From Klebsormidium nitens (taxonomy: Eukaryota > Plantae > Klebsormidiophyceae): a stretch of 64,000 bases of DNA. How positions within the stretch are numbered: position 1 is the stretch's first letter; each line of letters starts with the position of its first letter. The position numbers and the translations under genes were made by a program. The notes below the pieces were generated by a model. That model searched no databases. It worked only from the letters and a program-made list of their open reading frames with translations, and was not told where the DNA came from. The stretch covers positions 1 to 64,000 of the forward strand of contig DF237435.1 of NCBI GenBank assembly GCA_000708835.1, read 5' to 3'. Positions 1-64,000 of the stretch are shown in pieces.

Positions 1-22
1 CCCTAAAACCCTAAAACCCTAA
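1..22. repeat. Telomere-like repeat (CCCTAAAA)n, i.e. TTTTAGGG type, at window start
   Basis: Sequence begins ccctaaaa-ccctaaaa-ccctaa. A second short tract ccctaaaaccctaa lies at 98-111. The C-rich strand at the 5' end is the orientation expected for a left chromosome end. Only ~2.75 copies are visible. Confidence 0.7.
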
Positions 23-327
23 TCACGAAAACACGCGATTTTTGCAGATTGTGAAAGCCCACAGAAGTCACGCTGAAAATACTGAATCTCTACAATACCC
101 TAAAACCCTAACATGCGGTGGCTGGCGTAAAAACGCAAGTCAATGATTGCGATGTCGCGACCGTACAGGCACGATCTGTGTTTCGAAAGTTTTGACACAC
201 TAGGTAGCTGAACTCCTTCAGTGGTCAAAGCAGCATTCAGAACCGCGCGATCAGTTTTTCGACGGCCTACATTTTGTCCTACTTTGTCCTCGATTGATTC
301 CGTCACCTCAGCTGATGACCACCCAAC

Positions 328-807
328 CTAGGACCTAGGCCACGGTTGTGAATCTGATAGGTCTCCGGACTCGGACTCGTATAGGCTGTCGGTGTTATAG
401 TCGCGGCAGAGTCTAGGGTCCGGGACCGTACTTGCAAGTCGTCCTCTGGAGTCTGGAGCGCCTTCGATGTTCTTGCACTTGCCACACAGTTGGTCGTGGA
501 CCTGAAAAGTCAAATCAAAAGATGGTCCTAGCTTGAACTCGAAGTTGAACAGCGAGGGCCTGCTGAGCTTAAAGCTTCTGTAATCTCTGATTAGGTACCG
601 GTGTTGACTGAAGATCAGGGGTATGGCGGCTGTCAAGAAAGCAACGCGAGTAAATAAGACTTGGGAAAATTCACCCAGGTAGAACCTCTGTAGTTCTCTA
701 GTTAATGTACTTTGCATTTTATCAACATCACCCCAAGACGAAAGAATTCTCAAATTTGAGTTTCCTAATATTCTACTGCAGCACCAAGGAACACCACTGC
801 AGGCCAT
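328..807 (-). CDS. Subtelomeric 159-aa ORF, hypothetical or gene fragment
   Basis: Open frame with ATG start, a CxxC (CGKC) and an acidic Ser-rich tail (DYNTDSLYESESGDLSDS). No family recognised. Confidence 0.25.
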   Translation of the reverse strand: MACSGVPWCCSRILGNSNLRILSSWGDVDKMQSTLTRELQRFYLGEFSQVLFTRVAFLTAAIPLIFSQHRYLIRDYRSFKLSRPSLFNFEFKLGPSFDLTFQVHDQLCGKCKNIEGAPDSRGRLASTVPDPRLCRDYNTDSLYESESGDLSDSQPWPRS

Positions 808-995
808 GATCTAAACATCGTAACCCCAACATTAGGGGCAGCGTAGAGCCGTCTATCAAATGTGGCAGAGGGTATGAGAGCAAAAGTTGTTTGCGCTGAC
901 TTGCCCCCATTTGGGTTGCTGCTGTGGTGAAGTGCACATTGATCGTGCGGTCAACAGTTGGCACACAATTAGAAGCCAGCGGCAGACGGACTGGC

Positions 996-3900
996 ATGGG
1001 TGGAGTGGTGCCTTGCGGTGTTGTGACGGCCCTGCTGCTGCTGGCGCTTGCTGCGGGGGGCGTGCAAGGGCAAGCTAGCACGGGGGGCATCCAATTCCAG
1101 AATTGTGAAAAACTCACGGCTTACAAGAATCTGTAAGGCCCTCGCTTAAGTTTCTCAATCCCATGCAATGCTTGCACCCTTCCCTTGAGATGCGCTTTTC
1201 ATCGAGGTCTCTGCATTGAGGTGGGAGATGGACTCCCATATCTGGAATCTGTCCACAACATTCTCAGAAACTTTCCAAAGCAGCCAGGTATAATGCTTTT
1301 TTGTCCTAAATCCCTTCTGCTCATGGTCCTGCTCTCATGCATACACCGAGCATTTTGCTTGCAGCTATTGGAATCTGGACAAGACTGCGGGAGTGGTAAC
1401 TTATGCCTTGGAGGATCGGGTCCCGGACGGCAGTTGGTCTGCATTTGGGTACAACACGCAGAACAGGGCGTCCATGGTCCCCAGTGACGTTGTCATCACC
1501 ACAGCCACCTCCGCTGGCGACTATGACATATCGGAGAGGGTAAGGCCCCGTGCCAGGACTGCTACGTGTAGGGTCAGACATACCTGTACTTTCTTCAGTA
1601 AGTATGGCTAGATTGCCTGCTGACCCTTGTTACAATGTGGGTGGCTCAGCTTTGACCCCATTTCTGCCCTCAGGCCCAGTGCGCGAGCAGCGGCGCCAGC
1701 TCCATTGGCGTGTGTGCGGACAGTGTCCTGGGGGGGACCAACGACGTGACGCTCATCTCTGCGGTGCGCCAGAATGGCATCAGCAAGGTCACCTTCTCCA
1801 AGCCCCTCAAAACCAAGGACAGCAAAGATTACGACCTGTCGTCCTCCACTGGAAAAGTAAGACCCGCCCAAGCCCCATTCTCATTGCACATCGCATCTTT
1901 GCAAAACTATTGCACAGAAGCGGGGGGCAAATGTTGGGGTCGGTGGTGTGATGAGCCACTGTCCTTGATGTGCGGGCTCCTTCTATCTTGCATCGGCCTT
2001 TTGCTTGTCGATCACTTCGCCTCCGATGCGGTTGGCCTCCCCCCACCTTCGCTTCACTTGACCAGCTTCACATGTTAAAGGCGCAACTCTGCATGGCACC
2101 AGGTCCTAGATCCGTCCCCTGTTTGATCCTCTCCCCCCCCCCTCCTTCTCCGCAGCCCGTCCAGGCCATCTATGGCAGCGGCCCACTGGACAGCAGCGGT
2201 GCCCCCAACTACCACGACACGTCGGTTACGGGCTATGCCAACGATTTCTACCCCATCACGCTGGACCGCACTCCTGTGCTCAACTGCGTGCCCCTCCTAC
2301 CGGACTCGGCCCTCAGTACCAACACATCCACTGCCCCTGCTCCAGGCAAGCCCTACCCTCGAGATTGTACTTGGACGGAACAGACGCGGTCTCTTCGCCA
2401 GCTCTTAACTCTGGAAGTCCTCAGCCTTTGAATCTAGCAGTCAGCTGATTGCTTTCAGGATGCCACACTTTACAATCTGTGAAGTCCCCGCTTCGAAGCT
2501 TTACACAAAGTCTCACTATGCATCACTGTGAGAAGGCCTGAGCTGCAACCCTTGCTAGCCGGACCCTGCGCCCAACTGCAAATTTTGCCGGCAGCACGTG
2601 TCGGGACACGGACCGGTGTGCTCTTTCGGGCAGTGACTGTGCCCCTTCTCACATCATCTTTGTGGATGTGGGCGTCCACCTGTGGCGTCCCACACGGTGT
2701 AGACCCGCCAATCCACAAGATCCTGACTGAGCAAAAAGGAGCAGTGCGGGCCCTCTGGTTCGAGGCCCATCAACAGATTTGGGCAGTTGCATCATATTGG
2801 CCTCACCAAGATCCCTATTTTTGCAGCGGCGTTGATTGTCCCCCCCCTACCTGCGGGCACCCCCGCGTGCAGCATCACGTTTGGGGGACAGCCCCGCTCG
2901 TTCCAGGTGTGCCGCGAGGAGGCAGTAGGGCTGACGTACCGCTGGAACAACCTGGGGGGGAACAAGCTGGAGGTGGCGGCGTCGTGCGACTTCGACGGCT
3001 GGTGCGGCCTGGGCTTCGGCAAGAAGATGGTCGGCTCCAGCGCCGTCATCGCGTTCCCCACAGGTGGGCACGCTGTCGTACCTGAGGGCTCCTGAAAGGT
3101 CGCCGTCGGAGCCCAGGCTGTAGCGAGCGGGACACAATACATGCGGATTGTGCAGCTTGTCCACTGTCCGCGGCAACGCGGTTGGCGTCTGGCCATCAGC
3201 ACGGGCATTCCAAGTCGCGCATGGCAATGCTTGACCAAGAAACAGAATTTTTGAAGTTTCGTCGTGAGTCACCACGGCCACTTTCGACAAAAGCGCTAAG
3301 GGCTTGCGCAGCCGCCGCACTCACGCAAGGTGCAATTTCTCCTGGCCCTTCTTCTACTGACATTGTCCCAGGCTCACGCGCCGTCTGCCTCCCCGTTCGC
3401 AGAGAAGGGCGTGTACGTGAGCAACTACCTGCTGGCGGGCCAGAGCGAGGACGAGGTGAAGCCTGGCACGGGCGTGCTGCGCGTGGGGCCCCTGGCCGCG
3501 GAGTACGTGGGTGGCACGCTGACCATGCTCTTCAACGTGACGCTGCCCGCCAGCCAGTACCCGGTGTCGGCGATCGTGGTGGGGAAGGGGCCGGCGGAGC
3601 GCGACTCGGGCAGCGGGCGCATCCAGGAGCACGACAGCTACTTCCAGGGGAGCATCGCGTGGGAGCAGGGAACAGTCAACCTGGAGCTGCACCGACGCGT
3701 CACCCAGGTCAGCTAGCCTGCCACGTGGAAGCTCATGGGACCATTCGGGCCCGCAGGAAGGCAGTGATTGCAGTGATCATGGCTGTGAATTGACGTTGAG
3801 CGGTCTGCCCCCTGTCCTGCTCCTTATGACTCGCTTGGACTGAAGGCCGTTCGCTTCGTCCACTTCAGGCATGGGGAAACAACCCTCTCGGGCAAGAAGC

Positions 3901-5182
3901 CTTGAGTTCCTTCGTAGGACTCAGATTTAACCTTTATACGTCTGGCACCTGCCATCGTTAACGGACGGCCTTACCCTTCAAACATCAGCCCCGTCTCAAA
4001 ACCACTTCCTTTCTCACATAAATTCATCGTCCGACTGACTTGCAGCTCATCGTTAGTACCAGATTTCGCCGCTTCGTCTTCAAATTATCCCGGGTGCAAT
4101 TGCACACCTTCGTTTGGCCCCCTTCCTTTGCGCAGGCGCACGGCATTTTGATGGTGGTGGTGTGGGTGTTTTTCTTCCCCGCGGGCGTGCTGGCCGCGCG
4201 GTACCTGCACCACCTGGACCCGCTCTGGTGGCACCTGCACCGCGCCTTCCAGGGCACCGGCTTCCTGCTCTTCGCCATTGCGCTGGGGCTCAGCCTCAAG
4301 TGCAAGGCGGTGGACGGCCGCTACTCCACCGCACACAAGGTGCTCGGGGTCTTCCTGCTCGTCGCCGTCTGCCTGCAGGTGACAGCCCGCCCCTCACAGC
4401 CGGGGCTTTCTCCGGGCAAGACCGCCTTTGGTGGATCAGCGCCCAGAAGTATTCCTGCAAGCAATTTTGCCCTGGGTAGCCGCTTGCATCAGCTTGAGCA
4501 AATTGTGTGGCGCGCGGGTCTTGCTCGACGAGTACTGATTATACCGACGGAGGGCTTGCTTAAATCTGCTTGTACGGCAGAAACCTTAGTTCTCATCCCG
4601 GCACTACAAGCCAGTCTTTCCGCCAACAACAAGGTTGGTTTGAGTCCGAGCGACCCTTGCTCATCCTGGAATCCTGGTGAAGACTACACTTCTGCGCTCG
4701 TCTAGTTTGCCTTCATTTGCGACAGAAACGAGGCTGTTACCGTATACACTTGCTTTGCTCATATTCCACCCTTTGCGACGTTGCTCCAGGTGGCTGCGGT
4801 GGTGCTGCGCCCCAAGAAGACGGCCAAGATCCGCTTCGCGTGGAACCAGTACCACCACTGGCTGGGCCGCACCGCGCTGCTTCTGTCCATCCCCAACATC
4901 TACCTCGGCATCAAGCTCTTCGCGGGCGGCTCCGCCTTTGCCGCCGTCTACAGCGTTCTGTGGATCCTAGTGCTCCTCGCGTTCGTTTGTTTGGAAGTCT
5001 GGTGGCGGCTGCGCGGCCCGTGGAGCCGGGGCCACAAGGACCCGGACGCGCTGCCCCAGGTGGGGCCGTCCGTGTCGTCCGCGCAGCTCAACGGGGTCGA
5101 GCTCAACGGGCAAGCGCCTAAAGGGCAGGAAGAGTACCAGCCGTACTCATTCTCGGCAGGGAACGAGGGCCGGCGCTTCTAG
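996..5182 (+). CDS. Cytochrome b561 and DOMON domain protein (signal peptide + 2 DOMON + cyt b561; CYBDOM/ferric-chelate reductase-like)
   Basis: Phase-consistent exons 996-1132, 1365-1539, 1674-1856, 2156-2345, 2827-3063, 3403-3707, 4136-4378, 4790-5182. N-terminal signal peptide ALLLLALAAGGVQG. DOMON1: LYWNL..SWSAFG..MVPSDV..NYH. DOMON2: WCGLGFGKKMVGSSAV..IQEH. Cyt b561 His motifs: AHGILM, WWHLHRAFQ, TAHKVLG, WNQYHHWLGR. Confidence 0.9.
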
Positions 5183-6481
5183 AGTTTTGCAAGTGAATGA
5201 GTTCGTCACTAGAAACCCTTGTTGACGCATGGGGTTGCTTCTTGTGCTCCGACTGGCATGCTGCTAGGCCGCTGCGTGTCAAGTTCGCCTTTGTGATGGC
5301 AATTATCGACTCGGTTTCAGGGTCACGTAGATGCCTGTCGCAGAAGGTTGGTTGGCTGGCATCTTTGTCAAGGCTTAATTGTACAGATTGATCAGGTATA
5401 CTTTATAAAAGCCGGATGGTTCAGATCCGATCTTGTCAACTCGCGTGTAGCTAAAAGAGCGCAAAATTGAGGTGATGAACCTCGATACGGAAAATGAGAT
5501 TCAATTTAATTCGATGTTTAGTACACAAACCAATAGAACTTCAATAGTTAATCACAGTAAAACAATGCAAGCATGGCACCACATGGGTTACCAGACCTAA
5601 GTTGCAACCGAGAGGACGTTAATGTATACCGTGTCTCATGTGCAATTTGATCAATTGCTGGCACTGCAGCTGCCATAAATCATTATAGTATGCCGTCAAT
5701 TAGCAACGGTATGCGCTGCATTAATCGATTTGAACTTAGAAGCGGCCCCATATATGCATGGCGGCGGCCTATATATATGTACGTTTCGACCTGGCACGGG
5801 CCATGCATGATACACATGATCATATATAATATAATATTTTCATCAGCTTGCGACGCAGGCATGATAGCTTTTGCAACATGCAATATGATGCATGTCATGC
5901 CTGCTCTAACGGCGCGCCGGCGGGCGCATGGCCCACAAGCCATATACATGGGCCTATATATATAGCTCATGTGCATCATGCAGTGGTAGTACGTCGGATA
6001 CATCATATCATGTGCGGCTAGATTACTATGAATTATATCGATATCGCGCTTTACGCGTCCATTGGAGTCTGTAAGGTCACTGGAAAACCTAGCTGGACTC
6101 GGGAATTCATGGTTTTGGTAGCGCGCGCTGTGGCGCGGCTGTGAATTGCATGTGCCTGCCCTTTCTGGACCGATGATACAAGGCCGTAGTATCTGGTCGA
6201 CGGTTCAGTGAAGTTTGATTGATCTACGAAGCGCCGGGCCGCCTCAAAACGTGGCATCCGAGCCCGCGTCTATAGGGCATGAGCCTACAGTTCATGCAGC
6301 GTGCCTGCAAGAGTGACGCACTCGAATGCGTGCGCCGGCTCGGCCACAATTTGCGCAATGCTTTGTGACTTGTACAATTGATCGAGGATTCGCTATTTTG
6401 ACACAGAGATCTTTTGACACTCAGATCGGATCACTCGGTCCAAACACATCCGTTGCGCTGCAGTATTATGAAGTTTTGTGG

Positions 6482-9400
6482 TCATGTCCCCTTGGCCGGT
6501 AGCTTTTCCGTCAACTCGGGGACAATTTTGAACAGGTCGCCCACGAGACCAAAGTCGGCGATCTGGAAGATGGGCGCGTCCCCGTCCTTGTTGATGGCCA
6601 CGATGACCTTGGAGTCCTTCATGCCCGCCAGGTGCTGGATCGCGCCGGAGATGCCCACAGCGATGTACATGTCCGGGGCCACCACCTTGCCCGTCTGGCC
6701 AACCTGAGACAGAACGCGCGCGGCCGACGTGAGGCCCTACGTCCTTCCCAGTCTAGAGTCTAGAGGCTGCTCAAGCTTGACGGGTCACCACACACGGAAC
6801 AGGCCATACGTACTTGACAAGTCCGGAAGAGGATCTAGCATGAGGCACTACAGGAGCTAATGGAAGCCGAGTGCCGACGACTTTGGCACCTCTCCTCGAG
6901 GGTGGGCACTAGAGGTATTGGAGATTCAGCATCAGAAGGCGATTGGAATGCCTCACGAACAACTTGCGCCACTGGTGCAGGGGCCTAAAAGGGGGCTCAA
7001 CTCTTCCACTTCGAGGACTGTGCGGCAGCGCCAATAAAGGAGAGTTAAGCTGCATCTGAGCGCAGAACGCTTCACCGGCGGCTCACCTGCATGTCGTTGG
7101 GCACATACCCCGCGTCCACTGCGGCTCGAGATGCGCCGACTGGAGGGGGCGGGGACGATTGGGGACGTCAGCAGACGCAGAGTGCCGAGAAGTCGGGCGC
7201 TCCACGGGGTCTTGGATACGATACAATCCAGAACATGCAATGGCAGGCTCGAAGAAAGCAGCATGAGTACGAACTGCTTTGAAGCTTACAGGAGAAGTCA
7301 ATGAACAAGTTTTCATACTTTGAACCAAAGCCGTGCCCTTAAGAATGAAAGCAAGTCCTTCCGTTGAAAGTTTTCGCCACTACGGGCGATATCACCAGGG
7401 CCACTTGTCTGCCCTCAACAGATCCACGTGTCCCCACCTGCGCCCCCCAGCTTGTCCGCCAGCTCCTCCAGCAGCTTGAAGTTCTCCGCGGACTTGAGCG
7501 CACGCCCCCCCGAGACGACCACTTTGGCACTCCCCAGCTCGGGCCGCTCGCTCGTGCTCAGCTCCTCGCCCACCCACTCCACCCGCCCCACGCTCTCGTC
7601 ACAACCGGGCACTCCCTCGGGCAGCTCCAAAGGAGAGACGGGTGCCCGGCTGCCATCTCCCGACTGCTTGGCGGGCTCGAAGGCGGTGGGGCGGATGGTT
7701 AGAAGGAAGGGTCCAGAGCCAGGGAAGCGAACCGTGGCCAGAGCGTTGCCAGCGTAAATGGGCCTGTGACGGGAGAGAACTCCTACAAGTATTCAATGAA
7801 TTGAATCGGATAGAGCCTGGACGAGGACCAGTCTTAGTTGGCTATTAGAAGGTCCTGATCGGTGACCAGTCTGCCACATGGTCACGAAGTCCCTGCAATC
7901 GTACCGTTACATCCAACCACACCCGAGCTTGGACGGAGCAGATCGCGCTCGTTGGAAGACAGCCAGGGCTGGAATTACCGGCGTCACACTCTCAAACGTC
8001 CGAGATCCGCGCGTCCAGAACTTTATTCCCATGTTCAAGCTCGGACAGAAGGCAGCTAGAGAGCAGCTTGCACCATTTCCCGCAAGGAATCGAGCCGACT
8101 GGACCTTCGTGTCCTACATCATGCCCGCTGGAGCAACAACAGAGTTTGTGAGCTCAAGTGTCGAGAAGTGCTTCAAGAAACTCTACCATCAATCGACGGG
8201 CCTTCATTTCCCTGTCGTTTGATTCTTTCGCATTAGACACCCTGAGATTGGGATACTGCTTCACGAGGACATCAAAAAATCTCGGAACAAGGGCGTCGAT
8301 CGCCAGCCTTCTTAGTGGTTTCTAACCAAAACTCTCGCTGTAAGGCCTTCAGCCCTCACCTGACGAACGTCTTGGTGTCTACAATCTGTACAACGTCGCT
8401 GACCGGTGCCACGTCCAGCAGGGCGGCTGCCCGGGGGAGCAGGTTCTTGCCGAAGGTGCTGTGGGGGGCCACGACGTAGTCGAACTGCCGCTGGCCGTGC
8501 AGCCACACCAGGACCTCCGCCAGCGGCTCCGCCACCGCGTGCGCCAACGCAGCGTGGTCGGCAGTCAACACCTGCAGGCGCCGCAGCAATGGGGCTATAT
8601 TAGCAACAGCTGGCACTGTCGACCACCAGCTCTCAAATCAGATGAGAGGGGGCACGGTGAAGAAGCTCTTGAAAGCCCCTATGGTGTAGCGACCAAAACT
8701 GGCAATACCAAGGGCCGCAAGCCAGAACTGAATCCATCCCCTCATTTTCCCTGTAAGTGCTGTTTGCTTCTTGGACAGTTTCACAGGTGCTTGTCCAGCC
8801 TACCTGTGGAACATCAGGACGAAAGGGGCACTCAAAAAGTTGTGATCCGGCTGGCTTCACCAAACCACTATCAAAAGAATTGCTTCTGAAGCCTTCAGGC
8901 AGGCCGCAGGAGGGCACGCATGCTGCTGACCAAATGGATTCTGAGAGTACTTCACTCTAGTTCCCCAGCTCGGGGTGTGTCTGACCACTTTGTTTGTCGA
9001 ACCACCTCTCAAGCATACGTAGAGCAGGATGAAGCAGAACCAAGACCTCATTCGGGCTTCGAACCTGCCCTGTGTTGACGGAAAGCAAACAGCAAGAAGA
9101 GACCCCAGGCTCAATGAGCGCTAGCAGTCTTTGTTTCAAGAAGAAAGGCAACTTCAGGCAAGGACTTCCTCTCTGAAGAACCTTCCCTTTGTCACCTTGT
9201 TGATGCACTCACTTCCTTGACCCCTGCTGCCTGGCTGGCTGCCTCTGCCACGGGCGCCACCCCCTGCCCCGCCACCAGCAGCGACACCGGCTGCCCCAGC
9301 TGCCCCGCCGCAGTGACGGCCGCCAGGGTGCCGCTCTTGGGGGCCCGCCCATCGTGCTCCACCACCACCAGAGTGCCCGCCTGGCCAAGCGGGAGAACCA

Positions 9401-10164
9401 TAGAAAGGAGCAAGTCAGAGGGGGCAAACGAGCAATGTAAAAGTGCCAGTTATTAGCATGTCATAAGTCCAATCCATGCCAGCAGGCATTCTGCAACAAA
9501 GGCACTTGACGGCTTATCTCATTTGTTCCTCATTGGACTCTGGAGTATTCTGTGCTTCGACCACTATAGACTCCAACGCGTCAGGACTGGTCTATAGCCG
9601 TGAACTTTTCAAGAAAAACAACCTCCTCAAGTCATCCGGCTCATTCTCACCGCCATCAAATCAAAGTCAAAATCATTCGAGCAAAGGACTTGACTGCATC
9701 AAAGCTGCTGCGACTGTGCATGCCGGTTTCAACAGATTTTGCAGCTGCGTTTTTGGCGTGTTGCACGCCCAGCAAAAGAAGGGCTGGGACTACAAACAAA
9801 GATAGCTGATTGCTGTAGGGTGAAACATACACGAGTTGGAATGAAAGGCTGGACATCAATCTGTCCTTGAAAGTATCTTCCACCGTTAAACGTCAGAAAG
9901 CCAAGAATTGAGCAATCCAGCTGTTTCGTATGGAAAGCCCCAGCACTTTCGAGCTGATGCAAGGGAGTTCTTCAAAGATACGTCGCCGCATGTACTGGCA
10001 GGTCTTCAGCTGCTGGTGCTCACCCATCTGCACAGGCTGGTAGCACACCCGTGCACCGCGCCCAGCTGGGAGCTGGCCCACCCGCTAGCGCTGCCTTGCA
10101 CAGAGGGACGCAGCTGCAGCCCTGCTCGGGCAAGCCCCGCCTGCAGCTGCAAGAGAGCGGCCAT
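6482..10164 (-). CDS. ETFA: Electron transfer flavoprotein subunit alpha, mitochondrial
   Basis: Exons 10164-10024, 9380-9213, 8571-8360, 7763-7438, 7139-7087, 6703-6482. Motifs [84 protein letters not shown]. Arg/Ala/Ser-rich presequence. Confidence 0.97.
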
Positions 10165-10283
10165 GCCGGCAAGTCGTAACCTGAGAGAAACACTGTGCAA
10201 CACTCCAAATCTTCGAAGCTGGAACGACTTGGTGCGCACAACCATCCAACAGTCCATGCGAGAGTGAGAAGCGAGTGCGAGAA

Positions 10284-10291
10284 TTAGGGTT
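10284..10291 (-). promoter_or_regulatory. Telo-box-like motif (AACCCTAA on minus strand) in the ETFA/PRP6 divergent promoter
   Basis: TTAGGGTT at 10284-10291, in the ~580-bp head-to-head spacer. Telo-boxes are established in plant promoters of translation and RNA-processing genes. Confidence 0.35.
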
Positions 10292-10748
10292 CCGCCAAGC
10301 TTGGCTAGTGGCTGACTTTATTTGGACATATTGGGTACTATGAACTGGCAAATCTGATGAGAAAATTGCGTAAATCTGCTCCTGAAAGCCGTCCGATGCA
10401 TTCCAAAGCTGCGATGAAGCGTCCATCATTTGCTCTGATGGTACATAAGCAGCGGGTCAGACGAGCAGCTATGGATAATAGTGCTGACCCCGCTCAAGAT
10501 ATGACATCATGATCAACCTCCAAGCACACCAACTTCAACTTCAAGAACCACACCAAGAACCACACCACAATCTTGTCCCTTCCGGATAGCACTGTTAGCA
10601 GCCCCAACGCCCCCCTGGGGCGGCTACTCTTTGCTTGAATATCTGGGTGGATAGGTGGTGCAGGTTGGAGCCAGGGTTCTTGTTGTCCACTCTCCTATCC
10701 AGGTGGTTGCCAGCCCGCGCTTGCTTTGTTGTTCCTCAGTCAGTCAGC

Positions 10749-13700
10749 ATGCAGGCGGCAATTGGGCAGAAGCCCAAAATTGACCTGAACGCCCGCCCCC
10801 CGGCCAACTATGTGGCGGGGCTGGGGAGAGGTGCCGCAGGGTTCACCACCCGTTCAGATATTGGGCCAGCGAGAGCGACGGTTGACATGCCCGATGCATC
10901 ACAACTCGCAGCCAAGGGGGCGGGCAGGGCCGCAGAGGGGGTGGGCAGGGCCGCAGAGGGGGCAGAGGAGAAGTACGATGAGAACCAGAAGTTTGACGAG
11001 TTTGAGGGAAATGATAACGGGCTGTTTGCGGGGGGCGACTATGACGAGGATGACAAGGAGGCAGATGAGATTTGGGAGAGTATAGACGAGAAGATGGACG
11101 AGAGGCGGCGAGAGCGGCGAGAGGCACGCCTGAAGGAGGAGATTGAGAAGTATCGTGCAGACAATCCCAAGATCACCGAGCAGTTTGCGGACCTGAAGCG
11201 GAAGCTGGGCACGCTGAGCGCGTCGGACTGGGAGGCCATCCCGGAGATTGGGGATTACAGCATGCGCAACAAGAAGAAGCGCTTTGAGAGTTTTGTCCCG
11301 GTCCCAGACACACTGCTGGAGCGTGCACGGCAGGAGAACGAGCGGGTGACAGCGATTGATCCTCTGGGGGGGCTGGAAACGCCCATGGGCAGCACCCCCG
11401 TGACGGACTTGATGGCGGTTGGGGAGGGGCGCTCCAGCGTGCTCAAGATCAAGATGGACAAGCTGTCAGACAGCGTGTCGGGGCAGTCGACGGTGGACCC
11501 CAAGGGCTATCTCACGGACCTCAAGAGCATGAAGATCACGAGCGACGCTGAGATTGGCGACATCAAGAAGGCGCGGCTGCTGCTCAAGTCGGTCATCCAG
11601 ACCAACCCGAAGCACGCGCCAGGGTGGATTGCGGCGGCGCGGCTGGAGGAGGTGGCGGGGAAGATTGGGGCGGCGCGCACGCTGATCCAGAGAGGATTCG
11701 AGGAGTGTCCCAAGAACGAGGACGTCTGGCTGGAGGGCAGCCGGCTGCAGACGCCCGAGAATGCGAAGCTGGTGCTGGCCAAGGGCGTGGCCGCAATCCC
11801 GAACTCGGTTAAGCTGTGGATGCAGGCGGCGCGGCTGGAGCAGGACGACGCGGCAAAGAGCCGAGTGCTGCGGAAAGCGCTGGAGCACATCCCAAACTCG
11901 GTGCGGCTGTGGAAGGCGATTGTGGAGCTGGCGAGCGAGGATGACGCGCGGATCCTTCTGTCCCGCGCAGTCGAGTGCTGTCCGGCGCATGTGGAGTTGT
12001 GGCTGGCGCTCGCGCGGCTGGAGAGTTACGAGAAAGCGAAGCAAGTGCTCAACCTGGCGCGGAAGACACTCCCAACAGAGGCGATCATTTGGATCACGGC
12101 GGCGAAGCTGGAAGAGGCGAACAACAACCCCGCGATGGCCAAGAAGATCATCCAGAAGGCGGTGCAGAGTTTGCCGAGCCACGGGGTGGTGATTGACCGC
12201 GAGGCCTGGATGAAGGAGGCGGAGGCGGCGGAGCGGGCGCAGAGTGTGGCAACATGTCATGCCATCGTAGAAGTTACGGCGGAAGTGGGGGTGGAGGAAG
12301 AGGACCGCAAGAGAACTTGGATGGCGGACGCGGAGGATCTGAAGAAGCGGGGCAGCGTGGAGACGGCGCGCGCAGTTTACCAGCACGCACTGGGCGTTTT
12401 CCCCGGGAAGAAGTCGGTTTGGCTGCGCGCGGCGCAGCTGGAGAAGAGTGCGGGCACGCGGGAGAGTCTGAACGCGCTGCTGGAGAGAGCGGTGAAGTAC
12501 TGCCCACAGGCGGAGGTGCTGTGGCTGATGCTGGCCAAGGAGCAATGGCTGGCGGGGGACGTCGACGCAGCGCGCAAGGTGCTGGAGCAGGCGTTTGTGG
12601 CCATCCCTGGGTCCGAGGAGATCTGGCTTGCGGCGTTCAAGCTCGAGTTCGAGAACAAGGAGCCTGAGCGTGCGCGATTCCTGCTGGCGAAGGCGCGGGA
12701 GAGCCGCGCGACCGAGCGGGTGTGGATGAAGTCGGCAATCGTGGAGCGGGAACTGGGGAACGCGGAGGAGGAGCGGCGGCTGCTGGAGGCCGGAATCAAA
12801 GCCTATCCTGGCTTCCATAAGCTATGGATCATGTTGGGGCAGCTGGAGGAGCGGCAGGGGCGGGTGGCGGCCGCACGGGATGCGTACACAAAAGGCGTGC
12901 GGCAGTGCCCGCACAGCGTGGTGCTCTGGCAGTGCGCGGCAATGCTGGAGGAGAAGGAGAAGAATCTGGGGAAGGCACGCGCGGTGCTGGAGCAGGCGCG
13001 GCACAAGAACCCGCAGACGCCGGAGTTGTGGCTGTCGGCAGTGCGGATCGAGGCACGAGCGGGGAACAGGAAAGCGGCGGAGAGCCTGATGGCGAAGGCA
13101 CTGCAGGACTGTCCGGAGAGCGGGGTGCTGTGGGCGGAGGCCATTGCAATGTCGCCGCGGCCGGAGCGCAAGCGCAAGAGCGTGGACGCGCTCAAGAAGT
13201 GCGACCACGATCCGTTTGTGATTGCGGCGGTGGCGAATGAGTTCTGGCGGGACCGTAAGGTGGAGAAGGCGCGCACCTGGTTCAACCGCGCGGTCACGCT
13301 CAAGCCAGACATAGGCGACTTCTGGGCGCAGTTTTACAGGTAAGCGCCGTGTAACATAGGACAACTGCTTGGCACAACTTCATACAAGTTGAGGTCGACG
13401 GGTTTGAGTTGCTCGACTGGGAAGGTTAGGAGTCGAACGCTGCCACCCTGGTTGTGACAGTGGTCCGAATCTGTTTGAGAAGCCGTTTAGAGATTATATG
13501 TGCCAATTGTGCAAGTACTTGGACCTCAGGTCACATCTGCTACTTAGCCAAGACCTGTCGCCAAAGACATTTATCTTGAAAGGTCGTTGGATTTTCTTAG
13601 CTTGCTTTTCACAATGGTCGAGCTGTATCTTTGTCAAGTACGTGCGCTACTTTCTCCCCCGAACTCACCTTTCTCTATCTTTTTTGATATCGACTCTGTC

Positions 13701-13968
13701 AGACTCGTCCTTCTTTTCCTGGCGTTTGGTATTTGGGACCTGATCATTCCCTCCTTCCTTCCGCAGGTTCGAGTCGCAGCACGGGAGTAAGGAGCAGCAG
13801 GAGGAGGTGGTGTCTCGGGCGGTCGCCGCGGAGCCGCACCACGGGGAGCGGTGGCAGAAGGTGGCCAAGGCCGTCGAGAACGCGCACGAGCCCGTGGAAG
13901 CGCTCCTCAAGAAAGTCGCAAGGTCGTTTGCAACGGCAGAGGCGGCGGCAGCAGCGGAAGGAACTTAG
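10749..13968 (+). CDS. PRP6: Pre-mRNA splicing factor PRP6 / STABILIZED1 (U5-102K, HAT/TPR repeats)
   Basis: Exons 10749-13339 and 13767-13968. N-terminal [70 protein letters not shown] and many HAT repeats. C-terminus [14 protein letters not shown]. Confidence 0.98.
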
Positions 13969-15277
13969 TTGAGGAGGGGCAGAAGGGCTAAGGGCTGTGT
14001 AAGCACGGCAATGAGTGGCTTCGAGGGGAGGTGCACGAATCAAGGGCTGTAGATTGAACGCAGACAAAGTAAGTGGTGCCAAATGTACAGTATTTTAAAG
14101 GAAGTTGAGCTGGAAGCCTCCACTTGGATCACTCGTCGGCCATTTTAAATTTTGCCTGTCAGTTGCAAAGTCAGTCTGCGAATGAATTCATGCAGGCTTC
14201 TTAACAATTTGGTAACGGCCGACCGTCGATTGCGAATCCATCGAGTGCCTGGGGGTCGGATCCAGCTGTTGTATGTGCGGACTGAACGGTAGGCATGCGA
14301 CTCATCCGATCAACTGAGCGCACGCCGCCATCGTGTCGTCACAGCGCCTGAGTGCATGCCAGCACCGCCACCTGCCACCTGCACATTCTAGTCATTCGGG
14401 GATGCACACAAGCAATTGCAAATCGATGAGGTCGATCATTGGTTTCATACATACAGCTGTGCTACCTATAGCCGGCGCGGCCCCGTACACGAGTATATTC
14501 GTGCACCATGCAGCTAGCTAGTATACAAACTGTGATGCACGTGACGTGACGCGTGGCCGGCGGCCGCCACGCGTGTTTATATAATCGTGCGTGCTCTTGG
14601 CACATTCATGAGTCCATCATTGGAATGTCAGATATGATCCGGGCCTCATTGCCAGGAGAGGTCCATGCACAACTTCCGTCCCGCATCCATGCACGACTCT
14701 GATCAGTGCGAAACTGCCTTTTGAGTCATTGCATCACTAAGAATGCTGTCTTTCAGGCCTTGTTAGTACGTCACGGCATGCATGCAAATTGTTATCATAC
14801 TGACCAGAAACAGCGGGCAGCAAAGTGACCAGCAACAGCGGGGGCAACTTGACCTGAATAGGATTCACACATAAGTTTCGCACATTCTATGCTGACCGTC
14901 CGTACGTAACCCCAAGCCTAAGCGGCCGAGCCAGCCATTATAATTACGCACTGCACAACGTAAGCTGTCACTCGATCATATAAGCAAAGTAATGTTTTTC
15001 AGTCAAGTCAAGATGACCAACGCCCGACCTTGGTCTTGACTTCTTCCTTCCGTTTTAACGAGCTATCAATGACAAGAGGACCTTCCATCAACACCTTTAG
15101 CCATGTCACTACTTTGTTCAAAATCTGTACAGACCGTAGCTTTATGTCGATGGTTCCTGAGCTGGGCATCGTACACCTCAAAATCGTTGCTGCATTTGCC
15201 AATGGATGTCCCGGATCTGCCGCTTTACCTCCCAAACTTCCGACGCTTCGACTTTCACATTCCGCCTCGCTCCTCCC

Positions 15278-18200
15278 CTACCCCACGACTGCGCCCTCCA
15301 GCGCGGGCTCTGCTGCGTCGCCGCCTTCCTGCTCGCTGGCCGGCTGCTGCCCGCCGGTGTCGAAGGCGACGCGGAAGACGTCCTCGTATGTCTCCGCGAA
15401 GTGCACCTCCAACCCCGCTGTGACGTCGTCCGCGAGCTCGTCCCACGCGTGTGCGCACTCGGCGGGCAGGATGATCGTCTGCACGCCGGCGCGCCGCGCG
15501 GCCGAAACCTTCTCCTTGATGCCGCCTACCGGCAGCACACGCCCCACCAGCGTGATCTCGCCCGTCATCGACAGATTCGGCCGCACCGGCCTGCACCCAA
15601 CGCAGCCGCGGGGGGGCACGTCAGGGCGTGGAGCAAGCAGCGAGGCAGAGGCAAGGCTTAGAGATACACGGCTACAGCAAGACGTCAGCACCACTGCAAA
15701 GGAACACGAGCAGCAGAGAACGGTGTGATTAGTCGCAAGTCGCAAGGTCGACGTCACTTCGCAGGACATTCACTCTTGCAACCGACTCGGGGCGCGCTGC
15801 CAGCCCATCGTTTGAAGCAGAGGTGTCAACGTTGTTGCGGTGTGGAAAGTCCGCGCCTCACTTGTCCATGGCGAGCGAGAGCAGCGCGGTGACGAGCGTG
15901 ACCCCCGCGGACGGCCCGTCCTTGGGGGTGGCGCCCTCGGGCATGTGCACGTGGATGCGCGCGTGGTCGAAGTAGGCGTTGTCCGGCTGCTTGGCGGCGA
16001 GGACGCGCGCGGCCACGCTGTGCGCGATGGTGGTGCTCTCCTTGAGCACGTCGCCCATCTGGCCCGTCGCCAAGATGCTGCCCTCGCGGCTGCCGGCAGA
16101 CTTGCTGATCAGACTGCATCAAAGACAGGGGGCGCGCACAGGATCAGCTTTGAGCCCGCAAGGGTTTGAACAAAGGGAGTGATGATAAGCTAGCTCTAGG
16201 AAACAGCACGGGGCGAAGCAACAACAAACGCTGTTTAGACCAGGGAGAACATGAAGATACCGTTTTGGATTGGGTCCTCGAAGATCGTCAAAGAGATTCA
16301 GTCAATAGATAGTACCAACGACGCTCTAAAAGGACGCTTTGGGAGCGGTTGAAGCTTGGACTCCGCCTCCGACGCCTAGACTTCAACCCAACATTTCACA
16401 GACCACAGCCGAATACAAAAAGCAGCCAAGCATTGTCCGGGCCTCTCTTTCCCCCCGGCTTCCCTCACCTGGCCTCGATGTACGCGATCTGGCCGCCTGC
16501 CTGCGTGGTGACGAGGCCCATGACGACCCCGGTGGGCGTCTGCGCGTACCAGCGCTCCTTGCCCCACTTGGGCCGCCCCAGGTACTTGCGCAAATTGTCC
16601 AGCCCCACCACCGTGCGCGTGCTCGCCAGCACAACTTCCGTCCGCTCCGCCTCCACGCGCAGCGCCGCCTCCTCGCCGCCCACCGCCGCGCTCGCCCCAC
16701 CATCCGGCCGCGACGCCCCGCTGGCTGCGTCCTTCACGGGCCCTGTCGTTCCTGGCGCCACGTCGAGGGTCTCCCCTTGCCTGTCCGCCGACTCCCCTCT
16801 CGATCCGGCGCCGGTGCGCCCTCCCTCCGCAGCGTTTGCTGCTACTAGCTGAGGCTCGCCCGGTAACGTCCTGCTGGCCGTCGATGTCCCCCTATCTTCC
16901 AGCTCCGCTTGTCTACTGCTTTCTGAAGATGCCCCCCTTTCGCCAGCGGCTACCCCGTGCCTCTCTCTGCCACTCCCGCCTGGCAGCCTCTCCTCTGCGC
17001 GCTCTGGCGCCCCGCGTGCATCGTCGCCCAGCCTGGTCCCCGTGCTTTGCGGCCCGTCCTCCTCCACGACCAGGTTGACGCGCGGGGTGGCACAGCGGAC
17101 GGGCGCGGCTCTCTGCCTACGCTGCAGGGCCTCGATGGTGCCGGTCGGTGGCTGCGCTGCGTGCGGGTTGAGCACACCCAGGTCCGCCGCACTCAGCTTC
17201 GGATAAACTCCTGCACAACCGAGCCGTGCACCAGCTTGAGTGACTGTCCGCACAGGCCAGGTGAGAGAGGCAGCACCGCCCTGCGGACATAACGCAGATG
17301 CTAGCACGAGTTCGTTGACACAAAGCCTCACACCGCCAGTGTAACAGCAGTCGCTTTCTTCTTCGCCCTCTTGCCCCCTTGCTTGCAGCAGGGCTCACCT
17401 TCTGATCGCTCCTCAAACCAACGATGCAGGCCCCCTTGCTGCTCGGCCGCCCGCGGTGCCTCGGTGCGCTCGCGCAGGTATGCCCACAGCAGCTCGTACA
17501 GCTCCGCCTCCACGTGCGGGTTGCCCCGGGCCCGCTCCTGGGGGGTGGCCTTCGCCCCCTCCTGGCCGCGGGCCGGCTTCTTCAGCTGGAGCAACGGGCC
17601 CAGGGCGCCCCCTTCCGCCCGGTTCAGAAGGCGTCCCGGGACGGCCCTTCTGTAGTTGTCAAACAGGAGCTGTCTCAGGGCCCGCTGCTCGCGCACGTCG
17701 CCAAAGCTCTCCGCAGGAAGCTGCAGGACCCGGGTGGTGTTGAGGAGGGGGCCGTAGAACAATTCCGGAGACCACAGTACGGCCCGGCACGCCTTGAGCA
17801 GCACGGCCCCCTTCGCGTCGTGCAAGTTCTTCTTTCCTTTCGCCACCACCCCGAGGAGCCCCCCCTGACCCGGGCTGCTCCCAAATACCGCCTCGACAAC
17901 TGCCCGCAGTGGGCCGGCTGTTTTCGCAAAGCTGTGCATCAGCGCGGCTTGGAGGGAGTCCAGCGCCTGAGAGAACAGCGCGTCGGGCTGCGTGCTGCGC
18001 ACGGCGCGCTCGGTGTTCATGTGCAGCAGCGCTTCCAGGAAGCCTGCCGCCGCCTGCGCCCCCTCGTCCGCCTGCCGCTTCCAGCCCCCGGCCGCATCGA
18101 AGAGGCGCCAGCGCTCAAAGAAGGCAGTCGCGGCGCGCACCAACTCCAGGTCCACCTCAGCTGCCGCTGGCAGCGCCTGTCCCGGGAACAGCTCCTCCAG

Positions 18201-21200
18201 GGGGTCCCCCAGGCGCCACCGCTGCCCGCTGGTCCGCAGGGGGGGCTGTTCCCCAAGCGCATCGCGCGTGGCCACGTCCAGGTCGAGCAGCTCGAGGCCG
18301 TCGTGCAGCTCCGCCGAGGGCGGCGCCTTCATCCGCTCCACTGCGTACGCCGCCTGGGCAGAGTGCATCAGCGCCAGCCGCAGGCGCAGCACGTCCCGCG
18401 GGGAGCGCTGCCCCGCGCGCACCGCTGCGTACTGGGCGTGTGCTGCGGCGTCTGCGGCCTTCTTGTGGCCCTCCAGAATGCTCTGTCGGGACGCACCGCT
18501 GCTGTCGCTCTCCAGAAACTTGAGCGTCAGCTCGGCCTGCGCCCCCCGGCCCAGCTCTCCTGGGGACGGAGTCGGCAGTCGGAGATGGGGGAACAGAGGG
18601 GGGCGGGCGTCGGTGGCAGGCGGTGCCCGCTCTAGTTCCGCGGTGCCGCCCTGAAGTTGCTTCAGCACGGCAGGCTCCTCGTAGAGCAGCAGGGGCTCTG
18701 CGCCGCCCGGCGTCGGCTTCCATTGCAGCGGCACCTTGCGCGACACGAGCGCCCACTCCAGCGGGGTCCGCCCCGAGAAGCCCAGCAGCCGGCCCACGTC
18801 TTGCGCACGCCGCGCGTCGATCTCCGTGCCCCAGGAACAACCTTGCGCTGCCAGCTTGTCGAAGAGTGGCGCGTAGCGCGTGCGCTTGTGCTGCAGGTCC
18901 GCCAGCAGGAAGCCGTGCAGCAGCAGCGCGCCCTCGTTGGGGTTGCGCGGCCGCGTTGCCTGCGCGCCGTAGCCGGGCCAGGCAGTCAAGGTGCGGAAGG
19001 GCCCCTCCAGCACGGCCAGCCAGTGCTGCGCGCGCGCACACACCCGCAGCTGCTGCTGTTCCTCCGTGCTCAAACCCGCCACTCCGAACTCAGCCCCCGC
19101 TGCGCCGCTGGTTGCCTCCGTAGACTGCCCCTGGCTCGCAATCGTCTCTGGTCGCAGGGTGGCCCCCTCGCCTGGCCAGCGCATGTTGTACCCGTCCGGC
19201 AGGATCATGCTCCTCCCATCAAAGACATAGAGCGCCTCGTTCCGCAGCAGCAGTGGCGTGAGCTCGCGCAGGAAGGCCAGGTTCCAGGCGTCCCCTTGCT
19301 GCTGCGTCAGGCGCGGATACGTCAGCCCCTCCAGGCACCCCGGGTTCACCGCCGTGTTGTACAGCACCGCCGCCACGTGCAGCCCCAGCAGCCCGTCCGT
19401 GTCCAGGTCAGCGGGCACGGCGACCCCCGGCCCCGTTTCGAGCGCGGTCCAGTCCGTCGCCAGCCCGAACTCTGCGAGGGCGTCCTTGAAGCCCGCAAAT
19501 GCCGCCTTGAGGTCGTCCGTCTGCTCGGGCGGGAGCTGCCCCGCGACCGCCTGCCCCAGCAGGTCCGCAAAGCGCTGCAGCGGCTCCACGCGTGGCGCCT
19601 CTACTGCGGCCGCCAGCCACTCCGCCACCAGCGTCTCCGCCTCCAGCTCGCCCGAGTCCGCCGCCACCGCGTACGCCGCTGCGCGCTGCACCATCTCCCG
19701 CGCGGCCGCCACCACGCCGGCGCTGGGCGGCAGCTGGCCCGAGTACATGTTGCGCAGCACGTGCAGCGCGGGCCACAGGCTCGCCTCCACCTCGCGCCCA
19801 CGCCCCTCCAGCGCCGCTCCCCGACCCCCGCCGGGCCTCTTCACAAATGATTGAATTGCCCGCTGCGCATCCTTCGACTCAGGGTTCTGCCACAGGCCCC
19901 GGGGCACCATGTCTAGGCCGGGCCTCGCTTCCCCCTCGCCCACCATCGCCCCGCTGCTGCTTTCCTCCCCAGCTCGCACATTCGAACGGCCCACCTCCGC
20001 TCGCCAGTGCCGTTCAAGAGCGCGCCACCAGGACCGCAGCAATACCACCCCCTCAGCATTGCCCTGCGGGAAGGCCGCTCCCGCGTGCTGTCGCAATACG
20101 GCGGCCCCCTGGCCCCCCTCCTGTGCCGCGGCTGCCGCCCACGCCTGGCCGTCCACTGCCGCCTTGATGCCGTCCAGCTGTGCCTGCGCCGCCGCAGGCC
20201 GCCCCTCCAGTGCGCGCCCCCACTGGAGCAGCAGCATCTCCACCTCCCCCAGTGCCGCCTCCACCGTGTGCCGCTCGTCGCCCCTGCACTCCGCCCACTC
20301 TCCGCGCACCCCTTCCAGCTTCTCCCGCGCCCACACTGCAATCGCCACCTGCTCCATTGCTGCCACCGCTGCTTCGTTCTGCTCACCGCCCGCCTCGTCC
20401 GCCTCACCCGTCTCGTCCGCCACGTCTTCTTGCCCCTCCCTCGCGAGCAGCCACAGCGCGGTTTCCCGCGGCTTCCCGCTCAGCTCCGCCATGACGGCCA
20501 CGTCGTCCTTGCCCAGCAGCTGCCGCACCTTGCGTGCGTGGTGCTCCACGTCTAGCTCCGCGCGCGTCAGCGGCCACGCAGGGTGGTCCACGGACGGCCC
20601 CGCGCCCGCCTCCACCTCCGCCACCATTTGCAGCTCCGCTTCCAGCAGGTCCAGCTCGCCACCCTCCCCCGTGGGCAACTCCGCATTGGCCAGCAGCGCG
20701 GTCAAGTCTTCTGCCTGATTCGTGTTGGTTGGCCGGAGCGCGTCCCACCGCTGCAATGCCTCGTCCAGCTTGCGCAGCTGGTACTTGAGGGTCCGCACGC
20801 GCGCCGCAAATTGCGGATCGACGCGCGCACCGGCAGCTTCCGTGGCGCGCGCATCCAGCGGCTGTGCTGTGCCCACCACCAACTCCGGAACCTCCTCCTG
20901 TGCTCTTCCTCTTTCCCCGACCACAGCCGTGACGAGCTCCGAACTCAACCCGCCTCCCGAATTGCCTGCAACTTCCAGACCTTGGCGTGTCTCCTCTTTT
21001 GAAGGCGTCGCTTGCCTCGTTTCCCGCAGAACCGCCGCAGCAGAAGTCTCTCCTCCAGTACTGCTTGATGGCGCGTCAGCTTGGCGCCCTTGCGTGGGCC
21101 CCTTGTTACCCGTGACCACCACTTCCATCCCTGGACTCCCCACGTTCCTGCCGCTCTTCTTGTTCCCCCACGGTCGCCACCCCGACCTCCCTGCGTCCCC

Positions 21201-24200
21201 CACTTTGTGCTCTGCCGCCGCTCCTTCCCCTCGGGCGCGCATGCGGTCCAGTAACGTCTCCAGCACCTCCATGCTCGCACCGGCACTCTTACCCGTACCC
21301 ACCCCCCGTTCGTTTCGCCCAGCCTTTTGATTGCTGCCCCGAGCTGCCTCCCCATTCAGTGGCGACTTGGCATCGCTTCCTGGTGGCCCTTCCAGGTTCC
21401 AAGCTTCCGTTTCAGAAACCGAGCTCCCGCTCGTGCCAGCTTCGAGTTGCCTCGAACTCAAGTGCTCGCCATTGCCCTCGAATCTTAAGCTTTCTCTCAC
21501 GTCAAGCCCTCCAACAAAGGTACTGCTGTCGCCCCCGTCTGCTGTCTGTGCGCTGCCCTCCCCCCGTGATGCTTCAACCACCACCTGCTCCCCGCTGCTC
21601 GCACCTCGCTCGCCCTGTTCCATAACCCCAGGGGGAGTACTTCCATTCGGAAGGCCGCCTGGGTTCGCGGTAGTGTCCGTCGTGGCTAAGGGCGTGCTAG
21701 GCGTGGTGCGCCCTTCCTTGGCCTGCCTGGCGTCCACCAGCTCCAGGGCAATCTGCAGTTCAAGGGGCACACGAGCAGAACATTCAGTCGGTGAAGCTAG
21801 CAGCTCTACGCAAGACCAGCTGTTGGCGCTGGCCGCAGCAGATTGTCCGCAGCTGCTGCGCTCTACCAGAGAAAAACCAAAATGCTCCTGATGGCTTCAG
21901 AACTGCTGATCGTGGCAGACACATGATCGCGCATGACCTGCGCAGGCTGGACAGGCAGTGCATCGGGGCAGCCCAGGGGGGCGGACGTTGTGTCCCCAAC
22001 AAGCCTGTTCAGCAGCAAACAAAACCTTGTGCATGGAGTGCAGCCACTGCTAGACCGTGGCTCGCACCTTTCTGCAGATCTTCTCGAGCTGGCGCTCCAT
22101 GCCGCGGCACCCCGCTTCGAAGGTGTACTTGGTGGCAATCGCCTCCAGCACGGCGTCCGTGATCTCAACCTGCACCGCTAGGCAGATCCTTGTCAACACA
22201 ACAAGGACTTACGGAGGCAGAATCTGTTGACAGAGCTGTTCAGAACAGCCGTCCTAGCCTCGCAAATAGTCGAGAGTTGAACCCTCAGCGATGAAAACGA
22301 TTGATTGAACCGCAAGCTTGCTCTGACAAGCTCAACTTTTGGAAACTGAAACAGGTCTAGGAATGTCGTTCTTCTGCGGGCTTTCTCAGCCACACCAGCA
22401 CTCCGCCAAGTCACGTCTGACTCAACAACCTTTTTGGCGGAAGGAAGTGGGCAGCTTTACCTGGTCCGGCGCCAGGCCGACCTTGTCCTTGATCTTGGGC
22501 AGCAGGAAGCGCTTGGCGATGTGCACCTTCTCCGCGGTCGAGTACCCCGACAGCTCGATTGTCTCCATGCGGTCCAGCAGCGGCCGAGCGATCTGGCTGA
22601 TGTCATTCGCGGTGCACACAAACAGCACCTGCGCACCAGCAGGTGGGCCGCTCAGACTTGAGCGGACGGCAGGACAAACCTACATCCGACTTCACTCGAA
22701 ATGAGCACGAGAACCCTGTGAGCTTCGAAGGCCGCAATGGTTTTGGAAGGGCCTGCCACCATGGCCTGCCACCAGAAGAACCAAGTTCGATACACGTAGC
22801 AAAGTCTTCCCTGTGTTCTGACAAGTTCCTTGAATCTCCTTCTGTGGGCTTATTACAGCTTATTATCCATCAACTCGACAGATTCTTTCTGCACGTCTAA
22901 ACGGCATACGCGCAATGCACCCACGAGATCAGAGCTACGCCTGTGCGTGCCCGTCTGCCCGTCTGCCCGATGCTTGTGCGCGCTCACCTGCGAGAGGTTG
23001 AGGCCGACCTCCATGTAGTGGTCCTTGAAGTCCTTGTTCTGCTCGGGGTCCAGGATCTCGAGCAGCGCCGCACCGGGGTCGCCGCGGTAGTTGGCGTGCG
23101 CCATCTTGTCCACCTCGTCGATGAGCACCAGCGGGTTCATGACGCCCACCTGCTTCAGCGCGCCCACCACCTTGCCCGGCTCGCTGCCCACGTACGTGCG
23201 GTTGTGCCCCTTGAACTCAACCGGGTCGTTCAGCCCGCCCACGCTGCGCGGCGCAAAGAGAGGCAAGATGAGACAACGCTACCGGAGAACAGAGTACTTC
23301 GCCCACGGTTCTACACCGCCATGTCAGTTTTAGTAAGGCAAAATCCTTCGACACTGACATATGAATGCTGACGAGTCGAGACTATCAACGAGACACTTCG
23401 ACCTCCTTGCAAGCTCTGGAAAGGGCAGGTGGCTTCTCCAGCCGTTCATCAGGTTCGCAAAAGAAAGAGCAGCGCAAGACACATCTTGTGCCTGCCTTCC
23501 TCTGATCCAATTCAATTTTTCAGACTTATCCGGGGAGGGCCGAAACAGCAAGGAGCGTGCTGACCTCATGCGGTGGAACTTGCGGTTGAGTGCGCGCGCC
23601 ATGCTCTTGGCGATGCTGGTCTTGCCCACCCCGGGGGGCCCGTGCAGCAGCAGGATGCGCCCCTGCGTCGTGCCCTTCAGCTGGCTCACAGCAATGAACT
23701 CCAGCAGCCGCTCCTGCCAGAAGAGGAGGCGCACGCGCCTTCAGATCTAGCGCTCACCGTGCGAATGCTCTGTTATTTGAAACTGGTCGTCGAACCTGAA
23801 GCAGAATTAGAAGCCGAGCGAAGAGAAGCGAACGCGCATGGCAGCAGGCCCCAGGGTGCACAAAACGGCAAGGTGCTGAAAGTGAAAAAGGGACAATGGA
23901 AAGTAAGAGCCACAACGGGGGAGGCAACCGAGGTAGCCGCACTGTGCAGCACGACACACAGTCCAGACACAACCAGGACAGGGCACCCAGGACAGACACC
24001 GGTCAGAAAAGCAAAGCTGCTCGAATCCTCGCATCCTCCTGATTAAAGATCAGACTCCAACTTTTTGGGGCCACGGGTTGTTTGCTGCTGCCCCTCACCT
24101 TGACTTCCTCGAGGCCGTAGTGGTCTTCCTCCAGGATGTTGCGCGCCTCCGCCACGTCATAGCGCTCGCGCGTGGTCTCCCCCCACGGCATGAGCGTCAT

Positions 24201-26506
24201 CCAGTCCAGGTAGCGCACCACAAACGCATGCTCCGTGCTCATGGAGTGCATGCGCGCAAGCCGCTCAACCTCGCGCTCAACCGCCTGGACAACAAGGACC
24301 GGGAAGTCAGATATCGGTCAGAAGGGCAGGAAATCCCCTGCCTGCTTTCCAGGGCATTGAGCTCAGACGCCTGCCTGGGGCAGCCGGCCAAGTGGATAGG
24401 ACCTTCGTGGACCGTTCTAGGTGACACCAGCATTGAACTTCACAGATCCATCTAGTGTTTTCCACCGTTTCGCCAGCTGCGGACCTGACGACACCACCGT
24501 AAGAGTTACCCCTTCAAAAGACATTTGCACTGGTAGCTGACCGCCATTATGTGCCACAATGCTTTGATCATCGGTCGAGAGTGAAACGCGGGGTTCGCTC
24601 TACAACCCCAAACAAATCATGCAATCTCCGTTGGCAGGGCTTGAAAAAGTAGTAGCAGGATGCACGAAAGGATCTTCGGAAAAAGGGGCCCTAGACACTC
24701 ACGTCAAGCCATTCTGCGGGCATCTTCCACCACTTGGTGCGAAGCCGATTCCAGTACTTGTCTGCAGCTCGCACGTCTTTGCCCATCTTGCCGAAGCGCT
24801 CTGTACGACACACGAGCATTCAAACGAGGGACAGAAGGTTACAATAGAGAGATCGAAACAATGAAGGCTGAATGAGGAGCAAAAGCCATTCTATCAGGAA
24901 TGCATCCCCACCGCGGACAATGGATCTCCAGTTGGGCCCAGTGGGCTTTGTGTGAGTTGAGCAGTTACCAAAGACTCTCAACCCGCTTTTGCATGCCAAT
25001 CACTCTCCAAAAGGTATTGTCACATCTTGATCTTGAACATGTGTCCCCATAAGCGGCGATTCGTTCCTATTGCCAAAAGCCCGCAAGCCCTGGTCAAAAA
25101 AGGCGTGCCTCACCCTGCGTCCAGCCATCTGGAAGCTGCGTCACTGAAATGGGCCGCGTCTTTGAGTCCACCTCATCCTCCCGCACTTCCTCTGGCATCA
25201 GAACAAGGGAAAAACGTTACATGAAGTAAGCCCACAGGCTTTAACAATGGCTCCTCTGAAGGGCTTGCTCGACATTCACAGGATCTCGTCTCCAGACAGC
25301 CATGTGAAAAGGATTGCACCGTCCCTCAGATAAGGAGGGACGAAGTAGTAAGTACGGGCCACCCTTGATTGACCTATGGAACAGCCATTGTGGTGTTTCT
25401 TGCCAGTCACATCATAGCTTGATGGTTCGTGCCCCACAGCCAACCTTTTTGTCTTCATCATTCGCACTTGATGCTGCTGCACCTCCTGTGGCCCCTGTCC
25501 CCATCTTACAGTGTTTTGCGACCTCCTTGCAAATAGATCCCCATGTTGTCGAAGTTACTATGCCACACTCTGTTTAGGAGCTCGACACGTCACGCTTTCC
25601 CCAGGACTTGGGGGCAAACTCACCGCGATCGGAGGGGGCCCTGACGACCGTCTTCCTGATGACCACCTTGGGCATGCCGCCGGCCTGCGTGGCTGCGGGC
25701 CCCTGTATGCCGGCCGACAGCGGCTTGAGCACGCCCGCGCGCTCCAGCACCATCAGCGACACCGCCACCGAGATGATCGCAGAGCCCCCCAGCAGGAGCA
25801 CCGACGACGCGCCCTTGGTCAGGACAGTCGCCAGGTACATGAACACGGACTGCCGCGGCGGGGCCTGCGTGCGGTTCAATAGCTCCAGCGTGTCCTCGCT
25901 CAGCTGCACCACCACCGGGACAGGCCCACCAGCACCAGCCGGGATAACAATCTGCGACGGCAGCCGCCGCTCATCGAGGCCTCCTGTTGGAATGCTGGCA
26001 ACATCCCCGCTGTCGCCCCTCGCCTTTGCCCCATCTTCACCAGAGACTTTGACAGGACCATTGGCGGGCTGCGCCTCTTCACCAACTTCTTCGTCCTCCG
26101 GCGTAAAGCCCGCCGGGAGCCAGGCCCTGAGATCGCCATCGAAGAGGGCGGGCAAGAAGGACGATGGCTCGTCAGTGAAGTGCGGATACGGCTCAGACCG
26201 ACCGGCAGTGGCTACAGCACTGCGTCTGGCTGATCGACGGACGGGAAATGTCCTGTTGTTGCCTGTCTTTGATCGCTCTCCAAACAGACTCAAACCAGAC
26301 AAGCTGCTGTTGCACTGCTGAAAAAGCACTACTTTGCTTCCAAAAAATGGTGGCTGACTGCGGCTTGCTCTGTAACTGAACCCTGGAAGGGGAGCCGGGG
26401 GGAGCCCAGAGCGCACACCACTTGGGGCCCTGCAATTTCCAGACGGCGCCCCAATTGGGCAGCAGGTAATGGTCCCCCGAGCCAAAAACTTGGCAGCGGC
26501 CGCCAT
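15278..26506 (-). CDS. LON: Lon (LonA-type) ATP-dependent protease, atypical ~2,526-aa form with a giant insertion
   Basis: Phase-consistent exons 26506-25624, 25191-25114, 24800-24703, 24284-24099, 23713-23565, 23243-22988, 22628-22461, 22169-22068, 21752-17399, 17210-16469, 16113-15862, 15590-15278 (7,581 nt in total, divisible by 3). Motifs [31 protein letters not shown], Walker A GPPGVGKT, pore loop GHNRTYVG, Walker B LIDEVDK, PLLDRME, catalytic PKDGPSAG and GGIKEK. The 5' exons are less certain than the core. Confidence 0.88.
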
Positions 26507-27731
26507 ACCAAACTTTTCAATGCTGCTCAGAAGCTACCGTCAGTGGACGCTTCTGACCATCGCGCCCAAACCGGTTGACTACTTTTCAAAGAAAGAGGTT
26601 CATCAGCCCTTTAAAATTGACAATGCTGATATCAAAGCTCCTTTGGGTGGAAAGGGCTCCTTTTCTCTCCTCAGAAGCGGTCGCGTCAGAGCTTTGTGAG
26701 GAGGAATTGCTTTCACTGTCAAAGTTTCAGCTGAGCCTTCAGGCTTCCGACACAGGAAATAGCTGCTTCAATTGTTCAGACGATCTGATTATACCAGCAA
26801 TCTTGGACCGTCGGATGCCGGAAGCCCATGATCGACGGCCGCAGCGGCGGCACCGGGGCCGCCCCAGATCATATTAGGGCGGCCGCGCGCCGCCGCCCCG
26901 CGGCAAGCCGCTCTGCCGCGGGCCGGGCGCGCAGACAATGACTCATATGGCAGTCCAGCTAGCTTACTGTAGTACGTACCTATATTTCCGATGAGTCCGC
27001 GGCGTCTCCTAGCTGCATATGATCGTACTAAGCCCAGCTGCTCAAGTTATCATGAATCTTAAGCTTTGACTTCAAGTAATCGAGATCGGCTGCAGGACCC
27101 GTGGGGTCATGATGATCGATTCCGGCAATATTATAAGTGAAACTTGAAAGTTACTTGCAGAGTAAGCTTTGCAATTGCGATAGGATGTCCTATCGGATAT
27201 TAGTCCGGGGTCGACGCCCGCCGCATACTAAGGCATGCATGCTGTGTATCATTTTGGCATTCGACACTGGTCGATATAGGCTGGCGCAATACGTGTAAAT
27301 CATTGATTGCGTGTAACTTGCATGACTCAGCATTGGGCAACATGCTAGTGGTTCAAAACGCGGTTTAGTATTCTGGACTCTCCGCTATTATCAAATTTGA
27401 TCGATTTCAAACTTACTAGTTCACATCCACATAAGGATCGAAGCGATGATGTGATACGCAGCCAAAACGAGTCTCAAGCGAGCGAACACTGACAAGGCTA
27501 GCTCGGCAATGGATGATGACAACTGTCTAGAACTTTACACGGCGCCAGAGGCAAACCTGGTCGAGGGGGAGAACCAATCGAGCTGATCAAGAGCCGATCT
27601 TCAACGACGGCGACCATCATGGCATTTCTGCCAAGCCGGCCAAGTACCATATGTGTGTGCATCCCAGATCGCATGTAACGATTTCCAAATAGACCCACCA
27701 CTTACGTCGCACTTATGTACATATTGAACCG

Positions 27732-30700
27732 TCAAGCAAACTTTCCAAACGTCCGCTGTCCATACAGCACTGCCGCTCGTGCCTCTAGCTTCGCCAAGTC
27801 CTCACGCAGCAGCGATGCCCGCTGGCCGTCGCTTTGCCCTGACCCCTGGACTAACTTTTGCAACAACCGGAGCAGCTTATCCACTACCACCCGACAGTCC
27901 ACGAGGAGAGACTCGAGCTCGCTGACTGCGAACAGCCGCAAAAGAGAGGCCAAAACCCTTCTCCCCCTGTTGACGGCGCTCACCTCTTGATCAAGACCGC
28001 TCACTTGCGCCACACCGGACCCATCCAGATTAAACATCAGCTGTTCTAGCACGGGTGCTAGCAACCACGACTGCCTTCGCAGCAGAAACACACACGGCCG
28101 CAACATCGGAGCCAACCACCCGGTGCCTCGAGATGTCGCTGACGTCACCTCTAGCCAGTACCTGGCCACAGCCGACGGCAGCAAGGCCGCCAGTTCGGCC
28201 GGCATGCCGGTCGCTTCCGGCTCCGCTGTTACCCTTTCCTCACTGCACGTGCTCACGGCTCGCAGGACGGCATACACTGCCCAGACGTCCATTCCCCTAC
28301 TTTCAGATTCTTGTTCACCGCTCGCGCTTAATAACAGCTTCGCCAGCAGAGGGCCGACCAGGCTCAGGACCACTGCGCCACCCCCCGCCCGCGCCAACCC
28401 CGCACAGATGCCGTCCAAAAGCGCTTCGGACTCTTTCCCTCCAGGAGCTTCTCTGCTGCCGGACGTTGTCGCTGCGCCCTCCCTGGACTCCGCTTCCTTT
28501 CCGGGGGCTCGACCGGAATCTGAAGCAGCGGGCGCTCCACCTGGGTGCGCCAGGGCCGACCACTTGGCCAGCAGCGTGACGAGGAAGCTCAGGTACGTGG
28601 CGACGGTCAGCGTGTCAGCCGCGGCCGCGCAGTGATGCAGAACCTGCCGCAAGGGGAACGCGGCCGTCAGGCGCGCGATGCAGCCACTTGTTGGCTCAGG
28701 AAACGAGTTGGAGCACTCGCTTATTCATACCGAGCCCGCTTATACCCGTCGACTTGTCAAGACTGTGTGGGTCACGAAACCTTGGGTCACAGAACCCGAT
28801 TCACATGCCCGTGGCTGCATGAAGACCGGAGCTTCACCGTCCAGCCTATTCGCTGAGCTCGAAAGGTGAAGATCGAGCGGGCTAGACGCTCGGGATGAAC
28901 CTTCGCAAGCGAGGCTTTTGCGCAATCCCGTCAAGGTTTGGCACTTCTAAAAGCAACGACGGGACGAAAACCACCTCCTGTGAACTCGCGAGTATGTAAA
29001 CCCGGCTCTTGCCCATGTAAAGCCACTTCGTCGTTGCGCATGTCCAAAATCAGCCTTAAACGTCAAACAATGAGAGAACTTCGTCGATCATTCTCGCCAA
29101 GTATTCCTGCTCTAGGACCAGATGTCTCGGCTGACGAACACCTCACCTGCAACAACCGCAGAACCACTTGCACGCCCACCCCGGGGGCGCCGCAGCAGTG
29201 CGCCAGCGCGCTGATGAGCGCAGGCGCGAGCGCCCCTAGATGCGGCAACAAGTCAACCGCCAGCGCCTGCGTCTTTTCCGGAAGGCTCACAAACGGCCCA
29301 AACTTGCGCGTTTCCCCGCTGCCTTGCTTTTTCGGGGGGACGGTCAAGCAGACGAAGGGTAGCAACGACGGCTGGAGAGCGGCGATGGTGGACGCGAGAG
29401 GGCCCTCGGGAGAAGCCGCCCGGGCAGAGCGCAGCAGGAGGAGTAACACTTGGTGGGAGGCCGGGGGGGAGGCGGAGCGCAGCTCCCACAGGAGGCGGGG
29501 GAGGGAGGAGAGCCACTGCTGAACGCCGGCAGGGGGGACCAGCGAGAACGTGGACTCGTCCTGCAAACGGACGGAGAAGCGAGGATGATAAATTGAGATA
29601 AAACCCACCAGAGAAGAAGCAAGTGGCGACGAAAGGCGATTCTTCACCGGCGTGAAGGGCGACAGACGAACGCGGGGAGTCAGATTGGGCGTTTGTGAGT
29701 GAAGGCCGACTCGGCTCAACAAGGAACGAGGTGGACAAGGAACGAGGCCCGGTGGCAGAAAACTCGAGGCACGTCCTCATCATGTGCTTCTCAACCAACC
29801 TAAGGGCAAAAGTTTTGTTCGTCAGGGCGCACAATCAAGGCTGCTACACACCTCCGAGTGCAATTCCAACCTCGAAACAGGGGTTTGAGACTTTAGAGAT
29901 CACCTGCAGGAGGCCCCCCATGAAGTGGAGCGCCGCCGCCTTGCTCCGCGACTGCGGCCCGCACCCGAGATAGAACCGGGTGAATGCGGCCAGCAGCCCA
30001 CTCCGCTCCTCTTCCCCGACCACCCTCAGCAGCTGCCCCAGGCTCGCCAGCACCACCCCGGTCTGCGCCTCGGTTAACGCCCGCTTCTCTAACCCGTGCG
30101 CTAACCCCTTGCCGCTGCCGGGCAGAACCCGCCCCTCGAGGACTCCCTGCAGGTACTCCACGAGCGCTCCTTCCCAGGGGGGTGCGCCCACCCCCCCGAA
30201 AAAGGGCAGCATCAGCTGGCACACCGCCAGATTCAAGTCTACCAGGTCTTCGATGTCGTGCGCGCTGACTCGGACCCCCGGGGCGGCGACCGGGAACTGC
30301 GCCGCCACCTTGTGGGTCAGCTGGGGGAGGTACTCTTGAGCGATTGACTGCCCGCTTATGGACTCGTGATCCAATAAGAGATGGAGGACGCGGGCGATGC
30401 GGACGAGGCTCTGTGCAGTGGGGGGGTCCGGCTTAACGGCGAGCGCGGCGGGGGTGCACTCGCTCCAGCAGTCGAGCAGGCGAGGGACCAGCCGTGCAGC
30501 CAGGGGGGGAACGGCACCGCGCGCATCACCAGGGCTATCTGCACCGCGCAGAGCAGAAAGAAGATAAGATGCTGAAAGCTTCCCGGAGCTGCGTACGTTG
30601 CTTATCTGTTGACTTCTTCTCTTCGCTCCTATGCATTAGCCTGGCTTTCCGTATCTGTCCAGAGCTGATCAGAGACAGCAACGTTCGAGCAACGTCCGCT

Positions 30701-33164
30701 GATTGATGCAGTGGCGGTGGAGTGAGGCTTTGCCAAGCAGTCCTGGAGTGCATAGCGCCCTTTCGTTGGCCTTTAACGACCGTTGAAGGTCCACAACGGG
30801 CTTGTTGAAGCCCACACAGTCGAGCATAACGGATAATATTACATTCCTTACACAACGCCAGTCTTCTTACCTGCTGCACCTTCTCCATCCCTCGGCCACC
30901 TGCCCCCGTCCTTTGGGCCCACAGCGCTCCTGTTTCCGTGCAGGCTGGACGCCCTCGTCCGACCCCACTGCCACATGTCATCCTTTGTCTGGCTGGCCTT
31001 CTCCTGCGATGCAGCTGCGGGCTGCGAGGCTTGCAGGAAGCTGTGCAGGCTGGACAGGACTTTGAGCAGGGAGGCGGGGGTGCGCCCAAACGGCCCCGTG
31101 ATGGACAGCAGCGTCACGTAGTGGTCCTCAATCTGCACCACCAGGCACAAGCGTCAAGCTCTGTTTTGACTGCAATGGCAAGGTCGTAATATGGCTCACT
31201 CATTCTTTGAAAGCTGGAAACGTCCTGGTGTTCAACGCACCACCTTTTTACCGAGGAGTACGAAAGCCTCGACCCAATGAGAAGGTTTTGATCATGATTG
31301 CATGCACACTCCTAACAGTGCTTGTCATTGAACAAGCGAGACCCTTCCATACATCAGGGACGCCTTGGAAAGACTGACTGCATCAAACCAGCGACCAGAC
31401 TACAATGCGCAAGTCAGACTAACAATCTGAACCCGTTTTCGAAGGTCTAAAATTCTAATCATTGAGCGGACACAAAATTCAATGCACAATTAAGAAGGCG
31501 TCTACGAAGCTCTAGCAAACACGCCAGCTCATTCAAAAGCAAACTTCCTCGATGCAGAGAACTAACACCACATAAGGCCACACAGCGCCCAGCTTAGAGG
31601 CTCACCTGTGCGTGCAGAGGGGAGGCCCGCAGGAGGGCGGGGTACCGGGCTATGAGCAGGTCCAGGAACGCCACAGAGGACAGCCGCACCTCCGCTGTCA
31701 TGTGGGTCAGCCCATTGCAGACATGCACCGCAAGGACAGGGAAGAAGGGAGCGACAACAGCCTGCCCAGAAAGCGGAGAAGGGGGCTTTAGTCTCTTGAA
31801 AGAACTACTGTCACTGTACTGGATCGCTGAAAGTCATTGCTTGCTCCTTGCCACCGAAGAAGCAGGTCAGGTGTCATATCCACATGCTTGGCATCTGAAT
31901 GCATCTTTCCCCCAGGAGCAGTGACGCACAGTGTTTGATTGCAACATTTCCGTCCTACGTTCAGAAGTCTTTCGAAGCCGGTTACGAGTGCCGCACCTCT
32001 GGCAGAGCGGGCAGCACTGTCTTGGACAGCAGCCCAAGGAGAGCTTCTCGGACGGCGCGGTCGCCGTCCGCAATGCGCGGGGCGATCTTCTCAATGATGG
32101 CAGCTGTGTGGAGGGGCAGCAGCGCAGGGTGGGCTTGGAGCAGCTCCTGGAGGCCACCCAGGGAGTCTGCAAATACAAATTACCCGCTGAACCTCTAGAA
32201 ACAGAGGGGATTAGGTGCACAACGGTGGGCTCTTGATCAGAGACAGGCAGTCTATTCCGGAAAGAGAGCGGCCACCTGAAAAGCGGCTCCCTGAAGTCCA
32301 TACAACTCAGCGGGGTGCTGTAAAACTGCACGTAATACCTGCAGTAAACCAATCAGAGACTCTAGGACTGGCTAAGAATGCTGACTGGTGAACTGATGAT
32401 GGGTCCTGAATGTCCAGTAGATTTTTACAATCGGTCGGGCCTCCCTCACTTGAACTTCGTTTGGTTGCAATCTCCGGCTACAGATCCAGTCACTGCTGTG
32501 TCAAGAACACATCGGTGCTCCATCAGTTCAGACGTCAAAGCGCACCTTTTCTGGAGTGGGCATTGTAGTGCGACGCCTGCCCCAGCAGCTCCTGCAGGCT
32601 CAGGTTGCGGGAGGTCACTGCCGTGCCCTTGCTGGCCGTCACACTCTGGTCCGGCAAGTGGAGCGCTGCAATGGAGAAGACATTTACGTCCGATTATCCA
32701 GTCCACCAATGGTCTTTAGCACACCACCACCACCACCATCATCACTGCCAATCATTCCTCGTGTAAGAGATGAGTATATCGTCATATCTCTCCTGTATGA
32801 GCAATGTGGGCTTTGAATTGAATGTCACAAGGTGGTGCAACGTGATGGTGATGCACCGCTCAAAACCATGTGATAATGGTGGTGACAAGCGCCCACGGAT
32901 ACTTTGCTCACCTTTGGCCTTAAAGTCGGTCCTGGTGAAGTTGTCTGCCCTGGGCAGCTTCTTGCCCACTTTTGACTTCACTCGCTGCACAACATTTCCA
33001 TCAATTCAGCCAACGAGACAAGTCAATGCGGTAAGCAAAAGCTGCTCATGCTGAGATGAACTTTTGGGCGGGTAAGAACTGTTTGCGTCAGGTTAGCAGC
33101 TTACCTTGAAGTCAATGCCAGGCCCTTTCTTCTTCTTCAGGCGCGTGGCCTTTTGATTGCCCAT
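27732..33164 (-). CDS. TEX10: TEX10/Ipi1-like pre-rRNA processing protein (Rix1 complex), ARM/HEAT-like
   Basis: Exons ~33164-33105, 32984-32912, 32665-32546, 32166-31997, 31761-31606, 31132-30871, 30538-29904, 29560-29147, 28643-27732. N-terminus GIDFKRVKSKVGKKLPRADNFTRTDFKAK, LSLQELLGQASHYNA, DSLGGLQELL, NGLTHMTAEVRLSSVAFLDLL is typical of Ipi1/TEX10. The C-terminal exons are less certain. Confidence 0.85.
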
Positions 33165-33367
33165 GTTGATGGCCCTCACTCAAAGGTGCTCCTGCCAGAA
33201 CCTAGCCACAGCCTGCCACAGCCTGGTGAGACGAGCTCGGACGCCCACACTGCACAGCAAACGCAATTTGTGTTTCTGAACGAGCTTTCGTGAAAACACT
33301 TCGGATCGACATCGTGCAACTTGAAGAAGCAGAAAGAATTGTGATCTCGTGTACAAAGAGAACACGT

Positions 33368-33389
33368 AAAACCCTAAATTCTTAGGGTT
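33368..33389. promoter_or_regulatory. Inverted pair of telo-boxes upstream of TEX10
   Basis: AAAACCCTAAA (33368-33378) and TTAGGGTT (33382-33389), ~200 bp upstream of the TEX10 ATG. A site-II-like GGCCCA lies at 33516-33521. The telo-box + site II module is established for plant ribosome-biogenesis genes. Confidence 0.55.
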
Positions 33390-33955
33390 ACATAGGGTTG
33401 TCAAGACTTCCGCGAGGCTTCTGCATCCTTTTCGAGCTTGCAATGAAATACAGCACAACGGCTCCAGGAAGCAATTGCAAAGCCAATTATGATTCTGCAA
33501 GGTCGCTCAAGATAAGGCCCAGGGCATTATTACAAGACTTTCCCGGGGTTCAACAAGGTCTTTGCTGAGGCAAAGTTCGGCAGGTTCCCGGTTCTGAACT
33601 TTTCAGTAAGTCCATCCTTTCGCAATGAGTGATTGGACCATTGCAAAGAGAGCCATACTTGAAGTTGTTTGCATCTTGACAAAGTCTGGGAGTCTCTTCT
33701 TGAACACCTGCATTCGGTATGCCCGCATACATCTTTCGCGGCATTATTATTGTCGTTTGCTCACGGCGCTAATGATCTGTACTAGTTAGAAAGATTGCAG
33801 GCTCTGAAACGGAGTGACCAGCTAAGTTCCACAATTTGATAAGTAGCTTCCTCATCCCGACAGTGGCAACATCGTTCAATCAATCCAGTCTGCTCGCAGG
33901 TCACAGTCACCGGCATTGACACAAAAATCAAGGAGCTTTCCTATTGCGTTCCATC

Positions 33956-35638
33956 ATGTTTTCCTGGCTGCCCTGGAGCTCAAAGGTCGCCGACGATGTA
34001 CCGGACAGCCAGCGGCACTCTGCTTTTCTGAAGCGCTTTGAGGACATTCGGGACAAGAGCAATTGGGCGCAGGTAGATCAAGCAGCCCCCATCCTGAGCT
34101 ATCTTTTTCTTCAGAGCAAAGCCTCCCAAGCTCCAGGATTTGCAAGGCCTAAACTGTCATGGTCGCCTCAATATCACCTGAGCTTGTGATTTATTTAGGA
34201 CTTTGAGGCAAAACCCAACGGGAATTGACAATCTTTGGGTGAACCACTCTAAAGCACCACCTTAAGTCAAATTAAGCTTGCTTCTGTTCAGCTCACCCAT
34301 GAGCCTTCGGTTTGGAGATGTCAGCTGAGACGTTCTTAAGACGACACTATCGGCAGGTTGCTTCACAAAATCTAATTCTTGTCGGCCGTGCGTGCCAGGT
34401 TCCAGAAATCTCAGGAGCAGAGCTGAAAGACTTGCCCAGGGACTCCTACATCCTGGTAGATGTCCGATCGGAGGCAGAGCGCAACGTGAGTATGGGATAT
34501 ACGCCGCCGCCCGAGGCACTGTCCTCCGGCTGCAGCCCGTACAGGCATTCTGAGCAACTCAGTTCTGACAGGTTTCCTGATGGAGACTGGAACAATAGTC
34601 ATGCTTCTTCAAGCGAGTTTCGAGAAGTCTCTGTGCCAGGGTGAAAGGGCATGTAGCTTCAATCAATAGCATATCAGGACAGCAAATCTGACTACCGATG
34701 TATCTCCCATCTTTTATTGTCTCTTTCCGACTTTGATCCCCACTCTGACCTGGCTTACAGCGACAAGGGTCTAACGTATCTCATTACTTCATCATGTGCT
34801 GTTCCACCTTATTATTCTTTGTCAGGAGGCCTTCCAATGAGTGCACACTTACTTTCACTGTGCAGGTGTCCATGATCCCGGGCAGTATCACAAAAGAAGA
34901 GTTTGAGAAACGGTTTGACGAGCTCAAGGACCAGGACATCGTGGTTTACTGGTGAGTAAAGACAGAGTCTTCAGGCAAAGGGGTTTCGTCTTACTTTTTT
35001 TCTCCATTCCTTTCCAACCCACTTTGCCCAATTCTGTCCAGAAAAATTGAACTCCTGGCAACGTGTCTCTGTTTCATTCTTGGATAGTTCTTGCCGAGCA
35101 ATCCCGACTTCAAGCCAGAACCACAGAAGTCAACCTACTTGCTTCAATAGTTCAAGTCTGGCTGAGTGAACAACCACTATTTTCTGGAGTGAGTCAACTC
35201 GTCTATGTTGCTTGCCGGATTTGATACGTACTTCCAATTGCAGCTGACCCAAAACGAAGCCGTGAGCAAGAGTGGGGAGTACACTCGATTCACTCAACGT
35301 GGGGAAATCAGCATCGTGTAAAACCACAACCTCATCTGGAACTCTTTGGCCTGTTTCTTGTTTTATCTGGATATCGTTCTTGATTTTTAGCAAAGCTCGA
35401 ATGGTTGTTCTTGTTATGCAGTGCAATCGGCGGTCGCTCGGGGACGTACTGCAAGCAGCTGCTGGCGACGCATCCGGGCCTCAAGGTGCGCAACTACGCG
35501 GGAAGCATCATTGACTGGCTCCACGTGCCAGGCGCTCTCGTGGACCACGAAGGGAAGTCGACCAACAAGATCCATCCCGGGGGCAGCACGTGGAAGCAGT
35601 ACGTGCCAGCAGCCGGGAATTACATCATTGTGACGTGA
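33956..35638 (+). CDS. Single-domain rhodanese-like protein (sulfurtransferase fold)
   Basis: Exons 33956-34072, 34399-34485, 34866-34951, 35422-35638. Motifs ILVDVRSEAERNVSMIPGSI, the active-site loop DIVVYCAIGGRS (Cys codon split by an intron) and VRNYAGSIIDW. Confidence 0.9.
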
Positions 35639-36949
35639 AGAGCGGACTTATGGGAAGGCTGGACATAGTATAGAGGGGGCTGGGGAGCAGGTGCCTAGCA
35701 AATGGCACGTGTCGAGCGCTCGGTGCTTTTGATCGCGTTGTTGACAAGCTTCGTAGATAATCTGATAAATTGCAGCGATATGGATGCGGTCTGGTGGTCA
35801 TATTCAACTTTCTTGTATACAAGAGCAGTCCAGACGCTTTGGTTGTACATACATATACTCGTTGACGAGACATTAGGGTTTCGATAGCACATTCATGCCG
35901 CCAAGCTGCAGGGCTGATAAATGGGATTTAGAAGTTGATAGCAGGGACTACAATTCAAGAAACCATACGAGGTAAAGTGCCCGGAATTAGATAGATAGCC
36001 TGTAGATTGTTTTAAGATCGAATGCATCTTCTACCGTTCCTTATGTGATCAAGATAGAGACCAGGCTGGCAAGCTTTTGAAAAGGAATATCGACTCAACT
36101 AGCTATGAAAAAGACATAAACGTGGCTTGTTAGTAGCGCACTTGGATCTGATCTTGTGCTCATGATCGATGGATGTTAGACATACGTTTGATATACTGAT
36201 TCGCGAATAATCGATTGTGTACACTTCATGGCTACGCTCATGCACTGAACTTAATTGCAGCCGCCCGTCACATACATGTACAAATTCAAGGCACGCGTGC
36301 AATGATGTCACTATACGCTTCACATACGTGCATGACGTGAAGTCTTGCATGCTGAGGTGACCAATCAATTCGAATATGCTAGCTATATTTGCGCGCCGGC
36401 AAGCATCAACCATCTAGGCTTAGCCTGTAAAGTTACTTAATCTGATCTGTTCTGATTTCGAAAGCCGTGCAGCCAAATGGGCCATAGGCTTCCATATATG
36501 CACCTGCATACATTGTAATCATGTAAGTTCGACTTTTGAACGCCTAGCTACCCTACCGAATCTTGGTGTGCTACATAATCCAAACCTAGTATGTCAGCTT
36601 CTGCAGTTGTTGGTATATCAAGCTGTAGATTGCAGTCGATTTGAGGGTTTATCGATCAATGATACAGCAGGCTATGCCAGCCCGTTGATGATTACTGTAT
36701 CAAAAGCAACCACATGTGACAACTTCCCTTAGTCCTTGTGAATTGTACTTGTTCGATCAAGTTTCAAACGAGTAAGGACGGACGGCTACTTGCTCCGGCA
36801 CCAGCCGCCTGATCGACTCTCTTATCCTGCTTCCATTAGGGTTCATTTGCGGGCTCCTTTTGACGACCTTTTGGTACAGAACTTTACATATGTTACACGC
36901 AGGAAGCTTGACCTTTCCGACTGAAAGCAGTTGCAGCATACGATCGCAA

Positions 36950-38616
36950 TCATTGCGGCATCTTGAGGGCATCGTAGCCAGGCAAGCTTTCCTCCCCGGG
37001 GACGTGCTCCAGATCCAGCACCCCTGCCGGTGCCATGAAGGGCACAATCCTGAAGAGGAGCTCGGGCGGCAGCCCTGCAAGGCTCACGCCCAGCGGGTTG
37101 CTCTCCTTGCGCATCCGCTTGGCTGCCAGCCTCGCTGACCGGCGGAGCGAGGGCGCACCCTGCAAAAGGCCAGTTGGCTTTGAAAGATGGACATAGCAGA
37201 TTGTGCTCAGCATTCATCACCATTCCGTTCAGAAGACCGTTCAGTAGACAATGTCAACGCTTGAGTGGCTGCAGGAACTCACTCGAAAGCAAAGCAATTT
37301 TGCCTTCAGCTGTCGAATGAAGGGGAGTTTGAGCAGTTGAGAAGGTCTTGCAGTCCACAGTAGAGACCCCTGATGATGTGGGCCTCTGCCTTCAGACAGG
37401 CTTGCATATCTGCCACCGATTGTCACAAGACTAGACTGTTGCAAACGATATAGCTGATACTGGCGGCCAATGTTTGGGAGGTCATGTTGACTATCGCAGC
37501 ATCATCAAATGCCACTCACCTGTGGTTGTGGTTGCTGGCTCCACGCACGGTTGTGAGCAAGTAGGAGTGTCCGAACCGTGCTCTTGAACGAGGAGGGGTA
37601 CCGACTGTGTGTTCCTTGCGACCAGGGCAGACTGGCCGGTTCTTGGATGTCGACCTTCTGGGGAGCCGAACCTGTGGGAATGTGGACCTGGCAAAAGGCG
37701 ATAGAGCCACAGGGTGAGGTGACAACTAGAGAAGGCTCCCAAATCTTCTGATAAAAGCGTGTCAGATACTGGCAGACGTTGACAGAAAGTAAACTTTTCT
37801 TTCAAGGCAGCTTCATGGCCAGATTGATACTGAGGGATTAGACCCTGCAAGCGATGTGGTCCTCCGAGACAGGAGCACAATTAAATAGAAAACCAATCCA
37901 ATGTTGATGACACGACACGCAAGGCAAGCACAGGCGTGCATGGTGTCTCCAATGACAATAAGTCAGTGAAAGCTGCGACCAAAATTAAGGGCATTGGGAG
38001 CGAATGCAAGGCTCACCAGTCGCTTGTCAATTGCGAGCAGCTCTCCTGTGGTGAACTTGCATGCTATCCAGGGATGTGACTCAAATGTGTGCTGCCAGTA
38101 GGACTTGCTTTGAGGCTTCAGATTGTGATATAAGATCTGCAGAAGGTGGCGACCAGCTAAGTCACAATATTTTCTTACTTTCTCAGATGATGCCGCTGAA
38201 GGAGGTCACATGAGCTGGTTAGCCTTTTTGAAGTTATGCAACTTCATGAGCATGATTTTGTTCATGAAGAATCATTTGAGCACAATGCAAAATATGTCCA
38301 AATCAAAGCAATGAACGAAATGAGCACGATTGATTGTCAGACTTCGGACGCTCACTTGGCTGCAGCTATAATTATATGGTGCTTAACAAAAAAGTATCAT
38401 CCAGTCTGCAGGAATTTGACGTAATCTGCTCACCTTCTCTCCCCCGTAGTTTAGCCAGAAAATGCTCACGTAGTCCTTTGTCATGTTTGTGAATCTCACC
38501 CATGCAGTGACCTTTGAACGCAAGGATTTGATCGTCAGAATGGCCTCAGCATCACTGCTTGAGGCAGCCATTGGAGTTCCGCCCTGCATTGTGCTGTCTT
38601 GATGCTCACCCTCCAT
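36950..38616 (-). CDS. von Hippel-Lindau beta-domain protein with a C-terminal F-box-like motif
   Basis: Phase-0 exons 38616-38434, 38136-38017, 37687-37520, 37159-36950. VHL-beta-like segment IKSLRS..VRFTN..VSIFWLNYGG..YHNLKP..QHTFESHPW. C-terminal WSQGTHSRYPSSFKSTVRTLLL and SLAGLPPELLFRIVPFM. Confidence 0.8.
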
Positions 38617-39573
38617 TTTTGACTGTGCTCGTCAGAGAGGTGAAGTGGAGGGCCGGACTGACCGTAAGCAGCTATTGCAAAGTCTTGACAGGGCACATTC
38701 ACGAGCGACGTTTGCTTGCGAGCTGCAGTCAGCAGCCGTGTAAATGTAGCATGTGCTGTAAGGCCTTGGAGCAGGTCTGCATAGGAGCGCCAGGCAGCGG
38801 CAACATTCTAGGACTCGTCGATCAGGTACATGTTTCTGAGATTTCGAGACAGCCAGAAAAGGCAGACTCCCCTGAGGCTGCAGTGTGACGTGATTGGAAT
38901 GACAGGCAGCCCTGTGAGGACCAGTATCCGTTTGCGCAAACTGTGCTCCAGCTAAATATCAAAAAGCAGCTCCTGACACCTGCTACTATTGCAAGCTGAC
39001 CAGGAGTGGCGCCCTTGCTGCGCGGCCCCTTTTCGCGTCCCTTTTCAATCCATGTGGAACGCTCTGCGATTTGATGTCATTGTAAGCTAGCTCTGCTCTG
39101 CCACTTGCTTTGAAGGTCATGAAGTTGTGCCACCCAGCGCCTTCCAGGGATCCCCCTTGCCAAGATTTTAGTGGACGACTATCACTAGACGAGAGTGAAC
39201 AACTTAGAGCATCTTTTAGCCGTCGATGTAAATGGATATCACTTTGGGCGGCTTAAAATGGAACGTATTGGAAGCGCTTCTGAAAAAATGTTGCGTATAA
39301 GTTACGACATGCCGTATTTGCGGAGTGCCCAGCCTGGGGCCCACCTGTACATGTCGCCACTACTGCGCCAGCTAGCGCTGCTGCAGCCTGCATATTGCCA
39401 TTGGTCATTGCATGATCCAAAGCTAGCGAGAGCATTTCAAAAGCTTCAGCTTTCAGACATTGTGTGCAAGTTTTTTTGGGCGCGCCTCAAAAGTAAAGAG
39501 TTATTACATTGCAGCCTGCCAATTTTTACGCCTGCGTGTCCACCTTCGCCTGAAAGCACAAAATTGCAAAAAG

Positions 39574-41097
39574 ATGGACTCCATCCAGAATGAGTTGGTG
39601 AAGCGGTTTGCCAAAAACAAGCTGCAGGAGTTAATGGGAGGGGGGCAGGCGTCCTCCAAGCATGATGCTCAGAGCATGGTGAGCAATGCTTGTACGAAGA
39701 TGAACTGGCTTTATCATTCTTTGGATGACAAGACAAATGTCAGATTGCTGGGCTTATGATTCTTCACTTGCATGCATGGACTCCAGAGTTCTGTGTCAGC
39801 TTCAGTATGCATGACCAACGAGGAATCCACAGGCTAAGAATGAAGAGGTGACCCCATCGCTAGAGGGTTTTCATCCCACGTGCTATATAGCATTTGTAAC
39901 GTTGTTGTAAAGCTCAATTGAAACAGGTTATCTGTAACAGGCCAGATGTTTAAACGATTGAGGGGCAGTACTCTATGAGCTGATTTGGTTGCTCAAGTAA
40001 TCAGTTCGTTGCTAAGAAGCCTGTTGCATGTCCCAGGTGATTGACATGGTCAAGTCCCAGTTTGGGCTCGGACATGACGATGCCAAGAAAGTCACTCACG
40101 AGGTAAGACAGCAGCGTCCGCATGAAACATGCATGCAGACGTTCTGTGTTGCACTTCTCTCTTCATGCTGCAGTTGACAAACCATCTTGGGCAAAAAGGG
40201 CATTGCTAACCTGCAGTGTTTGTGAGGGGCTCTCAACTCTTCCTGGTGCACCTCACTTTGCATTCTGGATGACAGATACAACAGCAAACTGGTTCATGTC
40301 GCTGTTCAATGCTTTGAATTTGGACGCTTCGTGTTCTCAGATTACAACTTAGTCAATTCTTCTTGATTGCAGATGACAGGTCCAGCAGAGGAGGAGTCTG
40401 GAGGATTTGGCGGAATGATGGGAAAGGCAGCTAACTTCCTTGGGGGTGGGGATGAGAAGCATCAGATGCAAGGTGGGGCCGGCTATGGCAATCAGATGGG
40501 CGGGGAGTCCTATGGGCAGGGTGGCTTCGGAGGCGGCGGCTACGGAGGCGGCCAGCAGGGAGGGGACATGATGGGACAGGCGGAGCGGCTGGCAATGCAG
40601 GCACTTGGAGGGGGGCAGGGCGGCAACCAAGTAAGGGTCTCTTTCACTGATCTCCTGACCTTGGGTTCCGATGATTTTTAAAACGGTCTGGACAGCCAAA
40701 AGCCAGCTCAGGCAGATTCGTTCAAACTGCTGAGGTGGCTTGACGTCACCAACCGGTGCTTGCATCATGTATCTACTGTTGACCACATGTCAACATTTTG
40801 AATCTGGTCAGCGAGCCTAGACCAAGTCATAAGCCACTGTGTATTCTATTGAGGGAAATAGTTGATTCAAAGGGTGGCTGCCTTGAAAGTCCCGACCATC
40901 TGACGCAATGATCTCGTAGCTGATTACAGGTTGTGGGAATGCTCATGGACAAGTTCGGGTTGGACCATGGTAGTGCGCGGGAAGTCGTCAACAGACAGCA
41001 GGGGAACATGGACGGAGCTGCAGGGGGAGGGAGTGGGGCTATGGGCGGATTCGCGGAGAAAGCAGAGGGCTTCTTGGAGAGGATGACAGGACAGTAG
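39574..41097 (+). CDS. Small Gly/Met/Gln-rich protein with two internal repeats, function unknown
   Basis: Four phase-0 exons with good splice sites: 39574-39678, 40037-40102, 40373-40630, 40930-41097 (198 aa). Repeat units VIDMVKSQFGLGHDDAKKV and VVGMLMDKFGLDHGSAREV flank a GGY/GGF-rich linker. Confidence 0.75.
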
Positions 41098-42584
41098 GCA
41101 TGCTGATGGTTTCTGGGACAGACTCGGAGGACACTTGCACGCAGTAGGTTAGAGTAGATGGACGTCGCTTAGAGTTCCTTTTGATTTTGAACACCACGCG
41201 GGTCGTGAATAAACTTACCACAGACCAGTGTCGAACGAGTCATTCGTTGAATGTGAGGGATCGTTTTATCACTAGCCTTAAGAGCCATGCATATGATCCT
41301 TGACTGATGCTTGATTTGGATGGCACCGACAGTCAAATCTTCAATGTGGAATTATCAGTACTGAGGCGGTTCTGGCCTAGAAAGCCTCGTACGTACATGC
41401 GGAATATATCCATGCCATGCCGATGGCGATGAAATACAATTAACTAAGTTCAATGAGCTCGGGCAGATCGTTAATTTAACAATTGAAGTACGTCTATAGA
41501 GCTTACATGGTAGCTTGATATGTTTCGAATCATTATGATTGTGTACCCCATGCAATGATGCACGATTCAGTGCATGCGTTGCAATCTGTGGGTTGAGTCC
41601 ATTGAATCAAATGAGTCCGCCCATGCATGAGGGTGGCAGAGCTAGCTAGTCGGCCGCGGCCGGATGCAACCCACGTGTATGTACATATATACAACGCGGC
41701 CAGCGCTTAAGTATATATACTGGCCGGCGGGGCGGCCTGCCCGCGCCACTATATTTAGCGGCACCCGCGTGCAATTACCATTGACATATATCGAGTCCGA
41801 TCCGGTGACAAGTACGTGCCAGTCTCCATTAATTAAGCCCATCACTGTAGAGTTGTGTACCAACATAGTGCATGAGTTCACTGAGGGCCACGAGCTAGGG
41901 ACGAGTCATGTACAAATGAAGGGATATATTTATGAGGCCCCACAGTCGAGCGGTCCGCGCGGCCCGCAAGCTGAAATCTTGTCATGCATGCATGTACAAT
42001 CACTGTTAATTCAATAATACCTAATTACATATGATAGGCAATTGTTGCATGCCATGGCCCTAGTTACTTGTCATCGAAATCAGTGCAAATGAGCATTGGG
42101 CCCGCAGCACTGACTGCCACGTGTAGGATTCAAGGATCGCAATCTTTATCGATATTATAAATGCCTCGACTTTGATGTAACCGCGAGCAATCCAGGCATG
42201 TAGGACGCTTATCAATCCATCTATGGAGGGTGCTCAAAACCTCACTCTCGACACTACAACACGTGCTACTAGGCTAGGCTGCTACCTGGTCTTCTTGACA
42301 CTGAACCACTAGGTGGCCCTACACGGCGCACAGATCAGCTATCCAGATCGGACTTACCAACAACTCCCGGTCTACCATTTAAAAAGAACGTCTATGATTA
42401 TTGCGACCTCCCACGGGCAGGTGGCGTGCATTCGTAAGGAGCAAATGGTGCTCGACGGAAACACAACAACTAAGTTATGTACAGACTGGGCGTATCGAGG
42501 CAGCTAAACAGACTGCAAGGCGAGAGCCCTTGTGCAAAGGGCGGCCTGGGAGCGCCCCCTTCCGAGGGCTGGCGTCAATGGACC

Positions 42585-45500
42585 TCAGTTCCACCTCTTG
42601 GCGTTCTTCTTCGCCTTGCCCTGCCCTGCGCTGATCTTCTGCGCCTTTTCCTTCTTGGCCGCCTCCTTTTGCTTTTTCTGCACCTCTCGCTCAGCCTGCA
42701 GTGGAAAAATGCATAACCTCGTCGGTTTTCCACAGAGTTTCTCAGAGACTTCTCACGCCTGATAACGAATCCTTACATTCTACGATGAAAGCGTCGAAAT
42801 GACTCCGGAAAGGGCCTGGCAGAAATTTCATTCCCCAATCGTCAGCACACTTTGAAGAAAGTCGACCAATCACGGCAGGCCCGAGACGATCGACCCTGAA
42901 CCAATCCGCTGCAACTTCCAACCGACGTATCTCGACAGGGGCATGCCGAGCAACCAGAATCCAGGTTCTAAGAAATGGCAAGTGACTCACCCGGGTCATC
43001 TTGGACTGCGACTTGATTTTCGGCGCTGCGGCCTCGAGCTCGGCCTCCCGCTCTAGTTCCTTGCGGCGCGCCTCCAGGTTCTGCTCCAGGTAGTAGTTGT
43101 AGTCGCCCACGTAGTCCGCCAGCTTGCGCCCCTTGATCTCCACCACCCGGTTCACGATCTGCCGCAAAAAGTACCTGGGAACAACTGCCACGTGTCAGCA
43201 CTTCGACAGTTCATACGCATAAGGGACGACAAACGGGACACATTCTCTTTCTCGTTCCATGGACTCCTGCACAGTGGCTGAAAGCACTTGTGTGGGTAAA
43301 GCTGAGAATGATAGGGTCGGGCGTCATTCAAGAACAGCTTTAAGGAGGAGGAAGGACGCATAAGGAGCCCCTGACATCCAGGTTAAGAATCGCTCCGAGG
43401 AAAAACCCCGCCAGAAGCTTGAACTAGGTTGCTTTCTCAAAGAGGGAGGGAATTATTCATCAAAAGTCGTCGAGACGGACAAAACCTCCACCGCCTCTTA
43501 CCAAACTTTCGTCAAAAGCACGTTTCCGCTGTAGCATTCCTGTACTAGGAGTTGCCGCCGTGGATTGGAACGAACCGCAAGGATATAAGGAAAGGTCAGG
43601 TCAATCAGCGACAATTTCGCCTTTCCGCCTGGAACGGCAAAGAAGCGCGCCGAGAAGCACAAGTCAAGAGGATGCTTGCCTCACAGCTCGCCGTCGAAAG
43701 TAAAGAATGTGTACGTCACATACATGAAAGTTTGACCTTGCAAGCAAAGCTCGAACCTCCAGTCGAACCATCTAATCGCTCCAAACAGATTAAGCCCATG
43801 TATTGAAGATTCAAAAGAGACAAATTGCGCGTGTCCTTGCCATGGCTCAAACGGCTCTCACCTATCGTGAGACACGGCAATGACCGTTCCTTCGAACGCC
43901 CGCAGTGCATCTTCCAGCACTTCCTTGCTCGGAATGTCCAGATGGTTGGTCGGCTCGTCGAAAACTGCACCAGAAGAATGCCGCTTAGACTGGCATGCCT
44001 AAGCTAGCAAAAAGAACAGTGAGGGTCACCCTTCCTAGAAGGTCAAATGCAGCATGCAGGTTCTTGGGGCACAACCCAAAACTGGACCATGGTCTCACCC
44101 CAAAACGCAGCCGACATTCGGATGCTATGCCAACATATGTGGGCATTTTGTCCACGTTCCAAAAACTGCCAGAAGCGGTAGAGTTTGTCAAGGCACGCAC
44201 AGCTGAAGTCCTCAACTGACGAAACACTGAGAGCGCTTTCAAGCTTCCACTCGGGATCTGATACCAACCGATTGCTCCACAGACCTCTTCCCGAACCAAA
44301 TAAGCACTTCTCGGAAAGTGTTTTGAGTAGCAGTCGTGAATCTACGGATTCTACCCGCATATTGGCTGAACGTAACTGCGTATTCATCCATCGACATCTA
44401 ATACACACAAATCCCCAAGCTGATTGTAAAAGGCCAGACCCAGTCAACAATGGTGGTGATGAAAAGCCAATGTCTGTCACCTCTTATTTACAGTACTCTA
44501 TCCTCCGGACGAGCACATATTTAAACCGTTCGCAGACATGCCATCTTTAAGCGGTCCTCACAACCAGACCCCGAGGCCCCATCCAAGCGTTCCACCCCTG
44601 ATCCTAAAAGCAAATCCCAGAACTTGTCGAAGTCAGAAAGTCCTTCCTCAACGAGGATAACCGATGCTTTGTGCCTCCTTACTTAGCACGGTGGCAGGCG
44701 TGACCATAAACTTTGCGAGCGCGACACGCGCCTTCTCCCCCCCGCTCAAGAACTCGACCTTCTTGTGGATGGTGTCGCCCTTAAAGTACAGCTTCCCCAG
44801 CAGGCCCTTGATCTCGTTCAGCTTCCAGTCTGTCGCGGCATCCACTACGGTCTGCAGCACCGTTTTGTCCAAATCCAGCGCCTCCGCCTGGAACCCATGG
44901 TTAACGAGGGTTAGCAATCAACAGGAATTGAGTTCGCACCTGCCAAGGGTTGAACTTCTTGCGTTTTCCAGCAGTTGGAACAGAATTTGTTCTTCTTCTT
45001 GCATGACGGTGTTTAGAAACAAACCCCCTCTAGGCAAGCGAGGAACTGACTACAGGCTAACACTTGAAACAAGAAGGATGGTATCTCTGTCATTTCTGCA
45101 TACTACGGTGAACATACCACATTGGAAATGACCAGCAAACCCAACATAGAAGGTGCCGCCTGTAAGAACCAGCTATATTCAGTCCCTCATTGGCCCCTGT
45201 TGCTCCCTCCATTGACTTACATGATTTGAACCTCAAGGTGCCCTCCCTCACCCATAACTTCCTGTAGCAACTCTCCAATGCCTTACCCTAACATCCCTTT
45301 TCAACTCTTTAAAGTCATACCAAGATTATACTTGCTCCCTGCTTGTGTCCAGGCAGTAGTGCGGTTCCCATCCCTACCTCCACCAGGACACCTCAGGCCC
45401 TGACTGACACCCACGCTCAATCTCAACATCACCTAGCTTGCTGTCCCCCCGCTCCCGATCATACCCTCTAAACCCCCTGCTTTGACCCTTAACATCTGTC

Positions 45501-48500
45501 CTGTCACCCATATCTGTCGTGTCACCCCTCGAATAACCCTTTTGACCTCACCTGGGCCTGCTCATCGCTAACCAGGCGTCACTAATTGCTTTATCAATTC
45601 CACCTTGACCATCTCAAGCCGCCAGAAACCCCAAACCACTGGCTAACCCTGGCTAAACCTTACCTGATTTTGCTCAAAGTAGTTGGGCAGCACGCGATGG
45701 CCCCCCAGGATGATCTCCCCCGCCTGCGGCTGCTCCCGCCCGAGCAGCAACCGCAGCAGCGTGCTCTTGCCGGACCCGTTGGGACCGATGAACGCAAGCT
45801 TCTCACCACGCTCAATCTGGAGTGACGCCTTATCAAACAAGAGCTGCACAAACAAAAGCGCTCGTTGTCAGGAAGTGACTTCGCCATGAGACTAAGAGGC
45901 CACAGCAGATGATGATGTACATGTGACTCAGGCATAAACCTAGAAACTGGACAATCTAGCACTACCAACAACCATGAGAGGAAGGCAATGTCCCTTGAAA
46001 AACATCCAAGAACGACTTTCTCACGTTCCAAGAATTCACCATCATGACACCTTCTTTATCGACTTAACCTACTGTACCAGCAGACCTAACCTGCATACTG
46101 TTGCCAATACTACAAACCGGCACAGATCTGGTTAAAATGGTTGGGCGACATTTGACTCGCATGCGTCGCCCCTTGAGTGGAAGCACTAGAGAACAAATCG
46201 ACAAAATCCAATAATCCACTCGGAGGCCTGGTCATCTGGCATACTCGAAGACCCTGGAGTGGCTTACCTTGTCCCCGTACCCGTGCGTCAGATTTTCGAT
46301 TGTGAAGACCTCCCGTCCACTCCGCTCCGTCTCAGGGAACCGGAACGGAATCACCTTCCGGTTGAACGGCTTCTCAATCAACTGCTCTGTCTTCAGCTTC
46401 TCGAGCATCTGCACCAAGTTTCGACATGTCAGCCGATAAGAACCACCATCAGATACCGCACACTGATTCTATATCCAGCCCTGGCCTGCGCTTTCCCCTT
46501 TCTTAGATGTGACCACTATCCATTGCCCAACGAATACCTTATTGCAAACTAGCACTCCCTACGACAAATTGAAAATCTTCTACAAGCGACTTGCACCTCA
46601 AAACTTGGATATGTGCAGAGGACCCCGAAAAAGAAACTGACACCTGCCCAGAACTGACAACGCCCCACTGTCCCACGTGCAGACCAATGGAAGACGTTCT
46701 GCAGTGGCCCCAGAAGTCTCTAATCAGACTTGCAGACAAGAAACAAACCCTCTACCTAGATACCAAGGACTCTGGTCCAGTTCTCTCTTGGCTCCACTTC
46801 TCTTTCCAATCGAATCAAAGTTAGCCCTAATTCTAACTTGCAAACCCCAATCCAAACACTATATCTACCCCAGGTCTTGCCCCCCCACCTTCTCCGCCAT
46901 GGACGCCCGCCCCGTATTGGCTCCCCCCGCCAGCCTGTCAATGATCTCCTGCTGCCGCTCAATCTCCTTCTGCTGCTTCTCCCACGCCATGAGCTGCGCT
47001 TCATAGTCCGCCGCCTTCTGCCCCACATACTCGCTGTAGTTTCCCGGGAATGTCTTTGCTACCCCCATGTCGGTCTCCACAATCTTGGTGCTCAGCTGGT
47101 CCAGGAACGCTCGGTCATGAGACACGATGACCATCGGCACGTCCTGCTGCTTCAGGTACTTTTCGAGCCACTCGATCGTGTCAAGGTCCAAGTGATTGGT
47201 CGGCTCATCTGTTCAAAGAGATTCTTACGTTAGTGGACGATCAGACCTGATTGGTCAGCCAATTTTATGCAAATAATCGTAGTGGAAGGGGGCTCGGAAC
47301 TCTGAATCTTGGGGGTTTGCAGTAAGAATGGCTTTTCTTTTTCCTGAAGAACGCCTTGGCGTCACTCCAAGCAGGTCAAAGGGCGCACAGAATAGAAGAG
47401 GCTACAGCCTCACTTGTTGGGACAACTCAAGCTTGAAAAGCTTGAAGAAGTTCGTCGAAGGGCTCAGGCGGTGCTTGGGCGGTGCTTGCGGCAGAATTAC
47501 ACGAAATCCTGACTCTTAAGTCTGGCTCTCAGGAATTCAGTCCATAACAAAGGGCGTTGCAAGAAGGCTGGTATGGTAAGTCAAGAAGAGATGGGTAGGA
47601 AAAGCAATATACGGGGAGCAATGCTGCTAAACCTAGGAGAACATGAAAACAAACCCAACAAGCAGAGACAATAAGCTACAAGAAAAGGCACTGAGGCTGA
47701 ACAGCTGATTGGACAACCCCCTCTCAAGAGACCCCCAGAACCACTCTAACACCCTATGCACAAAAAAGCACACAAAGACATGGACAACCCTGCTTGAGCC
47801 AACAGAGTCTGCAAAACCCTATGTTTGAAAGAACCTCATTCTACGTGAACTCCAAAAGTGGTGACCGCTTGAGTATGCTCGCAGCAGCAAAGGGGAAGAG
47901 ATATAAGGGTTGAAAGACTTTACCTAGCAGCAAGAGGTCGGGGTCCTGCAGCAGAATCTTCCCAAGGCTCATCCGCATCTGCCACCCGCCGCTGTAGCTC
48001 GCCACCAGCCGGTCATTGTCCTCCGGCGTGAACCCTAGCTCCGGCATCATCTTATCTATCTTTGCGTCGATCGAGTACAAGTCCACCGTCTGCGCCCTCC
48101 GCTGGTACAAGTCCAACTCATCCAGCAGCGCCGACATTCTATCCATGTCATCGGTAGCCTTCTCCAGCTCCTGGTTGATCCACTCGATCCGCTGCTTCAC
48201 CTCCATCTGCTCCTCAAACGCACTCATAAACTCCTCTCGAACCGTCCTCGTTGGAACCACGGTAAATTCCTGGGTCAGGAAAGATATCTTCATGTCCTCC
48301 TTGGCTTTCATAACCACGCCCTCGTCTGGTTCCTCCTCCCCCACTATAATCCGCAGCTGCGTCGTCTTGCCTGCCCCGTTCACACCGACCAGCCCCACCC
48401 GTTCGCCCTTGGTCACCTCCCACGTGACGTTCTTCAACAGCTGATGATTCTTGTATGTTTTAGAAATGCCCTCCAAACGCACCCCCGAGCTCACACTCGA

Positions 48501-48857
48501 CGCCCCCCGCATATCCCCGCCTCTCTTCTTTCCCCGCCGCGGCTCGTCCGCAACCGACAGGCCCAGGTCTACGTCCACCGTTTCGTGCACTGCCGCAACC
48601 ATGACCACTGCTTCCCTCCGTACGCCCCTTGCCTTTGCAGGCAACCGTGCGCAGGAAACTCTATGTTGTCCTGTCAGAAAGGAAGTATTTGCGCCCGAAG
48701 TAGACGCAACTTGCAAGATGTCAGGACGATGTGAAACCATGGCAGCTGAAGAAGGCCGTCTGGGTTCGAAGGAAGAAACGGTTTGTGAGGAGGTAAGGGA
48801 CATAGCGGCCATGCCGGCCGCACACCGGCCTGCTTCTGCCAGCGCCATTGCTCCCAT
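42585..48857 (-). CDS. ABCF5: ABC-F family protein, plastid ABCF5-like (EttA/YfmR-related)
   Basis: Exons 48857-47924, 47208-46889, 46408-46268, 45843-45664, 44887-44683, 43964-43862, 43174-42991, 42695-42585. Two NBDs (GVNGAGKT / YSGGWQMR / DEPTNHLD and GPNGSGKS / LSGGEKAR / DEPTNHLD), no TM segments, transit-peptide-like N-terminus, C-terminus KNAKRWN as in plant ABCF5. Confidence 0.95.
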
Positions 48858-50174
48858 TAATGGGCAAAATACCTTTCTGAAAATGTAAGAGCCTCCCTAG
48901 TACAATGCTGGCGCTGCCTTTACCAACCAAGCACTTGCAGCGCAGAGAAACTCAGAAAGGAAAAGGGAAAAGGGCCTACAGGACCACACGATTCACAGTT
49001 CTGACACTGACATCAGTCGCCCTGAGTTCAAACAGACAAGGTATGAACATTGAAAGCTTCGCCATCATTGACTCTGAGTAGAATCTTCCTAAGGCATTGA
49101 TATTTGACGCTGCCATCACCATCCTGTGGCTCACGGCGGGCCACGGAGCCCAGTTCTACCGTGTCAGGGGATCGCTCAAAAATCGTTGCTCAACTCGCGC
49201 CTCCGTCATCGTCCACGCATTTGTATCGACGGCTTCAAATAGATTTAATACAAGAGACGATCACCAGATCCCAAAGAATTATGAGAGTTCAAAGTTCAGA
49301 CTTGGAAGCTTGAAGCTTCAGAGGGCTACACAGCATCGCATATGAGTTACTAACTAGTGCGGTATCTAAGACAGCTTGACAGCGAACTCGGTACCTATCT
49401 GTGACAGCTTGAAAGGCGAGTCGGCCGGGGGGCCCAGGTTTTCCACGCATGGAGCCCAACGAAACACCTATGCTGCAGGGTGTCATTCGAGCATGGCACT
49501 CCTTTGCAGAATGCTCATGCAGTCGGAAACTCAAAACGGATCCAATACGTGGCTTGGATCTTCCCGGAAACCCCACTAACTAAGATTCTGCACGACATGC
49601 GCTTCAATGAGTGACCGAGTATGAATAATGTAATTCGACCATCGGTAGGCTTGGACTCATACTATGTTCTACCGCGGCATATGGGTACTTTGGACCCAGA
49701 ACAGATGCATTGCCCGGCATTAAACTGAGCCGCCGCAAGAAGCTTCTTTCAATTGCACATCCTACGGTGGAACATTGACTGCATGACCGTAAAACTAATG
49801 CGACGAGCCTGCTATAAAGGATATAAGCCGATTGCGAAGTGCAACTGTGGAACGAATGGGATCCTGATATTTTCAAGTAACAATCAGGCAAGGGTGCACG
49901 TACTCTATGCACACTCTGCATGAGCAATGGTTTGCACAGAAACTGCTAAGCACAAGAGCTGCAGACTGAACATTAGACTTCGTACCTTCCCACCAAACCT
50001 TGTTGGTAGCGCAACAAAGATTGCGGTTGGAAAAACCAAAGAATGAATCCTCCAGATTCCGACTACTGTAACCAACCACTTCGATTGTATTTGCAATTGA
50101 CTAGCAGTAACCACTATGCTCATCGATTAGCGGAATGTCCACAATACCAAGCTGAACTGTTGTATATACATGCG

Positions 50175-51951
50175 CTAGCTCTTGCTCTTAGAGTGCTTGA
50201 CCAGCCAGTCTAACGTGATATCGATGTTGGTTGCGTTCTTGCACGAGATGGTGTAGCATGCAATCTCCCTGTCCGTTATCAAGCGGAGGTCCCTGCAGCA
50301 AGGCCGTCCAATACGTTCAGATCAACACCCTCAAAGCAAACATGCCGCTAGAACGTGCACCCTGCGCACCAACTCCGAACACCCCTCCCAAAAGGAAGTA
50401 TGTTCCTTGCAGTTGTGTCGAGCGCAACCTGCCAACCTTGCAGCGCACACGAGTCCGCTTACAAGCCTTTTGGATTCATGAAATAGGGCGTAACTACTCA
50501 CAAGGCATCGATGAGTGCCCCGGTACTGAGGGCCTCTGGCTTGTCGTTCTTGTTCCCCAGCACCAGCAGTGGAATACCCGCGAGTGACGGCTTGCTCAGC
50601 AGCTCGTACAGCTCGTCCTTCGAGGTCTTTATGTTGTCGTGGTCGGCAGCGTCGACAACATACCTGCAATGCCCAAGCAATTGCAAAAATGCAAGGATGT
50701 CAGTTTACTTATGCGGCTTCTCATGGGGCTAGGGAGAAGCGATTCAGAATAAGGATCGATGGAGACCTCTCGAGTGCGCAAACGAACCAGCCACTATTCG
50801 ACCAGATGGTCAACTGGCTTTGGAACTGTTTCTTCTCCGCACAAATCGAGTGAAGGGCAAACCCAAAGAAGTGGTAATTTGCAAAAAGGTCAAGTGCCTC
50901 ATTGAGAAGGGAGTTGGACCAAGAGACCATCAACATGCCGCAGGGCTTGAGCTTTGGGACTCACACAATGGCCGACACCCCTCTGCAGTACCTCTCCCAC
51001 ATGCTTCTAAACCGGGGCTGGCCTCCCAGATCCCACAGTTTGATTGTGACATTTCCCTTTGTAACTTTCCGCATATTGAACCCAACCTGCTCACACGGAT
51101 TTCAAATCGTCAGCACAGGTGGACCGAGGGCGAAGCAATCTGGGGGCAACAGACGAACGGACATAGGACTTCCGCCCCCAGGAGATGAAGGCGAACAGCG
51201 GCACATCAAAGTTGGCTTCTGGCAATCAGGAAATGCAACACATAAGCTGCCAAGCGAACGCAACACACAAGGCCCAGACTAAACAGTCACATTAGGGTGG
51301 GATGGTGGTCCGACTAACCGTGGGAATCATGTCCTCGTCGTACCCGCCCGTCTGCAGGAAAGATGGCATTGTCTTACATGAACGAGTAAGAGCGGGAAGA
51401 GCTTGTAAACCCTTCTTCTCGAATTCTAACTGATGACTGATTGGCAGTTTGCTTACTTGCTGCTAAACATTCATTTGCACAGTCCTCAATATGAGATAGA
51501 TGCAAGACATCACGGCAGCTGCTGCAGATGGATTTGAAAGCTGCAAAAGGAGCCTCCTTCCATGATGTGCAATTCAAACCCCAATAAGCCAAGTTAGGCT
51601 GACCAACCGAGCAGGAGAGGGTGGCTTACCGCAATAACATTCACTAAGGAAGTTTTTCCGGCATTTTGAAGCCCGATCAATGAAAGCTCCATCTCCTGTT
51701 TGAAGAACAAGCTGGCCAACAAAAATAGGTGCCGTCAGAATTGTGACCGCAGTTGCTTACGCTGGCATTAGAGTCCGCAGATTAGGGTGATGAGAAGCGC
51801 CAGGTTGCTGGCTCACTACCTATAAGAAGCCCAAGAGCATATCCAGCCTCCAAACGCTTTGCTTGCAATTGAAACAGGGCCGGATCAAATCTATGAAAGC
51901 CAGCGGCGCTTACCTTCGTATCCAATTCAAAAAGGTATCCCATAGCCCCAT
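50175..51951 (-). CDS. ARL8: ADP-ribosylation factor-like GTPase 8
   Basis: Exons 51951-51914, 51711-51630, 51351-51319, 51086-50965, 50663-50502, 50292-50175. Translation [90 protein letters not shown]. Confidence 0.97.
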
Positions 51952-52761
51952 CATTGTGCCCAGAAGGTCCTGCCTGGTGCTGTCCACTGCCCTCCAAACA
52001 ACAGTATTCACACGTATGAATCGACTTTCTGTGTCTCTTTCCAACTTCTAGCTTTCCAAATTGTCACTGCATGTAACCTCCCTTGCGCCAAGGACCGTAA
52101 AGAATCTTTTGAAGGAGGCCACTGAAAAGGTTGAAAAGAAAGCAGATTTTCGTGCAAACTTCCAATGAATGCCCTTCCAACGTTTGCAAAGCGCCGCCTC
52201 TCCAAGAACTTTCGAAAATTGAGTTTTCGTCTCCTTCTATGGCCGCCCACAAATCAGCTCGCCGTCTAAGTTTGGCGTCACGAGCTCCGTTGAAAGTGAA
52301 GACGTCCAAGTCAGCAAGTAGTCGAACTCCTCCAAGCCACGTCACGTAGTTAGATTCACATCTAGCGCATGGTGGTTCTTGTGAATTCTCCAGATGGAGA
52401 GCCATTGCGCGCAAAAACAACCTAGGCACCTGTTCTTGATAAGTAGCTCTTGGGGATTCGAGGCCCTGTTGTGAAACTTGGAGCTTTATTATCGATGTGA
52501 GTTAATCTGAGTTTGCAACCATAGACCCATACAGGGACCCAAGAGATGACGGTATTACACAAACACTTGATATTAGCGTTTAAAATTTAGATAATACAGG
52601 TGGCTGGTTGAAACCGCATAAAGAACCAGTACCTTGTTGGTCCACAAGTGGACGCCTCGACGTTCTGATCGTCCTCTTTCTGGATTGCCAGGGGCGTGGC
52701 TGAGGCAAGGGCGCCTCTTTTCTTCTCCGAGCTTTCGCAGGGTTCCTTGGAGGGAAGGACC

Positions 52762-54819
<2,058 letters not shown>

Positions 54820-56060
54820 GCTGCGAGCTTTCGTTCCACTTCCCTTCAATACTTTTGCTGCCAGAAGAACGGATCCCTTGTCCCTCATCAACTTCGGTGT
54901 GCATGGAATGTCCCTGCTCAAGTGGGGTTACTACGCCATGCACATTATTCAAGCATACACAAATCCTTTACGGTTGCACTTTTTTATCTCTGGCGCGTTT
55001 TGGGTGAGGTGAAGTGAGTCGAAGGTGTCCTATGTTTTGGCATTGCCTCGACGCGACGGTTGTCTGCATCAAAGGCTTGATGTAAGACGGTTGGACAATG
55101 TGACAAACACAGAGCGGGCCTGCACTGACTGATGAGCAGTTGTACATATATACATTATTGCAAAGGGCAGCCTGTCATGCTTTTTGTTTGTACTTGGAAC
55201 TTCTCTCAACCATTCTCCATATAGTCCGAATTAATATCGTTCTCAAAGTTACACTCTCAGTTTGCGGCAGCGGTCCGAACCGTGCCATATATGTCCCATA
55301 CGGTCTGCACCGTCACATGCATATATCGCGCTCAGCTAATGTGCCGCTGGCACATGTATTGGCGCCTGTCTGCAGCCGGCTGACCGAGTAATGTCATGCA
55401 TCCGTTCACCCGCATCATTGTGATTGAGCCCCGGCCGGAGCCTGCTATAATTCAAGCCAATTGGCAGCTGTGTGATATTTGCACTCACGATGTACTGCAT
55501 GTGCCGGCCGGGCGATATCTGACTCATGCATGTCGCACCAGCGCCATGCTCATATTGAGTCAGTGATGTATCTCTGCGCCGGGGTTGGCGACTACTAACA
55601 ATGCACATGTGGCAGCCCTGGTCAACGACAATTCCACAATGAGACTTGGATCGTTGGACGCGGCAATATCACCTCAGTTGCTCATGCCACTGAGATGTTG
55701 GCGACAAACTGATTGGAATCAAATTGACTAGGCATGCGGCTAAGCTTCAAAACCTGTTTGTATGCTATTAAAGCGTGGAGTTTTGTAGCCTGGCACCTAT
55801 ACTAATGCACAAGTTAAGTTGCTCATGATACAGAGCCGCTTAAGCAGTCGCACTGACCTCTTTACTGGAGGCTCTGTGATGCCTATGATGGCGGCCCCTG
55901 GAATATTTTACCTGCATCTAAGGCCGCCCGGGATGTACATAGTGACTCTCCTTAGAAAACACTGTCCTTCTGCATTGCAAGGGCCTGCGAAGACTGCTTG
56001 CGCAAACATCCTTCCGCCCTTCATTCGCCGAGACTGCCAACAAAACATACACTAGATACA

Positions 56061-58840
56061 CTACTCCACACTTCTTCTCAGTGGACCAACCTCGGCCGGC
56101 TCCTCTCCTATCGGCGTAATACCACCCTGCTTATCATGCTCGTGCCCCGTCATATCCTTCCGCTCCGCCACCGGAGGTGCTTCAGTCCCGGGCAGGCGGA
56201 CCACCACGATCGGCACGCCGCAGTGATGCACGCAGTAGTCGCTGACGCTGCCCATGCGCGCATCGCGGCGAGAGGCGCGGCGCGTGGCGCCGAAGCCCTT
56301 GCTGCCCATCACGACCGCGTGGCAGCCGAGGCGCTCCATCTCCAGGCAGATGCGCTCCTTCATGTCGTGGTCCTGCGGGGCAGGGCAGGATGTGAAGAAG
56401 GAAGTGCAAAGACCAAAATACTGAGTACGACAATGTTCGGAGATGTAGAAACGTTGACTGGTTTCGGATACGTCACCTCGAGGGTCCACCATCTTAAAGG
56501 GAATGCGACTCTTCGTGTCAATTCTGACGATCATCGGCGAGAGCTTTCAAAAATGAGATTGTGTCAGAAGAGGCAGCAAGAAAACATGACAAGGATGAAC
56601 AGAGCGGCAGTCATGCAGGTGAAACTCTTTATGGTCCACATTTGCCAGGCGTCTTCGAGACGTGGTCTTGGAGATGGCAGTATCGGACAAGGAGGAGCAA
56701 GACTATTTGGACAGAACGGACAACGAAAAGGCGGGAAGACGACAGCGGGGCGAGTGAATGCACTAAGTTTTGAAACTCGTGCCCAGCTTTTAGATTGAAG
56801 TAACAACTGACCGCAGCCATACGAGGCACACCTCGTCCGACTGTTTGAAGAGAGCGCAAACGGAGAGGGCTCACTCAGGATCAGGGAGTCGATCAGGTGA
56901 AGGATGTTCAAAGGCGCCAGAAGCAGACCCGAAGAATAGGGATACTATAGGACCAGTGCAGAAGTGCTTGATTGCTGGTATCGTCGCCTATGAGCAAGTA
57001 GAACCATGGACATAGAGAGCGCAGCCTGCCTGCAGCCCCGCAGCAGAGAATTAAGAAACGGTTTAGATTCTAAGCTTTTGACTTCGAAACAGGCGAGTAC
57101 AGAGACAGAACTTTCACGTCAAAAGCCTTAGGAAACGGCCCGCACCTTTACAATATGTATCCGGTAGCTTATCCCCGCATCCTTCAGGGGTTTGCTCAGC
57201 TCCTCCGCCTTGCCCTGCATCAAAGAGCGACTACATGAGTAAACTTTGATAAGGCGAATGATCGAGTTATTCAGGGACTTTCGACCTTCAAACCACATTC
57301 ATCTTCATCGAATTCTTTCTGGCTTTCATCAACCTTAGTAGTCGATGCAGTAGAAACATCAAATGCAGCGGGCCCTCTCAACAAGTGACAGAGAATTAGT
57401 GGAAAAGGATGGACTACAAGGACAACGAACTTCTGGAGTGAAAAACCCGTCCCCAATTAACACAGTACTTTGGACATGCGTTAAACACATAGAGAGCTTT
57501 CACGGAGGCAGGGGCTCTTGAGGTCATTCTTTGGATGGGGAATCGACCAGGTCTCCTACAGAAATCAGGCCCAGTTAAAATCACAACTTCTGGAGAAGTG
57601 TGCACTATTGCCATGTTCTCAGCTCTCTCCAAATCATGCATGACAGTTCATGTCTGCTTCATCCGAATCCAGGGCGCGATCCTCCCAGAAGCAGGTCAAA
57701 GAGACTACAGAACACACATAGGCACGAAATGGAGAGCCAGGTCAAGATTACAGCGCATAAACCTGAAGAACAGGAGCAATGAAGTGGCCCAGTGAACATG
57801 CAGTTTCAAACACTGTCGCACACACAAGTGGGGTCACAACCTAAAGGAAAACTTCCTACCCAGCAGCTATCTCAAATAGTAAAACCAGACCAAACCTTCA
57901 TGACCAATGAGTCGAGCCAAGTCCACCTACCAAAGTCAGTGCATCAAACTCCTTCTCAGTCTCCTCCGTATGCCCTCTCCGCCCTGGGTACTGCGGTCCC
58001 CAATCAGCTCCATACAGGCCACTGGTAGGTTGGACATGGAGCACTATCACCTGCCGACATGAACTTCCTCATTTGGGAGGGCTGATTGTTTCCACAAGTT
58101 GTGTTCCTTCACCGAGAGGCCATTTCTCCTCTCACCATGTAGTACAGAAGAAGAGGAGTTCTCCTCACGGCAAACCGCACTCTGCCTGATTAATCTATGG
58201 ATACTTTCCTTGGTTTATGTATCGATACTGCACAGTTCAAAAAGACTAACACATCCCAGGTAGTTAGAGAGTAGCTGCGCTGTAAGCAAACACGAGAGTG
58301 CTTGACCAACTTGACATAGGGCCTTTCTCCTGCTTGACTCTAGATAGTGAAAATTATGAGGAGTGACTGACATGAGGATTGCAAATCAAAATCTCTGCAC
58401 GCCATGACAATATATCGAACTGTTCCTTCATCCCAACATAAAGTGCCAAACCAGATAGACTGGCCTTTACAAAACAAAGCGATGCAGGTTTGCAGTTTCT
58501 AGAATTTCGCACTTAATGCCACCATCCTTGAATTCTTGTAGTTGCCCCTTCTGCCATTTCAATCTTTGTCAAATATGATTGTAGCCACTGAAGAGCTTTT
58601 AACGACCTTTCAACATTTCAAAAAGAAAGACATTCAACTTCTCAAGTGTGCTTGTTTTGCGACTCTCAGATGGTTTGCTCTTTGGAAAGCAGAATAAGGT
58701 GGGAGGGCAGAAGCATGATACATGCTCACCTTATCAGTCTTCCTCAAGTAGTTCTCCACGGCCCACTGCAATGCATAAGAACTCTCTTCAGAAAGGTCGA
58801 CGCTAATTGCAATTCTTCGCTCTGTCGGGGGAATTGCCAT
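56061..58840 (-). CDS. Universal stress protein A-like, PHOS32/PHOS34 type
   Basis: Phase-0 exons 58840-58730, 58050-57931, 57214-57146, 56372-56061. Motifs RRIAISVDLSEESSYALQWAVENYLR, VIVLHVQPTSGLYGADWG, RIHIVKDHDMKERICLEMERLG, VMGSKGFGA, MGSVSDYCVHHC. Confidence 0.93.
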
Positions 58841-59831
58841 TGTGTATCACACCATTAGCTACCCTCCTGGGATCCCCCTCAGCATACACACTGTGCCCAG
58901 AAGGTGCACCAATCTTTCGGCACCAATTTGAACGCCTGAGGAGAGTCTAAAAGCGGCTCTTTTGCGCCCATTCACCCATTTCAAGCTGTGCTTTCTTAGG
59001 CAACTTCAACTTCAAGCTCTTGCATGCATGACCACTTGACTTGACTTGACTGGCGCTTCCGGCGCCTCGCGACCACTGGCAGCTGCACCAGCTGCTATCA
59101 ACCATGGACCTCTAGACCACCACTGAGGTAAGAAGTGGCCACCCTCCTCTACCTATGTAGGGATGTCGGAAGAATTTTCGGGGGTATGGCCAGTCTGTTC
59201 TGCAGCAAGTATCATGTAGTGAACGGCCCCCCAGCCAGACCCAAGTCTGTCAGGTTCAGAATTCTTGGCATTCGACGACCCCAGCCAGTTCGAAAAGGGA
59301 CTTCCACAGGTTTCCGTTTGAGCGTTACATCCCGTTGACTTTTCGACGAGGACTGACGTGGCAGGTTAGTCTGAAAACCGATGAACTGGTCAAGCGAGCC
59401 TAACTTCCCTCAGGACTGCGGAACAATGGCTTCCTCCCTGTTCACCATGGTTATGGCTCCCTCAAGCCTACCTCTTCGACATGGTGCACCTGTTGAGTGT
59501 AATCAATCAGGTGTTTCTTTCTTTTTCTTATAGAGCTGTAATGCTACGGAGTCTTCTGGGCTGAAAGCAGTCAGAGGCTGACTTAGCATTACACTCCAGA
59601 CTGAAGACAGGGGGGCTTGGTGTTCTGTCAGGAACCCTGTGGACACAGGCGTCTGCCCACGCCACCTCAGCTAAAGTTGCTTCGTTGTCATCTGGGCAAT
59701 GATGACTTGGACTCTTTGAGACCATTAGGCCTGGATTTGACAAAGGATTGAGACTGCAGTAGTCATCCATGTCTAGTTGCCAGGGGGGAATGCCAGGCAA
59801 AGTGTTCTGCACAAAGCAAGCACAGAACTTA

Positions 59832-60400
59832 GGCTCTAGTTTCACTAGCGGCGGACGGCACAAGGTTTTCTTTTTCAAATTCGCTGATTGGCTCCGGCTA
59901 CATCGGAACATCTCTACCGCGCTTCCACTAGCGGTTGTGCCGGCGGAACTCGAATAAAATTTGATGACGTAAGCGGCACAACAACTAATTAAGTTCGACC
60001 CTAGTGCCACCTTGGGTCGAACTAAATTGTTTTTGTGCCGGCCTCCCATGTGGTCCGATGGACCACTCACATAGCGCCAGGTCCTCAAGTTGGCGGGCAC
60101 ATTTCGCGCCAGCTACGGTGCACTCCGCAGAGTCTGCACTGGCAGCACAACTGCTCTTGACACATCTGTGGTGAAAGCAGAAGCTCGTCAGCCTTCAGGT
60201 GGCGCGGGAGAGGTTTAGGGGTTTGCCTGCCACCGTGGCACGTTTGGAGACTCTTGTGCCGGCGGTTGTGCCGCGACGCAGTTTCACTGGCGGCCGGCAG
60301 AACTGCAATTTTTTCGCATTTTTTGGACTTCCGGGCAAGTTCCAGGCACCAAATAATTAAATTTAATGTTGTGCCGTCCGCCGCTAGTGAAACTAGAGCC
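59832..60400. mobile_element. 569-bp non-autonomous DNA transposon (PIF/Harbinger-type, Tourist-like MITE)
   Basis: Perfect 32-bp terminal inverted repeats GGCTCTAGTTTCACTAGCGGCGGACGGCACAA (59832-59863) and its reverse complement (60369-60400). Flanked by an identical TTA at 59829-59831 and 60401-60403. Internal TGTGCCG subrepeats, no transposase ORF. Confidence 0.9.
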
Positions 60401-60489
60401 TTAGAAGGGGATGCTGCCAATACCAATGCCATTGCTGGACACCATGGACGGGCTGTTGTCTTTGCTTTTAGGTTGGGATCACCTTGAAA

Positions 60490-63400
60490 ATGCCTAGGAA
60501 GAGTGCAAATCAGAAGAAAGTTGCCAGCGCAAGCGCAGCCAGGTGGAAAGCCCAAAAGCAGGAGAAGGAGCTAGAGGCCTTGCGTGTAGAGGTTGCTGAC
60601 ACTTCAGTCACACTTGAAGCAGCTGCAGCCTCTCACTCCCTACAACTGACTCAAGAAAGGGCTCTTCATGCTGCTGAGATTGAGCAGGTTAGACTTGAAT
60701 GTGAAGCAAAGCTCCAAGAGCAAAGAGAAGAAAAAGCAGAACAGGTTGCTTGCCTGACTGAAACATTGGCAGAGTTGATTGAACTGCATGAAACTCTTCA
60801 AGCAGATGCTTTAGATTATGAGGCCCTAGAAGAAGAGCGTCTTGATGCAGAACTGCAGATTGAGGAGCTAAAGGGCTGCTTATCGAGGAAAGAGGTTGAA
60901 GTTGAAAGTCTGAACGACCAGATCGCTGTCACAGTTGAGCAGAGACGTTTGCTTATTGAATCACTTACTGCTAGAGAGTCTGGGGGCATAAGCACCGAAA
61001 AAGTAAGGCAGCTTATACTGCTCTTGATCAAGAAATCAAAAACTTGATTCAACAAAAGAATAGGATGGTCAAGAGACTTGAGAAAGCGAGGGAGCAGAGG
61101 GAGGCTGGTCTTCTGCTCAAACTCACTAATACAGAGTTGAAGTTGGAGCTCAAAGCTAAAGAAGCAGATCTGTTTGAACTTGAGGCAACTCATGCAGCCC
61201 ATGATCTTGAACTTCTAAAGCAGGCAAAGCAAGAAGCAGTGGATCAGATTGAGAAACTCGTGCACGAGAATAGACTATCTCGAGCTAGGGAGGCATACGC
61301 TAAGGACAAGAACTCTGAACTTAGGACTGAAGTGGAAGAGAAAACCCATCAGTTAGACGAAGCTTTGAAGAAACACAAGCAGGATCTAGAAAACCTTTTG
61401 AAAGGCACCAACGTCAACACTAAGCGAGGGCGCATCTTTACTGACTCTGTTAGGACTGTGTATTACAAACTGATCGCCCTCAACGTTCCAACGAACAGAA
61501 TCCATGAAATCATTAGAGCAATATTGGGGGAGTTTGCTCCAGATGTAAAGCTTGGAAACCTGCCTTCAAGAACCACTGCATCGCACTTCAGGAAAGAGTG
61601 CGTAGGACTTGCATATCAGCAGACAGCAGATATCCTTGGAGGGTCCGGCGCGCATAAGTATCAGACTCTAAATGTAGACGAGGCTTCTAAGCAGAAGAAA
61701 GGTTTTCTTGCGACGGTGCAGACCACCATCATTGATGGTCAGCGCAAGTCGTTCGTCTTGGGTTTGAAAAGGACGTTCCACAAGACGGCAGTAGGCGCGT
61801 TGGGTAACTTTGAGAAGTTGCTTGAGGACATTCAGCTTGTCAATAGCAGAAGACTGGGACCTGGGGAGACGCTCAGACTGATCGTCAACATTCTTGAGTA
61901 CACGGTGAACTCCCAAACAGACCGGGGCGCTTCTGTGCTCAAGTTTGTCACTGAACTCTTTCCAAAGTTCCGCGCAACTTTCCTTGCAAACTACAAGGAG
62001 GGGTGGGCCGACTTGACTCCTGAACAGCAGAAGCGTCTTTCAACAATTGTTGCGCACGATTGCAACAATCACTTCTGGCACAATGTTGGCGTCGCGGCTC
62101 TCAAAGGTCTGCATGACTTTGAGAACACCTACTTTGCTGAGGCAGCGGCGGCGGTCAGGGGCAAGGGGCATGCTTGCGCGGCTGAAGCTGCCGTCTGGGC
62201 GGCCATGAAGGACTTTTCTTGGCGCGCTTCCGAACAATCCGGCTTCGGGGCGCAGGTTCTCATTGAGTGGCTGGAGCAGATGACAGACAAGCATTTCGAG
62301 GACGCCGATTTTAAGGCGCAGCTCGGAAACCGCTTCAATGTGGTTTACGAGAATGCTGGTGGGCTCTACCACCTATTGGACGGCATCCTGGGCTTCTATG
62401 AAGGTTAGTCACTCTGGGCAATTATCTTCACTGAAGGATTAAGTGTTGTCCAGACTCATCAGTCAGTGTTCAGTGTTCTTTACTTGGCAATTGTCCGGGT
62501 AAGATAGTAACTTGGCTGGCGGCATCTCAGTCTGGGGTTGTGTCAGGATGAGTTGGTAAGGCACTGATTGCATTCAGCCAGTTAGGACCAATCAGAAGCG
62601 GTGCACTTAAAAGCCAAGAAAGTTTGCGTGTTCGTGAGCAACCTGTTTTGGTCAAGGCGCAGTGCACCTTAGTCTGGACAATAATTCTTAGTGAGCATTC
62701 TCTTTCAGTCAAGGTGCGGTGACTGGAGGATAAGGTGCTCTTGTTCTGGACTCCCAGCGCTCAGTTCAAAGATAGTTTCGTTGACAATTTGTTTCCTTCC
62801 TACAGAATCTTCGAGCACCTCAGCCGCAACGGGCGGCTACTTCAACCTACTCCATGTGGCGGTGGCTGCTCAGCTGTCCGATCCTGTCATCCAGGCACAA
62901 CTCCGCGTCATGGGCCTCATCAACGCCCAGATCTTTCACCCCTGGTTCAAGAGGATCCACCAGCATGGCAACATTTTGGCGCTGAACGCACTGTACAAGA
63001 AGCAACGGGAGGACCTGGCGGCGCTGGTGGAAGACCCGTCCCATTTCATGGACGGCTCTTACCAAGCACTGCCGGACCTGCCGACAACCAGAGACAAGAT
63101 TTTCGAGTCTCTCATAGCCCCAAGTAAGCTTTTTAACTTTGGTAGTCCTTTGCACTTCACGTGTCCTCTTGGGAAGTGATGACCTGTAGGTGCTAAAAAA
63201 TAAGATGGTGACGGGATCAGCGCGGGCACTTTGTTCAGGACATGTGCAATGAATTTCTCTTCTCGTCAAGCTTACCCCACTTGGCTGCTTCATTTGCGTC
63301 ATGGCGTTTTTGTGACGTCACTGTAGGTAGTCCACTGTTGAATTTGCGATGTCACTACAGGGCCACTTTAAGATTCCTTGTCTACTCCTCCAGATCACAA

Positions 63401-64000
63401 CCTTGAAGTCAGTTTGGCTCTGGCTATAGGGTGCTCTGATTGGTGTCGTCTTTCAGTCTGTGCGGATTCTCAATTCCGTCCGTACTGGTGATCTTCGTAA
63501 CCCGAACATAATCACCTTTTTTCACGACCTTTCTTCACAGGTGCGAACGACGCGATGGTGAAGGACATGCTCGTGTACAGCCTCGGAGCGGTGCTTGCCT
63601 ACCTGCAAGTGGTGAAGGAGCAGTACCTGCCGGGAGGAGACTTGTGGGAGCCGGACGAAGAGACCTTTCGGATGGCAGAATCGGTGCCGCTGCACACGGA
63701 TAGGGTAGAGGGGGTTTTCGCTCAAGTCGAGTCGATTCTCCGGAGGTCGCCGCGCATGAGCATGCTGACCGCTGAAGGGCAGGTGCTCGTCACTGCCAAC
63801 AAGACCATCGCTTGGTTGGTGAAGCAGGCGGACAAGGCGGACATCATCACAGCGGCGCGCAAAAGCGTGTCGGGCTTGGAGAAGAGCGCGAAAGACCAGG
63901 AGACCGAGGGGCGTGAAGACCGCCAGGCGGAGCGCGCGCGTGTGCTCGCTCTAGCGGCCCAGAAGCTTCTCGCCGAGCAGGTCGAACGTGCCCGTCTGTG
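60490..64000 (+). mobile_element. Intron-containing DDE (RNase H-fold) transposase with CxxH motif, hAT/P/MULE/Kolobok-like clan; frameshifted; truncated by the window edge
   Basis: Exons 60490-62403 (frameshift near 61000), 62806-63123, 63541->64000, joined by phase-1 GT-AG introns. Long coiled-coil N-terminus, then LNVDEASK (D1, 61677), QTDRGAS (D2, 61920), DCNNH (CxxH, 62061-62072), GNRFNVVYENAG, YLPGG and HTDRVEGVF (E, 63708). Confidence 0.75.

Follow-up and report, generated by a model that had tools for sequence, protein, structure and literature searches.

A Klebsormidium nitens LonA-type protease gene with a conserved 1,651-residue insertion between the AAA+ module and the protease domain

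Introduction

Can a Lon protease carry, between its motor and its protease domain, a module that exceeds the enzyme in size? Few proteases are as highly conserved across life as Lon; the order of its domains (N domain, AAA+, protease) is considered fixed, and the loop joining motor and protease is usually regarded as a short, dispensable spacer. An initial annotation of a 64,000-nucleotide stretch of DNA (the window), the source of which is Klebsormidium nitens, had described a Lon gene with an in-frame insertion of about 1,650 aa at this loop. We have analyzed the transcription, conservation and possible function of this gene, which is located on the minus strand at 26506-15281. A literature search retrieved no paper naming the public entries GAQ89086 or A0A1Y1IK05 and none describing a Lon with a giant insert; Klebsormidium is not covered by a survey of plant Lon proteins (PMC6460959).

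Results

The giant exon is transcribed in frame with both halves of Lon

An open reading frame of 1,480 aa is present on the minus strand at 17328-21770, within a stop-to-stop frame of 1,522 codons (21896-17331). Its GC3 of 0.82-0.89 as compared to a GC2 of about 0.5 indicates a real coding sequence. This otherwise orphan reading frame had been proposed to be a Lon exon bordered by a phase-0 donor upstream, a CAG acceptor and a phase-1 GTGAG donor, and the splice sites were found as described: donor AAG/GTGCGA after ..EKICRK at 22068 (phase 0), acceptor CTGCAG/ATT preceding IALELV at 21752, phase-1 donor AAG/GTGAGC after 17399 and acceptor TGCAG/GA before 17210. The predicted joints 22068/21752 and 17399/17210 were present in transcript contigs assembled in four studies, each about 8.2 kb long, together with the whole 4,354-nt exon unbroken. 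In the mRNA, the giant exon is uninterrupted and keeps the reading frame of the Lon parts on either side. The public record of the gene (GAQ89086.1, "ATP-dependent Lon protease", 2,472 aa) shows the same two junctions; this public protein (P0001) and single exons served as input for our searches. The contigs correct one detail of this gene model, as positions 16792-16953 (54 aa) are spliced out in the model and kept in the transcripts; the transcript-supported form comprises 2,526 aa with a mass of about 269 kDa. Coordinates of all features are listed in Table 1.

Table 1. Features of the giant-insert Lon gene, ordered along the minus strand.
Feature	Position in window	Strand	Basis
Whole LonA-type gene	15281..26506	-	public-protein tblastn on window; TIGR00763
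First coding exon, 296 aa	25619..26506	-	hydropathy, composition, L001 comparison
AAA+ exons: pre-AAA helix, Walker A (GPPGVGKT), pore-loop Tyr, Walker B	22985..24305	-	Pfam AAA
PLLDRME exon and Lon lid exon, ending ..EKICRK	22068..22634	-	Lon_lid PF22667; PIM1 alignment
Intron, 315 nt, GT..AG	21753..22067	-	removed in contigs of 4 runs (joint 21752/22068)
Start of giant exon: last Lon helix residues (IALELV) and linker 1, ~300 aa	20823..21752	-	composition, alignment A1
Conserved insert core, about 1,141 aa	17399..20822	-	alignments A1, A2; dN/dS; GC3
Intron, 188 nt, GT..AG, phase 1	17211..17398	-	removed in contigs of 4 runs
Linker 2, about 200 aa, low complexity	16612..17210	-	transcript contigs and public-protein tblastn
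Lon S16 protease domain exons	15281..16611	-	Lon_C PF05362; human LONP1 alignment

The giant exon is much longer than the other Lon exons (35-104 codons) and also more GC-rich, as might be expected if it were an assembly chimera, a retained intron or a separate gene nested in a Lon intron. Such an artefact is extremely unlikely: the exon was kept and the flanking introns were removed in independent RNA-derived contigs from four studies, which refute chimera, retained intron and nested gene alike, and the same layout was found in three other assemblies. The contigs of all four runs retained the exon and showed no joint skipping it. Since the exon length is 3n + 1, skipping would shift the frame, as had been pointed out, and truncate the product. 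Regulated skipping or internal splicing could thus generate a minor isoform, an AAA+-only protein, with the exon serving as a switch, and rare isoforms could escape detection because the data consist of assembled contigs, from which such forms are dropped and in which RNA ends are not visible. We nevertheless regard a switch as very unlikely, considering the missing skipping joint and the about 1,000 conserved residues, which would be superfluous for this purpose.

The enzyme belongs to the LonA type and retains its catalytic motifs

The protein scored 736.6 bits with the endopeptidase La profile TIGR00763 (cutoff 608), with two matching stretches that bracket the insert, and by this sequence criterion it is a LonA-type protease; LonB models scored far under their own cutoffs. 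The AAA+ module matched human LONP1 structures with an E-value of about 1e-100 and was 55% identical to plant LON1. Within the lid exon, a Pfam Lon_lid match covers 22053-22208, and the exon end aligns to the yeast PIM1 chain ..EKIYRKAALQVV. Lon_C matches were obtained at 16468-17211, 15861-16118 and 15281-15769, with the catalytic Ser (DGPSAG) and Lys (GGIKEK) aligning to the catalytic motifs of human LONP1 (span 736-949). Walker A, Walker B, the pore-loop Tyr, PLLDRME and the Ser-Lys dyad, all previously listed as retained, were each located in the sequence.

The N-terminal region differs from that of a usual Lon. The first coding exon starts with a basic, Ser-rich and acid-poor stretch of presequence-like composition, and continues with a conserved block, in which hydropathy analysis revealed a hydrophobic segment (aa 221-255, 25742-25846). 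Comparison with a related algal contig (L001) revealed that this block is almost invariant, whereas the first 100 aa are divergent. The Lon N-terminal substrate-binding domain PF02190 was not found in aa 1-345 by searches of Pfam and NCBIfam with E-values up to 5, the first coding exon gave no match to either database, and the TIGR00763 match starts at profile position 244. The hydrophobic segment is probably a membrane anchor that takes the place of the usual N-terminal substrate-binding domain. From composition and hydropathy alone, we infer that the protease is targeted to an organelle and tethered to a membrane.

The insert consists of a conserved core between two linkers

Counted from IALELV to VVGLDNL, and including the 54 aa retained in the transcripts, the insert comprises 1,651 aa, in agreement with the initial estimate. 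In other Lons, this position is occupied by no more than about 50-200 aa, which matches the short variable loop that had been assumed for them; the size of the insert at the lid-protease site is without precedent. Linker 1 is rich in Gly, Ser, Glu and Thr, has a GC3 of 0.64 and contains two short conserved motifs (21357-21401 and 21096-21128, alignment A1). The core is Ala/Leu-rich and consists of two conserved blocks with a variable stretch between them. Linker 2 harbors the conserved islands LNPH, C..P.INL and EDRG.S. The GC3 of the core (0.85) is near that of the Lon exons (0.89-0.98), and its codon usage is thus host-like. Self-BLAST revealed no internal repeats in the insert. AlphaFold2, with an input alignment of only four sequences, returned models that were unusable (pLDDT 38.7 for the 1,141-aa core and 41.6 for the best-conserved 286 aa), the readable output being mostly helical secondary structure; the core is accordingly predicted, from low-confidence models, to be mostly helical.

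An intein or another self-excising mobile element would likewise give rise to a large in-frame insertion within a conserved enzyme. Pfam and other profile searches with E-values up to 5 detected no Hint, intein-splicing, homing-endonuclease or LAGLIDADG family. The boundary residues Cys/Ser/Thr and His-Asn are absent, as had been noted earlier. Furthermore, the boundaries are long disordered linkers of low complexity, and the insert is interrupted by a spliceosomal intron. An intein is hardly conceivable on these grounds.

The core is under purifying selection

In three related algal contigs (L001, L002 and L003), with insert identities of 84%, 46% and 47%, the reading frame occupies the same place, between the exons for the Lon lid and those for the protease domain, and its acceptor and phase-1 donor are the same. 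Over about 1,000 aa of the core, identity was 46-49%, and Trp, Pro, Gly and Arg are invariant at many positions; in the conserved blocks, about half of the columns are invariant. The frame of about 1,450 codons remains open even in loci that are 46% identical. Values of dN/dS were 0.17-0.22 for the core of about 1,000 aa and 0.17-0.37 for 17399-20822, whereas the Lon exons gave 0-0.07 and linker 1 gave 0.50. By these ratios the core is under purifying selection and the linkers are looser. This conservation rests on four loci in all, which probably represent a narrow clade.

We have considered whether the insert is a tolerated passenger, that is, a functionless loop grown by exonisation or expansion of GC-rich sequence and accepted since the loop is dispensable. 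The loop of yeast PIM1 is indeed dispensable, an Ala/Gly/Arg/Leu-rich composition is expected from GC-rich DNA, and none of the searches retrieved a homolog of the insert. The dN/dS of the core, the long frame kept open in strongly diverged loci, the invariant columns and the host-like codon usage are difficult to reconcile with a passenger, which we therefore judge improbable.

A somewhat better chance, still a low one, is given to a polyprotein, in which Lon itself or organellar peptidases would cleave the chain within the two disordered linkers. The module of about 1,000 aa would then be freed, with the AAA+ and protease halves separate or reassembled non-covalently. The core is flanked by long, weakly constrained linkers, and the short invariant motifs in these divergent linkers may be processing sites, or else docking sites. 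On the other hand, no Lon is known to function with ATPase and protease divided between two chains. Moreover, phase and frame are kept across the divergence to 46% identity, which is needed only if translation must run on into the protease domain.

The core has no detectable relative outside the four loci

An exhaustive phmmer (HMMER) search of 1.84 billion representatives with the insert returned only its own cluster (P0004), and a word-indexed search only the gene itself and the three orthologous reading frames. No match was obtained in profile searches of Pfam, NCBIfam and PDB, including those with E-values up to 5, and alignment scans of viral and prokaryotic genome contigs revealed no relative of the insert. 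A scan of metagenome contigs was also blank, a weak result since the two JGI contigs were missed as well. Within the reach of these searches, the core is an orphan family. Ankyrin-repeat look-alikes from the ESM Atlas had scores of only 0.87-0.91 and 97-112 of 256 shared features; this lead was rejected, as Pfam searches with E-values up to 5 gave no Ank family and self-BLAST gave no repeat. The idea of an exonised foreign gene as the origin of the insert found no support in the sequence data, given that no viral, prokaryotic or other eukaryotic homolog was retrieved and that the GC3 of the core is near that of the Lon exons.

Discussion

We propose that this expressed gene is a paralog of the mitochondrial-type (LonA) protease that is specific to the lineage of Klebsormidium and its close relatives. 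It would be translated from one mRNA of about 8.2 kb into one polypeptide of about 2,526 aa, with a presequence-like start, a conserved hydrophobic segment, a complete AAA+ motor, the 1,651-aa insertion and a complete Ser-Lys protease domain following each other in this order; the enzyme would be organelle-targeted and membrane-tethered, with the core as a built-in docking platform. For this reading as a whole we consider the chances to be about even.

The insertion is located in a surface loop that connects the last lid helix to the first protease strand. This is also the insertion point in yeast PIM1, after the ..EKIxRK(A/I)AL.. lid helix; the PIM1 insertion of about 50 aa is highly charged, disordered and biochemically dispensable (PMC8913295). 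It lies exposed on the outer side of the ring and permits a hexamer. As PIM1 has a disordered, dispensable insertion at the same spot, a hexamer could form with the K. nitens insert, too. In contrast to PIM1, this insert is about 30 times longer, and purifying selection acts on its conserved core of about 1,000 aa. In the hexamer, linkers of about 300 and 200 aa would hold six copies of the module outside the ring.

The core may fold as a mainly helical domain and act as a platform on which substrates, partners or a membrane complex are docked or recruited, making up for the lost N domain; a built-in adaptor, one of the roles suggested in the initial annotation, is plausible. Since no fold was assigned, docking is one of several roles the core might have. 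A more specific and decidedly tentative version, for which we see less than an even chance, holds that the core is a new lineage-restricted family of folded domains, born or captured in the lid-protease loop, which performs the substrate and partner selection of the N domain.

Other Lon proteins share single traits with the K. nitens enzyme. Lons of the Arabidopsis LON1 clade and of Closterium are about 55% identical in the AAA+ module and have the RKIAL.LV motif in common, and a Closterium Lon (P0147) has a variable loop of about 140 aa at the same place; in contrast to the K. nitens paralog, which is 2.5 times longer and is without PF02190, they have 900-1,400 aa and retain this domain. Endopeptidase La of the Anaerobiospirillum type (P0210, about 1,550-1,600 aa) also combines a LonA core with a large lineage-specific addition, but its extra residues (about 790) are located between N domain and AAA+, and its lid leads straight into Lon_C (1212, 1215). 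A possible N-terminal membrane anchor before AAA+, which is only predicted for K. nitens, resembles the arrangement in Bacillus and archaeal LonB and in FtsH, although the K. nitens sequence differs from LonB in being LonA-type by TIGR00763.

If the core has taken over the selection normally performed by the N domain, the recognition module of an AAA+ protease has been transferred from the ring's top to its flank. The gene is a candidate case in which substrate recognition has changed its place within a protease. Here a Lon that is transcribed and maintained in evolution appears to tolerate, and to select for, a module exceeding the enzyme in size at this loop, while the canonical recognition domain has been lost; it may be used to test the cargo capacity on the flank of a hexameric AAA+ protease. 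The origin of this orphan domain of about 1,000 aa, de novo or captured, would become traceable given more Klebsormidiophyceae genomes.

Structure and coding potential of the giant exon

The 1,480-aa open reading frame which the initial annotation had read as a Lon exon is present in the window. The surrounding region has a GC content of 66-72% with other frames of up to 300-400 codons, and high GC alone lengthens random open reading frames. Across the whole core, the conserved part of the insert (about 1,141 aa), the giant frame shows a GC3 of 0.82-0.89 versus a GC2 of about 0.5, which represents a clear coding signature. Plus-strand open reading frames antisense to the giant exon (up to 403 aa) are an expected by-product of such very GC3-rich coding sequence, not genes.

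The two donors and two acceptors proposed around the giant exon were all found in the sequence, and both junctions are exactly those of the exons encoding the public Klebsormidium nitens protein GAQ89086.1 (A0A1Y1IK05, "ATP-dependent Lon protease", 2,472 aa), whose insert is 100% identical. The gene model is already in databases; nevertheless, the insertion is undescribed in the literature searched, in which no paper naming GAQ89086.1 or describing the insertion was found. Pfam placed the Lon lid in the exon immediately upstream of the giant exon, the AAA exons with Walker A and B farther upstream, and Lon_C in three downstream exons. The public protein and single exons served as sequence queries.

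Coordinates of the features of the Lon gene (^, splice junction)
Feature	Position	Strand	Remark
Exons of GAQ89086.1	26506-15281	minus	
N-terminal exon	25619-26506	minus	888 nt, intron-free
Hydrophobic segment	25742-25846	minus	residues 221-255
Donor AAG^GTGCGA	22068 (exon end)	minus	after ..EKICRK
Stop-to-stop frame	21896-17331	minus	1,522 codons
Open reading frame	17328-21770	minus	1,480 aa
Acceptor CTGCAG^ATT	21752	minus	before IALELV
Giant exon	21752-17399	minus	4,354 nt (3n+1), intron-free
Linker 1, first island	21357-21401	minus	
Linker 1, second island	21096-21128	minus	
Core	20822-17399	minus	
Donor AAG^GTGAGC	17399 (exon end)	minus	phase 1
Acceptor TGCAG^GA	17210 (exon start)	minus	
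Annotated mini-intron	16792-16953	minus	162 nt, 54 aa
Antisense frames, among others	17424-18635, 18657-19850	plus	

Transcripts spanning the insert

Logan contigs from four runs of four studies (runs labelled guessed RNA) were compared with the region 16700-22400. Each run contained one contig of 7.2-8.2 kb spanning 16700-17209, 17398-21752 and 22068-22172 with zero mismatches, and each contig omitted 188 nt and 315 nt, the ends of both reading GT..AG on the minus strand. These intron-less joints indicate that the contigs derive from RNA, which makes the giant exon, in frame on both sides, a component of the mature Lon mRNA. The length of the contigs, together with the 2.0 kb that they carry 5' of 22172, agrees with a full-length mRNA beginning at the annotated start. 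That the giant exon is an artefact or a nested gene is refuted by these spliced contigs and is hardly credible. An exon-skipping switch is highly improbable; no joint skipping the giant exon was seen in the contigs of the four runs, in which rare isoforms are lost and RNA ends do not show.

All four transcript contigs run unbroken through the mini-intron that the GAQ89086.1 model removes; the stretch codes for an EDRGxS motif that does not vary among the four loci compared (K. nitens and three relatives). The annotated intron is probably wrong or a minor isoform. Its retention gives a transcript-supported product of 2,526 aa (about 269 kDa), in which the insertion from IALELV to VVGLDNL comprises 1,651 aa.

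Position of the insertion compared with other Lons

Upstream of the insert, ..EKICRKIALELV aligned with ..EKIYRKAALQVV of the yeast PIM1 chain (7sxo); downstream, the protease start aligned with human LONP1 from residue 736 (EVTPENLQDFVGKP..). The insert is thus located where yeast PIM1 carries its charged, yeast-specific insertion of about 50 residues, which is unseen in cryo-EM and can be deleted or replaced with proteolysis still intact (PMC8913295). The AAA+ module retrieved 261 long Lon-like proteins (1,360-4,326 aa). Five of them were examined, and in these the extra length was either N-terminal or at most about 100-200 aa at the lid-protease loop. Additional, unrelated Pfam domains occur in many of the other eukaryotic long Lon-like entries; such entries resemble gene-model fusions. 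None of the Lons surveyed offers a parallel to an insertion of 1,651 aa at this loop.

P0210 and about 100 similar bacterial Lons (about 1,550-1,610 aa; one named Anaerobiospirillum) have some 790 unassigned residues between Lon N domain and AAA+ module, a position different from that in K. nitens. P0172 and P0173 (Logan, JGI), Lon-like proteins about 1,700 aa long, lack PF02190, have 940-1,100 unassigned residues before the AAA+ module and are 49-50% identical to the AAA+ part of the K. nitens gene; they could represent further Lons whose N domain has been replaced.

Conservation of the insert in related loci

Homologous open reading frames were found at three loci: P0002 (L002, Logan assembly of SRR23617307, 84% identity), P0003 (L001, JGI metagenome contig 3300060284, 46%) and P0004 (L003, JGI metagenome contig 3300060285, 47%). 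At L001 and L002 the frame starts at CTGCAG^ATTGC.. (IALE..) and is flanked by a Lon-lid exon upstream and Lon_C exons on the other side; L003 begins within the frame, and only its Lon_C side is visible. At all three, a phase-1 AAG^GT(G/A)AG donor ends the frame at the homologous position. In L002, the Lon gene is followed downstream by an electron-transfer flavoprotein alpha gene (23397-24428, plus strand).

Identity to K. nitens amounted to 78-99% for AAA+ exons, 58-96% for protease exons, 42-47% for the insert of the distant pair and 47% for the N-terminal exon of L001. Comparison with L002 yielded dN/dS values of 0.17-0.22 for three core segments, 0.37 for the stretch preceding the core, 0.50 for linker 1 and 0-0.07 for Lon catalytic exons. 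The core comprises two well-conserved blocks (positions 161-720 and 761-1120 of its alignment); across the distant pair, 40-70% of the columns in the better windows match, and invariant Trp, Pro, Gly, Arg and Asn residues are numerous. Conservation of linker 1 is poor save for two short islands, and linker 2 also has conserved islands. A conserved core between variable linkers is the pattern of a putative functional folded module on flexible tethers. A merely tolerated passenger is very unlikely, the dN/dS values and the conserved frame counting against it. The two motifs of linker 1 may be docking or processing sites; processing of the chain into separate proteins is nevertheless unlikely.

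Identity and origin of the insert

By sequence, the insert is an orphan. A phmmer search of 1.84 billion cluster representatives returned solely P0004; no match came from Pfam, NCBIfam or a profile search across all PDB sequences, even with E allowed up to 5; viral, prokaryotic and metagenome contigs likewise gave no hit in pattern scans, and internal repeats were absent. That the insert is an intein deserves almost no credence. AlphaFold2 models from the four-sequence alignment reached a pLDDT of 38.7 for the 1,141-aa core and 41.6 for its best-conserved 286 aa, and the predicted, mainly helical secondary structure is their sole usable feature. Language-model look-alikes gave a weak ankyrin-repeat lead (0.87-0.91), which was rejected: about 100-110 of 256 features were shared, under the usual level of true members, and the lead failed in Pfam and the repeat test.

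The core has nearly the GC3 of the Lon exons (0.85 versus 0.89-0.98) and thus bears no mark of a recent foreign origin. The lineage-specific N-terminal and giant exons are long and intron-free, whereas conserved Lon parts are split into exons of 35-104 codons; this would fit a gain of each novelty as one DNA piece or by exon expansion.

Domain make-up of the Lon outside the insert

The match to the LonA equivalog model, which the protein passed, began only at profile position 244, and the N-terminal 345 aa of the protein matched neither a Lon N domain nor any other family in Pfam and NCBIfam. The poorly conserved first 100 aa (14 Arg+Lys, 1 Asp+Glu, 19 Ser+Thr) look like an organellar presequence. 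The sole strongly hydrophobic segment (35 aa) hardly varies, even in comparison with the L001 exon (47% identical); together with the presequence-like start, it suggests an organelle-targeted, membrane-anchored Lon. The AAA+ module shares about 55% identity with plant LON1 and matched human LONP1 structures at E ~1e-100; no insert-free protein closer than plant LON1 appeared.

The proposed Lon with an in-frame insertion is thus borne out: judged from its sequence, the protein is a LonA protease that lacks an N domain and bears a giant conserved orphan module at the lid-protease loop. Its hexamer would assemble as in other Lons, and the six modules would hang by long tethers level with the AAA+/protease interface; this structural part is very probable. 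The modules would act as an integral platform for docking or recruitment in place of the missing N domain, and for the statement as a whole we consider the chances evenly balanced.
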